From NCBI RefSeq assembly GCF_018350175.1, contig NC_058368.1, positions 54,190,001 to 54,254,000 on the forward strand: a stretch of DNA of 64,000 nucleotides. Reading direction: 5' to 3'. The DNA is from Felis catus. Its lineage: Eukaryota. Below, in pieces: positions 1 through 64,000 of the stretch; position 1 is the stretch's first letter; every line of letters starts with the position of its first letter. A program made the position numbers and the translations under genes. Below the pieces are notes generated by a model. The model worked only from the letters and a program-made list of their open reading frames with translations, had not been told where the DNA came from and made no database searches.

Positions 1-564
1 TGGATCTACTGGATGGAAGTAGGCTCACTTTGGCACAAGAGGCCTCTGTCCATGCCTGTAACCTAGTTAAGCAGTCTCCTGGCTGTGCAAGAGAGATTGA
101 TGCTCCTGTTATAATAATTTGCTTTGGCAAGAGATTTTATTCTGTATTTACTTTTCTTCTTGTTGTGGGTCATTTAAACATCTGTTCTTATGACATGAGA
201 CTTTTCCAGATGGATGCGTTGTTTGTCCCTCTGTCAGAAAAATCTAATGTTATAAATAAAGGAAGTAGCATAATGGCCAAAGTGTTCTTCATTCCCCCTG
301 ATAGTAATGAGAAAAATCCTTTGGAATGAATGCCTTCTCCACATTAAAGCTAACAAACATCAGTCCTCTTTTTCTATAACGTGACCTTATTACAATTAGG
401 CCGATTGTTCTTAGCCTTCCTCAGCACATGCTGCATTGTTCCGCCAGCTAGGGATGTACTTCTTTTTCTTGCAAAGCATTTAGAGTCCATTCATTACAGG
501 CCCAGCCCAAGACTTCTTTAGCCCTTCCATAAAGATATTTTACTGAGGGTAGTACATCTTTAAT

Positions 565-765
565 AGAACGAACAAGGACTTTGGCACCTGATGGCTCCCT
601 GTGTGATTCCTGGGTTTGGTACTAACTGAATGGGAACCGTGCGGCAGGTTACTTAATCTTTCTGAATCCCAGTTTTCTCATTTGTAACACAGAAGTTATG
701 TCTATCTCATACAGCATTTGTAAAGATTAGATGTGATGAAATTTGTCTGGCACTCAGTAAATTAT
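565..765 (+). mobile_element. MIR SINE (ancient)
   Basis: Core GCAGGTTACTTAATCTTTCTGAATCCCAGTTTTCTCATTTGTAA resembles MIR core GCAAGTTACTTAACCTCTCTGAGCCTCAGTTTCCTCATCTGTAA. Confidence 0.75.
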
Positions 766-947
766 TTTAGATACCTGTATTATACCTATTTATGATAATT
801 TTCCCCTTAAGCAAAGGAGAATTTACTTGTATCAAGTTTATTCAGGCCCATGATTGAAATATCCAAAATACCGTATAAGATTTGCTTGTGGCATACAACG
901 GTCCTCTACCACTTTTGCTTATTCTCCTGCTGCACATGGCCACTTTC

Positions 948-976
948 TTTTTAAAATTTTTTATGTTTATTAATGT

Positions 977-1017
<41 letters not shown>

Positions 1018-1184
1018 TGAGTGGGGGAGGTGAAGAGAGAGAAGGAGACACAGAATCTGAAGCAGGCTCCAGGCTCTGAGCTGTCAGCACAGAGCCCGAC
1101 GTGGGGCTCGAACTCATGGACCATGAGAGATCATGACCTGAGCCTAAGCCTGATGCTAAACTGACTGAGCCACCCAGGCATCCC
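948..1184 (-). mobile_element. CanSINE (SINEC_Fc) with expanded (GA)n
   Basis: Reverse-complement SINE head (CTGAGCCACCCAGGCATCCC), (GA)n, T-rich tail; TSD TGCACATGGCCACTTTC 931-947 / TGCGCATGGTCACTTTC 1185-1201. Confidence 0.95.
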
Positions 1185-1249
1185 TGCGCATGGTCACTTT
1201 CAACTCTGTTACTGCCCAGTCCCTTGAAAATTCTTATTTTGTGGCCTAT

Positions 1250-1930
1250 TAACCTTGTGATTGACTATTGGTATTAACTATAAGTATTAACTATTGGTAT
1301 GGAAGGGAATGAAGTTTGCCTTTACAGTCCTTCATTATTCTCAATTCTCTCCCTCTTCCTGTTACCTTACTGTTATTATAGTTACATTACAATTTTAGTG
1401 AGATCAGTATTCAGGATTTATATTATTATGACTATGTAAACACTAATTACAGGTGATGAGACTTACGATATATCATAGTTATTTTTTCTTCCCAGGAGTA
1501 GTTATTAAATGTCTTAACCTTTTTGATTTGGTTTTATTTATACTTATTCCTAATTTAAGTCCCAAATATCTATCAATGGTCTAAGTGACATGTTCACATT
1601 TTTGAAGAAATCTCTCCTGGTGCTTGCTGAACTGCTTAAATCCCGGCAAGCTGCCCTCTGTGCCTGGTACACAACGATTCTCCTCTCATCTGTACCTCCG
1701 CCGTTATCCTAAATATTTTCTTTGCCTCTTTCTGGTGTTGATCTTCTGTTTTCTGCACCACATGTGTTTGTATTTTCTTTTGGTAGAGCTATTTTCTGGT
1801 AATTTTCTAAATGTGGGTTCATGGAGGTAAACTGTTGATACTTACATATCTAATGAATTTTGTATTCCATCCTTATACTAGTTGATAGTTTTTCAGGATA
1901 AGAATTTTATATCAGAAAAAAATATTTTTC
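1250..1930 (-). mobile_element. Ancient L1-related fragment (HAL1/L1ME-like)
   Basis: Visibly homologous to 50800-51760 in this window (e.g. TCAGTATTCAGGATTTATATTATTATGACTATGTAAA vs TCAGTAATCAGTTTTTACATTATTGTGAGTGTGTAAA); resembles antisense HAL1. Confidence 0.55.
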
Positions 1931-4880
1931 AGGAAATGGACTTAGGGCTTGTCTATGCTAAATAAAGTTGAGATAACAGAAGTTTGTTTGCATAACATAG
2001 GAGAAGGAATCCAAAATCATAGAGAGATAAGAATGTTATAGCAATTTATGTTCACTTGTCCCAAGAGGGCCAGAAGACATTACCTTCATTCAGTTTTAGA
2101 TATACATTAGTGAGAAGAGCACAGGAATCTTTGAAAAGCACTGTGGATTATATTCTCTGGTGATATATAACTGGGGGGTATGCGTATTTGACATTACCAT
2201 TAGAATGGGCTCCCTGTGCTCCCTGAGCACAGATGTTGGGATTCCAACAGAATAGAGGCCAAACAACATTGCTTATATGCTAGAGGCAAGGTGAATATAG
2301 TTACTCTATTAGCTGGTCAGGCCTACAGTGATCTTTGGGTGTTGGCTAAGTGATCATGTAGTCCTGGGACCAAAACAGATGGTTAGGGCACTGAAATCCT
2401 ACTGAAATCTCTGAAAACAATATAAAACCCTAGGTTTGCTGAGTAGAAGCATGGCTTTCAGCCTTGAGCCACATCACATCACATCACATTGAGCTGTTGA
2501 GTGACATCACAGAGCCAGAACTTACTGAATATAAGAGATAAGTACCCTTGGAACAACATATTGTATCAATATTACAATACTTATTTAAATCTTCCTTCTA
2601 GCCTTCCACAAAAAGATTTGTGGCTACTAGGCACTGAAGAAGGTGAAATATCCAAGACTTTGCAAAGTCATTGGGCATAGATTGGACCTAAGACCAATCC
2701 CTGGGAACCAAACTGTCATTATGATTTCTGGCCAGGTGGATATCAGAGGATAAGTAATATTTTGTTCAAAGATCATTTCGTGTTGGTTTCAATGAGTCCC
2801 CAAGCCTATACTATGATTACTTCCTTAGTTCCTGTGTGTATAGTTTGGTGAGATATATTCAGAAAGTAGCAGGTTCCCCAATCTTTCCCTGACACATGGT
2901 GTTAAGACCACAATAGTGGCAACGGCATAGTGGAGTCCTGCAGAACATACCCCCTAACAAGATGTTAAGTCAAAAGCAATGCCACATCACTGGGGGATTT
3001 GCAGAAACGAGAGTCACCACCAAGAACTTGGCCACAGCAATGATGATTTCTAAGGTATCTCCATTAAACTTACCTGTTTGGTCTTTATAGAAGACAGGTA
3101 GGCAGATCTTAGGAATGATAATGAATTGTAGTATTTACAAGTATCTCATGACTCCATTCAGCAGCTATTTCATATGGTTCCCTTTAGTGGAACAAATCAC
3201 CACATAACTAGAAGTTGGCTTTCTCTGTTCCTATCAGTATAGCATTTTTTTTTTTTTGGCCTCTAACTCCAATAAGCAGAACCCACAAGAAGAAATTTGC
3301 TTTCATTTGGAAGAGATAAATTCAAGCCTTTACCTTTATCTTTGTCAATTCTCTAGCTCCATGCCAGAATTTAGTCCTCAGGGATCTTTATTACCTTATC
3401 ATCCCTTAAGGTATCATCAGGTGTATTTTTATTATCCTATCATCTTTTAGGCTAGAATGCTGGTATAGTATATTAATCATGCTGCTAGGGCCATGTAGTA
3501 GTAGTAGTAGTAAAATAAATGTTTTAGTAATACATGCACTTGAAAGAGAATGAAGGATATATCACATAAAATTCAGAGATCTGCTAGTTAAAATTTCTGG
3601 GGGTCCAATGTTGTGGAGTTTGTTGACATATCTCCTTCAAAGTGAAAGTCTTCTAGGGGTCCTCTTTATCCTATACTAATAAAGAAGAGATGCAAAGGTT
3701 TGTGGACTTATTCGGGTTTTGGATTAATATATAACACATGTGGATATGTGGCTCTGACATGTTTATCTAGCGAACTGCTTACAAAATTGGTTACAAATAG
3801 TGGGGCCAGAGCAAGAGAAGGCATTCCAGCAGATCTAGGCTGTAGTACAAGCAGTTCTCCCCCTTGGCTCTTAGGAAGCAACAGATCCGATGGGGCTTGT
3901 GATATCTTTGGCAGACTGATGGGTTATATAAAGCACATAAAGTCCAAATAAGAGAACTACAGTAGAAGCCACTAAGGTTTTATTACAAAGCTCTGTCTTC
4001 TTCAGCTAACTATTCTTAGCTTGTTACTGGTCTAAGGTAGATATTGCAGGCACGTGCCAGCAGCCTGAGCTCCTAAAATGAACGGTTGCTATGTTGTTCT
4101 CCAAGCATTAAGTCAGGTGTGCTGAAGAGTTCTCCATCAACAAATTGAAGTGGTAAGTATAAAATCCAGCTTTATCAGATTCTGAAGGCACAAGAACGTT
4201 GCATGAGTGAGTAGCCGATCCCTAGCGTACCTACTCTAAAGGCTCTGCTTATGACCCTCTAGAATGGCCTTAAGGGGCTGTTTCTATGAACAACTGACTC
4301 TGGGAGAAGGAAAATTTGAGTCTGCTTTAAAGAGGACAAATAAATTGCTGGCACCAGATGGCAGAGGACTAGTTTACTGTACAGCCCATCTGACTGGCAG
4401 CATTGAGACCAAAAGTTTCTTGGTGAGAGAACAACCACTCACCACCAGTTCACATAGAGTACCTGATGACTACATTGACCAGTCAGGGATTTAGAAAGAA
4501 AAAGCAAGACTGGTGACAGATGAGCTTGGGGAAGAGAATTATGGATGGGCCTCGCTCTGGGTTCAAAGTATGAGAACACTTGTGCCCTGGGTGAAAACTC
4601 ACCAGAAGGGCCCTTCTGTGGAGAAGTCTCTCCATAATCAGTTAGAGAAGATTACTCTGTTGATGTCAATCACATCTTTTCTCACCCAACCCAGTGCTTA
4701 TTTAATGGGTTCATTAGGAAGTGGTTATAATAACAGAGCTTGAGGTCAAGCATGGACTCAATGACACAAAACTCTCTTCACTGCAGTTGATCTGACTACC
4801 ACTTCAGGTGGGAGCCTAGTCTGTCAGAAAAACAACAAACCTTGAGCCCCTCGTATGTTGTTGTCTTCTGGAGAGGCAAA
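1930..4880 (+). mobile_element. ERV-L internal remnant (degenerate gag 3' part, pol RT, RNase H, integrase N-terminus)
   Basis: Translation near 3800 GPEQEKAFQQI*AVVQAVLPLGS*EATDPMGLVIS resembles ERV-L GPEQEKALQQVQAAVQAALPLGPYDPADPMVLEVS; ORF 4513-4743 (WVKTHQKGPSVEKSLHNQLEKIT) resembles ERV-L RNase H (HVNAHQRVTSAEEDFNNQVDRMT); integrase zinc-finger-like region 4700-4870; many stops and frameshifts; no flanking LTR seen. Confidence 0.85.
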
Positions 4881-6198
4881 TTGATTCACTGCTCTAAGGA
4901 GTATTCTAAAACATAATCATGAAAAAAGGATTTGGGAAAATATTAAGTTAAGCCAGAATTCAGAGCTTAGCTTTGACTTACTAGGGATTCCATAATGATA
5001 TTAATTTCTTCCCTACTAGGTATAGTTTTTATTTTCTCTAAGTAATTAAAAAACATCATGGTGTGGAAAATACTGTTAATAGTAGTATGACACAAATCAG
5101 AAGAAAAAATGATCTAAATTTAGAGATAATACATTATAACTCACATTATCCAAGAGAAAAATAATAGTTGTTTGAAATCATTTGGCTATTTTTCTTTCAT
5201 TACACCCAGATTGCTTTTAATTTTGATTGATTTGACATTATCGTTGAACAAGAAGTCCATTTATTGATGCTGTTATTTTTACTTAACTTTCTATGTCAAT
5301 AATTGCAGTTTCTAAAAAGTGATCCATAACTTCAAAGTGAATGTCTCTTATTACTGATAATGAGATTTGGGCTAGTAGATTTCCTTGCAGAAGAGGACTT
5401 TTCTCATTTTAAGTTGGAGAAAAATTGTTAACTTTTGGCTGTTGGAAACATGTTGAATCATTTTTCTGTAGCTAAATTTTCAGTTAATAAACTGCAAGAG
5501 CTCACAGAGATTAAATTTCAGAAATAATTATTGCATAGTAGTTGAAAAATTGTTTGTTATTAACATTTGCTAGCAATGTTGAAGTAAAATTTATTTAAAT
5601 TGAAGGAGATTTACACTAGGAACTTGTTAAAAACAATTTAATGAAAAAGGCATGAACAGTAAATTTAGGAAAAATTTTAACTTTAGAATGAATAGAGCTG
5701 TGATGGCTTATAATTCTTATGCTCCTGAAGTTTCTTTTAAATGATATAATACATAAATACTATTTTGGTTACACATAGAAAAATTCTTTGGCTACTTTAA
5801 AAAACAGTGAAACTGGCTAATATTTATTTGTCTACTAGGTGAATATCTCCCTATGGGGCTAACACTAAAATAATCATAGTTTCTGCTGTCCAAAAATTCT
5901 TGAGGTAATTGAGTAAATGGGATTTAAATACTGTAGCTAAATAAAATTTAAATAATTGCTTAAGAGAGTATAGAGAAGATGTCAAAGACAGTCAATATAT
6001 AAGTCAAACTAATTTTATTATAATAATTACTATAGGAATTCAGAGAAGGGACAGATCAGATAGGCTTGGTCCAGAATAATGTCACTTTTCAGTAGGAACT
6101 CTACCTCATTTTGAATGTGTTTTCTGGGCTAGAATAGGTAAGCAGTCAGATAGTTATGGGCTGTTTTAAAACTTCTTGAATAAAAATATACTTAGCTT

Positions 6199-6408
6199 GG
6201 GGCGCCTGGGTGGCGCAGTCGGTTAAGCGTCCGACTTCAGCCAGGTCACGATCTCGCGGTCCGTGAGTTCGAGCCCCGCGTCAGGCTCTGGGCTGATGGC
6301 TCAGAGCCTGGAGCCTGTTTCTGATTCTGTGTCTCCCTCTCTCTCTCTCTGCCCCTCCCCCGTTCATGCTCTGTCTCTCTCTGTCCCAAAAATAAATAAA
6401 CGTTGAAA
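6199..6408 (+). mobile_element. Very young CanSINE (SINEC_Fc, youngest felid type)
   Basis: GGGGCGCCTGGGTGGCGCAGTCGGTTAAGCGTCCGAC, CpGs nearly all intact; perfect 17-bp TSD AAAAATATACTTAGCTT 6182-6198 / 6409-6425. Confidence 0.97.
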
Positions 6409-6489
6409 AAAAATATACTTAGCTTGAGAACTTCATTTTTAACATATCAATGTTAACTAGAAATGTAAAATGCACATTCAGACAGTAAA

Positions 6490-6860
6490 AGTACTAAGAT
6501 TTCAGTTGCCTTCAATTCAAAGAAGGAGGTGAGATCTGAACTGTGTAGAAAGAAAAGAAGGCAGGTCAATAGAGAGGAAGATCTCTCCCTATCATGCATT
6601 AGGGGCATGGGTAACAAAAAAAAGGGGGTAATGCTTATGGTCAAGGGTACAAATACATTGGTTGAAGCAGTGACATCATACAAGGAAGTAGTTGACAATG
6701 AGGCTGGGAACTTGGGATGTTTGTTGTGGTCAAGGATCAAAGACCTTGAACACCCAGAATAACTTAATGTATCAGAATGAAGGACTGTGTAGTAGATTTG
6801 GAAGAAATCAATGACATGGAAGAAAAACTAAAAGACAAGATAATAAAGAATGGTAATTTC
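6490..6860 (-). mobile_element. L2 fragment (degraded)
   Basis: Purine-rich antisense L2-like text (GTGGTCAAGGATCAAAGACCTTGAA...GTAGTAGATTTGGAAG). Confidence 0.4.
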
Positions 6861-7132
6861 TCATGACTTTCTGACAGATGTACATCACTTTCCAAGATGC
6901 ATCTTTCTGTGGCAGGTCCATCCAAACTAAATTCACAAGGCCTGTCATTGTACTGAGATCATTCAAAGCCAGTTTTTTGTTTTTTCGTTTTTTGTTTTTT
7001 TTTGGAGGGGGGAGGGGGGAGTAAATATAATGAAATAGTAAACTTCCAAGTATGTGAATTTTGTGTACTCTAGTGATTCATGGATATCTGAAAAGCCAAA
7101 ATCAGAGGTTCCATTTAAAAAATGAAAATGCA

Positions 7133-7269
7133 GGGACACCTGGGTGGCTCAGTCGGTTAAGCGTCTGACTTCGGCTCAGGTCATGATCTCGCGGTTTGTG
7201 AGTTCAAGCCCCTCAGAGCCTTGAGCCTGTCTCAGATTCTGTGCCTCCCTCTCTCTCTGCCCCTCCCCT

Positions 7270-7304
<35 letters not shown>

Positions 7305-7333
7305 AATAAATAAACATTTAAAAAAATTAAAAA
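7133..7333 (+). mobile_element. CanSINE (SINEC_Fc) with ~22-bp internal deletion
   Basis: GGGACACCTGGGTGGCTCAGTCGG head, (CT)n, AATAAA tail; GGCTCTGTGCTGACAG segment missing; short TSD AAAATGCA. Confidence 0.93.
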
Positions 7334-8566
7334 AAAATGCAAAGGTATTTAAGAAAGGTTATCAATTCAGACATATCTGCCACTTATACCTCAGCGTGAA
7401 TGCTTTCTCTAAAAACTTTCCCCAAAGAGTATGAGCAGATGGTATGGAAAAGAAAGCATGGGGCAAACACAGGTAGATGTAGCACATTAATGTCTGCTCA
7501 ATCTTCTACTGATTCCATGTGGGTAAAGATGTGAGAAGGGATGCTAGTGTGAGAGAATGAAATATAAAAGACGGTCTTTCTGGTCCCAACAATACTACTT
7601 CAGTATTTTCCAGAGCCAGTTGATTATCAGTCTGTTTCCTCAAATTGCCTTATTGGACAGCTTTTCTTATTTTAACAAATATATAATGGGAGAATCAGTT
7701 GAGTGATTTCAGCAGTAAGCTAATGTGCTACCTGCTTTCTGAAATGGAGGTCTTGGAAGTTGCCAGAAAGAAGAACTTTCATTTTATTGCGATATTTTTT
7801 TCTTTCATTTAGTCATCTTTGTTTGGGGAATGCTGTCAATTCTTTCCAGTTCCCTGGTCTAAATGTCACTTTTAGGGCATAGTATCTTAAGGGCTCTACT
7901 GTATGCTCTGAATATAGTCTTGAATTCTATTTAAAGATTTAACTTGCTTTTCATTGGGAAGGCTAGGCATCTTGTTTTAAATATGCTTTCCTTGGATAGA
8001 ATAAATAGGCAGAGAATTATGGGTGAGCTCTGAAACTTCTTGACAAAAGATGTTTGAAATATTTATTTTTGAAATATCATCATTATCTGAAAACAAAATG
8101 TTAAAGTCACTAAGATGTTAAAGCACAAGGATTTCAATTATTAATTCAAAAATACCGTTCTTAGTCAAGGTCTGGAATGATTTATGTAACTATTTAAAAA
8201 AATTACACATGGTTTTATTTTGTTAGTTCCTGGTTGTTATGAATTTGATTTTGCCCATGTTTGGTCAAGTTGATAAGTTTCTAAGAATTCTTCGACATTC
8301 CAGGCTTATTGTTTGTTAGGGATCTGCCAAGTCACTGAGCACATAAGGCTGCTCATGGCAAAGTGTCTGCTTCAATATTTAGCATCATATTCTCAAATGG
8401 ACCAGAAGGACCAGCTGGAGAACACAAGATACTTGGCAGATATTTCAACCAGAATTGTAAGTTATATGTGAAAACAAAGCTAAAAGCTTGATGGGGTATA
8501 GGATGATCAGCAATGAGGTCGTTAAACTGGTACAGGTGTGATTGAAGTAAGGCCCAAGTGAAACCC

Positions 8567-9009
8567 TGTTTCAGATTTCTAAGGCCACAATAATGCACCA
8601 TAAAAGTAGTAAGCATTTATTTAGCTGACAGGCCTGGGGGTCAATTACCTACTCTTGGCTCGGCTGGGCAGTTCTCCCTGTTTTGACTGGGCTTATTCAC
8701 ATGTCCATCTATCAGCTGGAGTGCTGGACACATGGGGCTGCCACATATCTGTTATCCTCCAGGAGGCTTGCCTGGGCAGGTTCTCATGGCAAAGGTGCAG
8801 GAGTGAGAGTGAGGGCAAGTAAAGGCTCATGGCCTGTTAAGGTCAAGTCTCAGGACTAGTACACTATTCACTGCTATTACATTTTATTGGCCAGAATGAG
8901 TCACAAAGCTTGCCCAGTTTTAAGGAATGAGGAAATAGACTTCTCCTCTTGATGGGAGAGGTTGCAAAGAGGTGATGATTTAGACCATTAGTGCAATAAA
9001 TCTACCACA
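8567..9009 (-). mobile_element. MLT1 (F/G/H-type) MaLR solo LTR
   Basis: Ends ATCTACCACA (reverse complement TGTGGTAG); motif TTATTGGCCAGAATGAGTCACAAAGCTTGCCCAG...AATAGACTTCTCCTCTTGATGGGAGAGGTTGCAAAG typical of MLT1. Confidence 0.8.
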
Positions 9010-9248
9010 AAGCCCTGAACCCCAAGGATTGAATACTCTATCCCTAAGCTTCTATGTAGTTACAGATCAGTCTAGGTGGTTCTTGACCTAGGATGATCCA
9101 GGCCAGACTGGCCAAAGGACATGAGATTTGATTACAGGTCTTCTGTGTACAGAGTGATAAGTAAGCATCTCTTTTAGATTTACAATGGTGACAGATGATA
9201 ACCAGAGAGAACCAGAGATTTATGCATGTTTTATCATAAATATGAGTG

Positions 9249-11137
9249 TGCTATGGACTGGATATTTGTGTTCTCCCAAAATTCTAAAATGGAAATTGGT
9301 ACCAAGAAAGTGGCGTATTGCTTAATAAATATCTGAAAATATGGATGAAGCTATGGGACTGGGCAATGGGTAGTGGCTAGAAGAATTTTGAGGTGCCTGC
9401 TAGAAAAAGCCTGAATTACCTTGGACAGACCATTGAGGGTGCTTCTGGTGAGAGCTCAGAAAGGAAAGGGGAGAGCTATAAAGAAAGCCTCAGTCTCCTT
9501 AGAGAACACCTGAGTAATCTAGAACAGAATGTTGGTAGAAATATGGTGATAAGGGCCATTCTGATGAGATCTCAGGAAGAAAAATGAGAAACATGTTATT
9601 GGAAACTGGAAGAAGAGCCATCCTCATTATAAAGTGGCAATGAATTTGGCTGGATTGTGCTCCTGTGCTAGTGTCTTGTAGAAGGTAGAACTTGTGAATG
9701 TTGAAATTGGATATTTAGCTGAAGCTATTTTTAGGCAAAGTATTGAATCAGAGGCCTGGATCCTCTTGACAGTAAAATCAGAGGAGAGAGAAATGATTTG
9801 AAGATGGAATTTTTTAATCAAAAGGATAGCATAACTTTAAGATGTGGAGAATTCTCAGCTTATCCAAATTGTAAAGAATGAGGAACCCTGCTATACTAAA
9901 GGGTGTGTTCAAACAAGTGTGTGATAAAGAGATTAGCCAGCCATGTGCATACAAAATAGAAGCTCATATACGGGACCATGGAAGAATGCAAAGAAGGAGC
10001 CACCTCAGCACACACTGCCCACTGAACATTGCTGGCTCTACTCCAGCACCCCAGGTACAGCTCTGGCAGGCCTGGTGGCCTCTTCCAGCAGTGCAGTGGC
10101 AAACCTTGGCAGTGTCCCTGCTGCTGTCTCTGAAGGCTTGTAGAGTACACAAGCTATGGGTACTTGCTGCCTACACCTAGATTTTAAAGGTTGCAAGTCA
10201 GATCAGAGCCACTGGGCACTGGACACCACCTTATGAGAAGTGGGCATGGTACACCAGCCTTTGGGAAGGGTCCAAGCAGAGAGCGAAGGTGGGGACTCCC
10301 AGCCAACCTGTGGGGACAGGGTTGCCCAGAACCTCAGGGGTCAACCTGCCCTGCAAACCTGCAGGGGCAGGACCCCTTCTCTGGTGGGTCTAAAGGACAG
10401 AGCATTGATTCAAAGAGCATCGTCCTTGAGCCTAAGGTCTATTGGAATTTTCCCGTTTGGAATTGGGGCTTGCTCAATAACATCACTCCTTTCTTATTTC
10501 CTAATTCTCCCTTTTTGGAATGGGAGTATCTGTCCTACACCTGTTCTACCAGGTTTCAGAAGCAGATAACTTGTTTGATTTCACAGGTTTACTGCCAAAG
10601 ATCAGTTTCTCCCAGGATGAATCACAGTAAGTGAGACTTACTGTATCTGATATAGATGATGTTTAGATGCGACTTTGGACTTAGACTTTAGATTTGATGC
10701 TGGAATGAGTTATGGCTTTGGGGGCTATTCCAATGGAATTAATGTATTATGCATTCAAGAAGGACATGAATTTTGGGGGGGGTCAATGGCAGAATTCTAT
10801 GCATGAATATTTGCATCCTCCTCAATTCATATGTTGAAACCTAATCCCCAGTGTGATGGTGTGAGGACTTGGGGCTTTTGGGTGGTGATTAGGTCATGAG
10901 GGTGGAACCATCATGATTGGGATTAGTGCCCTTATAGAAGATGCCTCAGAGAGCTTTCTCCCCTCTTCCACCATGTGTAGCACAGCAGAAAAAAGGCCAT
11001 CTATGAATCAAGAAGCTGGCTCTTGCTAGACACTGCATTTGCCAATGTCTTGATCTGAGATTTCCAGCCTCCAGAACAATGAGAAATGAATGTTTGTTAT
11101 TTATGAGTGTTTTGTTAAAACAGTCCAAACTAAGAGA
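9249..11137 (+). mobile_element. MLT1A0-like MaLR provirus: collapsed 5' LTR (9249-9290), internal region (9291-10794), 3' LTR (10795-11137)
   Basis: TGCTATGGACTG LTR start; GAAATTGGTACCAAGAAAGTGG internal start; G-rich PPT-like tract before 10795; 3' LTR with AATTCATATGTTGAAACCTAATCCCCAGTGTGATGG...TTTCCAGCCTCCAGAACAATGAGAAAT; degenerate 5-bp TSD GAGTG/GAATA. Confidence 0.88.
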
Positions 11138-13931
11138 GAATAATAAGATATTTATAAGAATGTTAAAAATTAAACATGATGAAAATATGTTGATCCTTAC
11201 AAACGGTCTTGTTAAAAGGGAAAAAAGAACCAAAAATTGAACTTTCATGGAAGAGGATCTTCTGGAATGTGTATTAGCTTCAGAAATGCTGTATACCTTC
11301 ATTGTATTGGTAAAGAGGACCAATAACGATAGTTTTTCAAAGTCTTTATTGGGAGTGTAATGGCAGTGGATTTGAACGATTAATTTTTCAAAGAATATTT
11401 TTTGGGTGGATTTCATCTACTAAGCAGTGTTAGGCACTGAGTTTATGAAGTTGAATGAGGTGACAGGGAAGGGACCTTTAAGTGACATGAATGAATGAAG
11501 TGTTGAGTATTTCCATGGGACATGCTGTTTTTCCCTTCTCTTCACTTCTATTAACATGTACTTCCTCTCTGTTAGCACACAGTCTCTCACTATGGTGATT
11601 TGGAGGGCAGAGGGCATTTGTGACCAGTGTGGTGATCATAAAGCACTACTTGAAACAAATAGAATTACACATCCCAGAAGATCCTTTTCCCTGAAGGTCC
11701 GCATTATATCTCCTTTCATCGCAAGTAAATAAATCTATAGAGCAAAGAAGTCAACCTGGAAGTGAATCCATCAACCAGCTATTTACTTATCTGATCTTGC
11801 TAGTTGCTATTCCTCATACTGACTCATCTATTTTCTTACCAGATTTATGTGGCTAAAGGATCAAGAACATATCCATGTGGATGGCTTATTTTAGCCATGC
11901 AAAATTTCAGTTCTTCTTGAGCTCCTATTGTTTTATGCTGATTTTATATCAGCTTATGAAGTTATTTGGTGAACTCTAACACTGTAGTACTCTTTGAACA
12001 CAAAAAGCTGTTGTCTCTAGTAGATTTTTCATTTCTAATACAATATGTAAACAATCTTTATTTTTGGCTTTTTAAACAGTGCTATTACAAATTGCAGCTT
12101 GTATTTCTGATTCCTTTCCTCAAATAAATCTTTGAAAATAAATCAGTGTGCTATTTCCCAAACTTACATCATACAACCCTGACATTTGAATCATTGCAAA
12201 AATGTGTCTTGGAAATATTTCCAGTGTCTTGTTAGTCAAAGTTTCATAACCTAATCCGTACATGGGCAATTGCTAACTTGTTTGCATCTTTGCCTGTTTA
12301 TAATTATAACAAAAAAAATTTTTAAGATTCTCTGGTCTGCTCTCTTCTACCAAATGAAAGAAAGAAGTAAACATGCTGTAACACATAAAGATATGAGGAT
12401 GTAAATATGCTATGGAATGCTTTGATTATTATGTGCCTCAGGACCAACCTTTTTCCCCTTCAGGGTCTTTTGGGAAAGCAGTGGATACCAGATAGCACCA
12501 AAGAAGGTTTTTTTCCCCCTTTTTCATGACTATATTGTTCCTCGTTTCCCTCTTTCAGCATTAAATTTTCTACCCAGTAGCTTCTAACCCTCCTTCTCGC
12601 CACATCTATAATTAGTATAATTTGGGAATCCTGGTTTCTGCTCTGTTTTGACTCTATTCCATATTTTGCTCCTCTTACCTTTCTTCCTCAAGATCTTTAG
12701 TGCTACATTTTATTCTCATTTGCCTTCTCATGGCCAGTCTTTTTCTGTTGTCAGTGCAGGTGTTTTCTCATCCATTTCCTTCCTTGGTATTTCTCCACAG
12801 AATCATCATAACATGCATTTGAAATACAAAGTAACTATTATTCTCATACGAGGCATTGCATATAAAGGACGTAAGGACAATGACTTGGGTGGTGTTACGA
12901 CCATGACAGGCCCAGGTTGCGGTTTAGAGCTCAAGTCCAACTCTTAGTCTGCGCTGTCTCATTTAGGCTGCAGTTTCCCTTTCTATGAAAGAGTGAGCCA
13001 TGACATTTTGACCCCCAACTGTAATTTATTTTGCCTTTATATAAATTCATATCAGCAACCTCCAGCCATAGAGTTAGTAAAACGTTAACATTTTCTTCAG
13101 GGCTTCCCATTGTAAGTAATATTTTACCACGTGACACTTCTCTGAAGAAAGCAGAGAAAGCCATAGTACACTGGTTCAGGCCTGCTTGACTCAGAAAATT
13201 TCTGCAGATTAGATAGATGATGTGCATAACCTCAGAGTATCTTTTCTAAGAAGTAGCATATCACAACTGATTATTAGTCCTCAGGTATAGAGTCTTCCTA
13301 GGAATCAAATTGCTCCCAATTTGTTGGATTTCATTCTTTCAGTAATCAAGAATGTTCTCTTTTTTTTTTGTCCCCCAGAATCATCTGATGCCCAAGAAAT
13401 CTTGGAGGGTTATCATTGGATTTTGATGGATTTAGAAGCTCACTGATTTTTTCATAAAGCCTCAGACAAGTTTAAAAATAGTACACACTTGGTTAGTAAA
13501 ACTGCACAGAGGAAAGGGCATATGGTTATATCAGTTAGTGGGTTTTATGAATAGCATTCATGTATATATAGTTTTTACTTAACAAGGGGTTATAATTTCT
13601 ATACACATAGATACATCCTGAACCAGGCACATTTTGAGCATTATGTTTCCCCTCCTGGAGAATATAATGTCACATGAAACCATGGGAACAAAATAGAATT
13701 GACTTACAATTTTAGCAGCTAATTCCTTAATATATTCCTGATGTTTGATTTCCAGAAAGTCATTAAGCTGTCTGGACAGAATAGGATTACTGATCACCTG
13801 TATTTGGGGGAGTTGAATTCCTTATTTTAACCAAAAAAAATGTGATTCTCCCTTTTCTCTTGAGACATTGCAAGAAAGATACCATTGCAAGTATATGGCA
13901 GGATGATTTCAAACTGATTTTTGCTCTTATT

Positions 13932-13945
13932 TCTTAAATGTTTGT

Positions 13946-13992
<47 letters not shown>

Positions 13993-14145
13993 TTTGAGAG
14001 AGGCAGAGAGAGAGGGAGACAGAGGGTCAAAGCAGGCTCTGCATTGACAGCAGAGAGCCTGATGTGGGTCTTGAACTCATGAATCATGAGCTCATGACCT
14101 GAGCCAAAGTTAACTGCTTAACTGACTGAGCCACCCAGGCACTCC
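13932..14145 (-). mobile_element. CanSINE (SINEC_Fc) with (TTTA)n tail expansion
   Basis: Antisense SINE head at 14120-14145; (TTTA)n ~13945-13995; degenerate TSD TTTTGCTCTTATTT / TTTTGCTTTTTATTT. Confidence 0.93.
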
Positions 14146-14436
14146 TAAGTTTTGCTTTTTATTTGACTATAATCAAACTGACAAATAATTCATTTGAGGT
14201 GGTGGAACTTGTGGCCATTGAACAAAACTGTTCTATGTTACTGCAAGAAACCAGGTGGCTGGCTTCGCCCTGTCCCACAGCACCTTTGGTACTATTGATC
14301 CTTTTCTCCTTTTCTGAGGCATTCCAGCTCCAGCATACCTAATTTGCTTCAAGTACAAAAATTAAATGTTTACCTATCTAGCTAATGGCCTAAAATTGTG
14401 TGTGCATGTGTGTGTATTGTTATGCATGTTGAGTGA

Positions 14437-14439
<3 letters not shown>

Positions 14440-14482
<43 letters not shown>
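14440..14482. repeat. (TG)n microsatellite
   Basis: About 21 TG units. Confidence 0.95.
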
Positions 14483-14486
<4 letters not shown>

Positions 14487-14599
14487 CACTCATAGACTAA
14501 TTTTTCTGTGGTCTCAGCACAGCTCTTTTAAGTAATAAAATCATAACATTCCAGGTAATTCCATTCTCCTGTGTTTCTGGCACAGAGCAATAACTGTTG

Positions 14600-15370
14600 G
14601 TTTTTGAGGAGGACAGACCTGGGTCTAGATCCCATCTTCAGCACTTATAAATTAGATATCTTTAGGCAAGTGTGATGGTTAATTTTATGTGTCAACTTCA
14701 CTGGGTCATGGGGTACCCATATATTTGATCAAATACTATTCTGGATGTTTCTGTGAGAGTAGTTTTGGATGAGTTTGACATTTCAATAGACTGAGTAGAG
14801 GAGATTGCTCTCTCTAATCTGGGTGGATTTCAATCAAATCACTTGAAGGTCTGAATTGGACCAAAAGACTTATCTGCCCCCAAATAAGAGGGAATTCCTT
14901 CTTTTGACTGCTTTAGGGCTCAGATATTGTTTTTTTTCTGCCGTCAGATTTGAACTGAAACATTGGCTCTTCTTGGGTCTTGAGACTGTAGACATTTGGA
15001 CTAGAATTATGCTATTGGCTCTCTTGGGTCTCCAAGTGGCTGACTGCACATCTTAGGACTTGTTGACTTATTTAAACATGTGAGGTAATTCTCTATAATA
15101 AATCTCTTTCCATATATATTTTTTATGTAGGATATATATACATATCTATATATCTATATATCTATATTTCTATATATCTCCTATTGTTTCTATTTCTCTG
15201 GAGAACTCTGACTCATGTGGCAGGTGACCCAATCTTTTGCAGCCTTGATTTTGTTAGATATAAGGGGGGGAAATATTACCCATTTTTAAGGTTGTTGTAA
15301 GGTTAATGAGATCAGGATGACAAAATATCTTGCACAAAGTAGGTATTTATTAAACGACAACTGTGTTATT
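14600..15370 (+). mobile_element. MIR split by an MLT2 LTR (MIR parts ~14600-14670 and 15220-15370)
   Basis: GACAGACCTGGGTCTAGATCCC...GGCAAG on the left resumes as GCAGGTGACCCAATC...AGGTTGTTGTAAGGTTAATGAGAT on the right. Confidence 0.7.
14671..15219 (+). mobile_element. MLT2 (ERV-L) solo LTR
   Basis: Starts TGTGATGGTTAATTTTATGTGTCAACTT; ends CTATTGTTTCTATTTCTCTGGAGAACTCTGACT; internal (TA)-rich tract; 5-bp TSD GCAAG/GCAGG. Confidence 0.92.
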
Positions 15371-15967
15371 ATAATGCTTATTTTTCACAGCACAGAACCT
15401 TTCTTAAGGCCCCAATCTTGAAGGAAACAGTTCTAGTTCAATTATTTTCTTCTTTCAACTTTTCTTTTCAACTGCAGGGAGATAAGGCTTCCTGCAGTTA
15501 ACTTCCTTTTGAATTCTGGCAAAGTACTGTTTATATTCTACTGTCACCTCCTTCAAAATTCCAGCCCCCCCCCCGAAAAAAAATTCCTGGCCAAAATTGT
15601 TTCTTACAAAATTCTGTAACTCAGCAAAGCAGCTAATGATACTCTTGAGTCTCATTTTCTGTCTCCCCAGGCTCCAACTGCTTTTGACCATACCACTCAG
15701 GATTAAGGCATCTGGACTTCCCTGTATGTGACAGATGTCCCTTGGGCCTGGACAACAGAAGAAGTTGCCATGAGATTTTGGGCCTTCTGGCTTGAGCTCA
15801 GGATCTAGGAATGTGGTTAGAAGAGGTATGTTGGGTGAGAGATTTGGGGTCAGATGTATCATGTCAAATACTCAAGTAGAGGGCTATGCTCTGAGTCCCT
15901 CTGAGGTGTGCTCTTTTTCTCTGTAATGTTTACTTCTCTCCCCTCCCTGATCACCCCTTCCTCATCC

Positions 15968-15969
<2 letters not shown>

Positions 15970-16019
<50 letters not shown>
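15970..16019. repeat. (CA)n microsatellite
   Basis: About 24 CA units with one interruption. Confidence 0.95.
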
Positions 16020-16089
16020 ATGTTTGTATTCTTCCACCTTTTCTGTGGCTTGACTTGGTATGTGTGTGTGCAGTAATACTGTGCTTACA

Positions 16090-16265
16090 AGGTGTGACTG
16101 GGCAAGTACTCAACCTCTCTGCTTTCATTTCCTCAACTTTAAAGTGGTGCAAGTAACACCTACACCTGGGATTGTGGGGAAATTAAATAATACAATGTAT
16201 ACAAAGTATCTTGTATTCTGACTAGTACGTAGTAGGTGTACCATAAATTATAATTATTGCTGTTA
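16090..16265 (+). mobile_element. MIR
   Basis: GTGTGACTGGGCAAGTACTCAACCTCTCTGCTTTCATTTCCTCAACTTTAAAGTGG core and 3' AGTAGGTG. Confidence 0.75.
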
Positions 16266-16676
16266 TGTGATTCAGATAGAATAGGCTCTGAGTACCAGGG
16301 CGAGAGCACAGAGGGGAGACTAGGTCAGAGAGATGTAGGGCGATGCAAACTTGTCAAATTAATGTGGGCAAAAACTATAGCTGAAGTAGAGGGTACTTTC
16401 ATACATCAAAAAAGTGTGTGCTGCTAAATCCATTTATCTATATATCAATTTAAAGACCAAATCAAGGTTAGAGATTGGGCTGTATGGCCAATAGAGGCTG
16501 TATGCCTCTATAGAGGCAGCAGGCAAAAATAAGCACTAGAGACAGTTTGTAGGAATCCATAATGGCTAAGAGGAAGCAGAGAGAATCATAGTTCAGGTAT
16601 GGCAAGATTGGGTTAAACTGTGTGCAGAGCCCTGAAGGATGACAGGCTGGCAAACTTGCAAACTGTCAACAGCCAG

Positions 16677-17721
16677 GTGTGAGGAGATACCTACTGTGAT
16701 TTTGATTTGCATTTTCCTGATGATTAGTGATGTTGAGCACCTTGTCGTGTACCTGTTAGCCGTTTGTATGTCTTCTTTGGAAACATGTCAGTTCCCTTGC
16801 CCACTTTTTAATAGGATTGTTTGTTTTTGTTTTTGCTGTTGGGTTGTATGAATTCCTTATATATTTTGGATATTAGCCCTTTATCAGATGTATGATTTGT
16901 AATTATTTGCTCCCATTCCATAGGCTCCTTTTTCATTTCATTGATTGTTTCTTCTGCTGTGAGAGGCTTTTAGTTTGATGTAGTCCTGTGTGTTGATTTT
17001 TGCTGTTTTTGCTTGTGCTTTTGGTATCATATCAAAAACTCCTTGCCAAGACCAACGTTAAGGAACATTTTCCCTATGGTTTCTTCTAGGAGTTTTATAG
17101 TTTTAGATTTTATCCTTAAGTCCTGAATCCATTTTGAGTTAATTTTGTGAGTGGTGTGAGAAAGAGGTCCAACTTCATTTTATGCGTGTATTTATCCATT
17201 TTCCCCAACATGATTTATTGCAGGGACCATTATTTCACCATTGAGTATTCTTGGCTCCCTTGTCAAATACTTAGCTTTTGACATGCAGGTGGTTATTTCT
17301 GGACTCCCCATTCTTTTCCATTGGTCTCTGTGTTTCTGTTTTTATGCCAGTACTATACTGTTTTGATTACAGTGGTTTTGAAATTAGGAAGTGTGATGTT
17401 TCCTGCTTTGTTCTTCTTTCTTAGAATTGTAGGGAGATGTTAATCAAAGGGTACAAACTTGCATTTAGAAGATGAATAAATTCTGGATTGTGATTATAGT
17501 TAATAATACTATATGCATATTTCAAAGTTTCTAAGAGACTAGATTCTAAATGTTCTCACCACAAGAAAGAAATGAAAATGATATCATATGATATGCTGGA
17601 AGTGTTAGCTAATGTTATGGTGGTAATTATATATATTGCAATATATAAATGTTTGAAATTGACATGTTGTGCTCCTTAAACTAGTCAAGGCTGTATGACA
17701 ATTACAGCTCAATAAAAAGAA
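16677..17721 (+). mobile_element. 5'-inverted, truncated L1 (L1MA9/L1_Carn-like): antisense ORF2 end 16677-17429, sense 3' UTR 17430-17721
   Basis: Antisense L1 text TTTGATTTGCATTTTCCTGATGATTAGTGATGTTGAGCA...; sense 3' end GGAGATGTTAATCAAAGGGTACAAAC...CTCAATAAAAAG; TSD AAACTGTCAACAGCCAG 16660-16676 / AAATTGTCACAGTCAG 17722-17737. Confidence 0.88.
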
Positions 17722-17799
17722 AAATTGTCACAGTCAGAGTAGGGAGGACCATGGGTGCTCAGGCATTGACCACCTGTCTTCTTCCTTTGTGGTGGCACC

Positions 17800-17945
17800 C
17801 ATTTAGTAAGGGTGGAGATGGTTGACTGTTATGTGTGGGGACCAACCAGGTTTTCTGGACCACACAGCTAGCCAGAGAATTAGAATTTGATCCCAGAACT
17901 TTCAAACACCAGCTGTTTTGCAGAGCAAGGTTTTCACCACATCCC
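17800..17945 (-). mobile_element. MIR fragment
   Basis: GGACCACACAGCTAGCCAGAGAATTAGAATTTGATCCCAG resembles antisense MIR. Confidence 0.5.
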
Positions 17946-17964
17946 ACATTCCTATAGTGCACAC

Positions 17965-18480
17965 TTGCTGAGGAATCTTCAGGAAAGAGGAGATACTTGA
18001 ACTAACTTTTGAACAGCATTCTCAACAAAGAGCTCTAATTAGGAAAGCACAGCATGTTTAGAGAAGTTAGAGCAGAAGGTGTCTGAGTGTAGGCACAAAG
18101 TGGGCATGATAATGGAAAAGGAGCTTTGAAAAGAGTGCAACTTAAAACTAATAAATAGAAGTGTTGCCCTGTAGTCCTGGAGTTACTGAGGAGATCATTA
18201 GAATATGTTAAGCAGAATGACATGATGAGATTTGTGTTTGAATGAGTAGTGAGCGAATTGGAAGGGATTTAAGCTGGACACTAGTAGATCAATTAGGAAA
18301 CATTTCAATAAATGGTAAGAAATGGTAACAAATCCAATTGAGGAAATGTTTGTGATGGAGAACAGGGGATGGCTCTGACAGATATTAAGGACATCCAATG
18401 TAGGGCAAATGAGTGAGAGGGAAGAGTCATTAAATGAGTTAATAAACACAGGAAAAGAAGTGGCTTCTGCTACCAAAGGT
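17965..18480 (-). mobile_element. L2 fragment
   Basis: Antisense L2 text (AGCAGAATGACATGATGAGATTTGTGTTT...GCTGGACACTAGTAGATCAATTAGGAAAC). Confidence 0.6.
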
Positions 18481-20924
18481 TTTCCATTTGGCTTGAAACC
18501 CTGCTGCAGGAGAGTTTTGGCAGATAATGTGCACCTTGCTAGAACTTAGCCTGCTACATAGATTTCTAGAAGTAATCCAGTTCTTGGATGTGAAGGAGAG
18601 GAATATCATCAGATCTTATTGAATAGGGGTGTATTTGTCTTTGTAATCCTCTTGCACTTGAATTATACAGTCTCTGAGTCACTGCTAGATATAGAGAGAG
18701 TTGAACTCTAAAGCTATATTTGGTTCAAATTCATTGTTTTACAATGGATCATTTTTTTCCCTGATATTGAAGATGACAGCTTCATTTAAAAATACTATGG
18801 CTAATCAAATACACAGACCATTCCAGCGTATTGTGGCGTGCCTATAGGTACCTGCTCAGTTTACATGTTCTATACATACTCTTTAAGAAAACAGCTCCAT
18901 CTGCCATGATACACCCAGGAAAACTAATTATTTTTGAAGGTGTTGAAATGAATATATATTTAGCTTTATCTTAGTATGTGTTTATGACTAAATGCTATTG
19001 AGCATTAAGAGGTAAAACCCTTTATGACCTTTTTTAAAAAATATAATACAGCATGATATCAAACTTAATACCCTAATTGCAAGCTAACAAGAGATGCTTT
19101 TACAATTACTTTAATGTTTGCAAGGTTATGACTCACAAAGAAATTACTTTCACGGTTGGGTTGTGTTTATACAAGACAAGGTGTGAATTTTAAAAATGGA
19201 TCAACAAGATGGGACAGATTTAAGTGTGGACATATTTATGTAACATGTTTAAATACGGGAGTAGAGAAGCAGAAAAACAAATACCTCTTTTGGCATGTTC
19301 AATACTTAAGGAAGAATTTGTGCACTATTAATAAACATTTATGAATATTGAATGAAAAATGGTATCAGGAAGGGTATTGGGAAAAAATTCTTTAGTTAGG
19401 GTAAATTGAAAGCTAGTGACACTTCAATCCTTAAGATAATATGTAATAATGCCACCTGCAAATCCTTCACTGTCAACAAATGGAATGCAAACTCATTCTA
19501 AATGGCAGGCCACTCAACAGTGGCTAATGAAATTAAACCAATAATGGCAGTATGAATGTGTAAAAAAAAGGAAATAGACCATCCAAGAAATTAAAATGGA
19601 AGATTATTATTCTTTCACATCTAGAAATACACCTCATTCACAGGTGATATGCTAGCTCACTCTGGTAATTGTCATCCAGACGTTTTATTCTATGCTGATT
19701 TCCTCTTTTGCAAATGTAGCCCTGCTGTTGTTATGCACTTTACCCACATCTGAGTCCTGTATCCCTCAGATTGATTGTAAGAACTGCCTAATGCAGTTCT
19801 TACATACAATAGGTTCTCTGATGTGTTGCCAAGGTCTTAAATAACTCTTCTCAGAACACTTAACAGGGGTCAAAAACTTGAGTCTTCTCTGTGGTTCTGA
19901 AACCAAGGGTCTTTTAACCAACTCTGCCCATGGGTAAGGCCAGTCTGCTCAAATGCAATCTCTGAGCAAGTTCAGAATTGTGCAGTGAGTAGAATGCTAT
20001 GCATTACCATTTATATTAAGCTAAATTGGTCTTATTAAGAGATTAACTGTAGGACAAAAAATAATTCCTAGAAGCTTAAGAATTCTATTTAAAAATGTAT
20101 CTCAAAGGAGGAGACTAGAAAAAAAATAATCATCCACTAATAAGTAATTTAGGTGGGGGGGGGGGTTATATAACAAAGGAACCCAGATATAATATATAAA
20201 TATGTATCCTAGTAAACATTTCTAACTCTGTGTGTGTATGCATTTCCTATACCATATATATTATTATTATGCCTGTGTTTAATTCTAGCATTCTACATGG
20301 ACAAAATCAACTAGATGCCTACATCACATTCCACTTTCTTGACACTTTCTGTCACTAATAATTAGGGAATGATATCAAATTGTTTGTCACAGGTTCAAAT
20401 CTTGATCCAGAATTTCTGTGATTCCAACTCTATTGTTAGGTAATTGTCAGCATCTTTTAGGGAGATTTTATAATAAAGAGAACAATTTCTTCTTTGTCAG
20501 AAATACTTAGCAAAGGATTGTGATACAAATTCTTTTGCCCTGGGCTTATTGGCATCCTTTGAACTCCCTGTTATTCTTGTGGGATTCCCAGAGACAATCA
20601 TTCTTCCTTCCTCCTTTGGCTTAGAGCTACTTCTCTCAGCATTTCTAGAGCACCTAATATCAGTGCTCTCAGGTATAGAATCACAAGCTTCTTTCAAGGA
20701 CTATTCCACAGAAAAATTTCTAGGAATCCTTGGAGATTGTCTACAGAGTATACATTTTCCTGATGACTGCAGAATGTTATCCAAGTGATCTCAAATGATC
20801 TTCACAGGGGCTGCATTGCAAAGCTCTGCAAAATAGAAGTGTCCAAACCCTGTACCCATACTTCATAAGAATCCTGATACATTTTTCATATGTCCCTGCC
20901 AAAAATCTGTGAGATATTATGAAC

Positions 20925-21690
20925 ATCACCTTCTTTCTCTCCTATTTCCACATATTCAGTTCTATGAATTCCACCTACACAGCGCTCTCTTGAATCTCTT
21001 CATCCCAAACATCTTCACCATAGCTGATTCACTTCTCATGTGAATACTGTAAAATCCTCCTCTTTGATTTTCCCACATGTACCACTGATGCCCTCTGATT
21101 AGTCTTCATACAATACTCAAGATATCTTTACACTTACCATATTCTTTTTATAGTTAAAACCCTTCCAATGACTTGACTGTTTCTTAGCTCCAAAATCCTT
21201 AATGTGGTCTATAGAGCCCTATCTGATCTAAGACCTGCCTGTCTTAATAACTTCATTTCTCACAATGCTCTCTCTTGAGCTATGATCTCTGGTCTTCTTC
21301 CAATATTGTTTTCTTGTCTGCCTCAGGACCTTCGCACATGCTCTTCCCTCTTTGGGAAATACTTTTCTGCAACTCTCTATTCACTTCTTTATACAGTTAC
21401 TCCTACTAATCCTTCACATTTTAACTTAAATATCACTTCTTCAGAGAATCCTTCACTGACCCCAGTTCACACCTTCAAAATAGGTAAGATCAATTATTTA
21501 CTCTCAGCACAAGATTCATCACTAACCAATCATCACTGACATTAATAGTTCAATACTTATATTCTCCTTTAGACTTTAAGCTTCAAATGAGCATGGACTA
21601 TATCTTGATCCTGTTTACAATGTCTATACTACCATTTTCTCTATGCTTAGCTTGGAGTATTGCATCCTCTAGGTGCTCAATTAATGTTTA
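20925..21690 (+). mobile_element. L2 3' region
   Basis: CTGCCTCAGGACCTTCGCACATGCTCTTCCCTCT, AAATATCACTTCTTCAGAGAATCCTTC, TAGACTTTAAGCTTC, TAGGTGCTCAATTAATGTT are L2 3' landmarks. Confidence 0.8.
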
Positions 21691-22002
21691 TCTATCCCTT
21701 ACTAGGTGTCTCTGGAAGTGCCTGCATAGACTTTAGTTCAATAAAGTAATCTTGAACAATTACTCTATTAAACTGATTATACTATTAAGACTTTGGGATA
21801 TATGAACAATTCCAATTTTTCCCTTATTTTTTGGTATGGGTAAAATTGTTCACATAAATAGCTTGTTTCTGGAAAATTATGTCTTTTTCTTTTAATCTCA
21901 TATGTTAGCTGCATAATAGATATAGTTGGTTAATTAACAAATGCTTAAGAGGGCTTTCCACTGCCCTAATTCTTTGACTTCTTCAGTATCTCTGGGGATT
22001 TA

Positions 22003-22176
22003 TTTGTTATTTTTTAATTTTAGAGAGAGAGCAAGGAGGGGCAGAGAGAGAAGGAGAGAGAGAATCTTAAGCAGGCTCGGCATTTTCAGCATGGAGCCAG
22101 ACATGGGGCTGGATCTCATGACCTTGAGATCATGACCTGAGCAGAAGTCAAGAGTTCTGAGTCACCCAGGCCCTCC
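22003..22176 (-). mobile_element. CanSINE (older carnivore/felid type)
   Basis: Antisense SINE; perfect 15-bp TSD ATCTCTGGGGATTTA 21988-22002 / 22177-22191. Confidence 0.92.
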
Positions 22177-22899
22177 ATCTCTGGGGATTTAGAGCTATTT
22201 CATTTGATTGCTTTCTTGGTTTAATATTAATATCTGAAGTTAAAAATTAGTTATAGGTCCAAAACTATGTTTTTTGTCTTATCTATGGCTGAAGTTTAAC
22301 CTATTTACTAATGGTGATGTTTCTATAATCTCTTTTTGGGTTTGGAATATGTATATAATTTTTTAAGCCATGTCACATAGTCTGAAAGGGAGTCTATAGG
22401 ATGAAAGAAAAGCCAGAAGAATCACATCTGCTCTTGCAGATGGTAGTAAGTCATACTTACTACCTGCATGTTGATTATACTGATACCAAGACACGTTTGG
22501 ACCTGCACACAAGACTGGATTTTTATAAACAGTTACTGCTAATTGGATTATTCCCATATTTCTTTTTGAACTATATAAGGGAAACTCAGAAATATGTCTT
22601 ATTTCTCTTTTCTTCATATCATCTTTCAAAGTTTCAAATGAACAAAGGCTTAATAATGAGAATAATTTATTTATATATTAACACATGAGTACTCATTCAA
22701 AATGAAATAAAGATGAATACATCTTGAAATTTTTTATTCTGGATTTCATTTTATTTTCAGCCTCTCAACATATGGATGTTGAAATCTGTGCTTGGGTATA
22801 GACTTAGTGCTTCTTTTTGAAAAATATGTGATCTTTGGGCTAAGTCTGACAATGATTTATTTCTCTGGCTTAAACCTAAGAAGTCTTCTCCAGTTACTC

Positions 22900-23947
22900 A
22901 TTTTATTTTTTAATGTAATTAAAAAATATTTAATCCACTCATATATTCAGTATGTTCTCATTGCAAAATATGTAAGCAAGACAGGTAAAGCAAAAGTCAT
23001 TTTTGATAGCCCTATCTACCTTCTACCATTTTCTTTCCCAACACTGACCATGATTAGATGTTTGATATATACTTTTGTTAAACTTCAAAATGTATTTCAT
23101 ACACATATGTGCATACAAAACAAAAGAAATTGACAATTTTAAAACACATAAACAGTATCATATGTATTAACATGTAATGTTCTCCTGATAGGATAGTGTC
23201 TCCTGAAGGTTGTTAAATGTCTTCACATCCTATAAAATACCGCTTGGTTTTCAACAGCCTGATCATTCAATTGTTGATAGACATTTACATCTCTTTACAT
23301 TTTATGTTAGTCCAAACTCATTACACAGAAAACCTTGTTCATGCCTTTGGCTTTTCATGAATATATCAGAATATTACAAGGTAAAAGGAAACCTGTGTTT
23401 TTAAGTTTTATTAATACAGACAAATACCGTTCATATAGTCTCTGACAGTTTACATTTTCAATCAGAGTTTATAAGAATATCTCTTTACACGTATTCATTG
23501 ATATTCGTATTTTTAAAATATTATTCCCAATGTAATGAGTGAAAAATGGTATGTATTTTATTTTCATTTTCTTTGTTCTTAGTTAATATTCTTTGATAGG
23601 TTTATTGCCATTTTTATTTCCTCTTCTGTTTATTTCCATGCACAATTTTTTTTCTGTTGGGTTTGGTTAATTCCTTTAAAAAAATTGAATTAGAGGAATT
23701 ATTGAGGTATTTTGGATATTATTTATATTTAAAATATTTTTCTTTCATTGTTTACTTCTAAAAAAATTTCTTATTTTTTATTCAGAAGTTTTTATAATGT
23801 GGTAAACTTAACAATTTCTTCCTTGTGTCTCTATGTTTTGTGTTGTAATTAGGTTTTGTTCTCTTTCCAAAGTTACAATAATGTCAACTTATACAATCTT
23901 TTCCTACTTTAATTTTGTTTTTATTAAGTTTTATTTTATTTATTTAT

Positions 23948-24029
<82 letters not shown>

Positions 24030-24275
24030 TACAGGCAGAGAAAAGGGAGAGCCTGACAAGGGGCTTGAACTCATGAATGGTGAGATCATGACCTGAGCCA
24101 AAATCAAGAGTCAATGCTTAACCAACTGAGCCACTCAGGTTCCCTAATTTTGATTTTCATATTTGTTTGCTATAACTTATCTATATCTGCATGAATAATA
24201 TGAGGTAGGACCCTAGTCTAATTTTTTTTTTAACTGGATACATCTTCCAATTTTTTCAACAGACTGTGGAATAGC
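22900..24275 (-). mobile_element. Old L1 (L1ME-like) 3' region, interrupted by a SINE
   Basis: T-rich antisense L1 landmarks (TTGATAGACATTTA, ATAGGTTTATTGCCATTTTTATTTCCTCTTCTG, TGAGGTAGGAC). Confidence 0.55.
23923..24144 (-). mobile_element. CanSINE with compound (TG)n(GA)n microsatellite (~23957-24026)
   Basis: Antisense head ACTGAGCCACTCAGGTTCCC; TSD TAATTTTGTTTTT / TAATTTTGATTTT. Confidence 0.9.
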
Positions 24276-25029
24276 GAATGTGAAGGACTTAGTATGACAT
24301 CATCAGTTATTTTATTATAGTTTAAGCATGATTTTAAATATTATCAACTTATACTATATGTAAACTTAAAGCTTTCCAGATCTTGTCAAGTTAATTTAGG
24401 TATCTTTCAATAGTATGTGTTTGAATGATCTAAAATATTTATTTTATTACCTATAGTAGTTTACTTTGAAATTTAATAAAAAGAAAGAAAATTTTTATCT
24501 TAACGATTTTTAATAGTCTAAGATCTACCCTGTGAACAAAAATCGGGTTGGCACTGTAGGTGATGGAACAATTTACCAGCTCTTGAGGCTTTAAAAAGCC
24601 TGACAGCTGACGAACAGGCATGTTACAGGTGATCTCCAGGGAGAAAGTGATATGGAGGAAGGTCACTAATGATTTAAGGAGAGTTGATGATGATAGTTCA
24701 TAAAAGGGATAGGAGCTGGATATATGATACAATGGAAAATTTGTATGCTAGTGCAGTATAGATGTATTTGTCATGATTAACCACAATTGCTGATGGGAAA
24801 GTTTCTATGTTACTTCTCTGCCTTATTGAATCTTTCTCCCTTCAGTTAAAAAAGCAATTGCTATTAGTCTGCATTTCAAGAGATATTATAGTAGCAGGGG
24901 TGAGAAATAAGCAGAAACAGAAGATAGTGATTTGAGATGGAAGTTGTATGCACAAAAAGCATGGAAGATAGGAGTTGAGATATAGTCCTTTTACTGTGTG
25001 AAGGGATAGTAGGGAAGGGTTATTAGTTT

Positions 25030-25150
25030 GTTTGTCCTGTTTGATACTTAAGACTCTGAAAGATGAAGTGATTTACTTTCAGGTCATACTATTAGTGGTA
25101 AAACTGGATCTATGGACTTCCCTTTTCATTTCCCTTTCCACACTGCCAGC
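25030..25150 (-). mobile_element. MIR fragment
   Basis: AAAGATGAAGTGATTTACTTTCAGGTCATACTATTAGTGG resembles antisense MIR core. Confidence 0.45.
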
Positions 25151-25214
25151 TAGGTCATGTGCCCAATCAAATAGGCATCTATTCCATGTTGCTCAGAGCA
25201 GACGTCAGGAGCTA

Positions 25215-26132
25215 TTTCTTCACATTTCAGTTAATGCTACTACCAATAAATAAATTGCTTAGGCCCGAAATGTGAGAGTCAACCTTGATTTCTGTTTTTA
25301 AGATTATCCTTATCTAATTCTTTAGCGGATCCAGTCAACTATAAATACACTATACATTCAAAACGTATTGAAGTCCCCTTCCCTTATACCATTTACTCTG
25401 TCAAAGCCACCATCACCTCCCATTTAGACTACTGTAAGAGGCTTTTCAGTCTTTTTGCTTCTTTTATTGCTTCTTCTATTTTATTTCCCACCTAGCAACC
25501 AGGGCTAGATGTATCTTATCTCTATTTCTGTATCTTTATAGTAAATTATATTTAACATGACTTAACATCAGATCACTTTCTTGCTTCAAATTCTCCAATG
25601 GCTTTCCATGTCACTTAGTGTATAATCATTGTATCTCTCCCTGGACTATTAAGGACCTTCATAATCTGGTCCTTGCTTGCTTCTCTAACTCATTTCCACT
25701 TGTTTACTATGGTCCATGCACAGTGGGTTATTCTATTTTTTAATATGTCCTGCACGTGCCTTCCTTAAAGAATATTCATGGGCCCCTTCTCTCCCTGGAA
25801 TAGTTGACACCAGACCTTTTTAAGGCTAGTATCTTTTTATCATTCGGATCTCAGCTTGAATATTATTTCTTCAGAGGGGACAGTTATTCTAACCATTTAG
25901 TTTCTGCAAAGTACTCTTTAGCTAATTATCTCACATGAATATTCACAGAACTTACTACTACTCAGGATTACATATTTAAAAAACCCACAAAACCCATGAT
26001 GATTATCTGCTTTCTCTACTAGAATATAAACTTCAGGAGAGCAGGGTCTTTGTCTGGCCTATTTATGAATTTATTTCCAGTGCCTAGAATAGCACTTGGC
26101 ACATAATAACTAATTCTTGAACAATGAAGAGT
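25215..26132 (+). mobile_element. L2 3' region
   Basis: TCAAAGCCACCATCACCTCCCATTTAGACTACTG, TCTCCAATGGCTTTCCAT, TAGAATATAAACTTCAGGAGAGCAGGG...CCAGTGCCTAGAATAGCACTTGGCACATAA. Confidence 0.85.
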
Positions 26133-26189
26133 GGAAAGCTAAGAAAGACCTGTTCACACCATGTTTTGTCTTAACATTTTTAAAGTCCA

Positions 26190-26397
26190 ATAGAATTGGA
26201 TGTGAGTTCTATGTATAGTTGTGCATCATGAATAAGTTACTTAACTTCTTTAAGTTTTCTCCTTTGACAATTGTAATAATGATAATAATACAAGGTGCTT
26301 CATCAAATTACTGTCAGAATATTAACTGGATTAATGCAAGCAAGGTGACTGGCCTTGTGTCTGGCATATAGTATATGTTCAATTAACATTATCATTC
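26190..26397 (+). mobile_element. MIR
   Basis: ATAAGTTACTTAACTTCTTTAAGTTTTCTCC core; 3' GTGTCTGGCATATAGTATATGTTCAATTAAC. Confidence 0.7.
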
Positions 26398-27636
26398 TCT
26401 GATTTGAATAATCAGATGTCACTCATTTGTGTCATCCTCCCCCTGACAACAATTTGCTATCTATCCATGGAAAAAAGTATCTTTGTAAGAGCTGTGGGAT
26501 CTAGCACTAGATGCCACATGACCTAGGAGGAGTCTTGCTCACCCATGTGTCAAGGGGTAGGCATACAGCACTCAGCCCCAAGCCCTAGCTGTGGACCTGC
26601 AGTGGTCTGTGAATTGTTTTCAGCCCCTCTTGCTTTGCTGGGGTCTGGAAACCCCTGGAAAACACTGTTTTAGACAATTTCCCAGAGACCAGAGAGACTT
26701 TGCGGAAGTCTAGGTCCCCAGTGGAGAAGTTCCAACATACCATTAGAATAAAAAATATGAAGTTTGGATCCATTAGAGCGGGTAAAAGAAACTCGCATCA
26801 ACCACTCTCACGGCAGCACGGCTTACAGCCAAGAGAAATCTTCTTAGTTGTAATAAAATAAAACCAGAAATGAAAAATGAGATATTATAATTGATACTAG
26901 AGAAATACAAAGCATCATAAGAGAATACTATAAACAATTATACACCAACAAATGGGATAACCTATAAGGAGTGGATAAATACTAGCACATAAAACTTACT
27001 GAAACTGAATCATGAAGAAATAGAAAACCTGAACAGTTTACAATTATTAGTAAGGAGGTTGACTTAGCAATAAAAAATACCCAAATAAAGAAAAACTCAG
27101 GACCAGATGGCTTCCCTGGTGACTTCTACCAAGCATTTAAAGAAGAATTAATGCTAATCTTTCTCAAAATCTTTCAAAACTGAAGAGGAGGGAAAACTTC
27201 CAAACGCATTTTATGAGTCCAGAATTATTCCAACACCAAAGTCAGATAAGGACACTACAAGAAAACTACAGACCAATTTCTCTGATGAGCATGCAAAGAG
27301 GAATTCTCAATAAAACATTAGCAAATGGAATTTAACAATACATTAAAAGGATCATAAACCATTATCAAGTGGGATTTATTTCTGGGATGCAAGGATGGTT
27401 CAATATATACAAATCAATAAATGTGATACATCACATTAATGTAATAAAAGGTAAAAATCATGTGATAATTTCAATAGATGCAGAAAAAGCTTTTGAAAAA
27501 ATACAACCTCATTTCATGGCAAAAACTTTTATCAAATTGGGTATAGAAGGAATGTACCTCAATATGATACAAGCCATATATGACAAGCCCACAGCTAAAA
27601 TCATACTCTATAGTGAAAGTAGGAAGTCTTTTCTTT

Positions 27637-27863
27637 CCTTTTTTTAAAAAAATTTTTTAACATTTATTTATTTTTGAGAGACAGAGAGAGACAGAGCATG
27701 AGTGGGTGAGGGGCAGAGAGAGAGGGAGACACAGAATCCAAAGCAGGCTCCAGGCTCTGAGCTGTCAGCACAGAGCCTGATGTGGGGCTTGAACTCATGA
27801 ACCATGAGATTATGACCTGAGCTGAATTCAGATGCTTAACGGACTGAGCCACCCAGGCACCCC
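27637..27863 (-). mobile_element. CanSINE (SINEC_Fc) inside L1
   Basis: TSD AGGAAGTCTTTTCTTT 27621-27636 / AAGAAGTCTTTTCTTT 27864-27879. Confidence 0.95.
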
Positions 27864-28163
27864 AAGAAGTCTTTTCTTTTAAGATCAGAAAAAGACAAGG
27901 GTGCCCACTCACCACTACTATTCAACATGGAAATAGCCAGAGAAATCAGACAAGAATGAGAAATAAAAGGCATCCAAAATTGAAAGAAAGAAGTAAAATT
28001 GAATTTGTTTGCAGATGATATGATTTTATATGCAGAAAATCCTAAAGACCTCACCAAAAAAATATTAGACAAAATATTAGAAAAGTTTCAGGATACAAAA
28101 TCAACATGCAGAATCAGTTGCTTTTCTATACACTAACAGCAAAATCTCTGAAAAAGAAATAAA

Positions 28164-28387
28164 GGGGGGTGCCTGGGTAGCTCAGTCGGTTAGGCAGCCA
28201 ACTCTTGATTTTTGGCTCAGGTCATGATCTCCTGGTTCATGAGTTCCAGCCCTGTGTCAGGCTCTGTGCTGACAGTGAGGAGTCTGCTTGAGATTCTCTT
28301 TCTCCCTCTCTCTCTGACCCTCCCCCACTCACTCACTCTCTTTTTCTCTGTCTCTCTCAAAATAAATAAATAGACATAAAATTTTTA
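28164..28387 (+). mobile_element. CanSINE inside L1
   Basis: GGGGTGCCTGGGTAGCTCAGTCGG head; TSD AAAAAGAAATAAA 28151-28163 / 28388-28400. Confidence 0.93.
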
Positions 28388-28729
28388 AAAAAGAAATAAA
28401 ACAATCCCATTCATAATAGCATCAAAAGCAATAAAATACTTAGGAATAGTGGTGCAGCCACTATAGTAAACAGTATGGATATTTTTCAAAAAATTAAAAA
28501 TATAATTAGCATATAATCTAGCAATCCTACTTCTGGGTCTATAGCCAAAGAAAATGAAATCAGAATCTTAAGGAGATATCTGCCCTCACATATTCACTGC
28601 AGTATTATTCACAATAGCCAAGATATGAAAGCAACCTAAGTTCATCTCCAGATAAATGGATAAAGAATATATCATACACACACACACACACACACACCAT
28701 GGAATTTTACTCAACCATGAAAATAAGAA

Positions 28730-28940
28730 GGGGCACCTGGGTGGCTCAGTTGGTTAAGTGTCTGACTTAGGCTCAGGTCATGATCCCGCAATTCATGAGT
28801 TTGAGCCCTGCATCAGGCTCTGTGCTGACAGCTCGGAGCCTGAAGCCTGCCTCAGATCTGTGTCTCCCTCTCTCTCTCTGCCCCTTCCTCCCTCACACTC
28901 TGTCTCTGTCTCTCAAAAATAAATAAATATGAGAAAAAAG
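28730..28940 (+). mobile_element. CanSINE (SINEC_Fc) inside L1 3' end
   Basis: GGGGCACCTGGGTGGCTCAG head, (CT)n, AATAAA; degenerate A-rich TSD ending AAGAAGG. Confidence 0.93.
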
Positions 28941-29469
28941 GAAAGAAAAGAAGGAAATCCTGTCATTTGTGACAACATGGATGGACCTTGAGGGTATCAC
29001 GCTAAGTGAAATATGTCAGACAGAGAAAGACAAATGCCATATGGAATCACTTACGTGTGAAATCTAAAAGAGCTGAACTCATAAAATAAAATGGTGGTTG
29101 CCAGAAACTGGAGGGTAGGGGAAAAGGAAGATATTGCTCAAAAAGTAGAAACTTTCAGTTATGTGATGAGTAAGTTCTGAGGATTTAGTATACACTATAA
29201 TGGTTACTGTTAACCATACTGTATTATATATACTTGAAAGTTGCTAAAATAGTAGATTTTAAAAGTTCTCACTACAATAAAGAAATGGTAATTATATGAT
29301 GGAGGTATTAGCTAACATTACTGTGGTAATAATTTCATAAATGCATAATACCTGTATAATGTATAATGTCGAGTCAACACATTGTACACCGCAAACTTAG
29401 ACAATGTTATGTGTCAATTATATACCTATAAAGCTAAAAATAAAATGACAATTAAAAGGGGAAGAAGAT

Positions 29470-29692
29470 GGGGCGCCTGGGTGGCGCAGTCGGTTAAGCG
29501 TCCGACTTCAGCCAGGTCACGATCTCGCGGTCCATGAGTTCGAGCCCCGCGTCAGGCTCTGGGCTGATGGCTCGGAGCCTGGAGCCTGTTTCCGATTCTG
29601 TGTCTCCCTCTCTCTCTGCCCCTCCCCCATTCATGCTCTGTCTCTCTCTGTCCCAAAAATAAATAAAAAACGTTGAAAAAAAATTTAAAAAA
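29470..29692 (+). mobile_element. Very young CanSINE (youngest felid type)
   Basis: Near-identical to 6199-6408, CpG-rich; TSD AAAAGGGG(G)AAGAAG on both sides. Confidence 0.96.
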
Positions 29693-29886
29693 AAAGGGGG
29701 AAGAAGTTAAGAAATAGAGCTAGTTTAAAAATTTGGCATCAATTCATAAGTGACATTTCTGAGGTCTCTCATTTTTTAATTTCTAGCCCAATGTTTCTAA
29801 CTGAGGAGGAAAAAGATTTATTTGCTTGTTTATGAAGCATGAGAGAGTAGGAAGGCAAAGATAAACTACTTTGAAAACCCATCTTT

Positions 29887-29897
29887 CAAGATGGCGG
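29887..29897 (+). promoter_or_regulatory. YY1 motif at L1 5' end
   Basis: CAAGATGGCGG matches the YY1 consensus known at mammalian L1 5' ends. Confidence 0.7.
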
Positions 29898-30982
29898 AAC
29901 AGCAAAAAGGTTTTTGTGTCTCTCGCATCCATGAAACACAGCCACACCAACACTAAACCATCCTGCACACCCAGAAAACTGATCTGAGGATTAACACAGC
30001 AATCTGCACAACCTGAACCACAGAATTCAGCAGGTATGTAGTGCGGAGAGGTGAACTTGGGGAGAGAAGCTGCCAAGGGCAGGGAGGTGCTTTTGCGGGC
30101 GGAGAGAGGATGGAGACGGTGAGGAGAATACAGGAAAACCACCCCTCCCCAAAAGCAGCTGGAGAGAAAGTGGAAAACTGGAAACAGCTGCAGGGACTGA
30201 GCTAAAAAGGGAGAAAGGAGAAAGGAGAGGGTTTATATTCCATTAAGACTGTAAACAAGGGGAGCACAGAGTCTGAAACTCCGCAGTTCAATACCTGGCA
30301 GTGCTCTTGGGGGGAAGGGCAAATCCCTAGGAGCAGAGTGGAGTCCGGGATGTTCTCAGGCCACACTGGGAAAAGCGGTTCCACTGCTGGAAGGACATGT
30401 GGTAGAGGCTGTGAGGCCACCTGGGCCCAGCAGACCCCAGAAGGTTGCCACATTCGCTGGTGCTGGAACAAGGTTGTTGGGGGTGAAGCCTGGTGCCAGA
30501 TGTGTGTTGTGATTTTCCACAATCCTTGAGGCGCTGCTGCTACACTGTCTCGGGAACTTTTTCTGGGGTGGGCTGGCACCTGGCAGCAGTCTCTGGGCAT
30601 TGGTAACAGCACGATCCTGCAAGCGTTCCTGGGTGCTGCCGGCAACTGGCCATTGCTCAGTGAGACCCTCCATTGCTTGGTGAGAACCTCCGCAGAGGGG
30701 TGGCGCTGGTCAAAGCCACAGTCCCTCAGAAGTGGGGGGCTGGGGCAGCCACATCTTAGACAAAACTGGGGGGGGAGGTGCTGCCTGGGGCTTGGTCACG
30801 GACAGTGTGGAAGCAGGGAGTGGATGGAAGCCAAGGACAAAGGATGGGTGCACGATTGCTGATCAGGGAGAACAGAGTTCTGATACTAGAGACTGAAGAG
30901 GTGGGTGACACCATTTTCACTGCTCCTGCACAAGTGCATACACACTTACAAACGCCACAACAATCCACCCAGTAAGCTAAGC

Positions 30983-30997
30983 AGCGCCATCTAGTGG
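30983..30997 (-). promoter_or_regulatory. CTCF core motif in L1 5' UTR
   Basis: Minus strand reads CCACTAGATGGCGCT, a match to CCASYAGRKGGCRS; motif only, binding not shown. Confidence 0.55.
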
Positions 30998-31606
30998 AGA
31001 ATGAAGTCGTTACACTAAGCTCCGCCCAACTAGGCCAACCTTGCTCTTCAGGAACACAAGTCTCTCCGCCTGCTTAGTTTATGGACTATAAAGCGCTTCA
31101 TAGTTTGACTTCTAAGGGAAAACGAAGTGATTTCAGTTGTATTTCAGTCTGTTCGCTGGTCTATTCAATTTTCTTTCTTTTTTTTCTTTTTTCTCTTTTT
31201 TGTGTCTTTTCTTTTTCTTGAATACAGAAAGAGAAGAAACTCATTTTTAGTTTCAATTTTTATTAAAAATATTTTTCTTTGATTTTTTTCTACTATATTT
31301 TTTACTTTTGTGTAAATTTTTTCAAATTCTATTTTACTTTCATCATTTAAGTTTAGTCAACTTCAGTGTATTCATTTTTTTCAAATTTTCAAACGATTTC
31401 CTTTTTTTCCCCCTTTATTCTCTAATTTATCAAGCCACTTTCAACACTGGGACCAAAACACACCTAGGATCTAGCATCATTTATTCGATTTTGTGTGTGT
31501 GTGTTTTTAATTTTTTAATTTTAATTTTTTTAATTTTAATTTTTTTAATTTTAATTTTTTTTTATTTTAAATTTTTCTACCTCATTATTCCTTTTCTCCC
31601 TTCAAA

Positions 31607-32478
31607 ATGATGAAATGAAGAGATTCACCCCAAAAGAAAGAGCACGAAGAAACGACAGTGAGGGACTTAACCAAAACAGATAAAAGCAAGGTGTCTGAAC
31701 CAGAATTTAGAATCATGATAATAAGAATATTAGCTGGAGTCAAAAATAGATTTGAATCCCTTTCTGTGGAGATACAAAAAAGTAAAAACTAGTTAGGATG
31801 AAATTAAAATGCTATAACTGAGCTGCAATCTCAAATGGATGCATGGTGGCAAGGATGGATGAGGCAGAACAGAGAATCAGCGATATAGAGGACAAACTTA
31901 CAGAGAATAATGAAGCAGAAAAAAGAGGGAGATTAAGGCAAAAGAGCACGATTTAAGAATTAGAGAAATCAGTGTCTCATTAACAAGGAACAACATCAGA
32001 ATCATAGGGGTCCCAGAAGAGGAAGAGAGAGAAATAGGGGTAGAAGCATTATGTGAGCAAATCATAGTGGAAAACTTTCCTAACCTGGGGAAAGACACAG
32101 ACATCAACATCCAGGAAACACAGAGGACTCCCATTAGATTCAACAAAAACTGACCATCAACAAGGCATATCATAGTCAAATTCACGAAATACTCAGGCAA
32201 GGAGAGAATCATGAAGGGAAAAAAAGTCCTTGACCTACAAGGGAAGACAGATCAGGTTTGTAGCAGACCTATCCACAGAAACTTGGCAGGCCAGAAAGGA
32301 GTGGCAGGATATAGTCAATGTGCTGAATCAGGAAAAAGTGCAGCCAAGAATTCTTTATCCAGCAAGGCTGTCATTCAAAATAGAAGGAGAGATAAAAAGT
32401 TTCCCAGACTAACAAAATTTAAAGGAGTTCGTGACCACTAAACCATCCCTGCAAGAAATTTTAAGGGGTACTCTCTGA
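31607..32478 (+). pseudogene. L1 ORF1p (disrupted)
   Basis: ATG at 31607 followed by in-frame stop; C-terminal block TYKGRQIRFVADLSTETWQARKEWQDIVNVLNQEKVQPRILYPARLSFKIEGEIKSFPD (ORF 32230-32412). Confidence 0.9.
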
Positions 32479-32570
32479 GGGGAGAAAACAAATAAATAAA
32501 TACCAAAAGCAACAAAGATTAGAAAGGACCAGAGCCCACCACCAGAAACTCCAGGTCTACAAGCAACATA

Positions 32571-35500
32571 ACAGAAATAAATTCCTATCTTTCAGTACTC
32601 ACTCTAAACATCAACAGACTAAATGCTCCAATCAAAAACATAGGGTAACAGAATGGATAAGAAAACAAGATCCATCTATATGCTGTTTACAAGAGACCCA
32701 CTTTAGACCTAAAGACACCTTCAGACTGAAAGTAAGGGGATGGAGAACCATCTATCATGCTAATGGTCAACAAAAGAAAGAGTAGCCATACTTATATAAG
32801 ACAATCTAGACTTGAAAATAAAGATTATATCAAGAGATGAAGAAGGGCATTATATCATAATTAAGGGGTCTACCCACCAAGAAGACCTAACAATTGTAAA
32901 CATTTATGTGCCAAATGTGAAAGCACCCAAATATATAAATCAATTAATCACAAACATAAAGAAACTCATTGATAGTAATACCATAATATTAGGAGACTTC
33001 AACACCCCACTCACAGCAATGGACAGATCATCTAATCAAAAAATCAACAAGTAAACAATGGCTTTGAATGACACACTGGACCAGATGGACTTAACAGATA
33101 TATTCAGAACATTTTATCCTAAAGCAGCAGAATGTACATTCTTCTCCAGTGCACATGGAACCTTCTCCAGAATAGACCACATACTGGGACACAAATCAGC
33201 CCTTGGCAAGTACAAAAAGATCAAGATCATACCATGCATATTTTCAGACCACGATGCTCTGAATCTTGAAATCAACCACAAGAAAAAATTTGTAAAGGTA
33301 GAAAATACTTGGAGACTAAAGAACATCCTACTAAAGAATGAATGGGCTAACCAAGAAGTTAAAGAGGAAATTAAAAAGCATGTAAGCCAATGAAAATGAA
33401 AACACCACAACCCAAAACCTCTGGGACGCAGCAAATGCAGTCATAAGAGGAATCGAGGCCTTCCTAAAGACGGAAGAAAGATCTCACATACACAACCTAA
33501 CCTTATGCCTTAAAGAGCTGGAAAAAGAACAGTAAATAAAACCCAAAACCAGCACAAGACAGGAAATAATAATGATTAGAGCAGAAATTAATGCTATTGA
33601 AACCAAAAGAACAGTAGAACATATCAACGAACCAGTAGCTGGTTATTCGAAAGAATTAACAAAATTGATAACCCCCCTAGCCAGTTTGATCAAGAAGAAA
33701 AAGGAAAGGACCTAAATAAATGAAATCAAGAATGAAAGAGGAGAGATCACAACCAATACAGCAGAAATAAAAACAATAATAAAGAATATTATGAGCAATT
33801 ATATGCCAATAAAATGGGCAATCTGGAAGAAATGGACAAATTCCTAGAAACATATACACTAGCAAAACTGAAACAGGAAGAAATAGAAAATTTGAGCAGA
33901 CCCATAACAAGTAAGGAAATCGAATTAGTAATCAAAAATTCTCCCAAAAAATAAGAGTCCAGGGCCAGATGGCTTTCCAGGGGAATTCTACCAAACATTT
34001 AAAGAAGAATTAACACCTATTTTCTTAAAGCTGTTCCAAAAAATAGAAATGGAAGGAAAACTTCCAAACTCTTCCTATGAAGCCAATGTTACCTTGACTT
34101 CAAAACCAGACAGACAACCAGACAGACACCCCACTCACTAAAAAGGAGAACCATAGACCAATTTTCCTGATGAACATGGATGCAAAAATCCTCAACAAGA
34201 TATTAGCCAACCTGATCCAACAATACATTAAAAAAATTATTCACCATGACCAGTGGGATTTATACCTGGGATGCAGGGCTGTTTCAATATCTACAAAACA
34301 ATTAACACAATTCATCACATCAATAAAAGGACAAGAACCTTATGATCCTCTCAATAGATGCAGGGAAAGCATTTGACAAAATACAGCAAACTTTCTTGAT
34401 AAAAACCCTCAAGAAAGTAGGGATAGAAGGATCATACCTTGAGATCATAAAAGCCATGTATGAATAACCCAATGCTAATATCATCCTCAATGGGGAAAAA
34501 CTGAGAGCTTTCCCCCAAGGTCAGGAATAAGACAGGGATGTCCACTCTCACCACTGTCATTCAACATAGTATTGGAAGTCTTAGCCTCTGCAATCAGACA
34601 ACACAAAGAAATAAAAGGTATCCAAATTGGCCAGGAGGAGGTCAAACTTTCACTCTTTGCAGATGACATGATACTCTATATGGAAAACCAAAAAAATTCC
34701 ACCAAAAAACCTTCTAGAACTGATTCATGAATTCAGCAAAGTTGTAGGATATAATATCAATGCCCAGAAATCAGTTGCATTCCTATTCACCAACAATGAA
34801 GCAACAAAAAGAGAAATCAAGCAATCAATCCCATTTACAATTGCACCAAAAACCATAAAATACCTAGGAATAAATCTATCCAAAGAGGTGAAAAATCTAT
34901 ACACTGTAAACCATAGAAAGATTATGAAAGAAATTGAAGAGGCACAAAAAAATGGAAAAAGATTCCATGTGTCCAGATAGGAAGGACAAATATTGTTAAA
35001 ATGTCAATACTACCGAAAGCAATCTACATATTCAACGCAATCCCTATCAAAATAACACCAGCATTCTTCACAGCGCTAGAACAAATAATCCTAAAATTTG
35101 TATGGAACTAGAAAAGACCCCAAATAGCCAAAGCAATCTTGAAAAAGAAAACCAAAGCAGGAGGAATCACAATCCCGGACTTCAAGCTACACTACAAAGC
35201 TGTAATCATCAAGACAGTATGGTACTGGCACAAAAACAGACACTCAGATCAATGGAACAGAATAGAGAACCCAGAAATGGATCCACAAACGTATGGCCAA
35301 CTCATCTTTGACAAAGCAGGAAAGAATATCCAATGGAATAAAGACAGTCTCTTCAGCATGTGGTTCTGGGAAAACTGGACAGTGACATGCAGAAGAATGA
35401 ATCTGGACCACTTTCTTTTGTGTACACCATACACAAAAATAAACTCAAAATGGATGAAAGATCTCAATGTAAGACAGGAAGCCATCAAAATCCTCGAGGA

Positions 35501-36246
35501 GAAAGCAGGCAAAAACCTCTTTGATCTTGCCCGCAGCAACTTCTTACTCCACACGTCTCTGGAGGCAAGGGAAACAAAAGCAAAAATGAACTACTGGGAC
35601 CTCATCAAAATAAAAATCTTCTGCACAGTGAAGGAAACAATTAGCAAAACTAAAAGGCAACCAACAGAATGGGAGAAGATATTTGCAAACAACATATCAG
35701 AGAAAGGCTTAGTATCAAAAATCTATAAAGAAAATATCACACTCAACACCCCAAAAACAAATAATCCAGTGAATAAATGGGCAGAAGACATGAATAGACA
35801 CTTCTCTAAAGAAGACATCCAGATGGCAAACTGACACATGAGAAAATGTTCAACATCACTCATCATCAGGGAAATACAAATCAAAACCACAATGAGATAC
35901 CACCTCACACCAGTCAGAATGGCTAACATTAATAGCTTAAGCAACCACAGATGTTGGCGAGGATGTGGAGAAAGAGAGAGGATCTCTTTTACATTGTTGG
36001 TGGGAATGCAAGCTGGTGCAGCCACTCTGGAAAACAGTATGGAGTTTCCTCAAAAAACTAAAAATAGAACTACCCTACGACCCAGCGATTGCACTACTAG
36101 GTATTTATCCAAGGGATACAGATGTGTTGTTTTGAAGGGACACATACACCTCAATGTTTATAGCAGCACTGTCAACAATAGCCAAAGTATGGAAACAGCC
36201 CAAATGTCCATCAATGGATGAATGGATAAAGAAGATGTGGTATATG

Positions 36247-36312
<66 letters not shown>

Positions 36313-36540
36313 ACACATATATATGTGTGTATATATATGTATATATATATATATATACATATATATGTGTGTATATATATATATATATGTTTATATACAC
36401 ACACACACAATGGGGTATTACTTAGCAATCAAAAAGAATGAAATCTTGCTATTTGCAACTACATGGATGGAACTGGAGGATATTATGCTAAGTGAAATTA
36501 GTCAGAGAAAGGCAAATATTATATGACTTCACTCATATAA
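32571..36540 (+). pseudogene. L1 ORF2p (endonuclease, RT, C-terminal; disrupted)
   Basis: Start codon lost; EN motifs GDFNTPL, SRIDHILGH, FSDH; RT FADD at 34656-34667; 231-aa C-terminal ORF 35139-35834; CWRGCGE; many frameshifts and stops. Confidence 0.93.
36247..36409. repeat. Compound (GT)n(AT)n...(AC)n microsatellite inside L1
   Basis: ~160 bp alternating purine-pyrimidine tract, starting (GT)13 and ending (AC)n. Confidence 0.95.
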
Positions 36541-36815
36541 GGACTTTAAGAGACAAACCGGATGAACATAAGGGAAGGGAAACAAAAGTAATACAAAAAC
36601 AGGAAGGGGGACAAAACATAAGAGACTCATAAATATGGAGAACAAACAGAGTTACTGGAGGGTGTGTGTGTGTGTGTGTGGGGTGGGCTAAATGGGTAAG
36701 GAGCACTAAGCAATCTACTCCTGAAATCATTGTTGCACTATATGCTAACTAATTTGGATGTAAAATAAAATAAAATAAAATAAAATAAAATAAAATAAAA
36801 TAAAATAAAATAAAA

Positions 36816-37208
36816 AGTACATGAAGTACAAAGGAAGAAAGATAAAAATGATGGTTGACAGATGTTGGGGGAAGTCATCAAAAAGACACGACCGCTGGTT
36901 GACCCCTTAGCTGGATCCTGGCAATTGCAGGGTCCTCACCTCCTCCCCTATCCTTGGAATGTAGGTTCCACTTGCCTTCCCTGCTCCAAGAATTTGTCCC
37001 AAGAACATAGCCTTGAGATAGTGATGTGGTACTGAGACCATCTAGATGGTATATGTGATTGAACCCAGTTAAGACCTCTATATAAACTTTCAAGATTTGG
37101 CAAGTAGGCATGGGGATCTACTTGACTTGCTGCTGCCCAAGACAAACCTTATATATAAGTTCCCTTTGTGTATTAAAACTTACATCTACCAACAACAAAA
37201 ACAAAAAA
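36816..37208 (+). other. L1 3' transduced segment with second A-rich tail
   Basis: Non-L1 sequence after the L1 tail; ATTAAA 37172-37177; A-rich tail 37191-37208; then right TSD GAAAACTCATCTTTC 37209-37223 matching GAAAACCCATCTTTC 29873-29887. Confidence 0.85.
36863..37191 (+). mobile_element. ERV-like LTR (U3-R only) within the transduction
   Basis: Starts TGTTGGGGG; TATAAA 37081-37086; ATTAAA ~90 bp later; cut at CA ~14 nt after the signal; family not identified. Confidence 0.6.
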
Positions 37209-38257
37209 GAAAACTCATCTTTCCTTACCTTTGGATGGGTCTGCTTCCTCTCTTTCACTTTTTTTGAAGCATTTCAGGTATGAACATAGAAGGAGAATCA
37301 GGAAACAGAATACACTAAAATTCTGTTTTATTTACCACATGGTTAAATGTGTACTGTTAGTGGAATTCATGAACTCTATACAATTTAGTCTACCCTCCCT
37401 GTGCAAATAGCCATATTATAAGCAGAAAACCTGAGATGGAGACAAGATGGTCAGTTTGTTAGTTCAGAACTAGTGTTTGTCTATTTCTAGTATACAGGAC
37501 TTAAGTTTATCTAAAATTGTAGACAAGCCTTTCCTACCAACCAAATAATGCTCTGTTCTTTACAAACAATCGCAGTTTGGAGTCCTGTTTAATTTTCTCA
37601 TGAAGACAAACAGGAAGGGGAAGAAGTGAAATTCTTAAGACTGTGATATAAACAATTGCCCAATGAAAAGATGTAGACTGTTATAGCCAGGTCCTCTCTG
37701 GCCCTTTCACTCTTTCATGCTCTTCTTTTCCTGGAATTAAACCAGAAGGAAATTAATCTGGTTAGCAGGAATTTCTCTTGTTTAAAGATTATTTACAAGA
37801 AGGAAGAAAAACTATACAAAATGTTTCCTTGGGTAACAGCATAAACTGAAAATATCCAAGTCTCAGTCAGCATTTCGAGCATGTGTGACAACTCTTGTTG
37901 GAAGGTCCGCCATGGCTCAAGTCTTTAAGTTGGGAAGATAGAAGGACCGGATTGACTGGGAATATCTAACTTTTCAATTCACAGTAAGAAATCAACTGTA
38001 TAATGAATTCTGGCACTTCCAGATTCAAGAAAACACCAGCAATATGCACTAGATTCTCCCCTTCTGCCTATTTTTCTCTTAACTAAAAAGTCAGTGAAAT
38101 CTTTAGTTTGACATATCATCAGGAGATCTGGTTTTATCTAATTTTAGATTTCTCCTCTCACTTTGTCTGAGTTCTGTTGATTCCTTCTCTGTTTCTTGGT
38201 CTTTCTGTGGAACATTTTCTTTACTTTCCTAAGAACTTTGCAGTAGGTTTTTAGATA

Positions 38258-38480
38258 GAGCGTGGAATGCGGGGGATCTGATCCCAGGTCGGGTGCTTCC
38301 TTTGTGGATTTTCATGTAAGTCATTTAACCTCCCAGTCTCTTGCTTTTTTCTCTCTCTAAATGGGACTTAAAAGTGACAACTTCATGGGGTTGACATGCA
38401 GATGAAAAGAGTTAATAAATGAAATGTGTTTAGAAAGGTTTCTAGCACATCAGAACTGCTATGCACATTTTAGATACTAT
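38258..38480 (+). mobile_element. MIR
   Basis: GTAAGTCATTTAACCTCCCAGTCTC...TCTAAATGGGA...CTTCATGGGGTTG...AGAGTTAATAAATGAAATGTGTTTAGAA. Confidence 0.7.
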
Positions 38481-38643
38481 CTTTATTTCCAGTGGAAGAT
38501 TTAGTTCAGTTTCACCTGCATTTGTTCAGATTTGTTCACTTTTATTAACTAGTATTTTCAAAGATATTCGTGAAGAGGTTGTTCTCAGCATCATATTCTG
38601 TCAACTGCCTCTACTAATTGTTTACAGCTCAGGAAACGGTTTC

Positions 38644-39056
38644 TGTACTGGACATCATGGCCATGATTAATCCAACAACCATTGCCCCCTACCTTGTAAA
38701 TAGAATCCAGTTTCCTTTTAGCGAATTCTCTCTCTACCACCTTTAGGTACAACTTGGCAGAAGGTGATTTCTTCCCCTCAAGTCTAATTGGGAATTCTCA
38801 GAATTCTGAGAATTCCAAGTAGTGGGCAGTGGGCAGTGGGCAGAGTGACAAATGGAAATGGTTGGACCTGTACATTCCACCTGGATGAATTTCTCAAGTA
38901 GCTCCTTCTAACTTAGACTGTAAACACTACCTGATTGCTACCTGAATTTTCCTCTTAGTCCTGAGCGCTCCTTCTATATTCATCCTATATTCATTTACTC
39001 AAACTTGGCGAGAGTAAACTTCTGCTACTCAAAACTTCATGTATCCTACCTGATAT
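38644..39056 (+). mobile_element. Ancient ERV-L/MaLR-type solo LTR (LTR16/LTR33-like)
   Basis: TG start; 3' end AACTTGGCGAGAGTAAACTTCTGCTACTC...ATCCTACCTGATATA resembles old ERVL LTR ends. Confidence 0.45.
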
Positions 39057-39339
39057 AGGTTCTTCCCCTGTGTGTTAGCCCTGCAGCTCTGCTTTCTACT
39101 CACACATTCTGTGCGTACCCCAGTGGTTTGCTCTGTTGTATTCTTTATGCTCTGCCCAGCTGCCTCTGTGTCTTTCCCACTGCAGCAGTTGCAAGCATAT
39201 TTCATTCTAGTACATTTGGCAGAAAGAATTGTTTCTTGATTAGTATCTGAGCTGAAAACGGTTTCTCAGTTGAGCAAAATTATCAAAGCTGTACTAGACT
39301 TGTATATAATGGCCTGCTATTTCCTCAGCTCTTTCTATG

Positions 39340-39925
39340 GGAATCTGCTGAGGTCCTTGCTTGATAATGAGTGGGTGTGTTACGGTCATGTGCCATGTGA
39401 TCACACCATCTGGCTGATACTTATTGGCTCAGGGATGTGCATCTACCCCAAGGCAGCAAGTCTATGTTTCAGCAAGGCAGAAACTTCTGACTTGCATAGC
39501 CTGGCTCAAAAAAATGTAAAGAGGGCCAATCAGATCCATCATTTAGGAATTTAGAATTGGGAAACAGACCTGCCTAAGGCAGTTAACCTTAAGGACATCA
39601 TCACAATGATGTATGAAGAGATGCTTATTGTGTAGAGGGGGCTGAAGTACTCATTTGGAGAAATGTGCAGGCTGATGCAGGAAGGGACCCTTGCAAGAGG
39701 GACAAACGAATGAAGTAATCTAGCAGAAAAAGCAGAAATGCATGAAAAATATGATCCCAAGAGAATCTTTGGTTTCTGACGGCTTTCCTTGTCTAGTTCC
39801 TGTGAGACCTGGCTAGACAGCACTACCATTCTCAAATTTCTGGGTTCTTTATATAGCCTTAAAATATTATATCCTACTCTTTTTTTCCCTATGATTTTGT
39901 GAAGCCAAATCTTTCCTGCTTTAAG
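39340..39925 (+). mobile_element. Ancient ERV-L LTR (LTR33/LTR16-like)
   Basis: ATTGGCTCAGGGATGTGCATCTACCCAAG and GGGCCAATCAGATCC...GGAATTTAGAATTGGGA landmarks. Confidence 0.45.
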
Positions 39926-40578
39926 CCGATACTATGACACTTTCTATTTAACACCAATAATTGTACTCTTTGGCAGTAGGATGTCAAGATTATTTCCTTT
40001 AAGCAGCATGGGAATTTTCATATAATTTTTGTTGTTTTTTTGTTAAACTGTTGGCTTTGCATATGCTACACCTTCTTTCTGGATTTCCTCTCCATCTTAT
40101 TGTCTAGGTAGTAGTGATCTGTTCGAAGACCCAACACAGCATTAGGCACTGGTACCTGTAGTCGGCGTATCTCACCAATTCTCTATGACCATTTAAGAGC
40201 ACCATGGTTCAACCAGATGTTTAAAGCTCTTCAATTTTTGCCTTTAGAGAAAAAGATTAATTTGCATTTTCAAGTAGACAGTTGCTTCATTCAGATGTCA
40301 TGTAATCATCCCCACCCCCTCTGCTTTTGTAAATGCCCAATTCCCTTTGAAAAATACTGCAGAAAATCTTTTAGGAGTTTCTTGGAATCATGCCGTTACA
40401 ATAGTACAATGAATTTTACAAACTCTAGCTACTGAGGTAGTATTGCATGGTGGTCAACACCACAGGGTCTATCTAGAGCTGTATTTGGTTTGATCTCAGC
40501 CTTTACAATTTTGCTAGTTGTTGCTTTGGTTAAGTGCCTTAATTTCTCTAATCTGTATGTTTAAAATGGTGATAATGA

Positions 40579-40810
40579 GGGGCCTCTGGGTAGCTCAGTC
40601 GATGGAGTGTCTGACTTTGGTTCAGGTCATGATCTTGCGGTTCATGGATTCAAGCCCTGTGTCAGGCTCTGTGCTGACAGTTCAGAGCCTGGAGCCTGCT
40701 TCAGATTCTGTGTCTCCCTCTCTCTCTGCCCCTCCCCTGCTCATGCTCTCTTTCTTCCTTTGTCTCTCTGTCTCTTTCAAAAATAAATTTAAAAAACATC
40801 AAAAGATATT
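40579..40810 (+). mobile_element. CanSINE (SINEC_Fc)
   Basis: TSD AAAATGGTGATAATGA 40563-40578 / 40811-40826. Confidence 0.95.
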
Positions 40811-40837
40811 AAAATGGTGATAATGATAGTAACTGTG

Positions 40838-41262
40838 TGTAACAGCTAGAGGATGGGATAACCTGATAAAACAACAAAATCTCTAACAACTGTGGATGAA
40901 AAAAAATACGGGAATTTATTTCTGACTTACGTAATAGTCCAAAGGGAGGGGAGCATTTAGAGTGGGAAAGTGACACTGTAATCCTCACACTTAGCTGCAA
41001 TATGTGGGTCCAAGGTGGCTACTAAGATTTCACCATCTCCATCTAGCAAAAAGGAGAAAAGGCTGAGAGGATCCTATGACAATTGCATTATAGGAAATAC
41101 CCGGGTATTTGCACAAACATTATATCCTTACCTTTTGCTGAAGGTCACCCCTAGCCTGAAGGCATGCGGTGAAGCGTTCTATGGGTGAGCAACCATGTGC
41201 TTGGCTTCAAGGCTGGGGAAGATTAAAAGAATGGCTAATAACAATATTTAGTTTTCTGCCAC
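40838..41262 (-). mobile_element. MLT1 (J/K-type) solo LTR
   Basis: Ends TTTTCTGCCACA; GGTCCAAGGTGGCTACT and CAACCATGTGCTTGGC landmarks. Confidence 0.6.
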
Positions 41263-41484
41263 AGTCCTCATAAAGTTGTAGTAAGGTTTAAATTAGTTAA
41301 TATAACTGAATTATTTGCAAATGAGTTAATACTCAGGAAAAAGAGTAACAAATCATACACGGATTCCTAGTTACATGTCAATTCATTCCCAAAAGCATTT
41401 ACATTGCTTCTTTGGGAGGAAAATAAAAGTTTTCTCTAAAGAAACTACAGTATACACAATACACACAACATAACACATGATCTA

Positions 41485-41694
41485 ATTTAGTCTTGATAGT
41501 ATTGACGTTTCAGAATAGTGGGTTGCTATCCTGTGCATTCTAGTATGTTTAGCAGCTATATCCAATAGATGCCCATAGCTCCATTTACCCTTCGTTTCCA
41601 CAACCCAAAACATCTCAAGACCTTGTTAAATGTTTCCTCCAGTGGGAATGGGGAGGGAGAGTGGGCAAACCTGTCTCCATTTGACAATCATTGT
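41485..41694 (-). mobile_element. MER20 (hAT-Charlie non-autonomous DNA transposon)
   Basis: TCCTGTGCATTCTAGTATGTTTAGCAGC...AGATGCC...ACAACCCAAAACATCTCAAGACCTTGTTAAATGT resembles reverse complement of MER20. Confidence 0.8.
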
Positions 41695-42544
41695 TCTAAT
41701 CTCATCAACTCTCTCATTATTATTATCAATGCATTTGTTGATTTCGATTAGCCTTTTGAAAAAAACAAAGAGTATCTTTACCATTCAGGTCAATGAGTTG
41801 GAGATAACATTCATTACTATTAACTAATGAGAACAGTTTAAAAATTTGCATGTCAAGACATCTTCTCTTGGGTTTTCTGAGGTTTCTGCTTGTTCATTGA
41901 ATTAAAAAGAATCATGATTCTTTGTTTTCACCTGGTGTGAACTTTTTTTTTGGTCCTTCCTAAATCTCTAAATGCATCTTGAAACTTGTAAAGAGCTTTC
42001 TCTATAGTATATACCACAAAATGGCCACCAGCAGATGAATTTGTGTTCTTTAGAGATCCGCATGGAACAGTGGGTAAATGGCTCGAGTTCCCCACAGGGA
42101 CATTTGGAAAAATATTGTCTGAAAATGCCATTGAAAATCCCTCAAAATGGCAACACACATTTTTCAAATTGCCAATTATGGCTAAAGGGACTGTGATTCC
42201 TTAGTGGGTAGGAAATATTGTGCCGCTTGAATGATCTATAACTGGTTCTTTAGGAGAATTAATGCACCCTTTCCCATGATAATATTTTCAATTATGCCCT
42301 GTGGGAACTTGGTTAAGACCGAAAATTCCCAAGCCTTTGTCTGCAAAATTCAGAGGCACTTATTAAAATAATATATTATTTTGAATAGAAATCATTGTAT
42401 AAAGTTTGAGATACTCAGGAAAGGTCAAAGTTAAAAATAACTAGATCCCATTCCCTTCACCCCAAAACTATGGTTAATATTTTGATTTATGTCCTTTTAG
42501 TCCTTCTATCATTTCCTTATTACATATAGGTGCTTCCAATTTAT

Positions 42545-42995
42545 GTCATTGTCAAATAAAGACAATTTAATCATCTTTCTCTATGTAAGACTAATTCTTT
42601 TTCTTACCTTTTTACATCATCTGGAATTTCCAAAAACTGCTAATGCAGACAGTAATGTTAATAGCACTAATAGTGGTAACAGTGGGTAATAGTGGCAACT
42701 GTTTCTTACTTTGTTGGAAATATTTCTGCCATAATCAAATGTGACATTAGCTATTTTTGAGATAACATTTTCTATCCTGTCTAGACACTCCTTACTATAT
42801 TAATTATCTTTTTATTCATAATTGATTGAGATTTTATAAATGAATGTTGAATTTAAACACATGTATTTCAATTTCTATTAATCTTGGGTATGTTTTATCT
42901 CATTTTTGATGTAATAGATTATATCAGCAGGTTTTCTAATATTAAGCAATTATTCTATTATTGGGGTTAACTATACTTGGCTATTGTGTGTTGGT
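42545..42995 (-). mobile_element. Old L1 (L1M5/L1ME) ORF2 fragment
   Basis: CAAATAAAGACAATTT, AGTGGTAACAGTGGG, TGAATGTTGAATTT, ATACTTGGCTATTGTG antisense RT-region landmarks; probably continues degraded to ~44800. Confidence 0.6.
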
Positions 42996-43374
42996 TTCAT
43001 AGATCACATGATCCATGTGGGTTTCATGGATCCGTTAAGATTTTACTCTCTTTACGTATAATTTAGATAGGCTTCTAGTCATACTTCAAATTGCAGATTT
43101 CAAAACCTGTGTCTGACAAGAAAATTTCCTGTATTATCTATCATCACTTAAAAACTCTGATCAAATCTTGTAGCCTGAAACTTGTTTTACTTATTTAAAC
43201 TTAGCATTTCCTAATGATCTTTAACTACAAACCCCCAATTTTCCCAAAAAATATTTAGCATAATCCTAGATAACTCGAATTCTGTAGAACACTCTTCAGG
43301 AAGTGGTGGTTTGCTATTTTCCTGTGGGGGTTAACTTTAATGAGATGCATTTCTTTAAGAAAAGACATAAGACA

Positions 43375-43593
43375 GTGGCGCCTGGGTGGCTCAGTTGGTT
43401 GGGCATCCGACTTCGGTTCAAGTCATGATCTCGCACTCCATGAGTGAGTTCAAGCCCCACGTCAGGCTCTGTGCTGACAGCTTGGAGCCTGCTTCGGATT
43501 CTGTATTTCCCTCTCTCTCTGTCCCTCCCCACGTTCATGCTCTGTCTCTCTCTGTCTCAAAGATAAATAAACGTTAAAAAAAATGAAAAACAA
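43375..43593 (+). mobile_element. CanSINE (SINEC_Fc)
   Basis: TSD AAGAAAAGACATAAGACA 43357-43374 / AAGAAAATACATAAGACA 43594-43611. Confidence 0.95.
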
Positions 43594-44026
43594 AAGAAAA
43601 TACATAAGACAGTTTCATTTATTTTTATGTTCCTGACCAATTTAATTAGTACTGTAATTCTTGACACATTTAACTTGCTGATAAACGTATGTGGAAAGAA
43701 TAAAGTTTTCTGTTGAAGGTCCTTTTTGAAAACATTGCAAGTACTTCACTCATTATAGTTCTATTTCAGTTTTTCTAATACTTTCAGAATAAATTCTGAT
43801 CTGTATCTTCCTCTGAAAATAATTGATATTAAAATTTTCAAAGATATTAACACAGAACTCTATTAATATTCCTCTATAACGAAGAAAAATTCCTTGTATT
43901 TAAACCTTCTTTCAAAGGCCCACTACAACATTTATTCATTTTTTTCTAAATACTCTTGTTAGAAGTTTGTGTATTTTATTAGTCTTTTTGATGAAGGCTT
44001 TTCTCTGGCTCTTGAATTTTCTTTTC

Positions 44027-44064
44027 TTTTTAGAGTTTATTTATTTATTTTTTTTGAGAGAGAG

Positions 44065-44110
<46 letters not shown>

Positions 44111-44267
44111 CCCTAGCAGGGGAGGGACAGAGAGAGAGGGATAGAGGATCTGATGCAGGCTCTGCACTGACAGCAGAGATCCTGATGCGGGGCTCAAATT
44201 CACAAACTGTGAGGTCATGACCTGAGCCAAGGGAGACCTTTAACTGACTGAGTCACCTAGGCACCCC
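44027..44267 (-). mobile_element. CanSINE with internal (GT)n (~44067-44109)
   Basis: TSD TGAATTTTCTTTTC 44013-44026 / TGAATTTACTTTTC 44269-44282. Confidence 0.92.
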
Positions 44268-44460
44268 CTGAATTTACTTTTCAATTCTATTGTTACTCTG
44301 CTCTATAATTTATTAACTTTTGTCTTTCATTATTTCAAGATATTTTGTTCTTTACTTTCCCAATTGTAGTTGAATTCTGACATATTTTGATTATTTCTTA
44401 CTTATAAATGAGGAATTTAAATTACACATTATGAGTACCCTTTAAAAAATCCCCAAAGTT

Positions 44461-44675
44461 GGGGCGCCTGGGTGGCTCAGTCGGTTAAGCGTCCGACTTC
44501 GGCTCAGGTCATGATCTCACCGTCCATGAGTTCGAGCCCTGCGTCGGGCTCTGTGCTGACAGCTCAGAGCCTGGAGCCTGTTTCAGATTCTGTGTCTCCC
44601 TCTCTCTGCCCCTCCCCCATTCATGCTCTGTCTCTCTCTGTCTCAAAAATAAACAAACGTTAAAAAAAAATTAAA
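44461..44675 (+). mobile_element. Young CanSINE (SINEC_Fc)
   Basis: CpG-rich; TSD AAAAAATCCCCAAAGT 44444-44459 / 44676-44691. Confidence 0.96.
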
Positions 44676-44819
44676 AAAAAATCCCCAAAGTCAGGTAGCT
44701 TTCACACTTTCCTAATTTTTAAAGTAGTCTTAATTGTAATATTGCAGAAGTTATTTTTTCTTTGTTCTAAAATTATTAGGAGTTTAGAAAATAAATTCTT
44801 TGCATATGAAGGAACATTT

Positions 44820-44962
44820 TTAAATTTTATTTTTATTTTTTTAAGTAAGCTTCATGTCCAGCATGGAGAACAATGCGAGGCTTGAACTCACGACCCTGGG
44901 ATCAAGACCTGAACTGAGATCAAGAGTTGGACACTTAACCAACTGAGCCACCCAGGCACCCT
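44820..44962 (-). mobile_element. Short CanSINE lacking the (CT)n region
   Basis: Antisense tRNA-derived head (CTTGAACTCACGACCCTGGGATCAAGACCTGA...GCCACCCAGGCACCC) joined directly to T-tail. Confidence 0.88.
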
Positions 44963-45369
44963 GCAACACTTTTTTGGAAAATTAAACTTTAGTCATAAAG
45001 CTCTGATTTTAATTAATTTAGTGGATTTATATTTTCTTTTTTAGCAATGGTGGAGAAAGCTGTCAATGTGCCTCCTCATTTTAGCTTGATGTGACAATAT
45101 ATTTGGTCATAGCACACACACACCTATTTACTTCACCTCCAACTTACTCTTTTGGGACTTTGTTATCAACAGTTCCATGTCCTGCTGATTTCAAGTCTAT
45201 TAGGAAATCAATAATAGTCTTTTTTCAAAAAAGATTGAATAGCCCATCTTAGATCACTTTAATTATTGCAGCAGCTTCTTTAAATTCTTCTACAGCATAA
45301 TTATCTATATAAATGTGAATCTTTTGTATCCATCCATTTACTTTTTCATTCTCGTTTGTTTCATAAGTG

Positions 45370-45865
45370 CTTGGCATATTGTTTTCAAAGAGCTACAATT
45401 CCTCCTGTCCAACCAGCCCCTTAGAAATGTGCCTTTATCACTCTTTTTATCCAGAGAGAAAGTCTCTTTGCCCTTCTTTTGATCTGTGCGGTCGTGTGAT
45501 CTGCTATGACCAGTGGAATACAAGAGTGGTGACACTGTGTGACTTCTGGCTTTATGTGTTAAGAGGTTTTGGTATTTCCATGCCTACCCTTGGAAAGATT
45601 CTCTGTCTAGACAACCAAATGGTAAGAGTAGATTAAGATTACTAATTGCAGAGACAGATTATGTGGGGAACAGTTGCTAGCATCAGAGCCCGAGATATGT
45701 GAGTGTGCCATCTTGGACCCTCCAGGCCCCGTTAAGCTATCCAGACAATGCTATATGGAACAAGAGCCAGGTTTTCTCTTACAAATCTTGCTCAAGTTCC
45801 TGAACTGCAGAATGATGAGCACTGAAATGGCTTTTGTTTTTAGCCAGTAAGGTTTGGAGTAGAAC
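45370..45865 (+). mobile_element. MLT1 (G/H-type) solo LTR
   Basis: TGCTATGACCAGTGGAATACAAGAGTGGTGACACTGTGTGACTTCTGG and TTTTAGCCAGTAAGGTTTGGAGT landmarks. Confidence 0.75.
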
Positions 45866-47303
45866 CACTATAATGTAGAGACAAAAAAAATAGGTAGGTA
45901 TGAAGCACTGGGGAGAAGAGAATGTAAATTAATCATGCCTAATTTTAAGGCAGTTTAACTTATTTGTTCTGAATTGTGTATCTTGGCCTTCTTAGAGTAA
46001 AATAAATAATACCAAATAAAGAAAACTCAGTAGTAAAGGAATGACAATTCCACATTTTCTGTATCTAAGAAAAACACCACAAATTGAGGAAACAACTATT
46101 AAATGACAGCTATGCAAAATGTGACATCAATATACTACACAAAAATCTGTGGTCTTTTATCATGAAGGGAACATAAAAGCTAGTTTCTGAGTATAGTATA
46201 ATATTTCAAAGCATGTGTGCATTATTAAAGGTTTTACTGTTTTGACTCTTCCCTTCCTTCTTCTCTTTCTTCCATACCCCCTTCCTTCTAGTGTATGGCT
46301 AGCCATTATAAAAGAAAAGAATCCTAAGTACCAAAATGGATTTTTGGTCCTGTTCCTTTAAGTAACTACATTCGACATTTTGATTGGTTGAAAATGACTC
46401 CCTGTCTTACTGTCACCTCTGACAGCCACACATGGGAAGTTGTGTCTTTATTTATCTATTTTTATTTCTTCCATTAGTGTCTAAATAACAGCAGCTTGTA
46501 CTGAATTACCGTAGGGATTGTCTCTCCTTCTTTGAAAAGAAAGTCATTCATTAGGATGCCTTACCTTTACCAAGAGACATGCTCTCAGCCTCATGATGGC
46601 TGGCAGCCAGAGAAGCAATTTCCTTCCTTTTAAAAGGGGTTGGAAAGCATCTGATGGTATCAGGAAGAGGTATTTCAGTTTTCAAGGTGAAAGAACACTT
46701 GCTTCTTTTATAGATAATGGAAGAAATAAGATACATTAGTGAAAGGCAGAGGGCATACCAATTAAAAATATCCAGGAAGGGCAGGACATAGTCTGTCCAC
46801 ATGTTATCTCAATGTAAATTAGCAGAGCAGGTAATGACACTAGTTTTCTCCTTTACAACTTAAATAATTCAGCTTAAGACAGGTTTTATTTTTAGAAATA
46901 TTTTCTATACCAGAACAACTGATTATACAATATTTATTACTTAGAAGTCTTTACATTTTGTTTTCCTTTCTTAGACTAATATTAAATGCATAGAATTAGT
47001 TATAATGCTGGGGGTGGGGGGAGAGGTGGGAAGGAAACCCCTTACCTTATCCTGGCCTTTAGAATTTGTTTAAAAGACAGAGATTCCTGGAACTAGCAGA
47101 TGTAAGAATTATAGCCATTGAAATTATCTTTAATTGTTGTGAATCAAGATAAAAAATATAAATTAAAACCCATGGAGGGTATGCAATTAATATTTATTGT
47201 CTACCCTTTCCCACATACGCTTTATACAAACATTGTCCAATAGAAATCTCTGAGCCACAAATATGAGCCACCTGTGTAATTTTAAATTTTCTAGTAGGCA
47301 TAA

Positions 47304-47501
47304 TTTTTTTAAAGATTTATCTATTTTTGAGAGAGAGAGAGTGCAATTGGGGAAAGGGCAGAGAAAGAGGGGGACAGAAGATCCGAAACGGGCTCTGTGC
47401 TGAGGGCAGTGAGCCCGATGCAGGGCTGGAACTCATGAACCACAAGATCATGGCCTGAGCTGTAGTTGGACACTCAGCTGACTGAGCCACCCAGGCACCC
47501 C
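47304..47501 (-). mobile_element. CanSINE inside MER33
   Basis: Antisense SINE; TSD core AGTAGGCATA 47293-47302 / 47505-47514. Confidence 0.93.
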
Positions 47502-47620
47502 AAAAGTAGGCATACTTTAAAAAAAAGGCAAAAAGAGGCCTGTAGTGTATTTTATTTAACTTGATATACCCAAATAATACCACATCAATATGTAATCAAT
47601 ATATACATTATGCATGAGAT

Positions 47621-48013
47621 TAAAACATTTATTTGAGTATAGTTGAAACACAATGTTACATTAGTTTCTGGTGTACAACATAGTGATTCAACTTCTCTAC
47701 ATGTTATGCTATGCTTATCACCAGTGTAGCTACCCTCGGTCACCATACAATGTCATTAAAACGTCATTGACTATACTTCTTATACTGTGACTTTTACTCT
47801 CATGATTTATTTATTCCATAACTAGAAGCCTGTATCTTCCACTACCCTTCACCCATTTTGCCCATTCCCCTACCCCACTTCCCTCTGGCAACCATCAGTT
47901 TGTTCTCTACTTATAAGTCTGATTCTGCTTTTTGTTTGCTTATTAATTTATTTTTTAGTTTCCACATATGAGTGAAATACGGTTATCTCTCTACGTTTTA
48001 CTTATTTCCCTTA
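47621..48013 (-). mobile_element. L1_Carn-like 3' end
   Basis: TTTGAGTATAGTTGAAACACAATGTTACATTAGTTTCTGGTGTACAACATAGTGATTCA...CCCTCTGGCAACCATCAGTTTGTTCTC; flanked by GCATGAGAT / GCACGAGAT. Confidence 0.9.
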
Positions 48014-48095
48014 GCACGAGATATTTTATATTCTTGTTTATACGTCCTAGAGATCTGTTGTGTATAGATCCTACATGTAACATATCTCCTTTAGC

Positions 48096-48231
48096 TACAG
48101 TAGCCAAGATATGGAAGCAACCGAAATGTCCATCAATGGATAAAGGGATAAAGAAGATGTGGTATACACACATATAATGGAATATGACTCAGCCATAAAA
48201 AAGAATGAAATCTTGCCACTCACAAAAACAT
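48096..48231 (+). mobile_element. L1 ORF2-end fragment, opposite orientation to 47621-48013
   Basis: TAGCCAAGATATGGAAGCAACCGAAATGTCCATCAATGGAT...AAGAATGAAATCTTGCCA. Confidence 0.88.
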
Positions 48232-48339
48232 AACTCAAAATATATCAATTTCCATGCAAAGAATCACCTAGAACAGTTTTCCTAATACATTTTTTTTTTG
48301 TATTCAGAGCTTTCTGAGTTTCCTAGGGTAAGCACCTAC

Positions 48340-50090
48340 TATTCTGTAGGAACTTTTTGAAACCAGATGTTATAAAACAGAGGACACACATTATGTTCTA
48401 ATGCTCACAGTCCAATATAGAAATGCAAAAAATTTTTATTTGCTAAAAATATAGTTTTGCAGGGGCGCCTGTGTGGCTCAGTCAGTTAAGCATCCAACTT
48501 CGGGTCAGGTCATAATCTCACCATCAGTGAGTTTGAGCCCCGCATTGGGCTCTGTGCTGACAGCTCAGAGCCTGGAGCCTTCTTTGGATTGTGTCTCCCT
48601 CTCTCTCTGCGCCTCCCAGCTCATGCTCTGTTCTCTCTGTCTCTCAAAAGTGAATAAATGTTAAATTAAAAAAAATAAAAATATAGTTATGCAGAGAGAT
48701 AAGTGGAGGTGTAGTGAAGAAGTGGTTACATTTAGTTGGGGCATGGTCCCAGAAGACTTCATACAAAAGTTGATTTCAAAGAAGCATTTTAACTATAGAT
48801 GTTCCCAGTTGGGCGTGGAGATAGGGAAGGAAAGGTAAATGTAATTCTGGAATGATGATGCAATCTTAATGGAAGTACAGATGTGCAACCCAGAAGCTGG
48901 AAGAAATACATTACGGTTTAAGTGTTGAACACAAGGTGATACAGCAAGTGGCAAGGCAGGATCAGTCGCTACTTGCCTGGTTATGGAAAGCCGGGAGCTT
49001 GTGGGCTTGGGCTTTATTCCACAGGTCACAGGAAGTTCTTGAAAGATTTTAAGCCGTTGAGTAAAATGTCAAGATTTGTATTTTAGGTTAGATAACCCTC
49101 ATAGCACTGTTGAAGATGGATTCAAGATGCTGGCAGCGTGAGGAACGACCCTGAGAGTGGGGGTATTCCTGCTGTCTGTGAAAGCGCTGAGGAGATGAGG
49201 CTTTGAGAAGAGACAGCCATGGGCAGAAAGAAGGGATGGGACAAGTAAAAGGAGAGAGTAATAAATGTCGGTGCAGGTGACAGATGTGAGGCTGAGGATG
49301 AAGAAGGAGACTAGGATTATTCCCAGGTTTGGTCCTCAATTTCTGTCTGAATTACTCTGGCTTTCGAGAAAGAAGAGAACCCAGAAAGATAAGGGCATCT
49401 GGGAAAAATTCTATGTATGATTCTTGTCATTTTAAGAGCTCCAATCAAGGAGGTATGGTAGGTGTTTGGGCACCTATTTTAGCTAAAGTCATGGATGAGG
49501 ATATCAGAGAACGTCTGGCAAGAAGAGAAGATCAAAGACAAAGACGGAAGGACATAAAGCTTCGACAAGTGGGCAAGCAGAGGTGGCTGAGGGATATTTA
49601 GAGGTAGGAGGAGAACAAAGGGGAACAACAAGCATGTTAACAGTGACACGGAGTGCATGCACCTAATTCAAATGAAATAAGGACTGAAAACAACCCATTA
49701 GAAAATTGTGACATTTACTGCAACATTCACAGAGTCACGGGAGGATAGAAAGTTAAATTTTAAGTCATTTGAAGAAGTTAATGAGAGACGGTGGAGACAG
49801 CAATTTCAGGTCATTCTTTTGAAGACTTGGTCACCAAGGGGAAAGCTGGGATAATGTGTGCAGTAGCAAATGATGGAGATGATGAGGTAAGGTCTGATTT
49901 TCTTGATTACTTAATTAATCTATAAGATGGGAGAGCCATTCTGAGCATGTTTATAGCACATAAATCAGGAGCTGAAAGTGGGAGAGAAAAATTATACAGA
50001 AAGAGAACATAACTGCTGGAACAAGTTCATATCAAGAGTAAAACCTACCTTTGAGGAGGAAAAAAGACAGCTTCCTCTAATACTAAAAAT
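48340..50090 (-). mobile_element. L2 fragment, interrupted by a SINE
   Basis: GGGCTTTATTCCACAGGTCACAGGAAGTTCTTGAAAGATTTTAAGC...AGATAACCCT and AAATAAGGACTGAAAA antisense L2 landmarks. Confidence 0.7.
48462..48676 (+). mobile_element. CanSINE (SINEC_Fc)
   Basis: TSD AAAAATATAGTTTTGCA 48445-48461 / AAAAATATAGTTATGCA 48677-48693. Confidence 0.95.
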
Positions 50091-51023
50091 GGATGATATG
50101 GTCTGTGAAAACTGTCTTATTTAAAATCCGAACCTCGTGAAGGTAGCAGTTTCTGAGAACATTACATGAGATGATATGTGCTTAAGTGCTCTACACACAT
50201 GATGTGATTAATGCTGATTTATCTATCTGCTCCAAACCTTATAATTTTCTCTTTTCAGTACTTGTATCTTGTAATTTTTTCCCCAACATTTTTCTTGGCA
50301 CCAGGAAAATTCCCTCTGAAAAAACCATTAGTATAGACTCTGGTTTCAATTACTACGATTGCCCATTACTTCATCAACCTCAACACTCAGCAGCCACAGA
50401 CCTGGTTAATTTTAAGTGAGAGCTTCTTTCTCCGGGTCCAGGCCTTGTTCCAAGCTTGTTCCAGTACGACATACTGTTTCTTAAACAAAACAAAAAACAA
50501 ACAAACAAAAAAAACCCACGATGCTTAAATTCCAACAAAATTATTTCTGAAAATTACTTTTTAAACAAATATAGTAAGGTAAGAAGTAAAATAAGTAAAT
50601 GTATAGTTTTGATATTTACATTCCAACATTTCTACAAGGCTTTTAATGAAAACAGTGTCTGTTTCTCTCTCCTTTTTTCTACCTTGCCCAATCAGTTTCA
50701 AATCATCTTTGCTTTTTTTTGATATTTGCTTATATATTTTTGAAAAATCATCTTACTTTAATAAGATAGCTATACTTTTTTAGTTTTAGAAATGATGGAT
50801 TCACTTACTACAGTGAAAGACAAAGTTTAATTCCTTCATATCCCCCAATCTCCACTTTCTTCTCCCGCTTTTCCAATGTTTATTTTTGATTGGTCAGTAA
50901 TCAGTTTTTACATTATTGTGAGTGTGTAAATATTTTTCACAGCTAACTCATGTAAATTATTATGTGTACCTTTCCTTGATTTGATACGTTTTTATTTTCG
51001 GTTTGCCTTTAATTGATTTAAAA

Positions 51024-51059
<36 letters not shown>

Positions 51060-51366
51060 GTTTTAGTTGCTTGATTTTCTACATACCTATTACTTATTTA
51101 TCTCCAACTCTGCTAAAGTATAAATGTCTTCTCAATATTTTAAACATATAGGCATTTCTATGAATTCTATCTTCTCTGAGCTATCCTTCTAGTATAGTTT
51201 TCTTCTCCTAGTCTTTTTTCGACTGACTACTCTCTTGGCTTTTTGCATAGTTATTGTTGTTTTGGGATGTTCCTTCATCATTATCCTAGAAACTTTCATC
51301 CTTTTTCAAATGCATTGGTTCCCCTGTGTGTAAATCCATGTCTTTCTTTTTCTTGATTTACACCTT

Positions 51367-51402
<36 letters not shown>

Positions 51403-51483
51403 ATGACGTGTCTTCTATTAATTTCCTGAGAAAGCACTCAGGAGGATCAAGTTTGTGGTACTTTATAAATACGGTATGTCTTT

Positions 51484-51674
51484 TTTAATTTTTTTATCTA
51501 TTTTTAGAGAGAGAAATAGTATGAGCGGGGTAAGGGCAGAGAGAGGGAGGAGATGAGAGAATCCCAAGCAGGCTATGCACGATCAGTGCGGGGCTTGACT
51601 CACAAACTGTGAGATCATGACCTGAGCTGAAATCAAGAGTCAGACGCTTAACTGACTGAGCCACCTAGGTGCCC
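51484..51674 (-). mobile_element. CanSINE
   Basis: TSD TAAATACGGTATGTCTTT 51466-51483 / TAAATATGGTATGTCTTT 51677-51694. Confidence 0.93.
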
Positions 51675-52985
51675 TGTAAATATGGTATGTCTTTATTCCA
51701 CTCTCACCCTTTATTTCCAGTTTGGCTGTTGTAAAAATATAGGATAACAATAATATTCCTAATTTTGAATCAGTGTTTTATTTGTTTATCTAGTGTTGCT
51801 ACTGGCAACTTTGATGTGGGTTTTTTCTCTCTGGAAGTATTGTCCATGTTCTAAGTTTTAAAGTGATATACATTGGTGTGGGTCTTCCCCCCCACCCCCA
51901 CCCCCCACTCCCAGCCCTGCATTGTGTTAGGCATTCAATGGACTTTTCACTTTGAACATTAGTTTTAGAACATTTGTTAAATTATCTCCTTGCTAATCTC
52001 CTTAGCATATTTTTTTCTGTTCTCTCTGACTTTCCTATTATTCAGATAATGAGCTTCTTAAATTGATGCTCTATTTTTTCTTCTGATTTGATTTTTTACA
52101 TTTAGGCTTTTTATTTTAATTTGTTAGAGATTTTCTTAAGTTAAAATTCAACATTTTCTACTTAATTTTTTCACCATGTCTGCTAATATTTTTAATCTCC
52201 AAAAGTTTTCCTTTACTTGTCTGGATATTTATTTTTTTTACTATCATGGTCTTTTTTTTTCTGAGGAAGTAAAATTTCCTAGCTCTAAGAGGTAGAAGTT
52301 AAACGTGCATGCACACACACGCATACACACGTGCATGCACATACACACATACACTTAGAGCTTTCTAGGGCTTCCATCATTTTATTTTCTCTACATTTGT
52401 TATTTCTGTTTGGTCTCTGTCTTTCACCTTAGAGGCTTCCTCAGATGTCTGGGGATTCTTGGCCACATATAAATATGTAAGAATGAGTCACTAAACGTCT
52501 AATTAGATACTTATGGGCTTGTCAACTGGTGCACCTCCTTGGTGGGTGATCTGGCCTTGCTGTTTGGTCAGTGAACTCCCGACTGATAATAATTTTTGGG
52601 TCTTTTCTTTCAGTCTGGTTCGATTCCCCAGAGAAGAATTATCCAGCCTCATACCAGGAGGGTCTAACACTGGATGCTAGTGTTCAGAGAGTTAGGTTAG
52701 GGGAGAGATCAGGAAGGCCTCATGTGTTCTGTGTGCAGCCCATGAATATAGAAATGTCCTAGCCAGGACCTGTGTCCTCTACTGCAGTGTGCCCTCTGAC
52801 TCTTTTACAGAAAGGAAACCTCAGCCTTCCATAGAAGAGGAAGCCGTGATGCAGTTAGGGATCTGGTTCTCTTCATGTAGACATTCAATAATCCTCTTAT
52901 ATTTAATTAGCTTTAGGTTCCTGGATACTAATGATGGCAATTCTGGAGAATTCCTGAGTTTTGCAGTACAAATAAGTTTGCTTCT

Positions 52986-53301
52986 GGGGCACCTGGGTGG
53001 CTCAGTCGGTTAAGCGTCTGACTTCGGCTCAGGTCATGATCTCACAGTTCGTGAGTTCGAGCCTTACAATGGACTCTGTGCTAACAGTTCAGAGCCTGGA
53101 GCCTGCTTCAGATTCTGTGTCTGTCTCCTTCACTCTCTGCTCCTCCCTCGCTAGCACCCAGTCTTTCTCTGTCTCTCAGGGATTAATAAGCATTACTGGG
53201 TGTTATATGTAGGGGATGAATCACTGGATTCTACTCCTGAAATCATTATTGTGCTATATGCTAACTTGGAAGTAAATTAAAGAAAAAAACAAAATAAAAC
53301 A
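52986..53301 (+). mobile_element. Chimeric retrocopy: tailless CanSINE (52986-53178) fused to L1 3' end (53179-53301)
   Basis: SINE ends GTCTCTCA then directly L1 3' UTR ACTGGGTGTTATATGTAGGGGATGAATCACTGGATTCTACTCCTGAAATCATT and A-tail; single TSD AAATAAGTTTGCTTCT 52970-52985 / AAATAATTTTGCTTCT 53302-53317. Confidence 0.85.
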
Positions 53302-53548
53302 AAATAATTTTGCTTCTGCTTCTGGACATTCTTTATGAATATCTTGCAATTCACCTTTCTTCAGGCTAAGGCAGTTACTATTTGTCTATTTGCTTTCTAG
53401 CTTCCAAAATTGTGTCACAATATCTTTTCTTGCATGACGTTTGTATTTGTCATTTAATGCCTTAAAATCCACTGAGTTATTTTAGTAGAGCGTCATGAAG
53501 AAACAGAGGTAAGCATGCATTGGTTCGGCTATACAATTTAGGCCATTT

Positions 53549-53552
<4 letters not shown>

Positions 53553-53593
<41 letters not shown>

Positions 53594-53695
53594 TCCTTTC
53601 CATAACTGGAAATCTGTACCTCCCACCCCTCATCACCCATTTTGCCCATCTCCCACGCCTTTCCCTTTGGCAATCACCAGCTTGTTCTCTGTATT
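53553..53695 (-). mobile_element. (CA)n (53553-53591) plus short L1_Carn 3' UTR fragment
   Basis: TCCATAACTGGAAATCTGTACCTCCCAC...CACCCATTTTGCCCAT...TGGCAATCACCAGCTTGTTCTCTG homologous to 47815-47910. Confidence 0.75.
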
Positions 53696-55432
53696 TAGAA
53701 CATATAAGTGTTTTTGATACAACCTCTTAAGATATAGCATTATTTAAGAACACTGCTCTAAGCATGGAAGTCTCAACTTCTAAATGTTTTATAGAATGCA
53801 AAAACCCAACATGAGTTTCTAAATGTGATAAAATTGAATCACGAATCCCTTCAGTAACAAATAATCTACATCTAGTTCTATGTGCTTCACACATCTCTTA
53901 ATAACCATGAAGGGATTATAGTATTCTCAGTAGATCAATTCCATACTTCTTCTTATTAATCATTCTAACTTTTATAATGCTGAAAGTGCCAAAATATCTC
54001 CTCATTGCAGCTGCACATTCACAGTCCAAAACATTCTTTCCAGTATGACTTGATTATCCTCATCAACTTTGTAACAACCTTCATATGTGAGGTGAGAGAG
54101 TGAAGAAATCAATCTTGCCATCAATAAGATTGGATTAGGAGTTCCAATGTGAACTCAGAAATAGTGCACTAGTTGGGAGGGGAATTAGTTGGAATGTTTG
54201 CTCATTCTGTAGCAGAAAATAAAAAATAAAACAAAAGTAAATTAGAGTAAAAATCTTTTGAAACATGACTATTTCTCGCTTTCTAGAACTTGATGAAATA
54301 TTTAATAATTTCAAAGAATCAATAAATGTTGGGTCAGAAAAGCAGACATCTTCACCTGGATGAAAAGGCGAAAATGAAAATATCTGTATCTAGTCGTGTC
54401 GGTGTGGCTTCAAACCAATATGCTAGTAGAAAAGATTAAGCAACATGTAAATTAGAATCGAAGAACTGCCTCCGTTTTTGTAAGGTACAATTCTGAGGTC
54501 TGAATAATTTCTATGAGTTAAAATAGTCCACAGCAGTGAGTGGTTTATATGACAAAAGAACTTGAAGAAAGTAGGAGAGTTCTCCTGAGGGCCAACCACC
54601 CTTATTCAAGTAAATGGGATAAGTGCCTGAATAAAGCCTCAATCAGACATTGAAAAAAAATTAAGCAAAATCTGAAGTTAGAAAAAAAGTACCATTTTTC
54701 CAAATAGACTTTTTACTAATGAGCACTTCAGTTTACATGAATTTCTTTAAAAAATTTACATGAGTTTTTTTCCCCCAAACTATGTATCTTTATGCCACAT
54801 GTCCCTCTGTAAAGAAAAGTCTCATTCCCCATTGCAGAACACAGAAAATGAAATATGGTAAAAATATTGGTGGGAAGAGAGGGGAGGGTGGTGAGATGTT
54901 CTGAAATTAAGTCAGAATAAAATGAAGAATATTTATGTTCCTTTTCTCTTGGTTCTATTTCCAAACATGCACTCTCAAATTAGTATAGAAAAATATTTAT
55001 TAAGTGCTTAATGGCATGTAACTCCACTAGATAAATTATAAAGAAAATGAAAGATATATTAAAGTTACATCCAACTCTGAATTTTAAAGCCAAGAGAGAA
55101 AGCAAAGTAAACAAATTAAATGTAGAAAATGAAAGCCAAAAAAAAAAAAAAAAGAAAGAAAAAAAATGAAAGCTTTACACAAAACTCTAAGGAAACAGAG
55201 CAATGCAAAACCATTTCTAAGGAAAAAAAATCTACACCTATTAAAAAATCAGAGGGACTATTTTATCGTGTTGACTCATGAACTCAAGAGATATCAAAAG
55301 ATATCCAGTGCACTTTAATAACTTGTCGAAATCGGTCCAATTGTTCAATTCCATTTAACGTAAGAAGATGTAAATTGCATAATGTTGACCACAATTTAAA
55401 CAGATTTCATCACCTAGATCAGTTATATATCT

Positions 55433-55789
55433 ATCATTCATTCATTGCTTTATTCTTTCACCTTATAAACAATTACTTAGTGTTTATTGTCAGCTGGGTG
55501 TCAGGATATTGAAGTGGAAAAGACACGTGGTTCTCATTCTTTGTGAACTCAGTTGGAGAAGGTGAATACAATAACTTATAATACTAGAATTGCCATGTGA
55601 TAAGTTTTTATAGAGATAGGATGTTAAATGTTGTGGTGGGGAGAATAAAGGAAGGTTTCAGGAGTTATTATTGGGGTGCCTGGGTGGCTCAGTCAATTAA
55701 GTGTCCGACCGTTGGTTTCCGCTCAGGTCATGATCTCATGGTTCATGAGTTCAAGCCCTGCGTTGGGCTCCATGCAGAGCCTGCTTGGG

Positions 55790-55836
<47 letters not shown>

Positions 55837-56500
55837 CTCCTCTGTTCATGCTCACTCACTGCCCCTCTCTCTCTCTCTCTCTGTCTCTCTCTCAATATAA
55901 ATAATCTTAAAAAATTTAAAAAAGGAAGTTATTCTTGATTTCAACCTCAGTGTAACTAAGTTCTCAACAATAAATCAGTGGAGGGATTGTTTCAGGTAGA
56001 AGAAAATGTGCCACAGCACAGATCCTGAGAGAGCATAGATTGCTTTTTGGAAATTGCAGCATAAACATTGCAGATTTTCAGGAAGTAGTAGGAGAGAAAG
56101 GTGTTTGAAGGGACTTATGTATGCTAAACCAAGGGATTTGTACTTCAGTATAGGTATTGGGGAGTCACTTAAGAATTTTAAGAGGGAGATAAATGATTTA
56201 ATTTGCCTTTGAAAAGGTTTCTTGGTAGGATCTTGGAAGGTGAACTGGAAAGAACTGAGCACTTAGGCAGGAAGAAAAGTGAGTAGCAATTACAAGAAGA
56301 GAGGAAAGAATAGTTCTGAGAAATATTTAATACTTAGAGCCATCAGGTTTGTATCATTACCTAGATTCAGAGGCAGAAAGAAATCAAGCATGATTACCTG
56401 GTTTTTAGTTTGGTGACTGATGTTTCTATTACTCAGGTAAGTAGAAAAAGAGAAGAGCAAAGAGAGGATAATTTGTTTTGAGTAAATTGGATACTTTAAC
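55433..56500 (-). mobile_element. L2 3' end, interrupted by a SINE
   Basis: TCATTCATTCATT terminus, ACAATTACTTAGTG, TTTAATTTGCCTTTGAAAAG, TGATTACCTGGTTTTTAGTTTGGTGACTG. Confidence 0.7.
55673..55922 (+). mobile_element. CanSINE with long (CT)n
   Basis: GGGGTGCCTGGGTGGCTCAGTC head; degenerate TSD AGGAGTTATTATT / AGGAAGTTATTCTT. Confidence 0.93.
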
Positions 56501-58319
56501 AATGGAGAGTAAAAGAATTTACTTAAATATAAATGCAAGCAGAGCTTTTGGAAAAAATTGTTTTTTTCTTTGAAAATAAATCTTTTTTCCCCTAAACCCT
56601 GGAAATGTGTTACTAATATTAATTGATCTCTACAAATCCATACATGTACCTTTCCCATTCCTGGAACTGGGTATTATTTAAACCTACTTTCTTTGGAACA
56701 TTGCCTTTGGCAAATAGCCTGAAGAAGTATATAAATTTAGGAAAGCCTTTGCAGATGGAAATTCTGCTTTCCCCATTTTATTACCATTAATGTCCTTCCC
56801 TTTTCTTGACCATGAAGAGGAAGAATTCAATTAGAGGACACTTTTAGGTTTCAGCTTCGCCTTATAATAATTGGATTTCTTTAGTTATCACAGGACTAAC
56901 AGATGTGTCTGAAACCACCTTCTGTTTCCCAACATAATATTGTTGATCTCTATTTTTTTTTCTTTTTGGAACAGGGATGAGACAAATGGTGACCAGACGG
57001 TCCAGTCTGGGAAAGCATAATTGCCAACCGTGATTTAAGTGGGAGTGGAAAAATTCCTCAGAGGAAAGTGGGAATTTAGCTCAAGATAGTAGTTTCCATG
57101 TGTGAGAGGGTTTTAATTTCTCCAAAGGAAGAAAAATCGGAATAACAGAAAAGAAAATCATTTACAGGATTTAGGATGATAAGTTTATTTTTAGGGAATC
57201 TATTTAAAATAGCTGTTTCTTGTGTGTGTATATTTGTACTAGTAGAAATAATTAAACTTTTTTTTTCAGGTCTTAGAATTTCCCATCAATACTTTAGAAG
57301 GAGTTAACTGAGCTGACAGATTTGATTACTCAAAGTGGTCAGTCTCATTTTTTATTTCACTTTGACATAAGACTTGGCACAAGTCTATTACAAGCTATGC
57401 TCATTTACTGCTGCACTTCGAAGTTATAAATCTGGTTTACATCTATGGAAAATGTAGTGTAGAATTGAAGACATGTCCAATTATCTGGGCAATTTGTTTT
57501 ATGAACTTATACCAAATTAAATAGAAAGCATAGCCAGTATTTGTTCTTCCTCTGTGGGCTGCAAATCAGTTAAAAAAAGAAAAAAAAAAAACAACCTTCT
57601 TGAACAGGGGCATTGAAAGTTCTGGCTTTTGAGACTGTTTCCTGAATGTGTTCTGATTAAAACAGGATCTGAAAGTCTGATTGATAGTCTCTATTTCCTT
57701 TCTTAATGTCACAAATACATTCAGAATGTTGATCCCATGAAAGGTAGAATTGCTGAGCTGGACTGCATCGCCTTTAGCAGTTCTTCATATTAGTTAGAGG
57801 AAATGATTTGACTAAGCACTTAAATCATGGATATGCAAGGCTGGTTCACAGGAAATAGTTATGGAAAGGGATTTTGTGAGTCTCTCATCTATAAAAACGA
57901 AATAAAATTCAGCCTAGGATGGGTAATCAAGACATGGTATTGCATGTATACACGTTTGGCTTTTACAAACAGAGTGACTCATTTAATCAAGCATCATACG
58001 TAAAGATGAATTGTCAAGCATTTGTCTGCTGGTAATAAAAAGTCCAGGAATATAAGACTATGACATTAGTGGGGATGATGGTGGCAAACTGTCTGCTTTT
58101 TTGATTTTACTCTGTTTTGGAGAGGGAGACAGGACTACTGAATTAAAACAAAACAAAACAAACAGTGGAGCAGACTTTAAGCTCTTGAAAACTTCTTTGA
58201 TGATAGGATTCGTAATTGTATACATTTGCATCCAAGATTACTTGTGAGAATGTCTGTTTATGCATTTGCACAGCCTGTTTGATAAAGGTATTAACTTCTG
58301 CTAACACTTGCCCTCTACT

Positions 58320-58535
58320 GGGGCGCCTGGGTGGCTCAGTCGGTTAAGTGTCTGACCTGGGCTCAGCTCATGATCTCATGGTTCGGTTCTTGGGTTCGAG
58401 CCCCGCATCAGGCTCTGACAGCTCAGAGCCTGGAGCCTGCTTGACATTCTGGGTCTCCCTCTCTCTCTCCCACCCCCACCCCCACCTGCACTCTGTGTGT
58501 GTTTCTCTCTCAAAAATAAATAAACATTAAAAAAT
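58320..58535 (+). mobile_element. CanSINE (SINEC_Fc)
   Basis: GGGGCGCCTGGGTGGCTCAGTCGG head, AAAAATAAATAAACATTAAAAAA tail; TSD degenerate. Confidence 0.93.
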
Positions 58536-60166
58536 AATGACATGCGGTCTATTGTGTCTTCCATTACATTCAGAGACATACACATTTTCTTAAAGGCTGG
58601 TTTTCTTGTTCTGAATGTTTCTTGTTTCTAGGCACTGACAGCCACCCAGGTCTGTGCTGCTCTTTAATGCAAGCTCCCGTAGCTGCCTTCTATCTTGGAA
58701 ATTGACCTCTTGTTCTCTGGAGAAGGGACACCTGCACGAGGCTGGACCTCCCTGAAATGTCCCTGGAATATCCTCCCAGGCCTGCAGGACTATGATGGAG
58801 CACCCAGTCTATAGCGAGGCCTTCTACCTTGCATTTCCTGGGTCACATTTTCCCTCTTCATTGTATTCCCATCCCTATTTCCATTACTTAGCAATTCGAC
58901 ATGGTTTCTGACTGCAGGGGGTTTCTCATCTTATTTTTCCGGATAGCTGTGTGTTTATTCAGTTAAGCTGCATTTCCATCAACTTAAAGATTTGACATCA
59001 TTCATGCTGCCATATTGACTGGAATCAATACTTTTTTTTAAGGCTTCATTGAGATAATTGTGTTTACTTAGGAATTTTCATTGCTACCTTAGTCCAGACT
59101 CTGCTTTAAGACCCACCACCAACTGTCTCTGTACTGGAGACAGTTACCGTCGTGCACATCCAGAGCTCTACTGTACATGGGGACTCGTCACTTAATTAAA
59201 TTATTTCTATTTCTTTTAAACAATAACAATTTACAAATCTCAAGAACATACGTATTAAATAATTTTAAAAAATAAAAATTAAGCTGTCTTATTTCTTTCT
59301 ATTCCTTTATTATTATTCCAGGTCTTAAATACAACCACTTTTTCTGTCAACAGAGGCAAAAAAGGTATCAACAGGGAGGAATATTTTAAAATCCAAAAGT
59401 AATGAACCTTTACTTCACTCTTAAGGTTATTTGCCAGTGAAAAATACTTGCTTAGTTTCAAATCTGCAATCATATATGGCAAATAGATTAGCACAAATAG
59501 ATTTAGAAAATAGTCCTTTGTGCTAATGAAAAAATTAAATCACTTGGTAAAAATAATTTATTTTTGTGGGTGAGGATTTTGCTCCTTAGAGGATAGTCAA
59601 CACTCATCATTTTTATCATAGATAAGAATTTAAAACTATTTCTCAGGAGAGCTATTATGAAAGCCTTAAAAGGAATCTCCTTATTCTCATATACATTTCC
59701 TGATCTGTTTTTCTTTCTGCTGTTAAAATTAAGTGGATGCTGTATTGAAACTTATCCTCATTGCTTTTTATTCTCTCCAGAATTGTTCACGTCATAGTCT
59801 ATTTTTCTCCATTTATTATACTAATTTGCTCTTAATTTGACAGGTTTCCTCATGTCTCAATGCATTGTTTTGACAGTGAGTTACTCATCAAGATTTTACT
59901 TGAAAAAAGAAAATGATAATTCATGTTCACATGTTAAACTTAACTCATTTTAGTCTCTTTTTTTTCCCACAGTCCTATGTGCTTTCCAAATGACAGAGAC
60001 TATAACTGACAAGATAATGGATTAAACTTTATAAGTTAATCTAGCTAAAGAGGGTTCACTGGATACTAGAAAGTAAACTAAGAGCAATGTTTTTTTTTTG
60101 TTTTTTTGTTTTGTTTTTTAAATAAAAGAATGCCACCCCCCCCCCCACCCCCCACAAAAACCCACA

Positions 60167-60363
60167 TGACACCTGGGTGGCTCAGTTGGTTAAGCATTTC
60201 ACTCTTGGTTTCAGCTCAGGTCATGATCTCGCCAGCTGTGAAACTGAGCCCTGTGCTGGGCTCTGGGCTGACAGTGCCAAGCCTGCTTGGGATTCTCTCT
60301 CTCCTTCTCTCTCTGCCCTTCCCCCCCTCACACTGTCTCTCAATATAAACAAATGTTAAAAAA
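60167..60363 (+). mobile_element. CanSINE
   Basis: TSD AAAAACCCACA 60156-60166 / 60364-60374. Confidence 0.92.
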
Positions 60364-60374
60364 AAAAACCCACA

Positions 60375-61035
60375 AGAATGCAAGCTGGTGCAGCCACTCT
60401 GGAAAACAGTATGGAGGTTCCTCAAAAAACTAAAAATAGAACTACCGTACCACCCAGCAATTCCACTACTAGGCATTTATCCACGGGATACAGGTGTGCT
60501 GTTTTGAAGGGACTAATGCACCCCAATGTTAATAGCAGCACCATCAACAATAGCCAAAGCATGGAAAGAGCCCAGATGTCCATTGATGGATGAATGGATA
60601 AAGAAGATGTGGTATATTTACAAAGGAGTAGTACTCTGGTTTCTCTTCAGATCGTATATACAATGGAGTATTACTCAGCAATCAAAAAGAATGAAATCTT
60701 GCCATTTGCAACTACATGGATGGAACTGGAGGGTATTATGCTAAGTGAAATTAGTCAGAGAAAGACAAAAATCATATGACTTCACTCTTCACTCATTTAA
60801 GAGACAGAACAAATGAACATAAGGGAAGGAAAACAAAAATAATATAAAAACAGGGAGGGGGACCAAACAGAAAAGACTCATAAATGTGGAGAACAAACTG
60901 AGGGCTACTAGAGGGGTTGTGGGAGGGGGGATGGGCTAAATGGGTAAGGGGCACTAAGGAATCTACTCCTGAAATCATTGTTGCACTATATGCTAACTAA
61001 TTTGGATGTAAATTTTAAAAAATAAAAAATAAAAT
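60375..61035 (+). mobile_element. 5'-truncated felid L1 3' end
   Basis: Collinear with 36004-36770 of the near full-length L1 in this window; A-rich tail ~61017-61035. Confidence 0.95.
60631..60658 (+). pseudogene. RNU5: U5 snRNA 5' fragment (retrocopy, about nt 1-28)
   Basis: TACTCTGGTTTCTCTTCAGATCGTATA (60632-60658) equals nt 2-28 of mammalian U5 (ATACTCTGGTTTCTCTTCAGATCGTATAAATC) as recalled; absent from the homologous position of the other L1 copies here. Confidence 0.88.
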
Positions 61036-62639
61036 ACCCCCCCAAAAGATGGAAAATAATTTATTTGAAAAAGCCAATACTTTTTATACTTAACAAGCTA
61101 ACATATACACCATTTAGTCCTGTTTTTCTTCATGATGCATGTGACCTGGAAAGGTATGCCATGCACTGGCTTATGAGTAATAATAGTTTTCCCTAATCTG
61201 CACTCCGCCTCTTCCTTTTTGTGCATATTCCCCTTGATTAATGAACTTTTCTGTTTTCACTCCTTTTCTCCCCTATACTGTCTGCTGTTATTTTTTGTGG
61301 GAAGAGGCAGGGACAAAGCGTTCAATTATCTATTGACCTCTTGATCTATTTATTTATTTATTTATCTTTATTTTGGTCTCTATCTCGGGTATTTTAATAA
61401 TAGCCACTGACATAGGTTTGATGATGGCAATGAGACTTTTCTTTGCACATTTTGTCTATATGCCCTTACCTCCTATTCACTACAGAGTTTGATAAAGAAG
61501 ATTGAGAGGTTAAAACTCTTTGAGTCTACAGTTTCTGGAAAGAGCATTTTGTTTGCCAATATTTGCAATCTATTAAGCCAAGGTGTCCAACAACCGGTAG
61601 TGGGTGTGGTGGGCAGCTTACATGGAGGTCTTTACTCAGTATATTATATCAGGTGTCATCCACCCACAACCCTTGAACTGGCTCTGCCTAAAAGATAGTG
61701 AAAGACAGACGAGACAGGAAATTCCTACCCCATTCTGTGTCTCTTTTTTTCTTCTTAGGAAAACCCACTTGGTATGGAATCTGTGGTAGAAGGGTGTTTT
61801 CTCTTTTGATATAGATTCAAAATATTTCACCACTATTTTTCACAAGTCTATGTAAAGGCCCATGGCATTGAACCAAATAGCTGCCTCTCCCTTATTGAGG
61901 ACAGTTAAGAAAAAAGATCAAAAGCACTATAATTTTCGAGTGTGTGCAAATTTTGAACAAAATAGGAAAGATTACTTTACCTCAATAGTTAATTTTAAAT
62001 AAAAACGCTTGCTTTTATGGCAATCATTTATTTAATTTTTAAATATTTTTGGATCATAATTATCATACTAAAATCCGTGTTAATATGACAGAGAAATTTA
62101 ATAGTCCTTTTATGGACTTAAAAAAATGTTATCCCAGTATACATCATTTAAAATTCTTCTGAAATGGTTAGTACAAATTCTATAGAACTTGGATGGGGTT
62201 TTAGCATGGCTTTAGTTTAAAAATTATTCTTAAACACGGCCATTATCATATTAAATGCATAGCTGCTCTATTACCACTTTTTTGAAGCACTGATCTCAAC
62301 AATAAGTTGAGAAAATCATTCTCACTCATAAAAGTCCATTTAAATTTAGTGGTGTGAACATCCCATTTACTTTAAAGAAAACCCCTTCTTATTCAAAACA
62401 TTTAGACAAAAAATTACTTCACACAAAGAAGTTAAATACCACTGTTTAATGTTTTATTGCAGCACTGGGAACATTAAATAAATAACAATGGAAATAAAGG
62501 AGGGCAGAAGGTCTGTTAAGCAGCCTGGACTTTATTTACACAAGAGACTGTTGAAATTTATGCTCAGGTTACTGAATACCAATTTATATAACAGCTGAAT
62601 ATGTGGTTGTCACATTTAATTCTTTAAGAAATCTGCTTT

Positions 62640-63228
62640 TCAGCTGGAAACTGTGCCTTGCTCCACTTCATTGTCCTAGACATGCCATTTTACTACACAA
62701 TAGCCGATTAGTTTAAAACTGGGGAAATTAGGGTACCCCATTCTCTTGGCCTCAGATTGATTGACTGGTCTAGTTATAGGTACAAAGCCAGTGTTGGCCA
62801 ATGCATCCTTTCTCTAGTATTATCTTCTTGCCATGTGCATTTATTGTGGCTGAAGTTTTAATATGTAAAGAAGGCTGCAGTTGCAAATTGACACATGTCA
62901 TATTTCATTGGCTGTAAGGGCAAGGGTGGGTTCTCTGTGGGGGCAGGGGATTGGTAGAGGGACAGTAGAAAGAATGAGAGAGAGAAAATGAGAGAAGTGG
63001 AATGAAGAGAAGAATGTGAAGGGAGAGAGAGAGATTAAGGTGACCCACAGGGTGAAAGAGAGGAGAGGTGGATAGTCCTGATGGCGCTTGAATTATTTGA
63101 ATTCTTGGTACTCTGCCTTGCCTACAGCCCGGTTGTTCTGCAAGATACTCCAATATCTTTCCAATAAAAAGGCTCCTTTAAAGTTTGTTTTTCCTAAGTA
63201 TCTGTTATTACCACCAAGATATTTCTAA
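62640..63228 (+). mobile_element. Ancient ERV-L LTR (LTR33/LTR16-like)
   Basis: TTCTCTTGGCCTCAGATTGATTG...GGCCAATG; purine-rich centre; CCAATAAAAA then CTGTTATTACCACCAAGA end. Confidence 0.4.
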
Positions 63229-63366
63229 AAAAATGCAAATTATATCTTATTTTACAGGTCTCGTTTAGAGAAACATCCATTTGAAGAAAGGCTAACTTGC
63301 AAATATGGTCTATCTCCAAATGCAGAGATCCTCATAAAACTACTTACCATTAATTATGTTTAACTT

Positions 63367-63416
63367 TTCTTTTTTAGTGTTTATTTTTGAGAGAGTGTGT
63401 GCATACAAACGGGAAG

Positions 63417-63460
<44 letters not shown>

Positions 63461-63579
63461 CCAAAGCAGGCTCTGTGCTGACAGTAGATAGCCGGATTCA
63501 GGCCTTAAACTCATGAACTGTGAAATCATGACTTGAGCCAAAGTTTGACGCTCAACCGACTGAGCCACTCAGGCGCCCC
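63367..63579 (-). mobile_element. CanSINE with (GA)n
   Basis: Antisense head CCGACTGAGCCACTCAGGCGCCCC; degenerate TSD TAATTATGTTTAACTT / TAATCATGGTCAACGT. Confidence 0.93.
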
Positions 63580-64000
63580 TAATCATGGTCAACGTAAAGA
63601 AAGCAAATAGCAAAAGTAAAACCGTTGAATCTACTAACATGACTTAGTTCAAGACTTAGGCTTTCTTAAAAGAGTCAGAAAGGCAATTGATGAAATAATA
63701 TTGCATATGAAGTTTGCTTACTCAGTTTACTTCATGGAGACCTAAATAATCCTAGTGATTTTTGAATGTCTTAGTAAAACTGGCAAGTTATTAGAAATGA
63801 ATTTTACCCATTTTCATACATAAATCCCATTCACTTTTGCCTGTAAAATGAGCTCTTATAGTCCAACTCCAAACTCTTCTTACTTTAGTATCCTTCTTAA
63901 GGGCTTTCATTGTAAAAATCCTTGTTTTCAATTCTGTGTTGGTACAGGCATAGTCCCTGACATAATGTAATTTATATTTAGTGGAGGAGATAAATAAAAT

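Follow-up and report, generated by a model that had tools for sequence, protein, structure and literature searches.

A near full-length felid L1 with a 3' transduction that probably carries a retroviral LTR up to its poly(A) site

In the 64-kb stretch of felid DNA analysed here (the window), a 15-bp target-site duplication brackets an insert of 7.3 kb in total. It begins with a broken 6.9-kb L1 and its (AAAAT)n tail; 47 non-L1 bases then lead to an LTR-like unit, and a further A-rich tail closes the insert, 393 nt separating the first tail from the duplication. Every hallmark of L1 3' transduction visible within the window is present, and this reading of the insert is well supported. We estimate a probability of about 0.72 that an L1 carrying about 390 extra bases, with an ERV LTR cut at the R/U5 border as its cargo, was inserted here in a single retrotransposition event. 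The cargo most likely extends to where a retroviral repeat is polyadenylated; its motif anatomy and a likely resemblance to a carnivore class I LTR family suggest an ERV LTR, and we infer that U5 was lost by cleavage, a reading that has a live rival in a closed LTR end at 37194. The duplication and the L1 comprise:

29870..29877, plus strand: L1 endonuclease-like target TTT/GAAAA (from the sequence), one purine change from the consensus TT/AAAA (PMC13141329, PMC5016936)
29873..29887, plus strand: left copy of the 15-bp target-site duplication (sequence comparison and chance tests)
29888..31607, plus strand: L1 5' UTR, GC-rich to ~31100 and then T-rich, end approximate (composition; upstream of ORF1)
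31608..32450, plus strand: L1 ORF1 remnant with ~7 breaks by a heuristic count, boundaries approximate (Pfam Transposase_22, E 1.7e-10)
32565..36530, plus strand: L1 ORF2 remnant with ~18 breaks up to 36230 by a heuristic count, boundaries approximate (Pfam Exo_endo_phos, RVT_1)
~36247-36410: (TG)n(TA)n expansion inside the ORF2 remnant
36531..36763, plus strand: L1 3' UTR, complete to a terminus common to two other copies (alignment)
37209..37223, plus strand: right copy of the 15-bp target-site duplication (sequence comparison and chance tests)

All coordinates of the preliminary description were reproduced, including its pair of 15-mers, identical at 14/15 positions, and its endonuclease-like left site, which reads TTT/GAAAA. 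With up to two mismatches allowed, the left 15-mer is matched nowhere on either strand of the 64-kb window but at these two sites, and a comparison of 29780-29905 with 36700-37800 gave no longer pair at one mismatch or fewer (runner-up 12 nt). A random 15-mer of the window was matched equally well in a random 1 kb in 6/3000 draws, and the left 15-mer in 0/2000 shuffles of 36760-37760. The duplication is thus far beyond chance. Directly 3' of the first tail, no duplication of at least 10 nt of the L1 5' edge was found besides the 15-mer. A longer duplication involving the left flank was considered and rejected: the spacer matches 29849-29865 at 15/17 with a gap, the match is purine-rich, was picked out post hoc and is misaligned at its ends, and it was equalled by 36/3188 window segments and 22/2000 shuffles.

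The body between the two copies is an L1, with matches to Pfam Transposase_22, Exo_endo_phos, Exo_endo_phos_2 and RVT_1 in 5 of the 12 fragments scanned. Its 3' terminus was defined by alignment with two other L1 copies (window 60670-61100 and L001); likeness to both ends at 36763, the same end in 3/3 copies compared, indicating that 36816-37191 is foreign to L1 and that the 47-bp spacer is, as first proposed, non-L1 DNA. Downstream of this terminus lie:

36764..36815, plus strand: first tail, (AAAAT)n, with 10 AATAAA hexamers (sequence)
36816..36862, plus strand: 47-bp non-L1 spacer, probably flank of the source locus, with GATAAA at 36841 (L1 alignment and motif analysis)
36863..37191, plus strand: LTR-like unit, putative U3-R, starting with TG and ending with CA at 37191, or at 37194 in a rival reading (motifs)
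37081..37086, plus strand: TATA box-like TATAAA, 91 nt upstream of the hexamer, against a background of 10/348 hexamers (sequence)
37172..37177, plus strand: poly(A) signal ATTAAA (sequence)
37192..37208, plus strand: second A-rich tail, 14 A and 3 C of 17 (composition)

This is the arrangement of a partnered L1 3' transduction, for which two tails with DNA between them are the working definition (PMC12350158): an L1 body with an intact 3' end and its own tail, non-L1 DNA between the two tails, an ATTAAA 14 nt before the second tail, and a single duplication (14/15) around L1 and cargo at the endonuclease-like site TTT/GAAAA. The hexamer-to-tail distance falls within the 10-40 nt range of donors, supporting read-through into the LTR-like unit, and the cargo of 376 bp (36816-37191) lies within the published range of 8-997 bp (PMC9311842). 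Transduction by L1, as put forward in the preliminary description, is therefore supported by the duplication, the L1 terminus at 36763, the hexamer and the second tail. Human (PMC12350158, PMC9311842) and dog (PMC13141329) cases share with the felid insert the L1, its tail, the foreign DNA and a second poly(A) signal, as well as the second tail and one duplication around the whole; the published insertions, however, are young, polymorphic and mapped to their sources, whereas the felid copy is old and broken. The dog pipeline demands 25 bp of unmasked sequence, so that repeat-rich cargo is under-counted (PMC13141329).

The same outer anatomy would result if reverse transcription had started on an unrelated LTR-terminated transcript and then switched, or been ligated, to an L1 RNA at its 3' tail, and template switching is named among the causes of apparent transductions in SVA data sets (PMC12593883). 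Such a joining of two RNAs would have to occur exactly at a complete L1 3' end with its tail retained, whereas read-through is direct and common, with a transduction in 8.8% of 5,311 human L1 insertions (PMC12350158); we regard the joining as very unlikely. The absence of a parent L1 would leave it unproven, 24/27 dog transductions being parentless (PMC13141329).

That the cargo is an LTR is suggested by its motifs. The TATAAA at 37081, the ATTAAA at 37172, the CA 14 nt past the hexamer and the second A-rich tail are all where they had been reported, and the TG start, TATA box and poly(A) signal follow one another in LTR order (features listed in PMC4373062). Of 348 hexamers in the window, 10 are preceded by a TATA box at 60-120 nt, and the GC content of the unit is 0.45, against 0.32 for the spacer and 0.37 for the window. 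The unit also appears to resemble a carnivore class I LTR family (CarLTR1-type). These features, together with an inverted repeat of the TG start at the far end (see below), speak against an ordinary transduction of 376 bp of unique DNA with a chance likeness to an LTR. Such a likeness would fit the TATA-hexamer-CA pattern, of which the window has 7 instances when both strands are counted (two overlap), the Rfam scan, in which no family came near threshold and 2 matches fell far below it, and the lack of a homologue in the window comparison and in exact-pattern scans of metagenome, viral and prokaryote contigs; we consider it extremely unlikely. Within the 64-kb window, neither the spacer nor the unit has a second copy, 36816-37195 giving no match below E 0.068. 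The scans returned 0 occurrences of the unit in metagenome, viral and prokaryote genome contigs; these blanks are uninformative, because a pattern taken from the L1 3' end as a control, found 0 times in viral contigs and in 1 stray 636-bp contig among genome contigs, shows carnivore DNA to be nearly absent from the viral and genome sets, while the metagenome set was scanned without a control. MLV-type LTRs have a stem-loop at the start of R; a hairpin does form at ~37099-37137, but 97/200 shuffles were as stable, and folding of the putative R region did not exceed that of shuffled sequence (z -0.02 and 1.37).

The 3' end of the unit can be read in a second way, in which the following feature, absent from the preliminary description, marks a closed LTR:

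37189..37199, plus strand: 6-bp inverted repeat of the unit start (37189-37194) followed by 5 nt matching 36858-36862 at 4/5 (sequence)

The terminal inverted repeat (36863/37194) is perfect and the flanks are 4/5 alike, so the unit may be an LTR that is closed there and has almost no U5, or none at all. The first account had named an own 4-6 bp duplication and continuation past 37191 as evidence against capture, and part of this is found, namely flanks alike at 4/5 and an end at 37194. The repeat sits 17 nt past the hexamer, inside the A/C tail. When the tail's three C were placed at random, the inverted repeat arose in 103/680 placements and the repeat with the flank match in 11/680, a figure that overstates rarity because C positions in a CAA/A tail are correlated by slippage and because the window holds 12 A/C tracts of this type, the second tail included.

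Two rivals build on this end. In the first, transduction also used the LTR ATTAAA, but the source LTR was already closed 17 nt past the hexamer, its U5 being natively short or deleted between short repeats, and was copied whole, inverted ends included, with its own 5-bp integrase duplication, cleavage falling ~22 nt past the hexamer. In addition to the repeat and flanks, a distance of 22 nt is in range (PMC9311842), and for an insert of this age (10% divergence) five bases would be expected to differ at one position at most (P 0.92). The match lies, however, in the slippage-prone tail discussed above, and an LTR nearly without U5 is required. Retroviral LTRs normally have tens of bases past the hexamer, and the CarLTR1-type family that the unit resembles presumably has a longer U5. 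We consider this reading unlikely. In the second rival, an L1 with a 47-bp transduction was inserted first, using GATAAA at 36841 and the A tail at 37200-37208, and retroviral integration where spacer and tail meet followed, producing a 5-bp duplication and, after recombination, a solo LTR. A short transduction does remain after removal of the unit: without 36863-37199, a variant hexamer stands 16 nt upstream of a 9-nt tail in a coherent arrangement, and the integration of felid class I ERVs in the Miocene to Pleistocene (PMC4373062) overlaps the estimated age of the L1. This order of events would again need a U5-less LTR, and integration within a few bases of the junction; moreover, the unit is at least as CpG-decayed as the L1 (observed/expected 0.12, 2 sites, vs 0.29 in the L1 5' UTR, a comparison that is weak without a consensus). 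We judge it highly improbable. LTR capture, as originally proposed, is partly supported, by the TG start, TATA box and poly(A) signal, and the loss of U5 is a probable step with a live rival in the inverted-repeat reading.

Two further origins were rejected, and a third does not fit. Blunt insertion of a second L1 beside an older LTR retrocopy would have to be duplication-free and fall exactly at the junction, and is less parsimonious. A break-repair patch mimicking transduction would leave the hexamer, tail and duplication in register unexplained. An L1-processed ERV pseudogene of the HERV-W type should have internal ERV sequence and a purine tract directly before U3; an L1 lies upstream here. 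In HERV-W processed pseudogenes, L1 machinery likewise copied a U3-R-ended LTR with a poly(A) tail at a TT/AAAA target with a 5-15 bp duplication, but the template was the ERV's own RNA, copied in trans with internal ERV sequence before U3 (PMC5016936); the felid unit follows an L1 and a spacer that lacks a purine tract. No purine tract adjoins the TG: the longest run (36830-36842) is 20 nt off, and none of at least 6 lies within 20 nt, as would be expected of genomic flank rather than of a proviral transcript.

In the transduction that we favour, the source L1 would have had a class I ERV LTR, either a solo LTR or a 5' LTR, 47 bp downstream on the same strand. Transcription would have passed the L1's own weak poly(A) site, and the transcript would have been cleaved ~14 nt past the LTR ATTAAA, probably at the R/U5 border, and polyadenylated. 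Following established L1 biology, the endonuclease would then have nicked TTT/GAAAA, and reverse transcription primed on the second tail would have reached the L1 5' end and left the 15-bp duplication. Both ORFs would have decayed later, the first tail expanded into (AAAAT)n, and the second tail gained CAA repeats that mimic a closed LTR end. The 10 AATAAA hexamers of the first tail, absent from the preliminary description, should hinder read-through unless they are of later origin.

The sequence itself is supported by sequencing runs. Region 36816-38300 was present at 0.97-0.98 of 152 sampled words in 20 of the 24 listed runs, 6 of which (4 studies, two organism labels) were not flagged as a possible source, indicating that the spacer, the LTR-like unit and the 3' junction are no assembly artefact. 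Three listed runs of a third organism contained 0.00-0.04 of the 152 words and are uninformative on an empty site.

Capture of an LTR had first been held to be an inference beyond known cases, but this type of event is already in print, described once in mouse: in the Lama2 dy-Pas allele, an IAP LTR was 3'-transduced by a nearly full-length L1MdTf (Gagnier et al. 2019, PMC6466679). In both, an L1 copy carries an ERV LTR (a probable one in the felid) and is polyadenylated within it. In the mouse, however, the source IAP sits within the L1 itself, ~700 bp short of its 3' end, and the copy lacks the L1 end, whereas the felid insert retains the whole L1 3' end and tail, with a 47-bp spacer between the tail and the LTR-like unit. 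The source of the mouse copy has been identified; the felid insert is known from the copy alone. Searches of open-literature main texts for a felid case, the LTR family name or the motifs found none.

The insert is a dead fossil with no function indicated, a tidy and ordinary product of a known process. No host gene was identified in the 64-kb window, with 0 Pfam matches in 132 of the 151 non-repeat frames; with no sign of function either, a single insertion matters little unless siblings exist. SVA elements likewise are non-LTR retroelements with an A tail whose 3' part (SINE-R) derives from an ERV 3' LTR, but SVA is an amplified composite family (PMC12593883), whereas the felid insert is one copy without sibling evidence. 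It is conceivable, though quite unlikely, that a felid L1 lineage came to use the LTR U3-R as its functional 3' end and distributed a U3 promoter cassette with a TATA box across many sites; the absence of the cassette from 2/2 other L1 3' ends aligned counts against this. By analogy, such a repeat-offender lineage would be the autonomous counterpart of SVA's LTR-derived ending, and the 47-bp spacer would tag the family. The spacer could also be used to trace the source locus, and the insertion could serve as a presence/absence marker among felids. If the favoured reading is true, the insert would be another case of LTR promoter/enhancer sequence moved without integrase, and would show that what repeat annotation lists as a 'truncated solo LTR' may be L1 cargo.

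The insert is a real, well-formed and old L1 3' transduction, whose anatomy and L1 boundaries can be read directly along the window:

29873, forward strand, left 15-mer of the target-site duplication, target sequence TTT/GAAAA
up to 36763, forward strand, L1 body
after 36763, forward strand, (AAAAT)n first tail
36816-36862, forward strand, 47-bp spacer of non-L1 DNA
36863-37191, forward strand, LTR-like unit with TG start (36863), TATAAA (37081) and ATTAAA (37172)
after the unit, forward strand, second tail of 17 nt with 14 A, its hexamer 14 nt ahead
37209, forward strand, right 15-mer, 393 nt past the first tail

The two 15-mers are identical at 14 of 15 positions and are the sole sites in the window within two mismatches; an equal match was reached by 6 of 3000 random pairs and by none of 2000 shuffles. 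In PMC12350158 and PMC9311842, a partnered 3' transduction is defined in practice by two tails, foreign DNA between them, a hexamer and a single enclosing duplication, all of which are present here. The layout, the duplication and the 3' transduction proposed in the preliminary description are borne out. Such events are frequent: among 5,311 L1 insertions in humans, 466 have a transduction, which in 82% of these cases is 3' (PMC12350158), and about 1.8% is given for dog under stricter filters (PMC13141329). Within the spacer, 36832-36846 agrees with the left flank at 29849-29865 in 15 of 17 columns, a resemblance noticed post hoc that random sequence would reach roughly once in 100 cases, and a possibly fortuitous 7-bp direct repeat, its copies 2 bases apart, lies at the spacer start (36814-36829).

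Pfam L1 families were matched by 5 of 12 scanned fragments of the body. The element is dead, as ORF1 has about 7 and ORF2 about 18 breaks by a heuristic count, with no open stretch above 240 aa. When its 3' end was aligned with a second L1 in the window and a stray 636-bp contig, all three stopped matching at the position of 36763. The second L1 (60376-61011) is 5'-truncated, of a similar subfamily and follows immediately on the tail of a SINE; neither for this L1 by itself nor for the pair of SINE and L1 was a clean duplication detected. The contig (1-636) belongs to an assembly of Cellulomonas carbonis; as a carnivore-type L1 3' end with 87-91% similarity to the focal L1, it most likely contaminates that assembly. 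The focal L1 also holds a 20-bp tandem duplication in its 5' UTR (30651-30690, 17 of 20 alike), which may offer a further marker for the source element, and expansions in its 3' part, (TG)n(TA)n at 36247-36410 and (GT)n at 36662-36680, that are short or absent in the second copy. The Kimura distance between the 3' part of the focal L1 and the second window copy is 0.093-0.105; half of this distance, taken with the three rates of PMC4373062, corresponds to roughly 22, 10 or 4 million years, an estimate leaning to the upper side because the copies may belong to different subfamilies. The single mismatch in the duplication fits this age (P of at most one, 0.55).

In PMC4373062, LTRs are characterized by a TG start, a TATA box and a poly(A) signal. 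Of the 348 hexamers in the window, no more than 10 have a TATA-like motif 60-120 nt upstream. From this anatomy we infer that the unit is probably an LTR, as previously proposed; a non-LTR cargo is highly improbable. The unit may resemble the CarLTR1-type family of class I LTRs in carnivores, whose members presumably have a longer U5. No purine tract was found ahead of TG 36863. The spacer therefore does not come from the interior of a provirus, nor is the unit a HERV-W-type ERV retrocopy as described in PMC5016936. Folding of the R region was no better than in shuffles.

The U5-less cut of the earlier proposal is challenged by an inverted repeat: the 6-mer that closes at 37194 is perfectly reverse-complementary to the one with which the unit opens, and the 5-nt stretches flanking the unit left and right agree at 4 of 5 positions, a partial match to the 4-6 bp duplication of its own that the preliminary description had named as contrary evidence. 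When the three C of the tail were rearranged, the inverted repeat arose in 103 of 680 arrangements and together with the flank match in 11 of 680, so the unit may be an LTR that is closed at this end. This reading is weighed down, however, by an end only 17 nt past the hexamer with almost no U5, by four of the six repeat bases coming free from the sequence ahead of the tail, and by CAA slippage, which makes the positions of the C interdependent (counting this one, the window has 12 A/C tracts of the kind). A closed LTR copied whole from the source is accordingly unlikely, and one integrated later very unlikely; in the latter case the 47-bp spacer would remain a short transduction, with GATAAA 16 nt ahead of a 9-nt A tail once the unit is removed.

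We favour, at a probability of about 0.7, a one-step insertion. At the source, an LTR on the same strand would have followed the L1 at a distance of 47 bp, and the transcript would have been cleaved at the LTR's poly(A) site with loss of U5. Read-through into the LTR, priming on the last tail and duplication on insertion are steps known from established L1 biology. The transduction was probably ended by the LTR poly(A) site. Ten AATAAA hexamers in the first tail speak against easy read-through; they seem to have grown after insertion, since the other two L1 copies have short tails. Template switching as the origin of the composite has little probability.

The window is mammalian DNA rich in repeats, and its SINE type suggests a felid. 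No Pfam match was found in 132 of 151 stop-free frames of at least 62 aa outside the main repeats (19, mostly SINE-overlapping, were dropped; short exons would escape), and no host gene was identified. A SINE 170 bp upstream of the L1 (29454-29706), with a 14-bp duplication and 98% identity over 149 nt to a SINE at 6198, is younger than the L1, and a perfect 26-bp palindrome lies at 38791-38816. Sampled words (n=152) of 36816-38300, which spans the spacer, the unit and the 3' junction but not the L1-spacer or 5' junctions, were present at 0.97-0.98 in 20 of 24 listed sequencing runs; 14 of these 20 carry a flag as a possible source, and the remaining 6 were produced in four studies under two organism labels.

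This type of event is already published: the mouse Lama2 dy-Pas insertion is a nearly full-length L1 with a transduced IAP LTR in which its transcript was polyadenylated; it differs from the present insert in that the L1 at the source contained the IAP (PMC6466679). HERV-W pseudogenes end in U3-R plus poly(A) (PMC5016936) and SVA in LTR-derived sequence (PMC12593883). No felid case of an L1-transduced LTR was found in our literature search, although supplementary lists of transduced sequences may include more examples that end in an LTR. It is very improbable that the spacer tags an amplified L1-LTR composite family; were this true, the insert would deserve more attention.
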